64,000 nucleotides of DNA from Prorocentrum cordatum (GCA_963575745.1 CAUYUJ010000247.1:1-64000), one strand, 5' to 3'. Numbered from the stretch's first letter, positions 1-64,000 are shown. The notes: a model not told the origin generated them from the letters alone. Numbers and translations are program-made.

Positions 1-344
1 AAAAGCTGGTCCCAGGGAATGGCTGGGGGTCGACGTCATGCACAAAACATGACGTCGGGGGTCTGGGTTTGGGGTCTGCACTCAGTCCTCTCAGCACATG
101 TCTGCAAGGACGCAGTCTTGTTTCAATCCTAGCTTCTGCTTGCTTTTCCTTGTTTTTTCCTGGCTCTTCCTGGCTTTTCCTTGCTCTTCCTGGCTTCTCC
201 TGGCTTTTCCTTGTTTATTCCTGGCTCTTCCCGGCTTTTCCTTGCTCTTCCTTGCTCTTCCTTACTGTTCCTTGCTTTGCCTCGTTCCTAGCACCCTCTG
301 TGGCTCCATTTGCATGTCGTGGCATACGCCTCTAGGAGCGCCAG

Positions 345-382
345 GACGGTCCCAGGCCGCCAACGCTGTGATCTTCTTCCTG
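345..382 (+). CDS. Candidate host exon (GRSQAANAVIFFL)
   Basis: AG|G acceptor, G|GC donor, phase-compatible with 1374-1499. Confidence 0.4.
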
Positions 383-1373
383 GCGTTCAGTCGGCCCGTC
401 CCTCTACAGGAGGAATGTTTTAAAATGGTCAAATCATTGTCAGGGGGCGATTTCTTAGTATTTTTGAGCATTTTTGTTGTACTTTTTGAACTGTTTGATT
501 TTTCGTTCAAAATCCGCCTGCAGGGAGACATACCTGATTGTCTTCCTGGCGTCGACCCCCAGAAGTCCCGGCCCAGTCCCTGGGGCCGGCTCTTCCCTCG
601 TCCTCGCCAGTCGTGCTTTGCTCGGGGGCGGCTACGGGGGGGGGGTGATGACCAGGGGGCGGGGGATCTCATGGCGGGGGCCGTGATGTCTCCCCAGATC
701 TCATGGCGCCTCTTCTTAGTTCGATACATCCCCAGCCCCCCCTGGGCCGCACACGTGCCGCCGGCCATGATTTGCGCCCCCCCCTCTGGGACGCCCCCGG
801 TTCGACGGTCCCGAGGACTGGCACGGGCCTTCAGCGGCCAAAATTCGATTACACGTAAGAGTGGCCCTTCGCCAGAGTGACCTTTTTGGTGCGGGCCCAC
901 AAGAAGTCCCCCGATCCCTGGATGGAATGCGATGGAGGCGTGTTTGCGCGCCTGGTGGTGTCCCCAATGGGCCCGCCTCTGGGCCGCGCACCAGAAGGCC
1001 GTGCTTGCCTGGGGTCAGTCCTGCGTGCAGCCGAGGAGATAACGAAAACAACACTTCCGTGACCTTTGGAGGCCTGCCTCCGTCGCATTCCCCGCCCCCA
1101 CCTCTGTCGCTACCTCGGCATCCGCCTCACCGTCCGCCTCCTCCTCCTCCTCCTCCTCCTTGTCGTCGTCCTCCTCCTCCTCCTGCGCCTCCTCCTCCTT
1201 CTCCTCATCCTCTCCCTCCTCTTCCTCCTCCTCCTGCTCCTTCTCCCCCTCCTCCTCTGTCCCCTCCCCCTGCCCCTCTCCCTTCTCCTCTCCCTCCTTT
1301 TCCTCCTCTTCTCCTCCTCCTCCTCCTCTTCTTCGTATTTTTGTTTATGTTTTTTATATATCATTATTCGGAG

Positions 1374-1499
1374 GAGCTGCCCCACCGCGCCGCCGCGGAG
1401 GCGGCCGCGGCGCAGGCGCGGCGGCTGGCCGCCGAGAGAAGGGCGCGCGAGGCGGCGCGGCGGGCGCGCGGCGTGCTCGAGGGGGCGCCGGACGTGGAG
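1374..1499 (+). CDS. Candidate host exon (ELPHRAAAEAAAAQARRLAAERRAREAARRARGVLEGAPDVE)
   Basis: Codon-like GC island after an AT-rich tract; AG|G acceptor, G|GC donor. Confidence 0.6.
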
Positions 1500-2529
1500 G
1501 CCCTCGGCCCGCTCAAGTGTGCCACTGCGGCTGGCGATTGCACGTGATCTGCATGAGTTGCTACAGGCGTGCAGGTACATCGGGGGCCCGTGCGAAGAGG
1601 CGCCCTGCTTGCCTCCGGGGTGCCCTGGGTTTCTTGGGCTTCGACGGCTCTGCTATGGGAGGCGTGACGTTCCCACATCAAAAGTCAAGGGACGCCCTGG
1701 GGTCTCAGGGTTGGGTTTCTTGTGGAAGGTGTCTTGTGGACTGGCCTCCCCCGTACAGGTGTGCAGGTATGCATGGAATGCATCATTGCGTGAGTGTGTT
1801 GCGAAGCGTAGCCGCCGGGGCTCGAGTCTAGAAGTCGCCAGGCACGTCCCAGAATCGCAAGACGCGCACTAGAGCGGGGCGGCGCGGCGGGCGCGCGGCG
1901 TGCCCGAGGGGGCGCCAAACGTGAGGCCCTCACCACGCACGCCCTCGCTGCTATCCCAGAGCCCCTCGAGCTATGAAGATCTCATGACGGGAGGTTTTTC
2001 GCTATTCTCCGCCCCTAGGGGCCCTACCGGCCCCCTGGACCGTCAGAGAACGACTCGGGATGCAAGAGCGGTCCCCTCCTCGCTGCTGTCCCAGAGCCCC
2101 TCGAGTTGTGAAGACATCACGACGGGAGGTTTTTCGCTGTTCTCCGCCCCTGGGGGCCCTGCCGGCCCCCTGGGACCGTCAGAGAACGGCTCGCGGTCCC
2201 GGGGGGACGGGTCCGAACCGGTGGGGGCCCGCGTCACGAAAATGGTGATGACGTCGGGGGTCGGGGATCGGAGGGGGCGATCCCAGAGGCCCGAGGATCT
2301 GTTTTTTTCCATCCAGCGTCGCGTCGCATTTCCCTGTGCATGGAGCCAGCGACGCCGGAGGCTTCGCATCGCATTTCGCTGTGGTTTCACACCCCTTTTT
2401 GCCAATGCACATCTGACGTGCACGGCTTTTTTTTTTTTTTTTATTTTTTTTTTTTTCTCTCTCTCTCTCTCTCTCTCGTCGCGTCGGATTGCAAAAGTAT
2501 CGGTCGGGGGCCGTCGTAGGCGGGGGCAG

Positions 2530-3800
2530 AAGTGCTATCCGGGTGCCATCTGGGACCGTGTGGGGGGCCCTTCGGGGCCCTCCTGGGCCGTCTGCGGCAC
2601 CCTGTGGGCCGCGTATGGGCCATCCTGGTCTGGGCAACGCCCCGTTTTGGGCCGTCATGGCGCCATTTTGGGTCGTCGTGGGGTCTATTGGACCGCCCCG
2701 GGGTCACCCGGAACCTGTCGTGGGGCTGTCTGCGATACCGCTTGGCCCGCCCGGGGTCGATGCTGAGGGCCTTTGAAGCAGGTTGCACCCGAATTTCAAG
2801 TTTCCCTTGGGAATGCGGCAGTCTTTGCCTGCGGAGGCCCCAGTAGGGGACCTCCTTGGAGCCATCCAGGGGGCGTCTGTCGGGCCCGTCGGGGCCCTCC
2901 TGGGCCGTCTGCGGCGCCTGGCGGCCCTGTGTTGGGGCCCTCTTGTGTTCAGCGGGGCCCTTGTGGGGCCACCTGAGGCCACCTGGGTTGTCGTGGGGCC
3001 TTCTCGAGGTCCTCTGCGCTATCTTGGGCGTCTCTTGGGCCCGCTAAGGGCCACTGGGAACCGTCGTTGGGGCCACATGCCGGGCCTCTCGGCCCGTCTC
3101 GGGTCGTTGGCCAGGGCCTCGGAAGCAGTTTACCGAACATGTTCGTTTTCCTTTTCCGGGGATGTTCGGCTAGTGGGGGTTCTTGTGGGGGCCACCTTGG
3201 GGCGTCTAGGGGGGCCTCTGGGGGCCTTCCTGGGCTGTCAGCGGGGCCTGGCAGGCTGTAATTATCGGGGCCATCTTGGGCTGCGTGGGTCCCGTGTTGG
3301 GCCGTCATGGGGCCATCCTGAGGGTTCCTTGAGCCCATGTCGTGGTCCTCTTGGGCTGTCTTGGGCGTCTCTGGGGCCGTCCCAGGGCCGCTTGGAGCCG
3401 TCGCGGGGCCCTCCTGGAAGCCTCTTGGCCCGTCCCGGGTTACTGGCCTGGGTTTTGAAATTGTTTGCCTAAAGTGTGTCCTGAAAAGGATGGGCGCATC
3501 TCGGTTTGTTGGGGCCCTCGTGTGGGATGTCTTGGAGGTGTCTTGGAGGCTCCGTGGGCTGTCTTGAAGCCATCACAGGGCGACAGGGGGCCATCTGGGG
3601 TCTAGGCACCCGTGGTAGCCGTTTCGAAACCGTCGGAGGCCATCCATGGACATCTCTGAGGCTGCTGGGGTCGCCGGGCCCGCCGGGCCCATTTCGTACA
3701 GACCTTCCCTTCCAAACCGGCCGGACGGAGCCCCCCACAGGGAGGGGTTTTAGGACGGGCGGCAGCCTCACACGCCGTGGACCGTGAGGGGTCGGCGGAC
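2530..3800. repeat. Degenerate GGGGCC/TTGGG-rich repeat element; related sequence in opposite sense at ~27720-28150
   Basis: Recurrent GGGGCCCTCCTGGGCCGTCT motifs with strong strand bias. Confidence 0.6.
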
Positions 3801-4334
3801 TTCTCGGATCTGCTGTGGTATGATTGCGTTGCGAGGGCGGGGTCCTGGACGGACTACGCTAGACGAGCGCCCTGCGGGGCTTTTGGAGGGGTAGGGTGAA
3901 TTCGGGCACGTCCCTCTACAGGAGGAAGGTTCAAACATAGTGAAACAAGAGTCTGGGGACTATTTTTGGAACATTGTTTGACCATTTTGGAATATGTTTT
4001 GAGTATCTTTTATTTTTCGTCTAAGATCCCCCTGTAGGGGGACGCGCCCGACGTAAGGGTAGGGGGGAGTCAGTGCCTCGCGGGCCCCCGCCCCTCGCAG
4101 GGCTGCAGGCGCGGCGAGGTTGCGTCTGCGGGCCCCGTGTGCGTTCGGGCACATGCGCAACACAGCAGCGAGCACGCGACGCGGCGACATAGCGCCCAAA
4201 CAGCGCCCAAATAGCGCCGAATAGCGCCCATTGGCGCCGTGCTTGGATGCATTGCGCCCGCTCTGCGCGCTATCGGACGCCATGGAGACGATCAAAAGCT
4301 TGCGCGAGTTGCTCTCGAAACATGTTTGCCAGCG

Positions 4335-5490
4335 TGGCCCCGAACAATGTGTTTCTAGCAATCGATACTGTGCAATCTATAAGAAGCAATCGATTTGGTG
4401 CCATTAGCTGTTGCTCGCAATGAAGTTTTAACTCCACTGTTCGTGCAATGATCCCACCCCCCCGCCCGCAACTTGGTTTGCACAACCCTTGCGGCGGCGA
4501 TTGCGATGAGTGCTTGAGGCTAGCTGGCGCATCGCTGCGGCCGCGCAAGCGCGCGAAGGCTCGTGCGCAGAGCGGCCAGCTAATCTGGCGCGACCGACGC
4601 GACCGCGGTGGCGCTGACCGCTAGGGCCTTCCCAGCGGGTCCCGCAGGCCGCGCTGACGCGCGGCCAGTTCAATGCGAGTCGATGGTTCGGGCGGGCGCG
4701 GTACAAAGGCGACGTCGACAACGGCAGACACGATCATTGTAGCGGTGCTTGCGACAGCGATAATAATGACGACGGCAATGCCAATGACGTCGCCGACGCC
4801 GATCATGCCGATGACGATGATGGTGTCCACGTGTCGAAAAAAAAAAGACTTCGACATGCGCGCGCGCGGCCGACGGGTGCAAGTGGCCCGATTGGACAAA
4901 TCGTGCCCCCAGCACGCGCGCGAGGGCGTCTGAATGATTTTGGCATGCGCGCGCGAGGCGCACGTTGGGCCGATGTGGCTGAGAACGCGTTGACCACATA
5001 CATCAAAACAGTAATCATAAAACATTCGAAATGGCGAGCGCGCCGACTTTTCTGGAACACGCACGTTGCAGACTCATGTGCTTTATTTATATGCTTCAGG
5101 GAAGTTCGATGTTGATATTCTTGCGACATTTAAGCGGGCTTTGAATGGGCACGCGCACGTGTGCTTCGCCGTTTTTTGCACGGGATTGTTGGGCATGTGT
5201 GATTTTCGACAAACAAGCGTGCGCACATGGTGTTTTTTTCCGCAACGGGTGTGGGGGATCGATACCAGCCTGCCTGTGGTCGTATGATCGCAAATCCTCC
5301 AACAACGGGTTGTACCGATAAGCCCGCCCTCGCGAAGGTGGTGGGTCTACTCTCTTGCAAACAAAGAAATGTTTCTGTTGCCATGTATGTTATGCGATAT
5401 ATGTTGTGCCATCTATGTTGGGCAGTAGTTGTGGTGGAATCTGTTTGCGCAACCTACGTGGTGCAATCTATGTATTTATTATTATATATA
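4335..5490 (+). repeat. Large composite repeat unit, copy 1 (host of the TIR element insertion)
   Basis: Blocks CCCGCAACTTGGTTTGCA, GCGGCCAGCT..TGGCGCGACCGACGCG, GATACC.GCCTG and GTGGTGCAATCTAT recur in the same order at 11500-14330. Confidence 0.7.
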
Positions 5491-5604
5491 TGGTCGCCCC
5501 CCTCCAAGATCATACCTTTTCGTCTCCTCATCCTCGATTGCTTCTTTTCCTGTCTCTCTCCCTCTCTCTCTCTCTCCTTTCTCTGTTTCTGGGCTCTCTC
5601 GGGA

Positions 5605-6205
5605 CTTTGACCGTTGAGAACCGTTGTGCTTGGAAGATTTTCCAGATTTTCCAGGTTTTCCAGACACTGACCATTGAGAAACGCTGTGTTTTCCAGGTTT
5701 TCCAGGTTTTCCCAGACACTGACCGTTGAGAAAAGCTGTGTTTTCCAGGTTTTCCAGGTTTTCCAGGTTTTCCCAGACACTGACCGTTGAGACAAGTTGT
5801 GTTTTCCCGGTTTTCTAAATTTTCCAGGTTTTCCCAGGAGCTCGCAGTTGAGAAACGTTGTGTTTTCCAGGTTTTCCAGATTTTCCAGGTTTTCCCAGAC
5901 ACTGACCGTTGAGAAACGCTCACTCAGTTGGAAGTCTCTGGGGAGATCTGGAATACCTGGAACATCTGGAACACACAATGTTTTTCACCTGGGTAGGCTC
6001 TGTGGAGATCTGGAATATTTGGGAAATCTGGAAAACGCAATGTTTTTCACCTGGGTAGTCTCTGGGAAGATCTGGAATATCTGGAACATCTGGAAGACAC
6101 ACTGTTTTTCACCTGGGTGGTTTCTGGGGAGATCTGGAATATCTGGAAACACAGGGTTTTTCAACGGTCAGTGCCTGGGAAGACCTGGGCAACCTGGAAA
6201 ACACA
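5605..6205. repeat. Left subterminal array of the TIR element; direct copies then inverted copies
   Basis: Repeated TTTTCCAGGTTTTCCCAGACACTGACCGTTGAGAAAC units (5605-5920), then reverse-oriented CTGGAA/CTGGGA units ending in CAACGGTCAGTGCCTGGGAA, the near reverse complement of the first unit. Confidence 0.85.
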
Positions 6206-6397
6206 AGCCGCGCGACCCCTTATTTGTTCATCGGGAGACGTCGTGCGCGCGCAAGTCAGGTGACTCCAACGAGGCAGCATTGGCCGCTTGCTGCCCCGCC
6301 CGTTGCAGAAGTGCACCCCTCACAGCGGCCTCCAGCCGCAATCGCAAACGCCGTTTATACATCACACCCCTCAGAGCGCCAGCCATCGCAAGCGCCC

Positions 6398-8650
6398 TCA
6401 CGCAGGCGCGCCAGCGCCCGAACTCGGTGCCGCGGCGCCCGCCACCCCGCCGTCCTCTAGCATCTGCGAGAGGTCCTCCTCGAGGTCTGTGCGCTTCTTC
6501 TTCGGCGTCGGCGTGCCCAAATGAATGACGACGCAATCCTTGGACTTCTTGAGGCGCTGGCGGAACACCCCTGGCCCCCTCTTGATCGCCACCGCAGGCG
6601 AGGGGGGCGCGGCCGCGACGGCCGCGGGGGGGGGGGGCCGTCGTCGCCATCCATCCCGCCGCCGAAGCCGAAGACGTCTTCCTCGTCCTCTGCTGCGGCG
6701 GCGCCTCTCATCTCGCCGCCGAGACCAGAGTCGGCGTCATCGTCATCTGGGTTGCCTGGGATGGCGGGCGCAGGGGGCGCGGCCGCGCTGGCGGCGGCGG
6801 ATGCGTCGGCGCCGACGTTCATTTCACCGTCCATTGCAGCGAAATCATACTTCGGGGGCGCGCCCTGGTCGAAGAGCGTGGGGCCGCGAACCGTCCTCGA
6901 GCGCCCGGTGTCCCCGCCGCGAGCAAGCTTCTTCATGGCGGCCACGGCCCACTTCATGTGCACGCCGTAGTCGGGCGGCGCGAAGGTCTGGTCCTTCTTG
7001 AACCGCTTCAGGATAGGGGTGGTCTCGGGCGTGAAGAGGTCTGGCTTCTCGGGCACTGGCCACGGGAAGCGGGGGACTGGATCCTTAGTCGTAGACGCCA
7101 GCCACGGGTACATCCAGTCGTCAGTGAGGAGCACGATGTTGGACCTCGCCATGTACGCCTCCACGTCCGCCATCTGGTAGCCGCACTGCTTCTCGCCAGC
7201 GAAGTTGCGATCTATGATTTTGAGGAAGTCGTCGAATTTGACCACTTGTTGGCCTCTGCGGATGGAACGCACCTTCCTCTCGAACTCCTGGTCGTAGGGG
7301 TTGGCGCAGGTCTGGCGGGACTGGTTCTGCTCGAAGGAGGCGCCGCCCCACCCATGCAGCGCGCGGAAACGACGCGCACCAAAACCTACATGTAAAACAT
7401 GGCTTGTCGCCGTTTGGGTGTTTGATTGTTTATACTTTTCGACGGCGTGCGTCATCCGCGCCCTGCGGGCCCGCCCGCAGCAGCGCGTCCTCCTCGGCGG
7501 GGTCCAGGAAGGCCTTGATCTCATCGGGGGCCCACTTCGTGGGGGCGGTGTCGTCCGCGATAGCGGGCTTGAACGCAGTTCCAGGCTCGGGCCGCAAGAA
7601 GTCGATTTTCTTCGTCGTGACGACGCTCGGACGGAGGTCGGTGCGGTTATTCTTATCAATCTGGTAGGCTGAGATTGCGAAGCCGATGGTTTTCGACGCC
7701 GTGGACTTGCCGACCCTGGTCTTGCCGATCCACATGGCCCCGTGCACGTCGTGGCTCTTGAGAATGAGGGCGACGATGTTGTCGAGCACGAACGGGTGGA
7801 AGCGCTGGGGCGTGATCGCCCAGCGCTCGAGTGTCCTCGCGCCAACAGAGCCCGACGCGTAATTGCGGAGCGACTCCTTGGCTTCCGATGCCAGCCAGCC
7901 AAAGATCGGCGACTTCTCGTCGTTGATCTGTCAATCGGTCCACTCCGCGAACTGGTTGCGGTTGTTTGCCCTCGGGCCGAACTCCTTTATGAGACGATAG
8001 CCCGCCCTTCGCTTCTCCTTGTCGTAACCGCCACCGCCGACGGCGGCGGCCGCGGGCGGCTGAACCCAATGGCGGATCTGCACCCCGCCCAGCCTGTCCA
8101 TCATATAGTGAAAGAGTTTGAGTGGCGTCTTAGTGTCGGCCGAACTCCCCCAGTGGATGGTGGGCGCCCTGCCTGCAACGAAGATGTCCTTGGCAATGTC
8201 GGTCTGAACCTTGTTGTCGAACCTGACGTACTTCAGCGCGTGCTGCTCGCCGTTCGCGTCCTTCGGCAAGATGTGCAGCTGCATGGTGAAGGCGATCTCG
8301 CCAGGGTCCCTGTTGGGCTTAAGCGGGGCTGGCAACGCCGTGTAGTTGCCCCCGCACATGGCGTCATGCACGTCGACTGTGTCCACTTGATCCGCGGCGC
8401 CATCCTCCAACGTCACCCAATCCACTAAATGCATCATATTCACGACGTTGTCCGCGTACTGGAGCGGCATGTCGCGGAGGGCGAAAGCAGCGGGAGGGTC
8501 TGATTGGAAACGCTCGGGCGTGTCGAGCGTCTTGTAGGACTGCGCCGCCGCCATGCGCAGCCGCGTGTTTTTGATTTGGTCAGTTGCGGAGGCGCCGCCG
8601 ACGACGATCTCCCCCATTGACTTGATGCCGCCAGCCGCCAAGCTCGCCAT
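6398..8650 (-). pseudogene. Rep-like gene (putative HUH-like N-terminal domain + SF3-type P-loop helicase), lightly decayed
   Basis: ORFs 7931-8668 and 7430-7789 are in one frame, separated by a single TGA (7931-7933). Walker A GKTRVGKS, Walker B AIADD. After a ~118-nt intron-like insert (7353-7470, GC start, no intact AG) it continues WGGASFEQNQSRQTCANP (motif C-like). Poly-C frameshift near 6630; stop at 6398. Confidence 0.7.
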
Positions 8651-8731
8651 GGCAGACAGCGGGTGCAAACGGAAGCTTGCAGCGAAAGGTTGGCAGTTGG
8701 GGACAGCAAGCGCGGACTATTGAACCCTGCG

Positions 8732-8752
8732 GTTGAGCCCGACAGCTACGAA
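8732..8752 (-). other. Degenerate spliced-leader relic upstream of Rep-like gene
   Basis: TTCGTAGCTGTCGGGCTCAAC keeps both SL cores (CGTAGC, GGCTCAA), ~80 nt before the likely ATG. Confidence 0.55.
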
Positions 8753-8987
8753 CAGAGGGATGTCGGCAAGGACGTTGCCGTTGCTGCGAGGTGGCAAGAC
8801 TGGCGGCGGCACTGGTGAATACAACTGTTTCTTCGCTAGTGTTGGTCATGGAACAAGTCGACAGCTATATGCGTAACTGCGCACATTTCGCTTGGGCACT
8901 CTCGCCATGCTGGCCCAGCATACCGCAACGCAGAAAGCATCCCAGAGTTAAACCTCGCCCTCAGTGAACGCAATGGCACTCCCACCC

Positions 8988-10268
8988 TCAGTGCACGCCG
9001 CTCATCTCTTCGTAGATCATGCCACCCGTGGCCACCCAGAGGTCGTTGCCCTTGTTCCAGTACTCCCACTGTCCCGAGCGAATCCTGCTGGCCAGTGCCC
9101 TGCTCTTGGGCTTCAGAGTGCGGCTGCCGATGTGCTCCTTCAAGAACTGCCCGGCCCTGTCCGCGATCTGCGTGCCGCCCTTCACAAGGATGGAGCCGCC
9201 CCCAGGCAGTTTGTGACGCACCAGCTTGGTGAACGTGGGCTTGAGCCACACCCACTTGCCGCAGATTTCCTTGCGCTTCCGCGCGTGCACGACCCAGTCA
9301 TGTAGGACCCCATCCGCCCGAATCTTGTAGCTCCTGGCGCCGTCGGAGTGGGGGATGACCTTCTGGTGCTGCAGGCGGCTGAGCAAGAACGGCTTCCAGT
9401 CTGACTTGGTGATTGCCCCAGGGCCTGGCGCCTTCGGGGCGGTCGTGTCGTTGTTGATGCGCCACAGTGCCAAGCTCTGTGGGCGCCCGCGCTCAACGCA
9501 GCCAGCCCGCTGCTCCCATTCGTTCGTTTTCTTGTCAGCTGATAGCGCCGCGCGGAAAACCGTCTCGTCCGCTTCCACGTCCACCCACTCCTTGTCGCCC
9601 CCGAACGCGATCTCCTTCTCCTTCTTCTCGACGAACCGCTGGCGGGCTGCGTCCAGGTACTTGGACATGCGTTCGATAGCCTTGTGCTTGACGTTGAGCA
9701 GGAGGTGGATCTGCGAGGTGGTCATCCGGATCAACAGGCAGAACAACATCTTGACCTTGTTCATCAGCGACATCTTGCTCTGTCCATTGCCGTCGCTGAA
9801 CACGGGGTGCCCGTAGCACGCGCCCACCTGCTTCCCGCGCCGCCGACCGCTGTTGCATCGCCACTTCTCCGCCCCGTCCGCCTGGACACGCCGATTGCCG
9901 AGCTTGCCCTGCCCGCAGTGCGGACAGATGCGGCCCGACCAATCAATCAAGATGTTGTCCTCGATCAGCACCGACACCATGTCCTCCTCAGACTCCCCCT
10001 CGAGGCTGGCGAGGGAGCGGCGCCATTGCTCACGTTCTGTGCGGGTCTTCGTGGGCAGCGTGCCGCTGCGGGTATATTTCACGGAGGCCTTCATGCTGTT
10101 CTTCTTCTTCTTCTGCTTCATGGCACTCTGGTCACGGCCCATGATGCCCTTGCCGCGCTTAGGCGCTGGGAAAGGGCGGAACGATTTGTCTGGGCGTTTC
10201 AACATCGTTTTCTCGGTTGGGATGGTGGCCCCAGCGGGCCGCTTCATCGCGCCAGCGGGCCGCTTCAT
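8988..10268 (-). CDS. IS1595/ISXO2 (Merlin)-type transposase, ~426 aa, intronless
   Basis: Zn-ribbon CPHC...WRC; catalytic-type motifs VEADET, HSDGARSY, VVH and GGTQIADR(AG)QFLK in the IS1595 order; basic N-terminal MKRPAGAMKRPAGA. First ATG at 10268 (track start is a GTG at 10283). Confidence 0.85.
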   Translation of the reverse strand: MKRPAGAMKRPAGATIPTEKTMLKRPDKSFRPFPAPKRGKGIMGRDQSAMKQKKKKNSMKASVKYTRSGTLPTKTRTEREQWRRSLASLEGESEEDMVSVLIEDNILIDWSGRICPHCGQGKLGNRRVQADGAEKWRCNSGRRRGKQVGACYGHPVFSDGNGQSKMSLMNKVKMLFCLLIRMTTSQIHLLLNVKHKAIERMSKYLDAARQRFVEKKEKEIAFGGDKEWVDVEADETVFRAALSADKKTNEWEQRAGCVERGRPQSLALWRINNDTTAPKAPGPGAITKSDWKPFLLSRLQHQKVIPHSDGARSYKIRADGVLHDWVVHARKRKEICGKWVWLKPTFTKLVRHKLPGGGSILVKGGTQIADRAGQFLKEHIGSRTLKPKSRALASRIRSGQWEYWNKGNDLWVATGGMIYEEMSGVH

Positions 10269-10308
10269 CGCGGCAAAGACCACGGCGGAACCCGCTGCTC
10301 GAGGGAAG

Positions 10309-10330
10309 TTTGGGCCAGGGCGGCTACGAG
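10309..10330 (-). other. Degenerate dinoflagellate spliced-leader relic upstream of transposase
   Basis: CTCGTAGCCGCCCTGGCCCAAA vs DCCGTAGCCATTTTGGCTCAAG, 14/22, mismatches mostly transitions, ~40 nt before the ATG, preceded by (CCT)n. Confidence 0.6.
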
Positions 10331-10399
10331 GAGGAGGATGAGGAGGAGGAGGAGGATCCTATGTCTAATTGGAACAGTGCTGGACTGCTCCACATGTGG

Positions 10400-10446
10400 C
10401 TTTGGTTCTAGTTATTGTTCTGGCTCTGGTTCTGGCTCTGGTTCAA

Positions 10447-10483
<37 letters not shown>

Positions 10484-10504
10484 CTTTGGTTGTGGTTCTG
10501 GTTC

Positions 10505-10542
<38 letters not shown>

Positions 10543-10630
10543 ATGCTGATTCTGGCTCTGGTTCTTGTTCTGTCTCTGGTTCAGCTCCTGGTTATGGGTC
10601 TATTTCTGGCTCTGGTTCAGGCTCTTGTTC
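10400..10630. repeat. TCTGG(T/C) hexamer array inside the TIR element
   Basis: Directly visible tandem hexamers. Confidence 0.9.
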
Positions 10631-10684
10631 CGGCAGTAAATCGCGCGCAGACGAACGGCAGTGTTTTCGGGCGCGGAGGTGGGA

Positions 10685-11190
10685 ACCCTGGCCAGGGGGC
10701 CTTTTTTTCAGGGTCCCTCTCCAGCACATCAAACGGGCAAGGAAGCCTTTTCAGGTTTTCCCGTCCCGCCACTGGCCAGGGAGCCTTTTTCAGGTTCCCT
10801 CTCCAGCACATCAAACGGGCCAGGAAGCCTTTTCAGGTTTCCTCTCCCGCCACTGGCCAGGGAGCCTTTTCAGGTTCCCTTTCCAGCAAATCAAACGGGA
10901 AGGGAAACCTTTTCAGGTTTCCACTCCCGCCACTGGCCAGGGAGCCTTTTCAGGTTCCCTTTCCAGCACATCAAACGGGCAAGGACGCCTTTTCAGGTTT
11001 CCCCTCCCGCCGCTGGCCAGGGAGCCTTTTCAGGTTCCTTCTCCAGCACAACAGACGGGCCAGGAAGCCTTTTCAGGTTTCCCCTCCCACTGGCCAAGGA
11101 GCCTTTTCAGGTTCCCTCTCCAGCACAACAAACGGGCCAGCAAACCTTTTCAGGTTTCCCCTCCCGCCACTGGCCAGGGAGCCTTTCCGT
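10685..11190. repeat. Right subterminal ~80-bp tandem array (6-7 copies) of the TIR element
   Basis: CTGGCCAGGGAGCCTTTTCAGGTTCCCT...CAAACGGGC...CCTTTTCAGGTTTCCCCTCCCGCCA recurs about every 80 nt. Confidence 0.9.
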
Positions 11191-11429
11191 GTCGGCCACA
11201 TCGTCGAAGGGGCACATCGTCGAAGGGGCATCCATAAATGGATGCCCCCTTCTGCCGCATCAAGGCACGATGGAAGGAGACCCTGGAACCGATGCGCAGA
11301 CATAATGAAGATAAGCGTGGTAAAGATGAGTAGGAGGGAGATGGGGATGAATGCGGTTCAAGACGAGATGTATGATCTTGGAGGGGGGGGGAACATATAT
11401 ATATATACATATATATATACATATATATA

Positions 11430-14335
11430 TATATAGAAACATTTACAAATTGTTCAATCTAGGTTGTTCAGTCGACGTTTCGTCATATATGTTCTGACAT
11501 ACATGTGGCGCAATCTATGTGGCGCAATTGATTTTCACAAACGAGTTGACACATCCCGTGCTCTTGCAAACATCCCACCCACCCTCCCGCAACTTGGTTT
11601 GCAAAACCCATAAGGTGGCGATTGTGATGCATGCTCGGCGTTGGCTGGTGCGTGTCGGCGGCCGCGCCGACCCAAGCACGCGCGCGCAGCGGCCAGCTGG
11701 TTTGGCGCGACCGACGCGGCCTCGGTGGCGCTGATCGTTGGGCACATACCAGCGGGCACTTCATTGCGACTCGGCGATTTGAGCGGGCGCGGTATCATGG
11801 CAACGTCGACAAGGTAGACGTTGCGGGCGAGTCTCCAACGACTTCGACGACGACGACCTTGACGACGACGACGACAACACCGACGACGACGACGCCGACG
11901 CTGACAACGACGACGTCGAGGATAACGCCGACGACGACGACGCCGCCGACGACGACGACGACACGGACGACGACGACGGCGTCGACGACGACGACGTCGC
12001 CAACGAAGACGACGACGACGAGGGAGGAGGGAGGACGACTGCGGCGACGACGACAACGACGAGGGAGGAGGGAAGACGACGACGACGACGACGACGGCGA
12101 CGAAGTAGGAGGTCAACGACGAAACGCCGACGAAGACGACGAGGGAGGATGGACGACCACGGCGACAACGACGACGGAAACGACCGACGCCAAGACGACG
12201 ACGACGACGACGAGGAAAGACAGAGGTCGACGACGGCGACGGCGACGACGACGACGAGGGAGGAGGGATGACGGCGACGACGACGACGACGACGACGCAA
12301 GAGCGCGCGCGCACGCCTTTGTTGAAAATCCGTCGTGCGAAACCTTGTGTGTATGTTTTCAGGACACACGATTTTGAAATCCTTCCAGAACCGAAGGTTT
12401 TTTTGAAAGGATTTCGGCATGCGCGCGACGACGCGCGCGTCTGCATTTCGTCCCGTTTTTTGCAGAGGGTTCCGGCGACGGCACGCGCGCAATGGCGTTC
12501 GACAGATTTCGGCATGCGCGCGCGAAGCCCGTTTGGTAGTATTTTTTGGATAATGTTGAAAAACGCATGGTTTTCTTAAGATTACGCAAGAGCGCGCGCG
12601 TAAGCTTTAAAAAAAAACCAGTGTTGCGAAACCTTTATATATGTATATCTATATGTATATATATATGTATATATATATATATATATATATAGATACTCGA
12701 TTTTTAAATCTTTACAGCACCGAAGGTTTTGAAGGATTTCGGCATGCGCGCGCGACCACGCGCGCGTGTGCACTTCGTCCAATTTTTGGGCACAGGATTC
12801 ATTAAAACTTATGATTTGTGATAATCGAGTGCGCGCGCAGAGTATTTTTGCAGAGGATGGCGGGGGGGGGGGGGGGATACCGGCCTGGCTGGGATAATAT
12901 GAATTCACAGGTCGGATGGACGATGGGGCAGAATCATGTGTAAATTGCAATACGAAAAGGTGACCCGTTAACTCCGGGGGTGGGGGGTCGACTCTATTCT
13001 TGTCTTAGGCAGGAGAATCGACGTGTTGCAACCTGTGTTGTGCAACGGGGCGGCGGCGACGGGACGGGCCGGCGACGGCGACAACATAGCCGCCAAACCG
13101 ACCCCCGAGCCCAGACGACGGGCGGCGACAAGGCGGCGCCGAGGCGGCGACGGGGCGGCTTCGGCGACGACGCAGCCGCCAGACCGGCCCCCAGTCCAAG
13201 ACGTCGGGCAGCGACGAGGCGGCGCCGAGGCGGCGACGAGGCGGCGACGGCGACGACACAGCCGCCAGACCGACCCCCAAGCCCAGACAACAGGCGGCGC
13301 CGAGGCGGCGACCGGGCAACGACGGCGACTACATAGCCGCCAGACCGACCCTCAAACCCACACGACGGGCGGCGACGAGGCGGCGCTGAGGCGGCGACGG
13401 GGCGGCTTCGGCGACGACGCAGCCGCCAGACCGACCCCCAGTCCAAGACGTCGGGCAGCGACGAGGCAGCGACGAGGTGTCGACTGGGCGGCGACGGCGA
13501 TTACAGAGCCGCCAAACCGACCCCCAGGCCTAGACGACAGGCGGCGACGGGGCGGCGACGACGCGGCGACGAGGCGGCGACGGCGACGACACAGCTGCCA
13601 GACCGACCCCCAAGCCCAGACAACAGGCGGCGACGAGGCGGCGAAGGGGCCGCGGCGGCGACTACATAGCAGCCAGACCGACCTTGACGCCCAGTTGCTC
13701 ATTCCAGGAGTAAGAGCCTCTAAGTGCAAACGCTGTCTCGGGAATGCAAGTGTTACCAAGTGTGGGCCCAAAACAATGTGTTTCTAGCAACCTACGTGGT
13801 GCGATCTATGTTGTGCACTCTGCGTGGTGCTACCTATGTGGTGCAACCTGTGTGGTGCAAACTGTGTGTTGTAAGCTATGTGGTGCAAAACATGTGGTGT
13901 GACTTACGTGGTGCAGGCTATGAGTACAATACGTGGCGCAGTCTCTATGTGGTACAATCTGTTTGACGGAAACTAATGTGTGCTGTATATATTCATATAT
14001 ATATATATATACACACGCAGTGCAATTTACTTTGTGCCAGCTATCGTGGTGCAATATCTGCAGTGCAACCTATGTGGTGTGAGCTGTGTGATGTAGTTTT
14101 TTGTGGTGCAATATCGGTGGTGTAAGCTGTGTGGTGCGATCTATGCAAGATCCATGCGGTGTATGCTATGTGGTGCAATCCATATGTTGTGTAAACTATC
14201 GGGCGTAGACTGTACTTGTGTAAGGTATGTGATGCAGTACATGTGGTGCATCTTATTTGGTGTAAGCTAGTTTGTGCAATCTATGTGGCGCAATCTATGT
14301 TGTGCACTCGATGTGGTGCGATAGTGTGGTGTGGC
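11430..14335 (+). repeat. Large composite repeat, continuation/copy 2, with GAC arrays, a GC-rich minisatellite (13050-13690) and a GTGGTGCAATCTAT array (13780-14330)
   Basis: Colinear similarity to 4335-5490; ACAATGTGTTTCTAGCAA at both ~4344 and ~13773. Confidence 0.7.
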
Positions 14336-15299
14336 GACGGACGGCGGCTACTTGCGGCGACGGGCGACAGCAGGCGCGGCGACCGACAACCAGTCCCAGT
14401 AGCAGCGGCGGCGGACGGCGGCGACGGACGGCGACAGGCGACAACAAGTGCCCCCGAGCGACGACCCCTTTCAGTTCCTTAGGAATGGAGCAAGGGGAGC
14501 TCAGTGCAATCATTCTTTGGGGAAGCAACTTTCGACGGTCCGCGCTGATTTCTTGGATCGGCGCTGGAGCCCCCTGGCGGCGCCGCCGGCGTCGCCCCTG
14601 GCGCGCTTCGCGCGCCAGGGAGGGGGATCCAGCGCCGATCCAAGAAATCAGCGCGGACCTGCGAAGGTTTATGGTTATGCTATTTCTTCCTCGAGGGGAA
14701 GGTATCGATACCTCTGCCCTTTCCTTGTTTTCAGCTTTGTTGAGCCTAGTGTCGGCGGCGAGCGAGGCGGGGAAGTGAGAAGGGGCGGGCCTTCTCAGAA
14801 GGCTCAGAAGGCCCCGAAGACACGGGAAATTTCACAGAAGGCGCGAGGGGCTTCTGAGAAGTCCCGCCGCCTCCAGAGAAGGCGTTCTCTTCCTCATTCC
14901 CCCCCCCGCTCGTCGCCGATAGTGGGAGGCCCTCGTTGCCATCTCTGGATCCGCCTCGAGATGCTGGCCGGAGCGCGCACTGGGAGAGGTCCGGGGAGTA
15001 GCAGTACATCGAGTCTCAGGCCCCCAGATACCAGGACCCTGACTCACTAGGACATCGGCAAGTCGGGGAAACGACACCATTTCCTGCAAAGTCAGGTTTG
15101 GTCGTCCAGTGCAGCTTTCTTGCTGCACTGTAAGATTCGGGTCCTTGCCCATGTCTATGGGGGGGTGCGCAGGCTTTTATTGCCTGTGTTTGGGTTCATT
15201 CTGGGGGTGTTGCAGTGCAGTTCTTTCTCGTGCCTCATTCTGGGAGCGGTTGTTTCGAGGGATGTTGCATGTCCTGGTCTGGCGTGTCTGTGTGCACGG

Positions 15300-15490
15300 G
15301 GCCCTGAGTCAGCCACTCGCAGAGGGGGGTGGGGGGAGGGGGGAGGCTTCTTAGAAGCACCCCTGCTTCTTAGAAGGCGCGGGCCTTATCTATAGATGTA
15401 AGACCGCTGCCTTCTAAGAACCAGGGGTGCTTCTAAGAAGCCCCCCCCCCTCCCCCCACCCCCTTGTGCGCGCCGCCAACTGAGGGTCTC
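15300..15490. mobile_element. Hairpin MITE-like element (partial copy ~42230-42345)
   Basis: GGCTTCTTAGAAGCACCCCTG.TTCTTAGAAGGC mirrored by GCCTTCTAAGAACCAGGGGTGCTTCTAAGAAGCC. Confidence 0.75.
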
Positions 15491-15969
15491 TTCTGGCTTC
15501 CCCAGGCCCGAGGGCTCGGCAGAGAGGAGCCCGGGTGTTTCCAAATGAGCTCGTGGCAGATGCCAGAGGACGGAGGGTGCGGGCCCCAAGAATGCACCAC
15601 CGCCACCACCACCACCACCCACCACCACCACCACCACCACACCACCACCACCACCACCACCACCGCCACCACCACCACCACGTCGATTCCTCCTCCCTCC
15701 TCTGCCCTCCTCTTCCTCTCCTCTTTCCTGGGGGGGGGGGGGCGGGGAAGGGGTGAGGGAGGTGGTGGTGGTGTGCATGTGTGGGCCCCGTGAAGGGCGA
15801 GTTCAGACGACGGCTGGTTGGGCCCCCCGCGGGTGCCTTCGCGGGGGGCCCCCCTCGGGGGTCCACGGCCGGGGGCAGCTCGGCGGACAGCGTGTGCGCG
15901 TCCGGAGACCGGGAGAGGTCCGGGGATCGATCTGGAACTGCCTTTGGTCTCAACTCGCCCTGCTCCGAA

Positions 15970-16945
15970 CCCAGACCCCCTCGCGGTATGAAAAAAGCCT
16001 CGGCGGGGAGCTTTTTTGTCGCTATCTTCGGCCTCGGGGGGCCCTCGCCGGCCCCTGGGGGCCGTCCAAGAACGACCCGGGACGAGCAACCGGTCCCTGG
16101 GAGGGGTCCAGACCGCTGGGGGTCCGCGTCGTGCAAAACGTAAGTCGGGCATGTCTCTCTGCAGGGGGAATATTCAAACATACCAAAAAATAGTCTGGGG
16201 ACTATTTTTTGAGTATGTCTGGGCATCTTTTGAGCATTTTTTGAATATATTTTATTTTCCGTCGAAAATCCCCCTCTAGGGGGACAGGCCCGACCTAAGG
16301 CAAAACTCATGACGTCGGGGGTCTGGGAAGGTGGGGTCGGGTGATGGCGCCGGGCGTGGCCGCACCTCGCGGATGCATCGGCGGTGCGGCTCGATGTGTG
16401 CAACGGGATTGTCGGGGGAGCGAAGGCAGCACCGGCGACGCGCCGCCGTGAGGAGCGCCTGGCGTGCCACTGCCCAAGGAGACGCACCGGGTCTTCGGAC
16501 CCAAACGGAGGAGTCGCACGCCGACGGCCCCCCCCCCAACGGCACCGTGTCGTGCATCCTCGTCCTCCCTCCCGAGCTGGCTCCACGCCGACGCGCCGAT
16601 GCATCGCCGAGGCAGTGGCGGTGCGGCACGATCCCCCGACCCCAGCTGCCAGGACCTTACTTCGGGAGGCCTCCCAGGAGGCTGCCGACGCCTACCAGGA
16701 CTTCCTGGGCGCTGGCAAGAGTGCCCCCCCCTCCTGGCCCGGGGTGTCCCCCAGCCCCATACCCAGACCCCCGACGTCATAACTTTTTCATGACGCGGCC
16801 CCCCAGCGGTCTGGACACCTTCCCTGGGAGAGGTTTTTGGGCCTGAGTCGTTTTTGCGGTCCCGAGGGCCGGCGAGGGCTCCCAGAGGCCGAAAATAGCG
16901 GATCACTCCCCGCCTTGATTTTGTCATAGCGCGAGGTGATCTGGG
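15970..16945. mobile_element. Foldback-type element, ~190-bp inverted arms, MITE nested in left arm
   Basis: 15970-16330 (minus MITE 16143-16295) matches the reverse complement of 16760-16945; solo or partial arms at 1945-2290 and ~17920-18080. Confidence 0.75.
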
Positions 16946-17398
16946 TACGAGGTCCTGGCGTCGTAGTTTTCTTGAACCGCGTGGCTTCGTCCGGACTCGG
17001 GCCCCGGGACCCGCGCGGACCGATCTGGTTCGAGAAACGCCACAGGAGCATTCGGCGCCGAGCGAGGGGGGGGGAGGGCACCTCCGAGCCTTCGGAGACG
17101 GCCTGCCCCTTCTCGCTTCCCCCCCCCTGGCTCGCCGCCGACGCATGGGGCCATAGGGCTCCGGTCGTGCCTCCTCCCGGGTCCTGCACTGCAGTGCTTC
17201 CCGCGGCGTCGGACCTCAGGGGCCGCTGGGTCGTCGGGGGTCCTCGCGCGCCCCCGCGTCGGGGCCTCGTGCGGGGCGCCGAGGCCGCTGGGGCCGATCC
17301 CGGGAACCCTGCGGCGCAGCAGCACGAGCAGGAACACGACACCGCGGAGAATCACGGCCGGAGCCCCTGACCCCACCTCTCTGCGGTACGTTTCGATC

Positions 17399-17600
17399 GG
17401 GGGAACGTCAGCCTCGAGTGAGCCAGAACTCGGGTTGGCCGGCGCTTTTTGACGAGGCGCGTCCTGCTTTGTGACGGTCCAGCTTTCGTAGGATGTTTGC
17501 AGCGGAAGCTCGCGTCAAATTTCAGACTGGGTCTCGTCATTTTCCTGATGGCTCTGTCAGGCCAACCCGGGGCCCCCGAACCCGAGCCTTACGTCTCCCC
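17399..17600. repeat. ~200-bp dispersed repeat (second copy ~50198-50397)
   Basis: Shared GACGGTCCAGC.TTCGT.GGATGT.TGCAGCGG...TCAGGCCAACCCG.G.CCCCCGAACCCGAG; short inverted ends. Confidence 0.75.
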
Positions 17601-18091
17601 GTTTCGATGCGGATGGATCTGTGATGGTCCAAGGGCCTGAAACGAAGCAGTGTTCCGCGATATTCGTTTGTCTACCACATCCTTCCCGCGTCAAGCAGAT
17701 TCTTCCACCACCTGGGGCCACGTCTAATATACAAGAACCGGGCCCCAGGGAGGGCACTTTGTATACCAAACTCATGACTAGGACTCTCGCCAAACCCCAG
17801 GGCTTTCTCTCGGTATAGTCTAGTATGTTGAATTTTTCCGGCGGAAGCTCCGCTCTGTGTGGAGAAGTGCGTCGCCGGGGTCTCAGGGCAGCTCTGGGAG
17901 ATCTTGGGCCTGGGCCCAGAGATCCGTTGTCGTGATTTTGTCAAGGCGGGGTCCCCGGAAGCCTCGACCCATTCCCCAGGACCGGTTTTTCATGCCGAGT
18001 CGTTTTTTGAGGGTCCCGGGGCCCGGCGAGGGCCGCTAGATGCCGAAACTCGAGAAAAAACCTCCGTCTTGATTTTTTCAATGCGTTGGAG

Positions 18092-18308
18092 GTCTGGGGG
18101 GCGCTCCTGTCAACGCCCGGACCTCGTGCGGGAAGCGAACCTTGCCCTCGGCGGCGGAAGGGACGTCCACGGGGACGATGACGCCGTCTGCCAGCAGCTC
18201 TGCGACCACATCCCGCCCGGGAAGAGGGCCGAGCTCGTGGAGAGCGTCCGACGCTTCGCCGCGGGCGACGACGCGGCGCTGCGGTTCCCGCCCACGCTGA
18301 GCAACCTG
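18092..18308 (+). CDS. Host exon, N-terminal half of R3H domain
   Basis: ...AELVESVRRFAAGDDAALRFPPTLSNL, ending at a G|GA donor; 5' boundary less certain. Confidence 0.8.
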
Positions 18309-18352
18309 GAGACCAGGGGAGAAAAGGCATCCTTTTGGGGAACGAAGAATGA

Positions 18353-18492
18353 CAGAAGCATAAAAACTCGGAGGTCCGCGCGGACTTCTCGGACCGGCGC
18401 TGGAGCCCCCCCGGCGGCGCCGCGCGCCAGGGAGGGGGCTGCAGCGCCGATCCGAGAAATCCGCGCGGACCGCCGAGTTTTTATGCTTCTGC
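18353..18492. mobile_element. Hairpin MITE-like element (copies ~14530-14670, ~28185-28320)
   Basis: GAAGCATAAAAACTCGG.GGTCCGCGCGGA.TTCTCGGA.CGGCGCTG is inverted at the other end. Confidence 0.75.
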
Positions 18493-18964
18493 CATTCTTC
18501 GTTTCCCTATTACTGTTCCTGCTACCCTCGCCTCGTTTTTTCACTTTGCGGCCTCTTGGAAGTGCCTCGTCGCCACGGCTGGATCCGCCCCCAAACTCTG
18601 GTCAGAATGTATCCTGGCAGTAATGCTTGTGCTCGGAAGTGTTGTCTTCGTATGTTGTGATAGCGCGTCTGCCTGTCGAATTGCAAGTCGCCCCTTGTAG
18701 CACCAGCAGTTGCTCCCTTTGCATGGTAGGTTTCAATCTTGAGGTGTACATTGGAGACCCATACCAAGAAACACCCTGCTTGCCTCCAGGGTGCCCTGGG
18801 TTTCTTGACTTTCGATGGTTCTGCTATGGAGAGCGTGGCGCTCCCACACCAAAAACCAAAGGACGTCCTGGGGTCTCAGAGTTGGGTTTCCTGTGGAAGG
18901 TCTCTTGTGCACTGGCCTTCGCTGTATGGCGAGCAACGCCATCGGCATCTCTTGGCCTGCCCAG

Positions 18965-19080
18965 GAGAGGAAGCTGGTCCACAGGGAAGCGGAGGCGCAC
19001 GGCCTTCACCACGAGAGCTCTGGCGCGGGGGCGAAGCGGCGCATCCAGGTGTCTCGCCGCGCGGGGGACAGCAAGCGCAG
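18965..19080 (+). CDS. Host exon, C-terminal half of R3H domain
   Basis: CAG|G acceptor; ERKLVHREAEAHGLHHESSGAGAKRRIQVSRR fits RxxxH..A...GL...S.G....R; donor AG|GA at 19080 (alternative GT donor after 19048). Confidence 0.85.
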
Positions 19081-21454
19081 GAGAGCAGACCGCGGAGCAG
19101 GGGCGTGCCCTGTCTCGGGCGATCGCAAGCATGGATCAAGAGGGCGTGGACTAGCGACGGGTCCCGTCTCCATGGGAGATCGTGGACTCCCGCCGCCGAG
19201 CGAGGCGGCACCAGCCGCATTTTGGGGAGGGGGAGGAGGAGGAGGAGGAGGAGGAGGAGGAGGAGGAGGAGGAGGAGGAGGAGGAGGAGGAGGAGGAGGA
19301 GGAGGAGGAGGAGGAGGAGGAGGAGGAGGAGGAGGAGGAGGAGGAGGAGGGGGGAGGGATCGCTATTCCATGTCTGCGCTAGTCCATGTTTGCGCGCCCC
19401 CGACTCTGGGGAGGTCTGTGCGGGCTTCTTGGACCAGGGCCTGGGGCCCCCCCCGCCTCCGCGCGAGTTTTCGCGGCTCTCGGGCCAGATCTGCTGCCCC
19501 CTCTTGGCCAGGGGCGGCCCGAGGGCCGACGGGGGCAAAGATGGTTTGAAGTCGGGCCTGTCCCTCTACAGGAGGATTAATCAAACTTAGTTTCAAAAAA
19601 TAGTACGGGGACGTTTTTTTGAGTATTTGTGGTTATTTTCAATTATTTTTGTAGTTTTGTTCCTTTTTCGTCCAAATCCGCCTGTAGAGGGACATGCCCG
19701 ACCTAAAGATAGCTGCTCGTCTCGCACCACTCAGAAGAGCGACAGGCACCGATTCCGCTAGCCCTCCTCGCGGTTCCCCTGTCGTGGACCCTCCTGGGAG
19801 GCCCTTGGCACCGCCGCTGCATTCGCCTCGCGATTCTGGCCAGAGCGCACTCCGGGCGAGGCCTGGGGAGCGGCGGTGTCGGTGCCTTTTGGTCTCTCCC
19901 CGGTCGCGGGGCGCGGTGCGCGAAGCCGGGCGACCTCTGGGTGCCAGCTGTCCGCTCTCCTGCGAGCGCCCGCGGCTGCGCTCGTAGGGCAAGAGGCCCC
20001 CCCTCGGGGGAGGCCGCCGGCGCGCTTGCCCGCCGGCGAAGCCGGGGCGCGCTGCCCCTGCAGGCGCGGCGCGCAGAGGGCGGCTCGCCTGGCCGCTTCC
20101 CGCCGCACTCGGCGTGCGCGCGCCCTCGCCTGGTGAGGCTCTTCGGGTGGCGCGCGGGCAGCCCGCCCGCCCTCCCGAGGGCCTCAGGTGGTCCCGGCTG
20201 GCCACAGCAGTCGGCTGCACGTAAGGGTTACCCCTAGGCGGAGTGGCCGTTCGTGCGGGCCCACTGGGGCCCCCCCCTCATCGCTGAGCACGATGCGGCA
20301 GCATCGGCTTGCTCGCTTGGGCGTGGCTCCCCCGCTTGGGCTTGGACCAAAGGTCACTCTTGCCTAGGGTTATGATGTTCCGACCTTCTCTAACCCTGGA
20401 TCGCAAGAAAGAATTTCGAGCACCAGGACTGTACCACAAGCAGAGGGCTTTCGCGTGTTGGGCTCCGGGAGGCGGTGCTCTTTCGCGACACCGTGTCGAT
20501 CCTTTTCCTGGGTGCTCGAACTTGCTTTCGGGATCGGGCCGCAAGACAAGCCCAGGGCCACTCTTGCGCGTCACCGAAACAGGCGCCCTGGGGAGTCCCA
20601 GCTGGCCTGAAAACCGGCTCCCCGAGCAGCCCGGGCCGGCCCGAACAGCCGCGGCTTTCGACCTCCGACGGCGCCCTATGTCGGGGCGCTCCGCGTACCG
20701 GGGTTGAGGTGCCGAGAGACCGCCCCGGGCTGCTCGCAGTGCCCGCGGAGGCTGGCCTGGGCCACCTGGGGGGGCTGTCGGTGCGCAGCCCGAAGCCTTA
20801 CCTCGGGCGAAGAGAACTATGTACATGCACCGATCCTGACAACGTCCATCCTGGACCCAGGATCGGTGCATATATCTTCCTGGCCAAGGTAAGAGGGCGT
20901 ATGCACCCATCCTGGGCTCAGGATGGGCCTGGCCAGAATCGGTGTATGTGCATAGTTCTCTTTCCTCTATTACCAACCCCCGCTCGTCCTCTTCCTGTCT
21001 ACGCCTTCGGAGGCGCCGCAGTACCGGCCAGCAGCGTCCGCTATTGCTGTGGGGGCCCACGTCGAGAAGCACTCCGCTTGCCTCCAGGGTGCCCTGTGTT
21101 TCTTGGGCTTCCATGGTTTTGCGATGGAAAGCGAGAGGCTCCCACACCAGAAATCGATGGACGTCCTGGGGTCTCAGGGTTGGGTTTCTTGTGGAAGGTT
21201 TCTTGTGGTCGGGCCCCTGCTGTAGAGTGTCGCGCCGCCGGTTCCAGCCCGCGACGCTTCGGCGCGACACGCGAACCGCGTCCCAGTCCCCAGACAGCAG
21301 CGTCCTGAGCCTCTCCCATCCCCCCGCCCCGCGGAGCGGAGCGACACGCCATCCGCTGGCAGGGCACAGCGTGTCGCCAGGGCCGCCGCCGCGACACGCC
21401 GAGCAGGAGCTCCCGACCGTGTACACCTCCGTGCACCGATCCTGGCCAGGCTTA

Positions 21455-21607
21455 AGTCGGGCATGTCCCTCTACAGGAGGAAGATTCAAAGATAATCAAA
21501 AAATAGTTTGGGGACGATTTTTCAGCATTTTTTGCAAATGTTCGAATACTTTTACGGTATTTTCTATTTTTCGTTGAAAATCCCCCTGTAGGAGGACAGG
21601 CCCGACT
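21455..21607. mobile_element. ~150-bp MITE with AT-rich core (copies near 389, 3900, 16143, 19550, 25000, 28347, 29780, 33570, 59200)
   Basis: TIR AGTCGGGCATGTCCCTCTACAGG / CCTGTAGGAGGACAGGCCCGACT, flanked by TA here and at 16143-16295. Confidence 0.85.
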
Positions 21608-22725
21608 TAAGGCCAGGCCTATACTGGGCCCAGGATCGGAGCACACGCCGATCCGAGGCCCAGGGTGGGCCGGGCCAGGGCCGTTTTTCTCCAGCTCGGC
21701 TTGCTCAATGGCATCGAGGACTGGTCCTGTGTACCCCTCCCTTCTATTTTGTCCTTGCGCGGTCGCCGTATCCGCATGGCTTCCTCCGTATCCGCATGCC
21801 TTCCTCTGCTATCCGCATGGGTTCCGCCGTATCCGCATGGGCTCCCCTGCTATTCCGATGGCTTCCTGTGGCTGTTCCAGTAGCGTCCCAACAATCGTTC
21901 CACAATCGTCAGAACTATGCGCATGACTTCCTCTGTATCGGCATGGTTTCTTCTGCTAGCCGCACAGGTATCTCTGTATCAGCATGGCTTCCGCTGCTAT
22001 TCCCGTGACTTCTTGTGGCTATTCAAAGGGCTTCCCAACAATCGTCCATTAATCGTCAAGCTCGGAAATATATTAGAGTAACGTAGACTAAAGTAGATTA
22101 GAGTAGAGTAGAGCAGAGTAGAGAGAGAGTATCTATAGAAGGGTATATGAACAGAGAAGAGCATATTATACTAGAGTCGAGTAGACCAGAGTGGAGTAGA
22201 GTAGGGTAGAGTAGAGTAGAGTAGACAATCCTATAATAGAATGGAGTGGGAGTAGGGCGGAGTAGAGTCGAGCACGAGTAGCGTAGGCTCGAGTAGAGCA
22301 GAGCAGAGGCCCGCCCGCCCGACGAGCTCATTAGAGCCAGCCCGTCCGGCCTGCCCGTCAGGGTCCGCCCGCGTGGTCGAGCCCGCGCGACGGGCTCGTT
22401 TTTTGTTGTACGTCGGGGTTTACCCCAGAGCTGGAATGGAAAAGGTGAACCTTCCCAGAGGGGGTGCGGTCATAGACTTAGATGGCGGGTGCGAGGGGGA
22501 GGGGTAAAAACATGATGATTCAAGCCGCTTCCCGTCGTGAGATGATATTGTTTTTGTCGCGGGAGGGGGGGTGGATGGGGCGCACCCCCTGAAGCGTGTG
22601 AGCACCCGCTTCAGAGAACATGTCACCTTTTGGGGAGCACGGCAACAATCTATGGCCCAAGCGTGCGGATCAAACAGCGCGCCCCCGCACTCCCCACGGA
22701 GGCCCGACAAATCTGTCGTCGCCGC

Positions 22726-22798
<73 letters not shown>

Positions 22799-22875
22799 CG
22801 CGTCCTTTGTCGTCGTCGTGGGCGGCGCCCGCGGCACAGAGCCGCCGCCGCCGCCGCCGTCGCCGCCGCCGTCGT

Positions 22876-22913
<38 letters not shown>

Positions 22914-22924
22914 CCGTCGTCGTT

Positions 22925-22959
<35 letters not shown>

Positions 22960-23096
22960 CGCCGCCGCCGTCGTTGTCGCCGCCGTCGTCGTCATCGGCT
23001 TCGTCGTTTGCGGCGGCGGCGTCGAGGCGGCGGCGGTGCCCGCGGACGGCGGCGGCGAGCGCCGGGCGGCCTGCCCGGCGGCGGGCGGCCACTGAG

Positions 23097-23167
23097 GTCG
23101 GTGCTGACGAAGGCCGCGCAGGTGTCCTTCGACCCCGAGAAGGTCTTCTCCTGGGGGGGCCTCGAGG
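23097..23167 (+). CDS. Host exon (SVLTKAAQVSFDPEKVFSWGGLE)
   Basis: AG|G, G|GC; phase-compatible with 19080 and 26679. Confidence 0.65.
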
Positions 23168-23829
23168 GCCAAGACCCCCCCTCGAGGCACGACAAGGAGT
23201 CACGGCGGCAGGGCTTCTGTGCTTTTCGGCCCCATGGAGGGCCCCACTCGGGGCCTCCAGGGTCCGAGAGGCAGCGCTTCGGGAGGCAAAGCGGGTCCCG
23301 GGGAAGGGGTCGAGACTTCTGGTCTGTCCTTTCCTGTCGTCGTCCCTCCCTCTCCTCCTCCCCCTGTCTCGCTCCTCGGCTCCTCCCGCCCCTGTTCCGT
23401 CCCCGGCCCGCTTCTCTTGTCGGCCCGCCCTGCGGTCTGAACAAGCGCTGCGTCGGCAGGAACCGGCACCTTGTTGATTCTGTGAAAGATGGCCCAGCGC
23501 TGCGCGCTCCAGGGCTGCGAAAGAAGAAGAGGTTACGAACAAGTTCGTGACGTCGGGGGTCTGGGCAGGCGCGGTTGCTGCAGGCTCTGGGCAGGCCCGG
23601 GTGAGCGGCCACGTGCCCGGGCCAGGCGAGGGGGTCCCCCCTGGCGCGGCCGCTGCCCCACAGCGCGCGCATCGGAGCAGCGCGCGCGGGCGCGGGCCCG
23701 CGTCTCTGTCGCGCACTGCCCCGGGGCCTCCGACAGTGAGGATGATTCTCCATGTCCGAACATCGGTTTCGTGCTGTTGCTCAGGCCCCCCCTTCCGACT
23801 CACGCCTCACGCCTCCCTCGCCCCCCCCC

Positions 23830-24320
23830 CTCTGCTTCCTCGCTCAGGCTCGCTCCTGCTCAGGCTCGCTCGCACTCAGGCGCGGTCATGCTCATACCCA
23901 CTCTAGCTCCGACTCCCTAGTACTCGGACTCCCTTGCATCCTCTTCCTCACTCAGACTCGGTCATACTCAGATTCGCGTGCACTCAGACTCGCTCACGGT
24001 CAGACTTAATCACACTCGTATTCACTCATATTCAGCCTCACCCATACTCAGACTCGCGTGCACTCAGACTAACCCATGGTCAGACTTAAGCACCATCAGC
24101 TTCACTCATACTCAGACTCACTCATACTCAGACCCTATCGCACTCAGGCTCACTCATGCTCAGACTTACTCACACTCAGAGTCACTCGCGTGCAGACTCA
24201 CTCATAACTCAGATTCACTCGCACACAGACTCACACGCAGAATCACTCTCATACTCAGACTCGCTCACCAGCCTCACTCGCACTCACTTGGACTTGCGAC
24301 ATACTCGCTCTCACTCTGTC
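23830..24320. repeat. Degenerate ACTCAG/ACTCAT hexamer array
   Basis: Direct inspection. Confidence 0.85.
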
Positions 24321-26678
24321 AGATCACGAGGATGTCTCAGGGCTTGGACGTCGGTGCTTTCGAACCGGAAGTGAGGATGTCTCAGCCGACGCGTTGGCTT
24401 CAGGACCCCACTTTGGGGGGGGGCGCCAGGGGTGGTTTCACGGCCTCGTTCGCGGCTAGGCCGCGGGAATTTCTCAGGCGGTTTGCTTGTCTGTTTGCTT
24501 GGACTCGGTGCTTTCAGGGCAGACTGTAAGGATGTCTCAGCCGATGTGCTGGCTTCAGCACTCCAAGTGGGACCCGCCAGGAATGGCCTCGCGGCCCCAT
24601 TCGCTGCCAGACTGCGGGGATGCCGCAGGCGGTTTGCCTAGCTGGCGGCCTGGGCTTTCGGTTCCTCTCGGCGGAGACCGTGGGGATGTCTCAGCCGACG
24701 CGCTGCTCTTGGCGCCCCCGAGGGGGGAGGGGGAAGCAGAGCCGAGGAACGCCATGCTCGCCCAGGGCCCCGCTCCGCAGGGGTCCCCGTCGTCTCGGGG
24801 CCGCCGGCGGCGCTCCGCAGTGGTCGGGCACGGAGAGAGCTCCCACCCACGACGAGTCGACGGAGGAAGCCCCGTGTGCGGGCTCGCTCGACACATTCGT
24901 ATTCGATGGCTTCTGTGCCGTCTCTCCCGTCGGTTTCGCCCCCTGGCGCTGCGTCTCGCCAGATACGGTCGGCTGTCTGGGACGTCGGTGAGCTACCCTC
25001 ACGTCGGGCATGCCCCTCTTTTTTATAATAATAATAATAATAATAATAATCATTATTATTATTATTATTATTATCATTTTTTTTTTTGTTTTTACAATTT
25101 GCCCGTAGGGGCACACGATCGACCTCAAGCTACCCCGCGAGACACTGCGAAGGCGCCAGGGTCTCAGGGGCGCCCCTGGGCCGCTCGCCCGCCTCCTGGG
25201 CCACGGCCCGCCGCGGGGGGCTGCGCTCCGGCTCCAGCCCCAGCCCCAGCCCCAGCTCTGGCCCCAGACATGCTCGCGTCGCCAGAAACAAAAAAACACG
25301 ACGGAAGGCTGTTTTCCGCCACGGGGCTGCGCTCCAGCTCCAGCCCCCAGCTCCAGCCCCAGCTCCAGCTTCAGCTCCAGCCCCAGCTCCAGCTTCAGCT
25401 CCAGCCCCAGCTCCGGCCCCAGACATGCTCGCGTTGCCAAGAGAAAGACCATACACGGCGGAAGACGTTTTGTAGTTTTCTCTTCCTGCTCCTCCTCTTT
25501 TTCTTCCTGGCTGCTCTCTGGCAACGGCCATTCAGCGTAGGTGTCGTCTGTGTCTTTAGTCTATGCTGGCTTCAGAGGCTCCTTCGAGGCCACGGCGGAT
25601 TACGACTGGGGGCCCTCTCACCAAGCCCCGAGAGGACCGTCAACTGAACGACTCGGGATGACGAGCTGGTCCCCGGGAGTGGGTCCAGACCGATGGGGTT
25701 GTGGACGACGATCATTGGAGAGGAAGCATGTAGCCAAATCATTTCCAGATGTCTGCAATGTTTGAAACATGTCTCAAACCTGTAAAAAGCATGTTTTCAG
25801 CATCGTTCCCACCTTTTCCAACATTGCTAACACATGCTTATGTCGATGGCAGGAGTGTCAGGGTGTCCATCGTCATGGCATCCGCGGCGATGGGGGCCCA
25901 CGCCGTGCCAAACTCATGGCGACGGGGCCTCGGCTCGGGGGGAGGGGGGAGGGGGGAGGGGGGGGAGGGGGGGAGGGGGGGAGGGGGGGGGGGGGAGGGG
26001 GGGAGGGGGGGGGGAGGGAGGGAGGGAGGGAGGGAGGGAGGGAAGGAGGGAGGAGGAGGAGGAGGAGGAGGAGGGGGGAGGAGGAGGAGGAGGAGGAGGA
26101 GGCGAGCCCCAACCCCAGCTCTGGGCCCCGAGCCCAGCTCCAGCTCCAGCCTCGGCCCCAGCTCCAGCTCCAGCCCCAGCTCCAGCCGCCAGCTGCAGCT
26201 GCCAGCGGAGGAGGAGGAGGAGGAGAAAGCACGAGGAGGAGAAGGAGGAGGAGGACAAGGAGGAAAACGGGGAGGAGGAGGATAAGATGGAGGAGAAGGA
26301 GGAGGAGGAGGTGGAAGCGCAGGAGGAGGAGGAGGAGAAGGAGGAGAAGGAGGAGAAGGAGGAGAAGGAGGAGGAGGAGGAGGAGAAGGAGAAGAGGGAG
26401 GCGGCGCAGGGGAGTCCAGGATCGGGGACCTCCTGGGCTCCGACGTTGCCAAAAAATGCGGCATCGCAAGAACTCACGACTGGAACCCTGGATCCAGTCT
26501 TTCTGCAGCTTTTCTCGAGCCAGATCGATCTGCGAGGGTCCCCAGGGCCCCGAAATCGGGTGAACACGCCCGTGGTGGAACATTGCAACGCTAGGATCTG
26601 GGGGAAGGGGAGGAGCCCAGGAGTTTGGGGGCTCGAGGGGAGGCCCGCGAACGCTTTGGCCGTTTTCGGGGCTGGGAG

Positions 26679-26738
26679 GGCCTTCGTGGCCGCGCAAGGT
26701 CACCCTGGAGGCCGTCGTGGACGCGATCTCGGCCGTAG
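26679..26738 (+). CDS. Host exon (GPSWPRKVTLEAVVDAISAV)
   Basis: AG|G, G|GC; phase 1 to phase 1. Confidence 0.6.
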   Translation, partial: GLRGRARSPWRPSWTRSRP

Positions 26739-26926
26739 GCTTCGGCGCCCAGGCTGGCTCCGGCGCCTCGCGCGCGCGCCCGCCTTCGGGGCTCGCGCGG
26801 CGGGGTCGGCGCTGCGGGGGTCCGCCAATCCCCTGTGGCCGACCGGGGTTTGGGAGTCACGCCTGGCCGCTCTCCCCTTGCAGCTCTCCGTGGACCTTGC
26901 TTGGTAGCCAGTGGGTCTGGGCCTCC

Positions 26927-27138
26927 TAGATGGGGTCCGAGTAGGTGGGGTCGAAAGATCCCGCCGCATCGCCGATGCATCGGCGGTTCGGTTTGATGCG
27001 GAGCCCGACTGTCTCCATGCCGACGGCGCCGATGCATCGTCCACGTCACCGATGCATCGCCGATGCATCAGCGATGCATCCGCGATGCATCTGCGATGCA
27101 GCGCGATCCTCCAACCCCATCTACTCGGACCCCATCCA
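26927..27138. mobile_element. MITE-like element with GATGCATC core
   Basis: ATGGGGTCCGAGTAGGTGGGGT / ACCCCATCTACTCGGACCCCAT inverted ends. Confidence 0.7.
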
Positions 27139-27347
27139 GTAGGCTTCTAGTGGGGCCGATTTCCCCTTTCCGCCCTCCGCTGGCCCTGGTTCTGGAGCTG
27201 CTAGAAGCGGTTGGCCCAGCTTCGCGAGGGGGCCTTGGTCGATCCGGCTTTGTGCTGACCCAGGCCTTCGGTCAGGATGCCGCATCGGTGCCGCAGTGCT
27301 TCGGAGATTTATGGCCCCGAGCGCTTCTCTCTTTCTGGATGCGGTAG

Positions 27348-27394
27348 GTTCATGCGGCGTTGGCGCGCTGGCGACTCTGGCGAAGGCGTTCAAG
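27348..27394 (+). CDS. Host exon (GSCGVGALATLAKAFK)
   Basis: Pyrimidine tract, TAG|G, AAG|GT. Confidence 0.6.
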
Positions 27395-29084
27395 GTTAAA
27401 TTCTGCGATGCGAAAGCATCCAGGGTCACGGTGACGCCACTGGACCCGACGGAATTCAACCTTGAACGATCGGGACCGCGATCGATTCAAGAGTGAACGA
27501 TCCGCATGGTGTCATAAATCTTGTCGCGCGCGGACGCCGCACGAACCTACTGTATTTTAGAAAACATATGTATTCCGCTTCTTTTATTTTTACAAGCTGG
27601 GGGGATGGGACCCCCCCCGCAAAAACCAGACGCACAGGATCTGGGGTTTCCGGGCCCCCCGGACATCCTTGCCAGAGGTCTCCCGGCTCATCCCAAACCT
27701 CCCAGGGCACTTAGCCTGGTCCTGCCAGCAGGCCCCAAGCGACCAGAGCGGTGACCAGTGAGGCCGATGAGAGACCCAAGACAGCACAAGAGCGCTCCAA
27801 GAAGGACCCAGATGGCCTCCAGAGGCCCCCAAGACGGCCCAGGAGGCCCTCAACAGGAGTCCCAGAACGCAAACATCGCTTCATTCCTTCAGGGATACAT
27901 GGATTTTCAGCCCATTCGCTGTTCGGGTCTTAGCAGCGTCCAAAACAGCCAAAAAGGTTCCCAGTATCGCACCAAGACGGCCCATGAGACCCCCAAGAGA
28001 GCCTCCAGACGGCCTGGGCGGCCCCATTACTGCCCAAGGAAGCCCCAACTGAGCGAAAAAGAGGCCCACCAGGCCTTCACAAGGCCTTCAAGAGAAGCCC
28101 AAGAAGGCCATGGGAGGCCCCCAACAAGGCCATGGGAGGCAGGGCAGCGAGTCGAAGAGCACAGAAAGGCATAAACATTAGTTTCTCGGAGGTCCGCGCG
28201 GATTTCTTGGACCAGCCTCGGACCCTCCTGGCGGCGCCTTCGGCGCCGCCCCTGGCACACTCCGCGCGCGAGGGAGGGGGGGCAAGCACCGATCCGCGAA
28301 ATCCGCGCGGACCTTCGCCAACTTGTGTTTTAAGCCGTTACTTCTGAGTCGGGCATGTCCCTCTACAGGAGAAGTATTTAAGACAGTCAAGAAATAGTCT
28401 GGGGACGATTGTTCGACCATTTTGGGATATTTGTTGGACATTTTTCGACTGTCTGTAATGTTTCTTCTGGAGCCCGCCTGTATGGGGGATACGTCCTACC
28501 CAGCGTTACTCGTTCCTGCAGAGGGGGTTGGGGGACCTGGCTCAGGTGTTTCCGCATGTGTCCGTCGCTCCTCGGCGGGCTTCCAGCCTCGCAAGGCTCT
28601 GCAGCAGCTGCGCGCGTCGCCGAGGGGCGTCCAGAGGGGTGCCCGGAGCGCCCCCAGCGGCCGCCAGAGACCAGGACCGTGGCCCGAGAGCCTCGGGGGC
28701 GGCCAGGAGGGGTGGGATGGCCAGGGGGGGGGGTATCGTGGCGGGGGCCAGGACGCCTCCCCAGAGCTCATGGCGCCTCTCCTTATCTCATGACGTTCCT
28801 GCCCCCCCCCCCTTGGGCCGCGGACCTGCCGGCTGGCCATGATCTGCACTCCCAGTTCTTTGTTGGGCTCATGAGAAACACGGAAAAACGACAGGTTCCC
28901 GAGGCTGGATGGTGCCGCAGTGATATTCTCCCCCCCCCCCCCCCCTCTTTGACCCCCCCCCTCTCGTGGCCGCCCCCCGAGAGCCAGGCGACGAGGCCTC
29001 GAGCCTCGACCGTCGAGCCGCAGTCCTCGCTCTCGCCGCCGCCGCCGTTCGTCGCCGCCGTCGTCGCCGCCGCCGCCGTTGTCA

Positions 29085-29179
<95 letters not shown>

Positions 29180-29236
29180 ACCGTCCGTCGTCGCCGTCGC
29201 CGTCGCCGTCCGTCGTCCGCCGTCGTCGCCCGCGAG

Positions 29237-29336
29237 GCCGCCTGCGAGACCTCGGAGCACCCCTCCACCTTCGCGGTCCGCCTGCTCCCCGGAGTTGGCC
29301 GGCAGGAGCTGCGAGACGCGCTGGCGGCCATCCCGG
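29237..29336 (+). CDS. Host exon (AACETSEHPSTFAVRLLPGVGRQELRDALAAIP)
   Basis: AG|G, G|GC; phase-compatible on both sides. Confidence 0.65.
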
Positions 29337-30262
29337 GCGCGCCCGCTGCGCCGCGCACCGTCGGCGTCGTCGGCCTCAGCGGCTGCGTCGTCGTGGTCTG
29401 GGCCGTCTGCGTGGGCGTCGTCGCGGTCGTGGTCGATGTCGTCGCCGTGGTGGTGGTGGTGGTGGTGGTCGTGCTCGTGGTCGTGGTCGTCTTTGCCGTT
29501 GTGGCCGCGGGCCCTGGTCGTGGTCGCCGTTGTCGCCCTGCCCCTCCCTGCCCCTCCCTTCTCCTCCCTGCCCCTCCCTTCTCCTCCCTCCCCCCCTCTC
29601 TCCTCCGTCCTCCCTCCCTCGCTCCCTCCTCTGTCCTTCTTCTTTCCCCTCTCCCTCTCCTCCCTGGAGGCCCTGCTCTCCCTTCCTCTCTCCGTCCTTC
29701 TCGTCCTCCCACGTGCGCCGTCACGTGCGCTGGCGCACTCGGCGCACTCCGCGTGCGTCAACACGTGGGAGGCACCCGGATCGTCGGGAGGGCGAATCTT
29801 CAAACATAGTTACAAAAATAGTCAGAGGACGATTTTCCGAATCTTTTTTTTGTGTTGAGTATTGTTTTTGGGTGTGTTTTTTTTCGCCCAAGAGCCCCCT
29901 GTAGGAGGACATGCCCGACCTAAGACTTGGCACACGTGCTGCACCTGGCGCGTCTGGCACTCCTGGCGCTCTTGGGCACGTGGCGCACCCGATGCGCGTT
30001 GCGCCCCTCCACCTCGCGACCGTGGCGCACCTGGCGTCGGCAGCAGGTCCAGATGGCTGTGCCGGGTTGCCACCTGCGTGTGCGGTGGGAGGGTGGATCC
30101 ATTCCAACAGTGGGAGGGCGGGAGGGGATGGCCGAGACAGCCTGCGATGTTCCATCTGGGCACATTCCCTCCTCTCCCCTCTCATCTCTCCTTTCCACCC
30201 TGCGCCCTGCCTCCTTCCCCGCTCTCTGTCCTTTGGTAGGCGGCACAAGGCCTAGCTGGACA

Positions 30263-32220
<1,958 letters not shown>

Positions 32221-32293
32221 CGGGCGGGGGGTGAGGGCGGATGCAGACTGAGAAGGGCGCCGCCGTCGTCGCCATCGTCACCCTCCGCGGGAG

Positions 32294-32358
32294 GCACGCA
32301 CGGGCTGGCCGAGGTCAACGGGCAGCTGCGGGTGTTCTACTTCCCGTTCGTCGTGGGG
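32294..32358 (+). CDS. Host exon (GTHGLAEVNGQLRVFYFPFVVG)
   Basis: AG|G, G|GC; strong third-position GC. Confidence 0.65.
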
Positions 32359-32874
32359 GCTCGTACGGCACCGCCCGCCCCTTCCCTCTTTCCAGGAGGG
32401 CGCTCGCTCGCTCGGGGGCCATGCACCAGACAGAGAATGAGCGAGAAGTCGGGTTCAAGCAGTCACAGGGGGTAATCGATTCAACGCTGCGCCGGCCAAA
32501 CAGTGCAAGAAGGGGGCAAGAGGAAGAGGAGGAGGAGGAGGAGGAGGAGGAGGAGGAGGAGGAGCAACGCGCAACGACAGTTCTGATTCGGGCGCCCTGC
32601 GGATCTCGAACCGATGCGCGGGCAGGCCACGGAGCACCGTGCCTCATCTCGTAGGAAGGCGGGCGAGAAGCCCAACATCGTCCACGGCACAAGATCGACT
32701 TCGAGTCTGAGTGCTTCCCGGAGCCCGCTCTGCAGGGCCTTGCCTTCCCTGCCTGGGGAGGAGCGGCCTGGGTGGCGGCACGAGTCGTGGCCTTGGCCTC
32801 CGAAAGGACAGCCAGTGTGTATTCCCTCTCTTCCTCACTCTTACCTCTCTTTACCGCTGCCCCTGTCGGCTCAG

Positions 32875-32901
32875 GTATTGGAGCATCCACGCTGGATGCA
32901 G
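32875..32901 (+). CDS. Candidate 27-nt host micro-exon (VLEHPRWMQ)
   Basis: Pyrimidine tract, CAG|G, CAG|GA; phase 0-0. Confidence 0.4.
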
Positions 32902-33084
32902 GACTGAGCAGCGCTGAGGGAGAAAATCCTTCCATCGCTGTCGTCCTTCCTCTATCTACGGATCCCCTCCGGTCGGACGTTTAGGCCCTTCGTTTCCTTC
33001 CCTTCGTTCACAGCCGGGCAGGAAGACGCGGGATGCGAACACGACCGGGGCTCCTGTCTCAGCGTGTCGCTCCGCCGCTTCCAG

Positions 33085-33135
33085 GCCCATCACCCTTCGG
33101 CGGCGCTGCACGCCGTCCACGTCCTGGTCCCCAAG
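33085..33135 (+). CDS. Host exon (AHHPSAALHAVHVLVPK)
   Basis: CAG|G, AAG|GC; phase 0-0. Confidence 0.55.
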
Positions 33136-35103
33136 GCGTCTACGCCTCGAGCTTCTCCCGGCCTCCCACCCCGCAGGGTGGAGCGACGCGCTGTCCGCTC
33201 GCAGGGCATGGCGTGTCGCCGTTGCCGCTGCGGCGGCAGGCTGTGCACAAGTTCCTGACCGTGCGTCGTTCCACTGCTCCTCTGGGCCGCTCCAGAGAGA
33301 CAGCGGCGCCCCCGTCGCGTCCCCTGTCTGGACTCCTCCGGCCCTCCGAGATCCCCTGCAGAGGTTCGTGCCCGGCTTCTTGTCAGTCCCCGCCGCCGTC
33401 TCGCCGTGATGGAAACAGGTCCTGAGGGAACGGGGCCCTGAGGTTTATCACAGTTTTCGGGCCTTCGGGGCCCACCACGGCCCCAGGATCGCCAGCAAAA
33501 CGGTTCAGGAGGAAAGCCTTGTGCCGGGGGGAGGCCCCAGTGTCCAGGACCCGTTTCCCCGAGGACCCGTTCCCCCCATGCTAAACAGGAGGAGTATACA
33601 AAAATAGTTTAAAAATAGTCTGGGGACTATTTTGTCCATTTTTGAATATATTTATGCTATTTTTAGGGGTATAGTTTCTTTTTCGTCCAAAATCGGCCTG
33701 TAGGGGGACAGGCCCGACTTAATGCTAACCGTCTCAGACATGGGGGGGAGGGGCGCGAGAGGCATTGGGATGGGTGGGCAGGGCAGTCCGTAGCCACGAT
33801 GGCAATCCTGGGCAGGAGAGCGGAGTGGGAGGGTGGGGGAGGCGAGACACTGATGTGAGGTGGGGGACTCAAGGGAGGAGGAGGAGGAGGAGGAGGAGGA
33901 GGAGGAGGAGGAGGAGAAGAAGGAGGAGGAGGAGGAGGCAGGAGGAGGAGGAGGATGAGGAGGACGAGGAGGAGGAGGAGGACGAGGAGGAAGAGGAGGA
34001 GGAGGAGGAGGAGGAATAATAACAAAACAAAAGAAAATACTAATATTCATTTTCGTAACAATAGTAGTGAGACAACCAAGAATATCAACACAATGAAGAA
34101 CACGAGCAGTAACAACAATACTAATAATACTACTAATAATTCTACTTCTATTAAGACTACTACTAATAATACTATTATTCTTAATTCTAATAATAATCAA
34201 AACTAATCAAACTGCGAATGCTAATAACAATACTATTAAATAATAAAAATAGTAGTCAACAATAATAATGAACTTAGTAAACCTAATACAACGAATACTA
34301 CTACTACTACTACTACTACTAATATTAAAACTAATACTACCACAAATACTAATAACAATACTACTACTAGTAATAATAATCATAGTAATAATACTACTAA
34401 TACTAATAATAATAACATTATTAGTCATACTAATACTATTACTGATAATAATGCCACTAAAAATTCATATTCATACTATTAATGTTACTAATACTACTAC
34501 TAATAATGATAACACTAAGAATAATGACAATACTACTACTACTACTAATAGGAATACGAATCATAGCACTACTCATACTACCAATACTATTGCTAACAGC
34601 AATACTAATAGCAATACTAACAATGATACGACTAATAATACAAATAATAACGTTGGTAATGCTAATAATACTACTAATAACAATACGAGCTAATAATAAC
34701 AATGCGAATAATAATACTAGTAGTACTACTACCAATAATAAACTAATTATCACAACGATAAAACTAATATCAGTACTAATAAGTATACTGATACTGCTAC
34801 TAATGATAGTAATACTATTAAGGAGAAAAAAGGGGAGGAGGAGGAGGAGGAGGAGGAGGAGGAGGAGGAGGAGGAGGAGGAGGAGGAGGAGGAGGGAGGA
34901 GGGAGGAGGGATGAGGGAGGAAGGAGGCGGGAGGCGGGAGGCGGGAGGCGGGAGGCGGGAGGAGGGAGGAGGCAGGAGGGAGGCGGGAGGAGGGAGGAGG
35001 GAGGACGGAGGAGGGAGGACGGAGGAGGGAAGAGGAGGAGGAGGAGGAGGAGGAGGAGGAGACCGTAGCCCCCTAGGAGGAGGAGGAGGAGGAGGAGGAG
35101 GAG

Positions 35104-38100
35104 ACCGTAGCCCCCTAGCTCAATCCTGGATGAAGCCTCCACGGCTCGAAGTGGCGCAGAGTCCTTTTTGTGCATACGCGCCCGCACTGCAGCCATGGGC
35201 CATAGCAGGGCCGCGGGCAGGCTGCGGAACCTCGCATGTCCACTCGGGCGGAGATGGGTGGACGTTCGGACGGCAAAAGCAGATGCAAAGCGAGAGGCAA
35301 GGGCAAGGACAAGCAGACCCAGGCCAAAGCCCCGCTCATGCCTCGTGGAGCGCCAACGCCGTCGAGCCAGACCGACTACCCATGGCAATGCATGGGTTGT
35401 TCTGTGAATGTGAATATGTGTCATCAGTGGTTCTGGCAGTGCGGTCAGCATTGGGAGAGCACCATGGCGAACTCCCCCATGAACTCAGGCCACACTGGGG
35501 TCAATAATGATTTCTTCACTAAGGATAATGATAATAAGGGGAATCCGCAGGGACCGCACATATATCTCCTGCAACACACTTACGACATGCTGAAGGCAAC
35601 TTAGTCGAAGAGTGAGTCCTACGGCGCCGAATTGCAGGAGTCGGAGGCAGCGGAGGCAGTGGAGGCTGCCATGAGGAGGCTTCGACGCCAACGCGATTCG
35701 GAGAAATGTGCAGTCCAATTGTCTCAGGCAGCAACAACTCGAGCAGCAAGAGGCCTACGTGTTGAAGCAGGAACAAATTTTGGACGACCTGAATGTGAGG
35801 ATAGCTTTGGTGGAAGAGGATTTGGCTCGTGATGAGCTCGAGGCCAAAGTCATGATGCTGATGAGCTAGGCCCCTTCTTGCGCGTCCTCTCCCATTGGAG
35901 TCGTTGCAGATCCGCATGACATTGTGGCGCCGCCAGGCCTCGTCAGCCCTTGCGTGCGCGCGGGAGGCAAGGGGGCGACAATGGCGGCGCTCAGCGGGGT
36001 GCCGAGTCTGTCTGACATGAGGCGCTACCTGCAGGGACTCAACAACCTGAGTGTGGAACTTTATCCAGCCCTTCGGGCTGGGCTGAACGAGCACTGGCCG
36101 CCTATGCCAGCTCTGCACGTGCTGAAGGCAACCTCCCTATGGCCTGCCCGCGTCGTGAGGGGCGCCAGGGGGCGGCCGAGACCACGTCGGAGCGCGCGGG
36201 GGCCACCGGCGCCGAGGCGGAGGCAGCTGCGTCTGAGAGCTCGGAGATGCAGCGGGCCCCGCTGCCATGCCGCCGCGCGGCAGCGGATGCGGGGCGCGAG
36301 GCGGGGGCTTCAGCGGCGCATCGCCGCCGCGAGGAAGGTGAGGCGGAGGCCGAGGGCGACCCGCCCTGCGGGTAACCTTCGACAGCCTTGTGGCAGAGGA
36401 GGCCAGCTCATCATTCAGACGGTGAACGCCAAGTCTTGGAGCAGTGCGTCGGCCATCGTGGAGTCCACCAGCGCCCGCGTCGTACTCGTTCAGGAACATG
36501 GGCAGCATGGTCGGCCTCTTCTGGAGGCGAAAGAGTTCTTGTGCAAGCGGGGGTGGGGCAGTTTTCGGGCTTCTCGTAAGGTCGCCCGACGAGGTGGCGA
36601 GAGTGCTGGAGTCTGCTCTCTCGCTCGCGCGCGCGTGCATGTCTGGCAGCCCCCCTCGAGCCGTCAGCCCCGATTGCGGTTTTCAGGATTGCCCGCTGTA
36701 GAAGGAAGTCCTTGGGTTCAAATTCCATGTTGAAATTACTGGACAGGCGGGGCTGGCCTTGAGTGGAAAATCCCCGTCTGGCCTAGATGCTGGGGCAGGA
36801 CGTCGCTCGTCGGAACCTCTTGCGCATCTCGGCTGAGGGTCGCCGTCTTGAACATCATCTGTTTCGGGCAGGTGTGTGCCCGCGTGAGCTGAATGGCCAG
36901 TTCTGTATTCCGACTCTCTTTCAGACCTGCCGGTCTAGCGCGCCGGGCCGCTGCTGGGATTATTTCCTGGTCTCCAAGCAGCTGCTGCCTTCCGTGCGTC
37001 GAGGCGGTGTGGGCCGACCTTGATCGAGATATTTGCCCGCGTTGCCCCGTGGAGCTCAGATCCTGAGAAGGCCTCGACAAACTTATGGTTCAGAGGCTCC
37101 TGAAGTACCAGGGGCCCCCCGTGGGCCCCCCCATGGGGCCTGCCCCGCGGTGGCCCCGGTCAGAGGAGGCCATGATGCAAGTCGAGGTCTCCGGGGACTT
37201 ATATACCCAGGGAATCGGGGCGTTTTGGGCTGCAGCAGATTCTGGATCAACTTCGTGGGGATTGCTGTGAAGTTTCTTGAGCGAGCTCAGATGCGGGCTC
37301 CAGAGTTTTCTAGGAGAGCGCCACGGAGGTCTGCCGCGTGACACTGTCGAGGCCCCAGTGGCCGAGATTTTGTACACTGGGCGCTCCTCGACTCGCGGCC
37401 CTTATGAGGCTTTGAGAGGGTTGTCGCTGCGCTTAGGCGAGATTCGAAGCCCGACCGAGAGGCAAGCTCGAGGCGCGCAACCAGTTTTTCAGCAGCTTGC
37501 CCCAGTTCCTTTCAAGGCCTTGCAGAAAGGATGCGTTCTTAAATGCAATTGCCCTGGGGGCCAGGTTCTGGTGTGGGTGCCTTAAGGCAGCTCTGGTTCC
37601 GCTTAGGAATTTTTTCTGATATCACGCAGAAGCGATTCGTGCTCTTGAGGATCTCAGGACCCTTGTGAATCATTGTGCCTCTTTAGCTTTGTGTCGAGAG
37701 GAGGCCCATCGCTCGGCCTTGTGGAGAGATCGGTGCGCTCCAGCCCCCAGTGGTGGAGCCAAGTGGGCACGCGCCTACGCGGGCGCTGCGGAAAATGGGA
37801 GGCAAGATTTGTCCCCTGCAGATGATGGAGAAGCCGCATCATGTCTGTCCTCGTAGCTGTCGCAGGAGGTCGCCACTTGGTCAGGGGCTTGGGGTGTGAA
37901 TACTGGAGCCAGGGGCTCCGGGGTGCCCCAGTGGCCCCGGGGCATGATCATCTTTGGAGCTCCCGGAGGCTGCCGACGTTGTCAAGATCCCTCACTGCTT
38001 CAAGAGGGCCACCGCTGCTGCAGATGGCAGTCGCCCCAGGCGCTGCCATCTTCTATGCGAGCCAGCCCTGAAGTGCTTGAGCTGTAATTTCGGTATTCTG

Positions 38101-40950
38101 AGGGTCTTGGGGTCGACCCCCTCCTGGAAGCACGTTTTGGTTGTCGCTCTGTCCAGGGGGCCAATCCAAGGGCGTCGGCCGATTTGTTTGCTCCAGGCGC
38201 TTGTCCGGGCGCTTTCCAGGGGGAGCAGAAACGAGAGCGCAATTTGGGAGAGCTCGATCATAGATCATGGCATTCCCCCCGCGTCGCCAGGGGGGGCCCT
38301 CGCGGGCGCGGTCTGGGGGCAGACTGAGAGGGGCGGCCTGGCAGTCCCCCGCCGCGAGCGCGTGCTCGCCCTCCTGGTGGGATGCGAGCGTGTTCAGCGC
38401 GGCGGGCATTGAAGCTTGGCCCTGGACTGGGGCTTCCCTTTGCGCGTCCCTCGTTTCTCGTTCCGCGCGCGCACTTGGGTCGGGGTCCTCAGTCCAGGAG
38501 ACGCGGCGGCAGGCGCAGTTGCGCCGCGGCGAGGGGTCGCGGTTGGAAGTGGCGCGCGCGAGATGAAGTGTCATGTATTACCCGCTTTAGCTGAGCATTG
38601 TCACCGTAATTATCTCCCCGCTCTAGCTGCGCGCGTGGGCGGCTTCGGCCTTGGCGAGGGGATTTCAGACATTGATGCCTGCGGAATAATATGGGCTTCG
38701 CCCCGGCCTTCCTGGTTGACTACCTTTCGAGGCTGTTCAGTTTGCAGTTCGCGAAGAAAAAGTTCAACGTCGCGGGTGCGCGCCCAGAGCTTGCGGCCAA
38801 GGCCCGCGTGGAGCTAGCCGGGTGCTTGCGCGGGCGCCTGCGACGGGTCGATCGCGACTTTAGCCTGCGACTTTGCCCCGGGCAAGCACTCGCGCACTCG
38901 CGGGGCGACGGCGAAACGAAACGAGAGGTGGGCCGAGCGACGGAGAAGGTTGGGCAGCATTAAATCGTTTCGTAATCCAAAACGTGCCAGAGCCAAGATA
39001 TGTCCTTGCAGCGTCAAGCCCGCCGCCGCGCGCGGGGGGAAGGTGGTGGCGTGGGCGCCCAGGGGGCCCCGGGGGGGGGAGCTTGGGGGTCGGGCTTTGA
39101 GTTTTCCCGGGCCCGCAAGCCGCGGGGCTGATTTTCCCGCGGCATTGGCGTCGGAGCCAGCCGGGGATCCGATAGAGCACGCCGCCGCCGCGCTCGGGAG
39201 GTGTGCCGGAGAAGTCTGGGGAGTTGCTGCCCCGGTGCGTCGGCGGGGGGATGGGCGATCCAAACTTTGTCAGAGATCTCACGCATGAGTGCGTCGAGGA
39301 AAGCACGGGGCGCCACTTGAAAGAGACGGGCCGCCCGGGGGCCCGGGAGATCCCGGGGAGAGGGCTCTGGGCGGAGCCCCCCCAGACCCTGTGGGCAAGT
39401 CGCAGGAGAGCCAGTTCTCTCCAGCAGATCGTGAAGCAGTCTTGTTGCCGTTCCTATATGGCTGCCAAGTGGTTGCGTGATTGGAAGTGTGAGATCTTTC
39501 CCGTCTATCCGTTTTGCCGATCGCCTGAGGGGGGCGTTCAGGGTTCTGCCTGGCGCGGCTGCTTCGCGCGCCCCAGCCCGGCCGAGAAGAAGTCCGATCA
39601 TATCGGCGTTAAGTTGGTGCAGCAGGATTTGGGGGGGGCGATGATGATGTTTTCTACGACTCCTTACGGACGCCAGTGCCTGCTGACGTAGTCCCAGCGG
39701 CATGGGGCGGGGGAGTCCGTTATGTTGGCAGGTCGGGTGGGATTCCAAGGTTCACTCTCAAACCAACGCGATGTGCTGCGCACGGGCGGGAGCCTCACTC
39801 ACCCGCCCATGTTTTCGCACCCAGGGCAGGGTGGTCAGTTTGCCAGATAGGTGAGGATGGAGATTTTGTTCGGGGCATCTTCGGGGACCTGCCTGGTTTT
39901 CTGCTTCAGAGTGTTGTATTGAGCACTACGGCCTGCCTCAGGCCCTGGAACACCTTGATCCCGAGGATGAGAAGGATCGGTCAGAGAGTTGTCAGTTGCA
40001 CGTCGACTGCGCCGCCCTTTTTGCAGGACCAGCAGACCCAACATCTGCGACTAGCGGACGTTCGCCGTTGGCAGAGGTGTGGAACGTGATCTACGCAAGG
40101 CAGTACCCTCTTTGGACCTCAAGAAGGTGAAGGCCAATTTTGGAGACTCCGTATCAGGCAGGGCCCGTATTCATAAGTTAGGAAACGATCGTGCCGATCA
40201 GTACGCGAATAGTGGAGCTAAGCTGCACCCAGAAATGGCCCAGCACATCGTGAAGTACGAGCTGGCCCTGAGTAGTTGGCAGACCTTAGCACTGGGCATG
40301 GCCCAGGTTTTCGAAGACCTCCCGGATGCTGTTTGGGAAGCTGCAGCGTCAGTTTCGGACCCCAGACAGTTGGCCCTCCCCAGCGGCCGTAAGCCTCATT
40401 GTGTTCGTTGGAATGGGTACCGCTGGCGGTGTCTAGAGTGTGCCCGTTGTTTTTCCAGTGAGGTTCCCAAAGGGTCCTGTGCCGCCCCGGCCCTTGCCAT
40501 GCGTCCGTCTTTTTCGGCCGAGGTGACCCCGCCCTACAGCTTGCACGTTTGCAAAATCCAGTCGAGTGATTTGCCCGTCGTTCTGTGTGTTAGATGCGGG
40601 GCGTATGCGTCTGGGACCCCCAAAGGGGTTCCTAAAGGGTTGTCCCAAAATCTTTGTACAGCAGCGTAGACAACGAACTCCCCAGGGCGGACCTACCTTG
40701 GCCGAGGGGGCTGATGGTCTCCTCGCCCTGGCCCCTGAGACTCGCGCCTCATGGGGAGGCGGGGTGGTGGCACAGGCTTGTCTGAGGGCGACAGCGGCCC
40801 CGCCTCGCCCTTGGTGCCTGGAAGGCGGGTTCTGGCCCTTGTGGCTCCGTCGTTCAGGTGCTGGTGGTGGGGTTGGGGGTGTTGTGTCCCTCCTCCTTTC
40901 CAGCAGCCCCTTCAATCAGATATAGGTGGGAATCAAGAGTAAGCCACTGA
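35104..40950 (+). mobile_element. Decayed non-LTR retrotransposon of the same general architecture
   Basis: Fragments in order: IQTVNAKSW/LVQEH (~36410-36500), DYFLVS (~36960), GRRPICLL..LVR (~38170), KKVKA..GNDRADQYANSGA (~40120-40220), CLECARC and CVRCGAYA; many stops and frameshifts. Confidence 0.8.
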
Positions 40951-40968
40951 AAAAGGACGAGGAGGAGA

Positions 40969-41057
<89 letters not shown>

Positions 41058-41126
41058 CATGATCATGATGATGATCCTGATGATGCTGATGATGATTGTG
41101 ATGATGATGACGATGATGATGCTGAT

Positions 41127-41157
<31 letters not shown>

Positions 41158-41316
41158 ATGATGAGGAGGAGGAGGAGGAGGAGGAGGAGGAGGAGGAATA
41201 GGTGGAGGGGGAGGAGGAAGAGGAGGAGAAACAAGATGACGAGAGGGCGAGCATCATGTAGGACGACGCCTTCGAATCCATAAACGCATAAGCAGAAGTT
41301 CGCCGTCGTCGTTCTG

Positions 41317-41355
<39 letters not shown>

Positions 41356-41373
41356 GCTTCCGAGCGCCCTCAG

Positions 41374-41453
41374 GTGTTGAACGCGGTCTGGCGGCTGGCG
41401 GCCCACGACCCCGAGCCGCAGCCCGCGCCCCCGGACCCGACCCGGCGCAAGAG
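41374..41453 (+). CDS. Host exon (VLNAVWRLAAHDPEPQPAPPDPTRRK)
   Basis: CAG|G, AG|GC. Confidence 0.6.
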
Positions 41454-42349
41454 GCCGGCGGGCGCTCCCGCCGCAGCACAGTCGGCTCTGATCAGTAGGT
41501 CCACCCCGCCAAGTCAAGGGTACCCTCCTCCTCCTCCCCCTCCTTTTCCTCCTCATCCTGCTCCTCCTCCTCCTTCCTCCTTTTCTTCCTCTTCCTCTTC
41601 CTCTCCCTTTCCTCCTCCTCTCCTCCTTCTCCGCCTCCTCCTCCTCCTCTCCTCCTCTTTCTCTTCCTCCTCCTCCCCTCCTCCTGCGGCGGCAGCAGCT
41701 GGCGGCGCGGAGGCGGCGCCAGTCGCGCGGGCCTTGTGGATGGCCTCGTGACCCATGCCTCTTATGTTTCTGTGGCAGTGTGGCCCTCGGAAGAGTCCTG
41801 TGTACTCTCGCGTGTCCTATCCAGCCAAGTCCGAGGGTGCGTTAGGGCGCGTCGATCTAGGGAGCAAGACGAGCTCTGACACCGAGTCGCTACTGCAATC
41901 AACGCGCCTAGTGAGGACGCGCGCCTTCATCTGGGGTGCTTTTTGTCCTTGCTTCTGCGGCCTGTCCTTTGCCGTTTTCATTGGTCGCCCGCCGCCCAAA
42001 ACATCCTAACTTCGGCCTCCAAGGGTCTTGCGTCCTTGCCACCCCTCCTGAGTTTTAACTGTAGATATGAGGCACTCCAGGAAAGGCCTCACCTTAGGGA
42101 TCGGAGGATGCAGCAGATCTCTTCCTCGGCGGACGGCCAGTGGAGGCCGGCGCACGCAGAGTGAGGGCGGCTCCGCGGGCTGAAACCGGCGGAAGTTTTT
42201 GGGTTCAGGATTTCAAGAATCTTCGGCCACGCGCAGAAGGGGGGTAGGGGGAGGGGGGAAGGCTTCTTAGAAACACCCTCTTTCTTAGAAGGCGCGAGCA
42301 TTGTCTGTAGATGTGAGGCAGGTGCCTTTAAGGAGCAGCCTTCTTCTAG

Positions 42350-42587
42350 GGAGGCGGAGGAGGAGGAGGAGGAGGAGGAGGAGGAGGAGGAGGAGGAGGA
42401 GGACGAGGAGGAGGAGGAGGCGGGCGCCGTGAGAGCGATCCTCGATCAGCCGCTCCGCTCGGCCCCAGTCCGCTGCGCGCAGCGGGCAGGGGCGGCGTGG
42501 AAGGTCGGGGTGGACGCGTCCGCCTGCCTGGTGATCGGTGGCGGCCCGCTGTCTGACGAGGAGGGGGTCGGGCTCGACGTGGTGCAG
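42350..42587 (+). CDS. Host exon with poly-Glu tract (EAEEE...AGAVRAILDQPLR...GLDVVQ)
   Basis: TAG|G acceptor in the phase left by 41453; GAG run is in frame with ORF 42429; CAG|GC donor. Confidence 0.55.
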
Positions 42588-44419
42588 GCGAGCGAGGGCC
42601 GGTGCAGGAGCTGCAGGTGGACCGCGGCGGGACAGTGAGCTGCGCGCACGTGGGCGGTCGGGTCGGCCTGCCGGACGAAGAGGCCGATGGCAGGTGGCGC
42701 GGCTCCCTCGCAGCAGCCGCGGTGCCGAGCTTGCGGCTCACGCGCGACGGGGCGCGATCCCGCGGATGCGCGGTCGCGCGGAGACGCTCCGCGCGGGGCA
42801 CCCGCGCAGTGCGCGCCGCGTGTCCGCGGGGTCGCGGCTCAGGGGCCTGGCCCGCGAGGCCGCGGATACAGGCATGCTTTTCGCCCACGAGCGGCGCCGA
42901 GGCCGTGGACGTCCCTTGCGCCCATGGAGGCCTGCGGGGGCCCTGCGGAGGTCCGTCTGGAGCTCGCGGCGCACGCGCGGTGCCCGGCGAGGGGGAACAG
43001 GCGGCTGCTGCTGGGGGCGCCGGCTGCGCCAAAGGTCCCCAGAACGCGTGCGCTACGCCGCCTGGGCCGGGCACGGCGGCGGTGCGCTCCAGAGCGCCCT
43101 GCTGGGCTGGCGTGTGCGAGATCCCTGCCATGACCTGCGGGGTCGGCGCGTGCCTTTTCCCTCCGCGCACGAGCGCGGCGAGGGGGGATGCTTGTGCCTG
43201 AAGCGGCGAAGACGCAGTCATCCGGAAACGGGGGGGAGGAGGGAGGAAGATGCGGAGCAACAGCTGCAGGGAGGGAGGAAGGGAGGGCGGGAGGGACACA
43301 GGAGGAGCAGGAGGAGCAGGGGGAAGAGAAGGAGGAGGAGGAGGAGGAGGAGGAGGAGGAGGAGGAGGAGGGAGGAGGAGGAGGAGGAGAGAGGAGGAGA
43401 TGGGAGGCTTGAGGTTTGAGACTCGACGATCTAGGCTCCTGGACGTTTTCCCCTTCTTTATAGCTCTGGAACTCTGAGGGCCTCTGTATAGCTCGCTGGA
43501 CCATTTGAGACGTATGACTACCTCCAGAGGTCTTGAGGGGATGTGGGGGAAGATGGAGGGAGGATAACCACATCCTCGTCTTCCTCCCTCTTCCTCCCTC
43601 CCTCTTCCATCCCTTATAACTAAGTCCTCCCTGTCGCACCGCCTGGCGTGTTGGTATAGCGGGCCAGGCGTTTCGCCTTAGACTTCCCCACCACTTCTGA
43701 TCCTGCAGCTTGAAATTTGTAACGCATTCAAAGATTGAGGACGGGTCGGTTTCAACACATGACTCTCGCCTAAGCGCCGCGCACATTCGTCTTTGAATCT
43801 TGCGACAGCTTCAAGGATGATCGTTTTCAAAGTGTGGCTGTCGCCTTTGCGCCGCGCACATTCGTCTTACCAGCTTGCAGCAGGTTGAAGGATGCATGGA
43901 GGGTGGTTTTCGAAATATGGCTCTCGCCTCTGCGCCGCTCACACTCGTTTGAAAAGTGAGAAGCAGTTTCAAACATGGAGTGCTGTTCCTTTTCAGGAAC
44001 AATGCGCTCGCTTGAGCGCCGCGCGATTTCGTCTTAAACGTTGGCACCAGTTGTTTTGGATGTGCAGAGGTGGCGTCCCAGCAGTGTTTCTCTGGCGAGA
44101 CTTGTGAGGACGCACCAGCCTTCTTGATTCTCTATGTTCAAGTCTCTGGAATGGTATTCTGGCACGAATTAACATTGTCTGGGCGTAACAGTGACTTTGC
44201 TTCGAGGCGTTGAGATCCCAGGAAATATGACATGGCACGAATGAGTCTTATCAGACGGGGGGGTCTTTCCGCGGGGCACTTCCCGCAAGAAAACTTAATT
44301 CTTGTAGGGACTTATGAATGGCGAGCCTGGAGGGAGGGTTTAAACAACATTGCCTATGCGTCTTGGATCTACACAGGTCTTGCGGGCCAGACTGATCTTG
44401 TTAGTACGCGGCCCCAGAG

Positions 44420-44552
44420 GTCCTGACCCCCCTCCCCGGAGGGCAGCCCTCCGTTCCGGACTCCCTCTTGATGGCCTACCGGGCCCGAGAAAGGGCCCTG
44501 GAGGCCGGAATCGCGAGAGACTGCGCCCAGATGGCGACAATCTTCGGAGAAG
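44420..44552 (+). CDS. Host exon (VLTPLPGGQPSVPDSLLMAYRARERALEAGIARDCAQMATIFGE)
   Basis: AG|G, G|GA; follows 42587 in phase. Confidence 0.6.
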
Positions 44553-45377
44553 GACACAGCGCCCAGACCACAGACGCCCAGACGGCGAGAAGCACAGTCA
44601 GGGACCTGGGCTGGCGACGACGCAGGCGGCGAAGGCGGCGACGGCGATCGCGTCGACGGCGGCGGTGGCGACTACGCCAGCCTTCGCGACGATCGACGAA
44701 GACGGCGACGACCGCGCCGACGGCGGCGGTATGGCGGCGGCGCAGGCGGCGGCTGCTCCTGTGCCTGCCGGCCGCGGTGGCCGTCTCGCCCCCAGCCGTC
44801 GGCCCCGTCGGAGTCGCCGCCGTCGTCGGCGTCGTCGTCGGCGTCGCCGCCGCGAGCCTCCAGGAAGCGCCTCGCCGTCGAGGATCGAAGGAGTTGTCAG
44901 CTCTTCCTCGGCGGAAGGCGGCGGATGGCCAGCGGAAGGCGCCGGCGAAAGCCGGCGGAGGGCCGGCGGAAGCCGGCGGGCGTGAAAACAGTTGCCTTCG
45001 AAGAGGTGGCACAATGTTGGGGTTCAGGGTACCCCGCCGATACTGTAGGGGCCTTTTGGTGGGCGTGTCGCGCCGCTGGTTCTGTGGCGCGACGCGCTAA
45101 TGGAGGATGATGATTAAAAAATGACCGGGGGTCGTGTTCACGCGGCGGCGCCCGGGATGATGATTAGAAAAAACCGGCCCCGGGCTGGGAAACTATTTTT
45201 TTTAATCGTCCCCCCCCCGCCGTCCTCGGGCGCGTGCCCCCCCGGGTGACGAAACACCGCACAGGCGCGCCCTGCTTCTGAGCGTTCCCCCCCGGTGTGG
45301 GAAACTATTTTTTTAATCGTTCCCCCCTCCTTTCTTCCTTAATCGTCATCCCACATTATTCATATCACCATGCCCAG

Positions 45378-45450
45378 GCGTCAAGGTCCCGAGCCTGTTC
45401 CCCCCTCCGGCCCTGCGGAGCGTAGCGACACGCTGTAGCATGGCGCAGGG
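45378..45450 (+). CDS. Candidate host exon (GVKVPSLFPPPALRSVATRCSMAQ)
   Basis: CAG|G in the phase left by 44552; 3' end uncertain. Confidence 0.4.
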
Positions 45451-45569
45451 GCCGCCGCTGCGGCGACACGCTAAGCAGCAACATACATTCCCGAGCGTCT
45501 TATTTTCATCACCTTGGACGTTGTTCCTCGATGTCGGCCTCTGGGGCAAAACATATACCGTCGCCGTCG

Positions 45570-45604
<35 letters not shown>

Positions 45605-45660
45605 GTCTTCGTCTTCCGTCGTTTGTCGTCGGTCGTCGTCGCCGCTGGGGTCTGTGTCGA

Positions 45661-45701
<41 letters not shown>

Positions 45702-46760
45702 GCGTCAGCGTCAGCGTCAGCGTCGTCGTCGGGGGGGGCAGGAGACATGCTGGGGCGCGCAAGAAGAGGAAGCGCATACCTTCGGGAGGCAGCGGGCTCC
45801 TCGATCGGCGGTGGACTTTACGACGTGAGGGATGCTTCTGCAGGGAGCTCTCGGAAACAGAGCTCAGGCGTGCCAGAGGAAGAGGGAGGGAGGAATATAG
45901 GGAGGGAGGACGAGGTCTGCCAGCGCGCGCTGGTGGCACCCCTGATAACCTTTACGCGCCACCCATCGGGGGCAGCCATGTCATATAATGTGAACACGAG
46001 GGTCCACGAGGACGCCAAAGAAAAACGACGACGACAGAGGACGACGATGGACGACAACGACGACGACGGACGACGGACGCCGATGAACAAACGGACAGCC
46101 ACAGGGGGCGACGGACGGCGAACGACACGGTCGGCGATCACGACGACGACAACGGCCAACGACGACGACGACGACGAGTGACGAAGGGAGACGACGGCCG
46201 GCGGACGAAGACGAACGACGATGACGTCGGACGACGACGCCGACGTACAACTACGACGACGACCAGCGATGGCGGACGACGGTCGACGGACAGCAGCCTC
46301 CGCCCGTCGGACCACGGACGGCGGCCACGACGGCGACGGCGACGGCGGCCGACGGAGGAGGACGGCGGCGGACGGCAGCGGACGGCCGTCGGACGATGGA
46401 CGACGATGGGCGGCTGACGAAAACTGTCGCGGGCGGCGGCGAGGACGACGGCGACGATGATGAAGGCGGCCACGGGTGATGGACGACGGGCGATGGACCA
46501 CTGACGTGATGAGGATGAGGAGGAGGATGAGGAGGATGAGGATGAGGATGAGGATGAGGATGATGGTGATGCTGATGGTGCTGATGATGATGCTGATGTT
46601 GATGATGAGGATGATGAGGATGATGGTGATGACGATGGTGATGACGATGGTGATGATGTCACTGTTGATGCTGATGATGATGATGCTGATCATGATGAAA
46701 CTGCTGATGCTGATGAGGATGATGACGATGATGATGAAGATGCTGATGATGATGCTGATC

Positions 46761-46793
<33 letters not shown>

Positions 46794-47153
46794 GTGATGG
46801 TGGTGATGATGATGATGATGCTGATGATGATGATGATGATGATTATTGTGATGATGATGCTGATGGCGGTGGCGGTGATGATGATCATGATGACGTCGTC
46901 GACCGACCGACGACGACGATGACGAAGATGACGATGACTATGACGACGACGACCACGACGATGACGACGACGGACGACAGACGACAACGACGTGGGACCT
47001 CGGCGTTCTCTGGAGGCCTCTGGAGAGCCTCGGAGGCCTCCTCGCGAGGACAGCCCAAGCCCGAGGCCGACGGAGGCCCCAAGAGCCCCCCAGAGGTAAA
47101 CAGGAAAGGCCCCGACGACGCCCACAACCCTTCTGGAATAGTCACTTCGTGTA

Positions 47154-47329
47154 CAGTGGGGGCCCATGCTACAAAACACCCTGTTTGCCTCCAGGGTGCT
47201 CTGGGTTTGTTGGGTTTCGATGGTTTTGCTATGGAAGGCGTGACGTTCCCATACCAAGAATCAGTGGACGCCCTGGGGTCTCAGGGTTGGGTTTCTTGTG
47301 GAAGGGTTCTTGTGGACTGGCCTCCACTG
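47154..47329. mobile_element. 176-bp Tc1/mariner-like MITE (other copies 1578-1753, 18749-18924, 21047-21222)
   Basis: TA|CAGTGGGGGCCC...GGCCTCCACTG|TA termini; four copies of equal length with shared internal sequence. Confidence 0.85.
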
Positions 47330-47340
47330 TATGTGTCTCT

Positions 47341-49243
47341 TCTGGTCCCTGCTGATGCTGTTGCCTGCTCTGGCCCCCTCCCAGACGAGGAAGAGATACC
47401 CATACTTCTACCCTTTCCTCGTCTTCCCCTTCTTGGGCCTCCTCGGAGGCTCTTGTCGTCACCGCTGGATTCGCCTCGAAATTCTGGTCAGAACGCACCC
47501 TGGGACAGGTCTGGGGAGTAGCGTTGTCTGTACCTTTGTGTTTCCTCACCCTCTGTCCGTAGGTACATCTCTCTCTCTATATATATATATATATATCATA
47601 CAGGCTCAGGGGGCCACCTTCTGCTGTGCTACATCCCAGAGATCATTACTAGTAGCGAGAGGGCTTTGGAAGAAAATATTCACTGTCAGACCAGCGCCAG
47701 AGTGTGCGCTGTATTGGCCGCGGAACGTGTGTTCCGAGCTCCCTCGCAGAAAGCTTGCTCGCGGATCGAACCTACCTGACGAACACTCCTGTGCCGAGTC
47801 GGACAGGTTCCGATACAACTCATGTACCGCACGACGGCTGCCCAAGGGACTGCTGCTGCCTCGAGTTCTCGCGGCAATGCCGCACCACAACGACATAGTG
47901 CTCGACTGCGTCGTGGCCGCAATGGCAGCCGTCCCGCGGCAGCTGCCCAGCTGCCGACACCGCCGACGAGAATGAGGACTGGCACCAGGAGGGCGAGCAG
48001 GACGATGATGGGGAATAAGTGGAGGCTGAAGAGGCAGAAGCACCCTCCGAAATCCCCCCGGATCCAGAAGAGTTCCGGTGCGCGCGGTGAGCGCCGTACT
48101 TGGCGAGGAGGACCCTGTCCAGCTTCGCCTCCCCTGGAGGCCAGGATCAGTAGTTATACAAGCACCCGAGGTGCTACCAGAAGTGTGCGCGTACAGTTCG
48201 ATATGGAAGGGCAGGGCTCGACGCCACGAAGCAATGGCCGAGCTAGCCCTGGACCGTTCGGACGTCATCATGGGCGAGGGTGCGGAGATGACCGACTCGC
48301 TGGAATAGGCGCGGCTCGTTTCACAAGATGGCATCGAGTTGATTGAGTCCCCTCGCAGTGTTTGACGAGCAGCAGATCCTCCAGGTAGGCGACCCCATGG
48401 GGGAGTATGAAGAAGCAGAAGGATTGTAGGGCGAGTTGCTCGCCGCCTGCGTTGCACACCTCAGAGATCTAGACTTGAGATTGGCCCTGCGCCGGCTCGC
48501 CCCCAGCGTGGCAGAGTAAAGGGCGGTGATCGCGTCATTTCCGTTCCTGGCGATGTTGCGGCCAAGAATGTCAGGTCTGTCCCGACAGCTCATCAGATAG
48601 CTGATGGCATGGCTAAGTCGGATGCTAAGTTTCGTGAGGCACTGGCCGAGTTTCTGGCCAATCGGGCAAGGTCGCTGGCGGGGAAAAATTGCGCGGTGGA
48701 GACGGTCTCCATCAGAGGACGCGAATGAAGGCTTTCATTTGCACGTGCTGGGGGTCGCGTTTCACTCCCGCTCGCTTGGTTTTGTCCAAGAGTTTCTTCC
48801 ATATGGTATTTTCATATCTGTCGCTGCGCGACCGGAGCGGATGTCGTATTTGATCAGCAGTTGCTACCGCCGCCGTGCCGAGATTCTTTTATTACATGTA
48901 CATCGCTTCGTGATTTGAAGCGATTGCGTTCGCACCGAGTCCGTGCTGTCGCTACGTTTTGCTGAGTAGGCTCTTGCCACTTACGTTTCACAGTATGACC
49001 AGAGGTAACTCCAGGAGTGCAATCATCATGTCGCCAATGTGTTTACAGGGTTTACAGGGTCCCTACTGATGCTGTTGCCTGCTCTGACCCCTCCTGTCTG
49101 TGTATATGTATTTATATATATATATATATCATACTGGCTCAGGGGTCCCCCAACTGCTGTGCTACAGTCCAGAGATCAGTTGTAGCGACACGGTCCTGGC
49201 ATAACATCTCCTTTGTCAGACTAGCGCCAGATTGTGCGCTGTA
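47341..49243 (+). repeat. Direct repeats (47341-47713 and 49058-49243) around a ~1.3-kb decayed-coding-like interior
   Basis: GGTCCCT.CTGATGCTGTTGCCTGCTCTG and (TA)nTCATAC.GGCTCAGGGG...CTGCTGTGCTACA...TGTCAGAC.AGCGCCAGA.TGTGCGCTGTA occur twice. Confidence 0.75.
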
Positions 49244-49884
49244 ACTTTGCCCTTTACCCTGGAGTCGATCCTTGATCCTCGATCCTCGGTCCTCGAAGAC
49301 GTCCGGAAGCCGCCGTCCTCGATCTTCGAAGACCCTCGGTCCTCGATGGTCCACATTGAGCCTCGAATGGCCCAGGCCCGCGTGCCCCCCCCCCAAGGTC
49401 TCGACCCATTCCCCGGGGGCTTGCTGTTCCTCCGAGTCGTTCTTGTCCTTTGATTTCCCGAGGGCCCCCGGAGGCCGAAACGCCGCACACCCTACCATCG
49501 TGTTTTTCCCCTGGCGCGAGGGGCCCTGGGAAGCGGCAGCAGCAGAAGGACCTCCCCGCCGCGCCGCCGGGCGTGGGAGTCGACTACGACGATGACGACG
49601 ACGATGACGTCGAAGATGATGTCGGCGACCACGGGCGATGGACGACCGACGACGGACGCCTGACATGATGATGGTGATGGTAATGCCGATCGTGTTGAAG
49701 ATCATGCTCGTGATGATGACGGCGATGGCGATGATGGTGGTGGTGAGATTGCTACGATGACGACGATGGAGGACGACTGACGACGACGGACAACGACGGG
49801 CGACGACGGCAGCGACGACCGACGTCGACGATTGTCGACGAGGCGGCAGCACCCAGAGGAAGGCCCCCCCTGCCGGGCGCCGAG

Positions 49885-49964
49885 GCCATGGTGTTGAGCA
49901 TGCAGCCCGACCTGTTGCCGGGCAGCGCGCGCGGGCCTTTGATCGGGGGGGTTCTTGGCCCGAG
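49885..49964 (+). CDS. Candidate host exon (AMVLSMQPDLLPGSARGPLIGGVLGP)
   Basis: AG|G, AG|GT. Confidence 0.5.
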
Positions 49965-51115
49965 GTGCGATGGTCGAGGGGAGAGGGGTCGGTGTTCGAT
50001 GATCGAGGAGGGGGGGCATCGAGGATCGATGGTCCAGGGGATGCTTTGGGAGGAGGGAGGGGGAATGGGGAGGAAATCGAAGGGGAGGGGAGGGAGGGAG
50101 GGAGGATGGGGAGGCGGATGGGGGAACCACAGGTCGGCGCAGGAGGTGCAGCGAGGAGGTGGTATCAAGGTTCGATGATCGGGGTCGAGGGTCCTGGTGG
50201 GAAACGTACGACTCAAGCTCGCAGGACCTCGGGTTTGCCGAGGCTTGCTGACGATCCCGTCCTGCATTTTGACGGTCCAGCGTTCGTGGGATGTCTGCAG
50301 CGGGAGGTCGCATCAGATCTCAGCTTGGGTCTCGTCATCTTCCTGGCGACCCCGTCAGGCCAACCCGAGCCCCCCGAACCCGAGTCTCACGTGTCCCTGA
50401 TGCTGGCCAGAGAGCAGCCCTGGAAAGGCCATTCGGGGGTCATGGAAGGGAAGAGAGCGGGAGGGCAGGGGTGATCGGGAGGGGGAGGGGGAGCAGCGAG
50501 GGAGGGGGGAGGAGCAGGGAATGACAGGGCGGAGGGGTAGCAGCGAGGCGGGGGAGCGGGAGGAGAGCTGGAAGGGAGGACGGAGAGTAAGTGGAGTGAG
50601 GAGAGAGGGGGGCGGCAGGTTGGAGGAAGGGGGGGAGGAGGGGAGACTTCTTTGGAAGGGCAAGGGGGGAGGTGTAGGGCTCCAGATGTGCTTCAAGGGG
50701 TTTCGGAACGGTTTGACGGTGTCTTAGGATGTTGCAGGGGTTCAGGTGGTTCGAGCATGAGGAGGCAGAGAAGGAGGAGGAGGCGGAGGAGGATGAGGAG
50801 GAGGAACGGATATGGAAGATGTGCCAGCGGTCTTAGATTGTTTCCCTACTGTTATCGGGGCTTTGCATAGGGTCTGGCGGTGTGGGTTGCTTTCTAGAGG
50901 TCCTCGGAGGCTTCCAGCGGTTTGTGGAGGCTCACGGACGTCTTCGAGAGGGAAGGGAGAGAGTGAGAGGAGGAGGAGGAGGAGGAGGAGGAGGAGGAGG
51001 AGGAGGAGGAGGAGGAGGAGGAGGAGGAAGAGGAGGAGGAGGAGGAGCTACGATAAGACAAGACGAGAGCGGACGGCATCCAAGAAACCGACCGCGGAGA
51101 TAAAACGGAGACAGA

Positions 51116-64000: not shown

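Follow-up and report, generated by a model that had tools for sequence, protein, structure and literature searches.

A decayed two-gene transposon of Prorocentrum cordatum that probably pairs an IS1595/Merlin-type transposase with a Rep-derived helicase

Textbooks present the cut-and-paste transposons of eukaryotes as single-gene elements, and gains in their copy number are usually ascribed to host repair or to replication timing. In the bacterial systems IS21, Mu, and Tn7, a DDE-type transposase gene adjoins a co-oriented gene for an oligomeric ATPase. The large T antigen of SV40 and other polyomaviruses and the E1 protein of papillomaviruses each join a nuclease-less origin-binding domain to an SF3 helicase, which melts an origin of repeated or inverted sites. 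Merlin elements, as described in the available text of PMC8101967, have TIRs of 24–462 bp, a terminal 5′-GG, and a target-site duplication of 8–9 bp; that text gives Merlin/IS1595 elements a single transposase gene, makes no mention of a helicase, and reports Merlin-related sequences in Symbiodinium genomes. Judging from the accessible part of its report, the nearest precedent for a Rep gene within a TIR transposon is the geminivirus-like transposon of Tuber melanosporum (Liu et al. 2011, PMC3198968), which has 37-bp TIRs, a Rep-like ORF, transposase ORFs, and a microsatellite, and for which that part describes one recent amplification in a single genome and reports no target duplication. Teratorn is described, in the portion of its account at hand, as a 180-kb, co-evolving fusion of a piggyBac transposon with a herpesvirus genome (PMC10175614).

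The window analyzed here is a 64,000-nucleotide stretch of Prorocentrum cordatum DNA, in which positions 5492–11394 (~5.9 kb) hold two minus-strand genes between TIRs. We consider it probable that this locus is one decayed copy of a two-gene, TIR-bounded family of dinoflagellate DNA transposons with a co-travelling Rep-derived helicase. Like Merlin/IS1595 elements as described above, it has a homologous transposase that bears an acidic triad and a putative zinc ribbon at its N terminus, TIRs within the reported length range, a GG at its left end, and a possible 8-bp duplication; unlike them, it carries an extra Rep-like gene of ~690 aa and long subterminal arrays. It differs from the Tuber element, as far as that element is described, in residing in a dinoflagellate rather than a fungus and in a pairing that extends across divergent lineages and two genera, and the Tuber Rep is recognizably geminivirus-like by sequence. 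Teratorn, as described, shares the concept of a viral replication module linked to a DDE transposon, although the present element has 5.9 kb and one replication-type gene in place of a full virus genome and involves other transposase and virus families. Our literature search returned no report of such a two-gene element.

Ends, repeats, and transposase gene of the window element

The TIRs are ~35 nt long and imperfect: aligned to the reverse complement of the right end (11360–11394, minus strand), the left end (5492–5526, plus strand) matches at 30 of 35 positions with one gap, and the two share a perfect 19-nt core, CCCCCCTCCAAGATCATAC. The left TIR begins with GG and the right, read as its reverse complement, with GT. 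The octamer ATATATAT precedes the left end (5484–5491), and an identical octamer abuts the right end (11395–11402). These flanks are compatible with an 8-bp target duplication but are ambiguous, because the octamer is palindromic and sits in an (AT)n run. Inside the left end, repeat search, TRF, and DNA folding delineate subterminal arrays in two opposed orientations that make up a long imperfect palindrome (5600–6215). TRF resolves it into a 61-nt unit repeated 3.8 times (5688–5920) and, inverted relative to the first, a 62-nt unit repeated 3.5 times (5933–6148); jointly they fold as one giant hairpin, with a DNA MFE of –149.1 kcal/mol as against –78.9 ± 6.0 for shuffled sequences (n = 20, z –11.7). 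The right subterminal array (10688–11186, by TRF and repeat search) comprises 6.2 units of 80 nt, each made of two half-units containing TTTTCAGG, and the same methods place a GGTTCT/GGCTCT microsatellite upstream of the transposase gene (10403–10634). All nine occurrences of the motif TTTTCCAGG fall within the element, as do 12 of the 15 occurrences of TTTTCAGG. The first-pass annotation had proposed TIRs, subterminal arrays, and two co-oriented genes, and each was recovered, the genes running from 10268 to 8988 and from 8650 to 6398. The 64-kb window contains no second copy of the element; TIRs enclosing both genes were observed in the window copy alone, the other contigs being too short to reach an element end.

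The first gene (8988–10268, minus strand, with an open reading frame of 8988–10283, 431 aa) encodes a putative zinc ribbon and a DDD core. It had been called an IS1595-type transposase, and its sole family match is indeed NCBIfam NF033547 (IS1595 transposase; E 9e-6, 25.7 bits), which also matches 14 of 27 relatives at E ≤ 1e-3 (best 2.4e-8; P0021 2.8e-8). Every one of these scores is lower than the curated cut-off of 75 bits, and the transposase is therefore placed as a distant IS1595 member. Pfam IS1595 models gave no match to the window transposase (DDE model) or to the nine relatives tested. The Pfam model Zn_ribbon_IS1595 reached E 0.2, below its cut-off; the CPxC...RC...C cysteines are nonetheless invariant or nearly so in 35 sequences. 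In that set, D264 (EADE) is invariant and D339 (HTD) and D400 (IDRAW) are present in at least 90%, the third catalytic residue thus being D and not the E of Merlin/IS1595. The window protein keeps all three, and it has R, P, and G at positions where at least 90% of relatives have W, L, and W. Relatives number 62, among them sequences from P. cordatum, Effrenium, and Symbiodinium. By sequence, we assign gene 1 to the distant IS1595/Merlin-type DDD transposases, with its frame open.

The Rep-like gene and its protein family

The second gene (8650–6398, minus strand) lies downstream of the transposase gene in the same orientation, beyond a spacer that runs from the transposase stop to the Rep-like start codon (8651–8987, minus strand) and was delimited by comparison with the metagenome contig L001. 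According to homologue alignment and a structural model, exon 1 (7470–8650, minus strand) encodes a Rep/origin-binding-like domain, a helical linker, Walker A (GKTRVGKST), and Walker B (ADD); it is broken by an in-frame TGA at 7931–7933, where all homologues have Glu. The 118-nt intron (7352–7469, minus strand) was placed by comparison with L001 and with homologue proteins, which join LLWAR to WGG across the site. Its ends are a CC donor and a GG acceptor in the window versus GC...AG in L001, and the L001 letters at 7469, 7471, and 7477 also occur in other copies within sequencing runs. Exon 2 (6398–7351, minus strand, located by tblastn of P0010) encodes ATPase motif C onward, the C-terminal domain, and the tail, with its stop codon at 6398–6400. 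A frameshift falls in the C12 run at 6626–6637, where the P0010 alignment changes frame at 6634/6628 and the window has 12 C versus the 10 implied by the P0010 protein. With a nonsense codon, both splice sites altered, and a frameshift, the window Rep-like gene reads as a decayed, dead copy. The GC–AG intron and the other introns show that the Rep-like gene is a resident nuclear gene.

A ~700-aa P-loop protein had been proposed for this position, which describes the intact homologues (687–703 aa), whereas the window gene is interrupted by the TGA, the intron, and the frameshift. The family has 1275 representatives (50% identity) at E ≤ 1e-3 and 233 at E ≤ 1e-30. None of 58 Rep-like proteins reached a gathering score in Pfam, with Viral_Rep, Gemini_AL1, RNA_helicase, and Parvo_NS1 included; Parvo_NS1 matched one of the 58 at E 0.0099, and a profile search of PDB sequences gave matches of Walker A length only (best E 0.011). 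The AlphaFold model of an intact homologue (pLDDT 82.7) was compared by fold. Foldseek against BFVD returned 340 matches at E ≤ 1e-3 (best 3.9e-11); among the 50 matches listed, all named ones are Rep or replicase, and full-length Reps align across 400–650 columns. Against the PDB, the top match was the Vientovirus Rep (9.4e-5), AAV Rep68 and B19 NS1 were also matched, and the PCV2 Rep ATPase and the circovirus Rep nuclease domain (7kii_A) scored probabilities of 0.99 and 0.85. In the ESM Atlas, the clusters closest to residues 30–205 are Viral_Rep, Gemini_AL1, Rep_OBD, and E1_DBD (0.86–0.90) and those closest to residues 206–575 are PF00910 SF3 helicase and Rep (0.90–0.94). The predicted fold thus gives an architecture of a Rep-fold N-terminal domain, a helical linker, and an SF3-type ATPase, followed in the model by a further folded C-terminal domain of ~160 residues and a disordered tail.

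Residues of the ATPase are strongly conserved: Walker A G314 and K315 in 58 of 58 sequences, DD366–367 in 56 of 58, R394 in 57 of 58, N411 in 53 of 57, and R463 in 56 of 58. Across the 58 aligned sequences, no strand of the N-terminal domain bears an H-hydrophobic-H/Q (HUH/HUQ) motif, the closest candidates being K140-H141 (H in 35 of 58, with Y at 141 in the P. cordatum lineage) and M123-Q124 (Q in 42 of 56). The catalytic Tyr (YxxK) is likewise not conserved, position 182 being Y in 28 of 58, F in 10, and W in 4, with no Lys at +3. From this alignment, the N-terminal domain seems either to have shed the HUH and Tyr nuclease signature or never to have possessed it. The earlier call of a viral Rep-like helicase gene stands by fold (Foldseek, ESM) and fails for the nuclease motifs. 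Compared with Reps encoded by CRESS-DNA viruses and pCRESS plasmids, the protein shares the three-part architecture by predicted fold and the conserved Walker A, Walker B, sensor Asn, and Arg residues; it differs in being twice as large, with the extra C-terminal domain and tail, and in the HUH and YxxK motifs as the available text of PMC6668415 defines them. Its gene has spliceosomal introns, is chromosomal and multi-copy, and adjoins a DDD transposase gene, and the element, unlike CRESS viruses, has no capsid gene. Membership in the Helitrons or Replitrons was considered and rejected, the HUH/Tyr motifs being absent and TIRs and a DDD transposase present.

Recurrence of the gene pair and selection on the Rep-like gene

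L001 carries a transposase tail, the spacer, and an intact Rep exon 1 at 88% identity to window positions 9135–7138, and a contig from the sequencing run X3 bridges window positions 8286–8685 and 8847–9151. P0014 and P0022, on one contig with consecutive accession numbers, are an adjacent transposase/Rep-like gene pair. Both domains occur together in 12 gene models (nine from P. cordatum, one from Effrenium voratum, and two others), counted with both HMMs as 7 of 246 proteins screened plus 5 of 8 further long transposase relatives; such fused models may be prediction artefacts and are evidence of one-strand adjacency, not of a unit. The models and the adjacent pair come from two dinoflagellate genera and represent no fewer than four lineages of transposase, and both gene orders are found. 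As the pairing is found again in further copies and in another dinoflagellate, transposase and Rep-like gene seem to travel as a pair. Distances between transposases correlate with those between Rep-like proteins (Mantel r 0.54, p ~0.0008, 14 pairs). Modules have also been exchanged: one Rep clade is paired with two transposase clades 51–55% apart, and one transposase clade with two Rep lineages. As read from these sequences, the two genes are not strictly co-inherited.

Comparison of the window with L001 yields, for the Rep-like gene, dN/dS values of 0.44 (392 codons, Fisher p 1.5e-4) and, in a second segment, 0.25 (71 codons). The spacer has diverged by 22%, the coding parts of the Rep-like gene by 7–9%, and the transposase tail (48 codons) by 3%. 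The first-pass annotation had favored a composite element class over chance cargo, and the Rep fold, the recurring pair (L001, X3, and the 12 models), and these ratios all support it: the P-loop gene is present beyond this copy and appears to be under purifying selection.

Possible roles of the Rep-like gene

In the mechanism that we propose, the IS1595/Merlin-type transposase would excise the element at its ~35-nt TIRs and reinsert it with an 8-bp duplication, and the second gene would descend from a CRESS-DNA-virus- or plasmid-type Rep. Its SF3-type ATPase, in which nucleotide-binding and putative pore-hairpin residues are almost invariant family-wide, would most likely serve in an initiator resembling large T antigen or E1, which would bind to the palindrome or the repeat arrays that lie inside the ends and would unwind the DNA. 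Host polymerases would copy the element, excised or in place, and cut-and-paste would become a net gain. The working analogy is to proteins in which an SF3 helicase is attached to a DNA-binding domain of Rep fold that does not nick; the E1 helicase aligns to model residues 204–541, and E1_DBD is among the N-terminal ESM neighbors. In contrast, no relationship to large T or E1 appears at the sequence level, those proteins are viral and not transposon-borne, and the arrays are a putative origin. The helicase may act in replicating excised copies or in aiding transposition; the first-pass annotation had suggested amplification of excised copies or help with targeting. The window copy is itself incapable of such a role, given the nonsense codon, the frameshift, and the changes at both splice sites in its Rep-like gene. 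A bolder version, which we regard as possible but doubtful, makes the elements integrative replicons: between excision and re-insertion by the DDD transposase, a circular or hairpin-ended episome would be replicated from the subterminal palindromic arrays by a nuclease-less, large T/E1-like initiator derived from a CRESS-type Rep. Were it true, this would be a new class of eukaryotic mobile element that replicates between cut and paste, widespread in dinoflagellates and perhaps in other marine protists (more than 1,200 unannotated Rep-like clusters), and an extant intermediate form linking small DNA replicons to DDE transposons.

The Rep-like ATPase could instead be a transposition helper of the MuB/IstB/TnsC kind, one that would form an assembly on DNA, prepare or select the target, and activate the transposase, its N-terminal domain binding the repeat arrays. 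A co-oriented ATPase gene adjoining a DDE-type transposase gene is the IS21/Mu/Tn7 pattern, the nuclease motifs are dispensable across the family, DNA-bound IstB (8q3w_A) is among the PDB matches, and in VIA comparisons the ATPase core scores level with many ASCE ATPases that are not helicases. We nevertheless judge a helper unlikely: the IstB match is weak (E 0.044, probability 0.51), while BFVD and ESM favor a Rep/SF3 architecture that includes the N-terminal Rep/OBD-like domain and the linker, and alignments to AAV Rep40 and papillomavirus E1 take in the linker from residue ~207, whereas those to other ATPases begin at ~275. Such a helper is also not described for any eukaryotic Merlin element in the available text of PMC8101967.

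More improbable, in our estimate, is that the gene is passive cargo, an endogenous viral or independent mobile gene with no role in movement, which ends up close to Merlin-like elements or is taken up by them where the genome is rich in repeats, with fused models inflating the link. Module exchange, the two gene orders, and a TIR context confirmed in one copy fit such cargo, as do a Rep-like family far larger than the transposase-linked set (a minority of its 1275 representatives have a known neighbor), one member fused to a KDZ-type transposase domain, and three long transposase models with a different N-terminal partner. It is countered by the arrangement and spacer repeated in independent DNA contigs, the spread of the two-domain models and adjacent pair over lineages and genera, the correlated gene distances, and dN/dS below 1, and re-pairing after exchange suggests selection on the pair. 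That the Rep-like protein mobilizes the element by rolling-circle or peel-and-paste transposition, with the DDD transposase secondary, seems scarcely credible. Rep-class transposases do act in Helitrons, Replitrons, and IS91 (PMC10288648, available text), and the left palindromic array is reminiscent of HUH-enzyme hairpins; yet HUH and the catalytic Tyr are not conserved, the transposase triad is conserved in 35 relatives, and TIRs together with a possible 8-bp duplication typify DD(E/D) transposition; by the same text, HUH elements as a rule leave no target duplication.

A transposon lineage that keeps a replication-initiator-like helicase, the reading we prefer, would offer a concrete, testable route to copy gain, the helicase being retained through module exchange, two gene orders, and two dinoflagellate genera. 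The pairing would connect CRESS-type replicons with DDE transposons, would for the first time set a large protein family that lacks a Pfam match at gathering score in a functional context, and would be relevant to the growth of the very large, repeat-rich dinoflagellate genomes. UniRef names for these genes include 'RNA helicase' and 'DUF927 domain-containing protein'; given such names and the fused two-domain models, the genes are currently annotated as host genes.

Element ends, internal arrays and genomic setting

The first-pass annotation had proposed a two-gene transposon at 5492–11394, and we could confirm it, recovering the terminal inverted repeats (TIRs), the arrays and two minus-strand genes. 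The repeats at 5492 and 11394 are imperfect (30 of 35 positions match; one gap) and share a perfect 19-nt core. ATATATAT adjoins the element at both ends, which is compatible with the 8-bp duplication described for Merlin/IS1595 elements in the accessible part of PMC8101967; since this palindromic octamer lies inside an AT run, it is little proof of a duplication. Inside the left end are two arrays of opposite orientation, with units of 61 nt (5688–5920) and 62 nt (5933–6148). As single-stranded DNA these blocks are predicted to form a single long hairpin (–149.1 kcal/mol versus –78.9 ± 6.0 for 20 shuffles, z –11.7). The right end contains an 80-nt unit repeated 6.2 times (10688–11186) and a GGTTCT-type microsatellite (10403–10634). 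A short motif is common to the arrays, with 9 of 9 occurrences of TTTTCCAGG and 12 of 15 of TTTTCAGG falling within the element. We found no Rfam family in the window, no second element copy in its 64 kb, and no match to the TIR core among viral contigs (IMG/VR).

The window has a GC content of ~0.6 and is microsatellite-rich throughout. Around the element, 4500–4721 and 11621–11812, and also 5403–5473 and 11505–11520, are mutual direct repeats (72–80% identity over 47–81 nt, ~7.1 kb apart), and the flanks carry short tandem GTGG[TC]GCAATCTAT motifs. In the public sequencing run X1, summed contig depth reached 3550 and 6846 on the flank repeat bins compared to 5.6 on 5028–5291. The element seems to sit inside a very high-copy host repeat. 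Depth on the element itself was 11–66 versus 5.6 on that unique flank bin, a measure that does not equal copy number. Contig joints 5471→11502 and 5424→11524 (20–21 letters to a side) were considered as an empty site and rejected, being imprecise and flanked by the GTGG[TC]GCAATCTAT motifs of the high-copy host repeat. The ends around both genes were observed in one copy only, and this is the main weakness of the two-gene reading.

An open transposase frame beside a decayed Rep-like gene

The transposase gene is an open frame (10268–8988, minus strand) whose product can be aligned over its full length with a 429-aa relative (88% identity). Its sole family match was NCBIfam NF033547 (IS1595 family transposase; E 9e-6), a profile that also matched 14 of 27 relatives at E ≤ 1e-3 (best 2.4e-8), with all scores under the curated 75-bit cut-off. 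Pfam returned a zinc ribbon below threshold only, and no DDE match for the window protein or nine relatives. In an alignment of 35 relatives, a CPxC...RC...C zinc ribbon is invariant or near-invariant and three acidic residues lie in the motifs EADE, HTD and TQIIDRAW; these motifs mark the protein as a DDD form of the IS1595/Merlin core. In the window copy the catalytic triad is retained, and R, P and G stand where at least 90% of relatives have W, L and W, so its activity is doubtful. The 62 relatives recovered include proteins from P. cordatum, Effrenium voratum and Symbiodinium microadriaticum and a EukProt record prefixed 'Skav', besides those of many further assemblies; viral contigs (IMG/VR) yielded none. 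The nearest relatives of both element genes are annotated P. cordatum proteins.

The second gene, mapped from intact homologues of 687–703 aa, lies at 8650–6398 on the minus strand. L001, a 1971-nt metagenome contig (88% identity to 9135–7138), contains the last 48 transposase codons, the spacer, an intact Rep-like exon 1 and an intron. In the window, an in-frame TGA (7931–7933) stands where every homologue has Glu (WTDEQIND). The intron (7352–7469) falls at the LLWAR|WGG junction of homologous proteins; in L001 it is bounded by GC...AG, and the corresponding window splice sites read CC and GG. LLWAR itself is altered, with R replacing W and G replacing an arginine (R394) that 57 of the 58 family members share. 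The C run at 6626–6637 is 12 long where the protein of the homologue P0010 implies 10, which shifts the frame, although this frameshift may be a homopolymer error of the assembly. At 7469, 7471 and 7477, other copies in public runs agree with L001 and not with the window. From these lesions and the letters of other copies, we conclude that the window copy of the Rep-like gene is a pseudogene. One run X1 contig joins 7369→7472, skipping 102 nt (7370–7471) without matching the intron borders or restoring the frame, and may come from another copy that carries a deletion. On the metagenome contig L002, a Rep-like gene of 36% identity has a ~400-nt intron (1515–1917) about 7 codons upstream of the L001/window position, indicating that intron sites in the family are not fixed. 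The element's genes are long-resident nuclear genes.

A Rep-type architecture with an unconserved nuclease signature

Sequence searches gave little for the Rep-like protein. The window pieces had no meaningful match in Pfam, PHROGs, NCBIfam or PDB sequences; none of 58 family members reached the Pfam threshold (one matched Parvo_NS1 at E 0.0099), and PDB sequences searched with a profile gave matches of Walker-A length only. The family is nonetheless large, with 1275 representatives at E ≤ 1e-3 in a 50%-identity library, 737 at ≤ 1e-10 and 233 at ≤ 1e-30. Three queries found no relative among viral contigs (IMG/VR), and in a metagenome search with a five-sequence alignment 2 of 224 candidate stretches, both short contigs, were relatives.

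An AlphaFold model from the five-sequence alignment was unusable (pLDDT 30.7); the 58-sequence alignment gave a confident model of the intact homologue P0008 (pLDDT 82.7, pTM 0.64). The model has an α/β domain (~40–200), a helical linker (~210–270), a P-loop ATPase (~275–415), a further folded domain (to ~575) and a disordered tail thereafter. Against predicted viral structures, Foldseek returned 340 matches at E ≤ 1e-3 (best 3.9e-11) with alignments spanning 400–650 columns; among the 50 matches listed, every named one was a replicase or Rep, from CRESS-DNA viruses, cruciviruses or a geminivirus. Against the PDB, the Vientovirus Rep was the sole match below 1e-3 (9.4e-5). After it came AAV Rep68 and B19 NS1, then the ATPase of PCV2 Rep (prob 0.99) and the nuclease domain of a circovirus Rep (prob 0.85 over 107 columns). 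ESM-Atlas features placed residues 30–205 closest to Viral_Rep, Gemini_AL1, Rep_OBD and E1_DBD clusters (0.86–0.90, lead level) and residues 206–575 closest to PF00910 (SF3 helicase) and Rep clusters (0.90–0.94). A VIA-align comparison with the PDB filled rows for the ATPase domain, barely tested the N- and C-terminal domains and did not single out SF3.

The ATPase residues G314 and K315 (58 of 58), DD366–367 (56/58), K379 (57/58), R394 (57/58), N411 (53/57) and R463 (56/58) are near-invariant. Using motif definitions from the accessible part of PMC6668415, we found no H-u-H/Q motif in the 58-sequence alignment, the best candidates being H141 (35/58) and Q124 (42/56), and no conserved catalytic Tyr, the sole candidate being Y182 (28/58). 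Given Rep-type fold and feature matches alongside an unconserved nuclease signature, we interpret the protein as Rep-derived in architecture, though it probably does not nick DNA. As a working analogy, the polyomavirus and papillomavirus initiators, which join an origin-binding domain to an SF3 motor, are the nearer match.

All ten Rep-like clusters looked up lie on contigs of 0.9–6.9 kb, a length that could reflect transcripts, incomplete assemblies or small replicons; in one of them, 44 members of 875–910 aa come from many assemblies. The cluster of the homologue P0012 contains a 100-aa member (at least 90% identity) labelled Pyramimonas sp. CCMP1952 (EukProt), and its P. cordatum proteins are also named Polarella glacialis in NCBI nr; these names may reflect cross-contamination or labelling rather than transfer.

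Pairing, selection and a possible mechanism

The two genes recur together. Besides L001, an 863-nt contig from the marine metagenome run X3 bridges both genes (8286–8685 and 8847–9151), other contigs of that run tile 6255–10318, and on one P. cordatum contig of 291,027 nt the accession numbers of the Rep-like P0014 and the transposase P0022 follow directly on each other. Of 246 proteins, 66 matched the transposase profile, 186 the Rep-like profile and seven both; both also matched five of eight further transposase relatives longer than 752 aa. The total is 12 two-domain gene models (nine P. cordatum, one E. voratum, two others), transposase first in eight and Rep first in four, with P0250 reading transposase–Rep–transposase. 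These fusions may be prediction artefacts, but they still show adjacency on one strand.

Over 86 comparisons among 14 pairs, p-distances in one gene were correlated with those in the other (Pearson 0.54, Spearman 0.32, Mantel p ~0.0008). Clades are incongruent in both directions: one Rep clade (0.16–0.27) accompanies two transposase clades 0.51–0.55 apart, and one transposase clade (0.05–0.25) accompanies two Rep lineages, one nearest the Effrenium Rep. Modules have thus been exchanged, yet paired again. The Rep-like gene is under constraint, with dN/dS between window and L001 of 0.44 (392 codons) and 0.25 (71 codons); in the former, changes fell on 39 of 268.5 synonymous sites and on 61 of 907.5 non-synonymous ones (Fisher p 1.5e-4). 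The 48 transposase codons gave 0.38. The spacer had diverged by 22%, the Rep-like coding parts by 7–9% and the 48-codon transposase tail by 3%.

Some relatives have other partners. P0254, P0255 and P0257 (1467–1859 aa; ENA/Logan) carry a complete Merlin-like transposase C-terminal to a large N-terminal part with degenerate P-loop-like strings and no Rep-like profile or Pfam match, which may be another type of partner gene. P0098 (1387 aa; Logan/ENA) has Rep-like residues 52–719 followed by a KDZ (Kyakuja-Dileera-Zisupton) transposase match (1184–1316; E 1.3e-5, 25.4 bits, slightly below the 26.6-bit cut-off), a hint from sequence that the Rep-like gene also pairs with this superfamily.

We conclude that the element is a TIR DNA transposon carrying a virus- or plasmid-derived replication gene. 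Most likely, the DDD transposase would cut the element out at its TIRs and paste it elsewhere. The N-terminal domain of the Rep-derived protein would bind the repeats within the ends, its SF3 motor would open the DNA, and host enzymes would then copy the element, excised or in place, for a net gain in copies. Alternatively, the ATPase could be a MuB/IstB/TnsC-like helper of the transposase, which we consider unlikely. A complex prediction of Rep-like residues 1–565 with the transposase was uninformative (score 0.00). The first-pass annotation had suggested a possible composite class rather than chance cargo. Ends seen around both genes only once leave some room for a passive passenger, but the recurring pair and the constraint on the Rep-like gene support a two-gene family, and we regard cargo as improbable. 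That the Rep-like protein is itself the true mobilising enzyme we find scarcely credible, given its unconserved nuclease signature.

Among known systems, Merlin/IS1595 elements are described with one gene in the accessible part of PMC8101967, compared to two here; that text reports Merlin-related sequences in Symbiodinium, and the word 'helicase' is absent from it. Our literature search, judged by titles and the starts of abstracts, found no Merlin/IS1595 element described as carrying a Rep or SF3 gene. Replitrons and Helitrons have active HUH Reps and lack TIRs or duplications, and Replitron Reps lack a helicase; dinoflagellates go unmentioned in the part of PMC10288648 available. The closest earlier example is a geminivirus-like TIR transposon from Tuber melanosporum, in which a Rep-like ORF occurs along with transposase ORFs and a microsatellite (PMC3198968, in part), and Teratorn is a conceptual parallel on a much larger scale (PMC10175614, in part). 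A survey of viral genes in Symbiodiniaceae, searched by term, mentions no ssDNA-virus Reps ('ssDNA' and 'circovir', 0 occurrences; PMC9651163).

Elsewhere in the window, a 1721-aa open frame (52258–57423, minus strand) looks like the ORF2 of a LINE-type retrotransposon, with an Exo_endo_phos (AP-endonuclease-type) domain at residues 455–647 (E 3.9e-6) and no reverse transcriptase match at the threshold used. An AT-rich island (34001–35000; GC 0.327 versus ~0.6) is overlapped by a 341-aa ORF (34482–35507, plus strand) with a glycine-rich-protein match under the cut-off (E 3.8e-6). The stretches 30265–31925 and 58008–58975 hold extended tracts of (GTGT)n, (GAG)n and (GAT)n, in which GC skew is extreme (0.49–0.77), and, at 58.0–59.0 kb, a block of 79–100-nt tandem repeats with a 207-nt double-unit.
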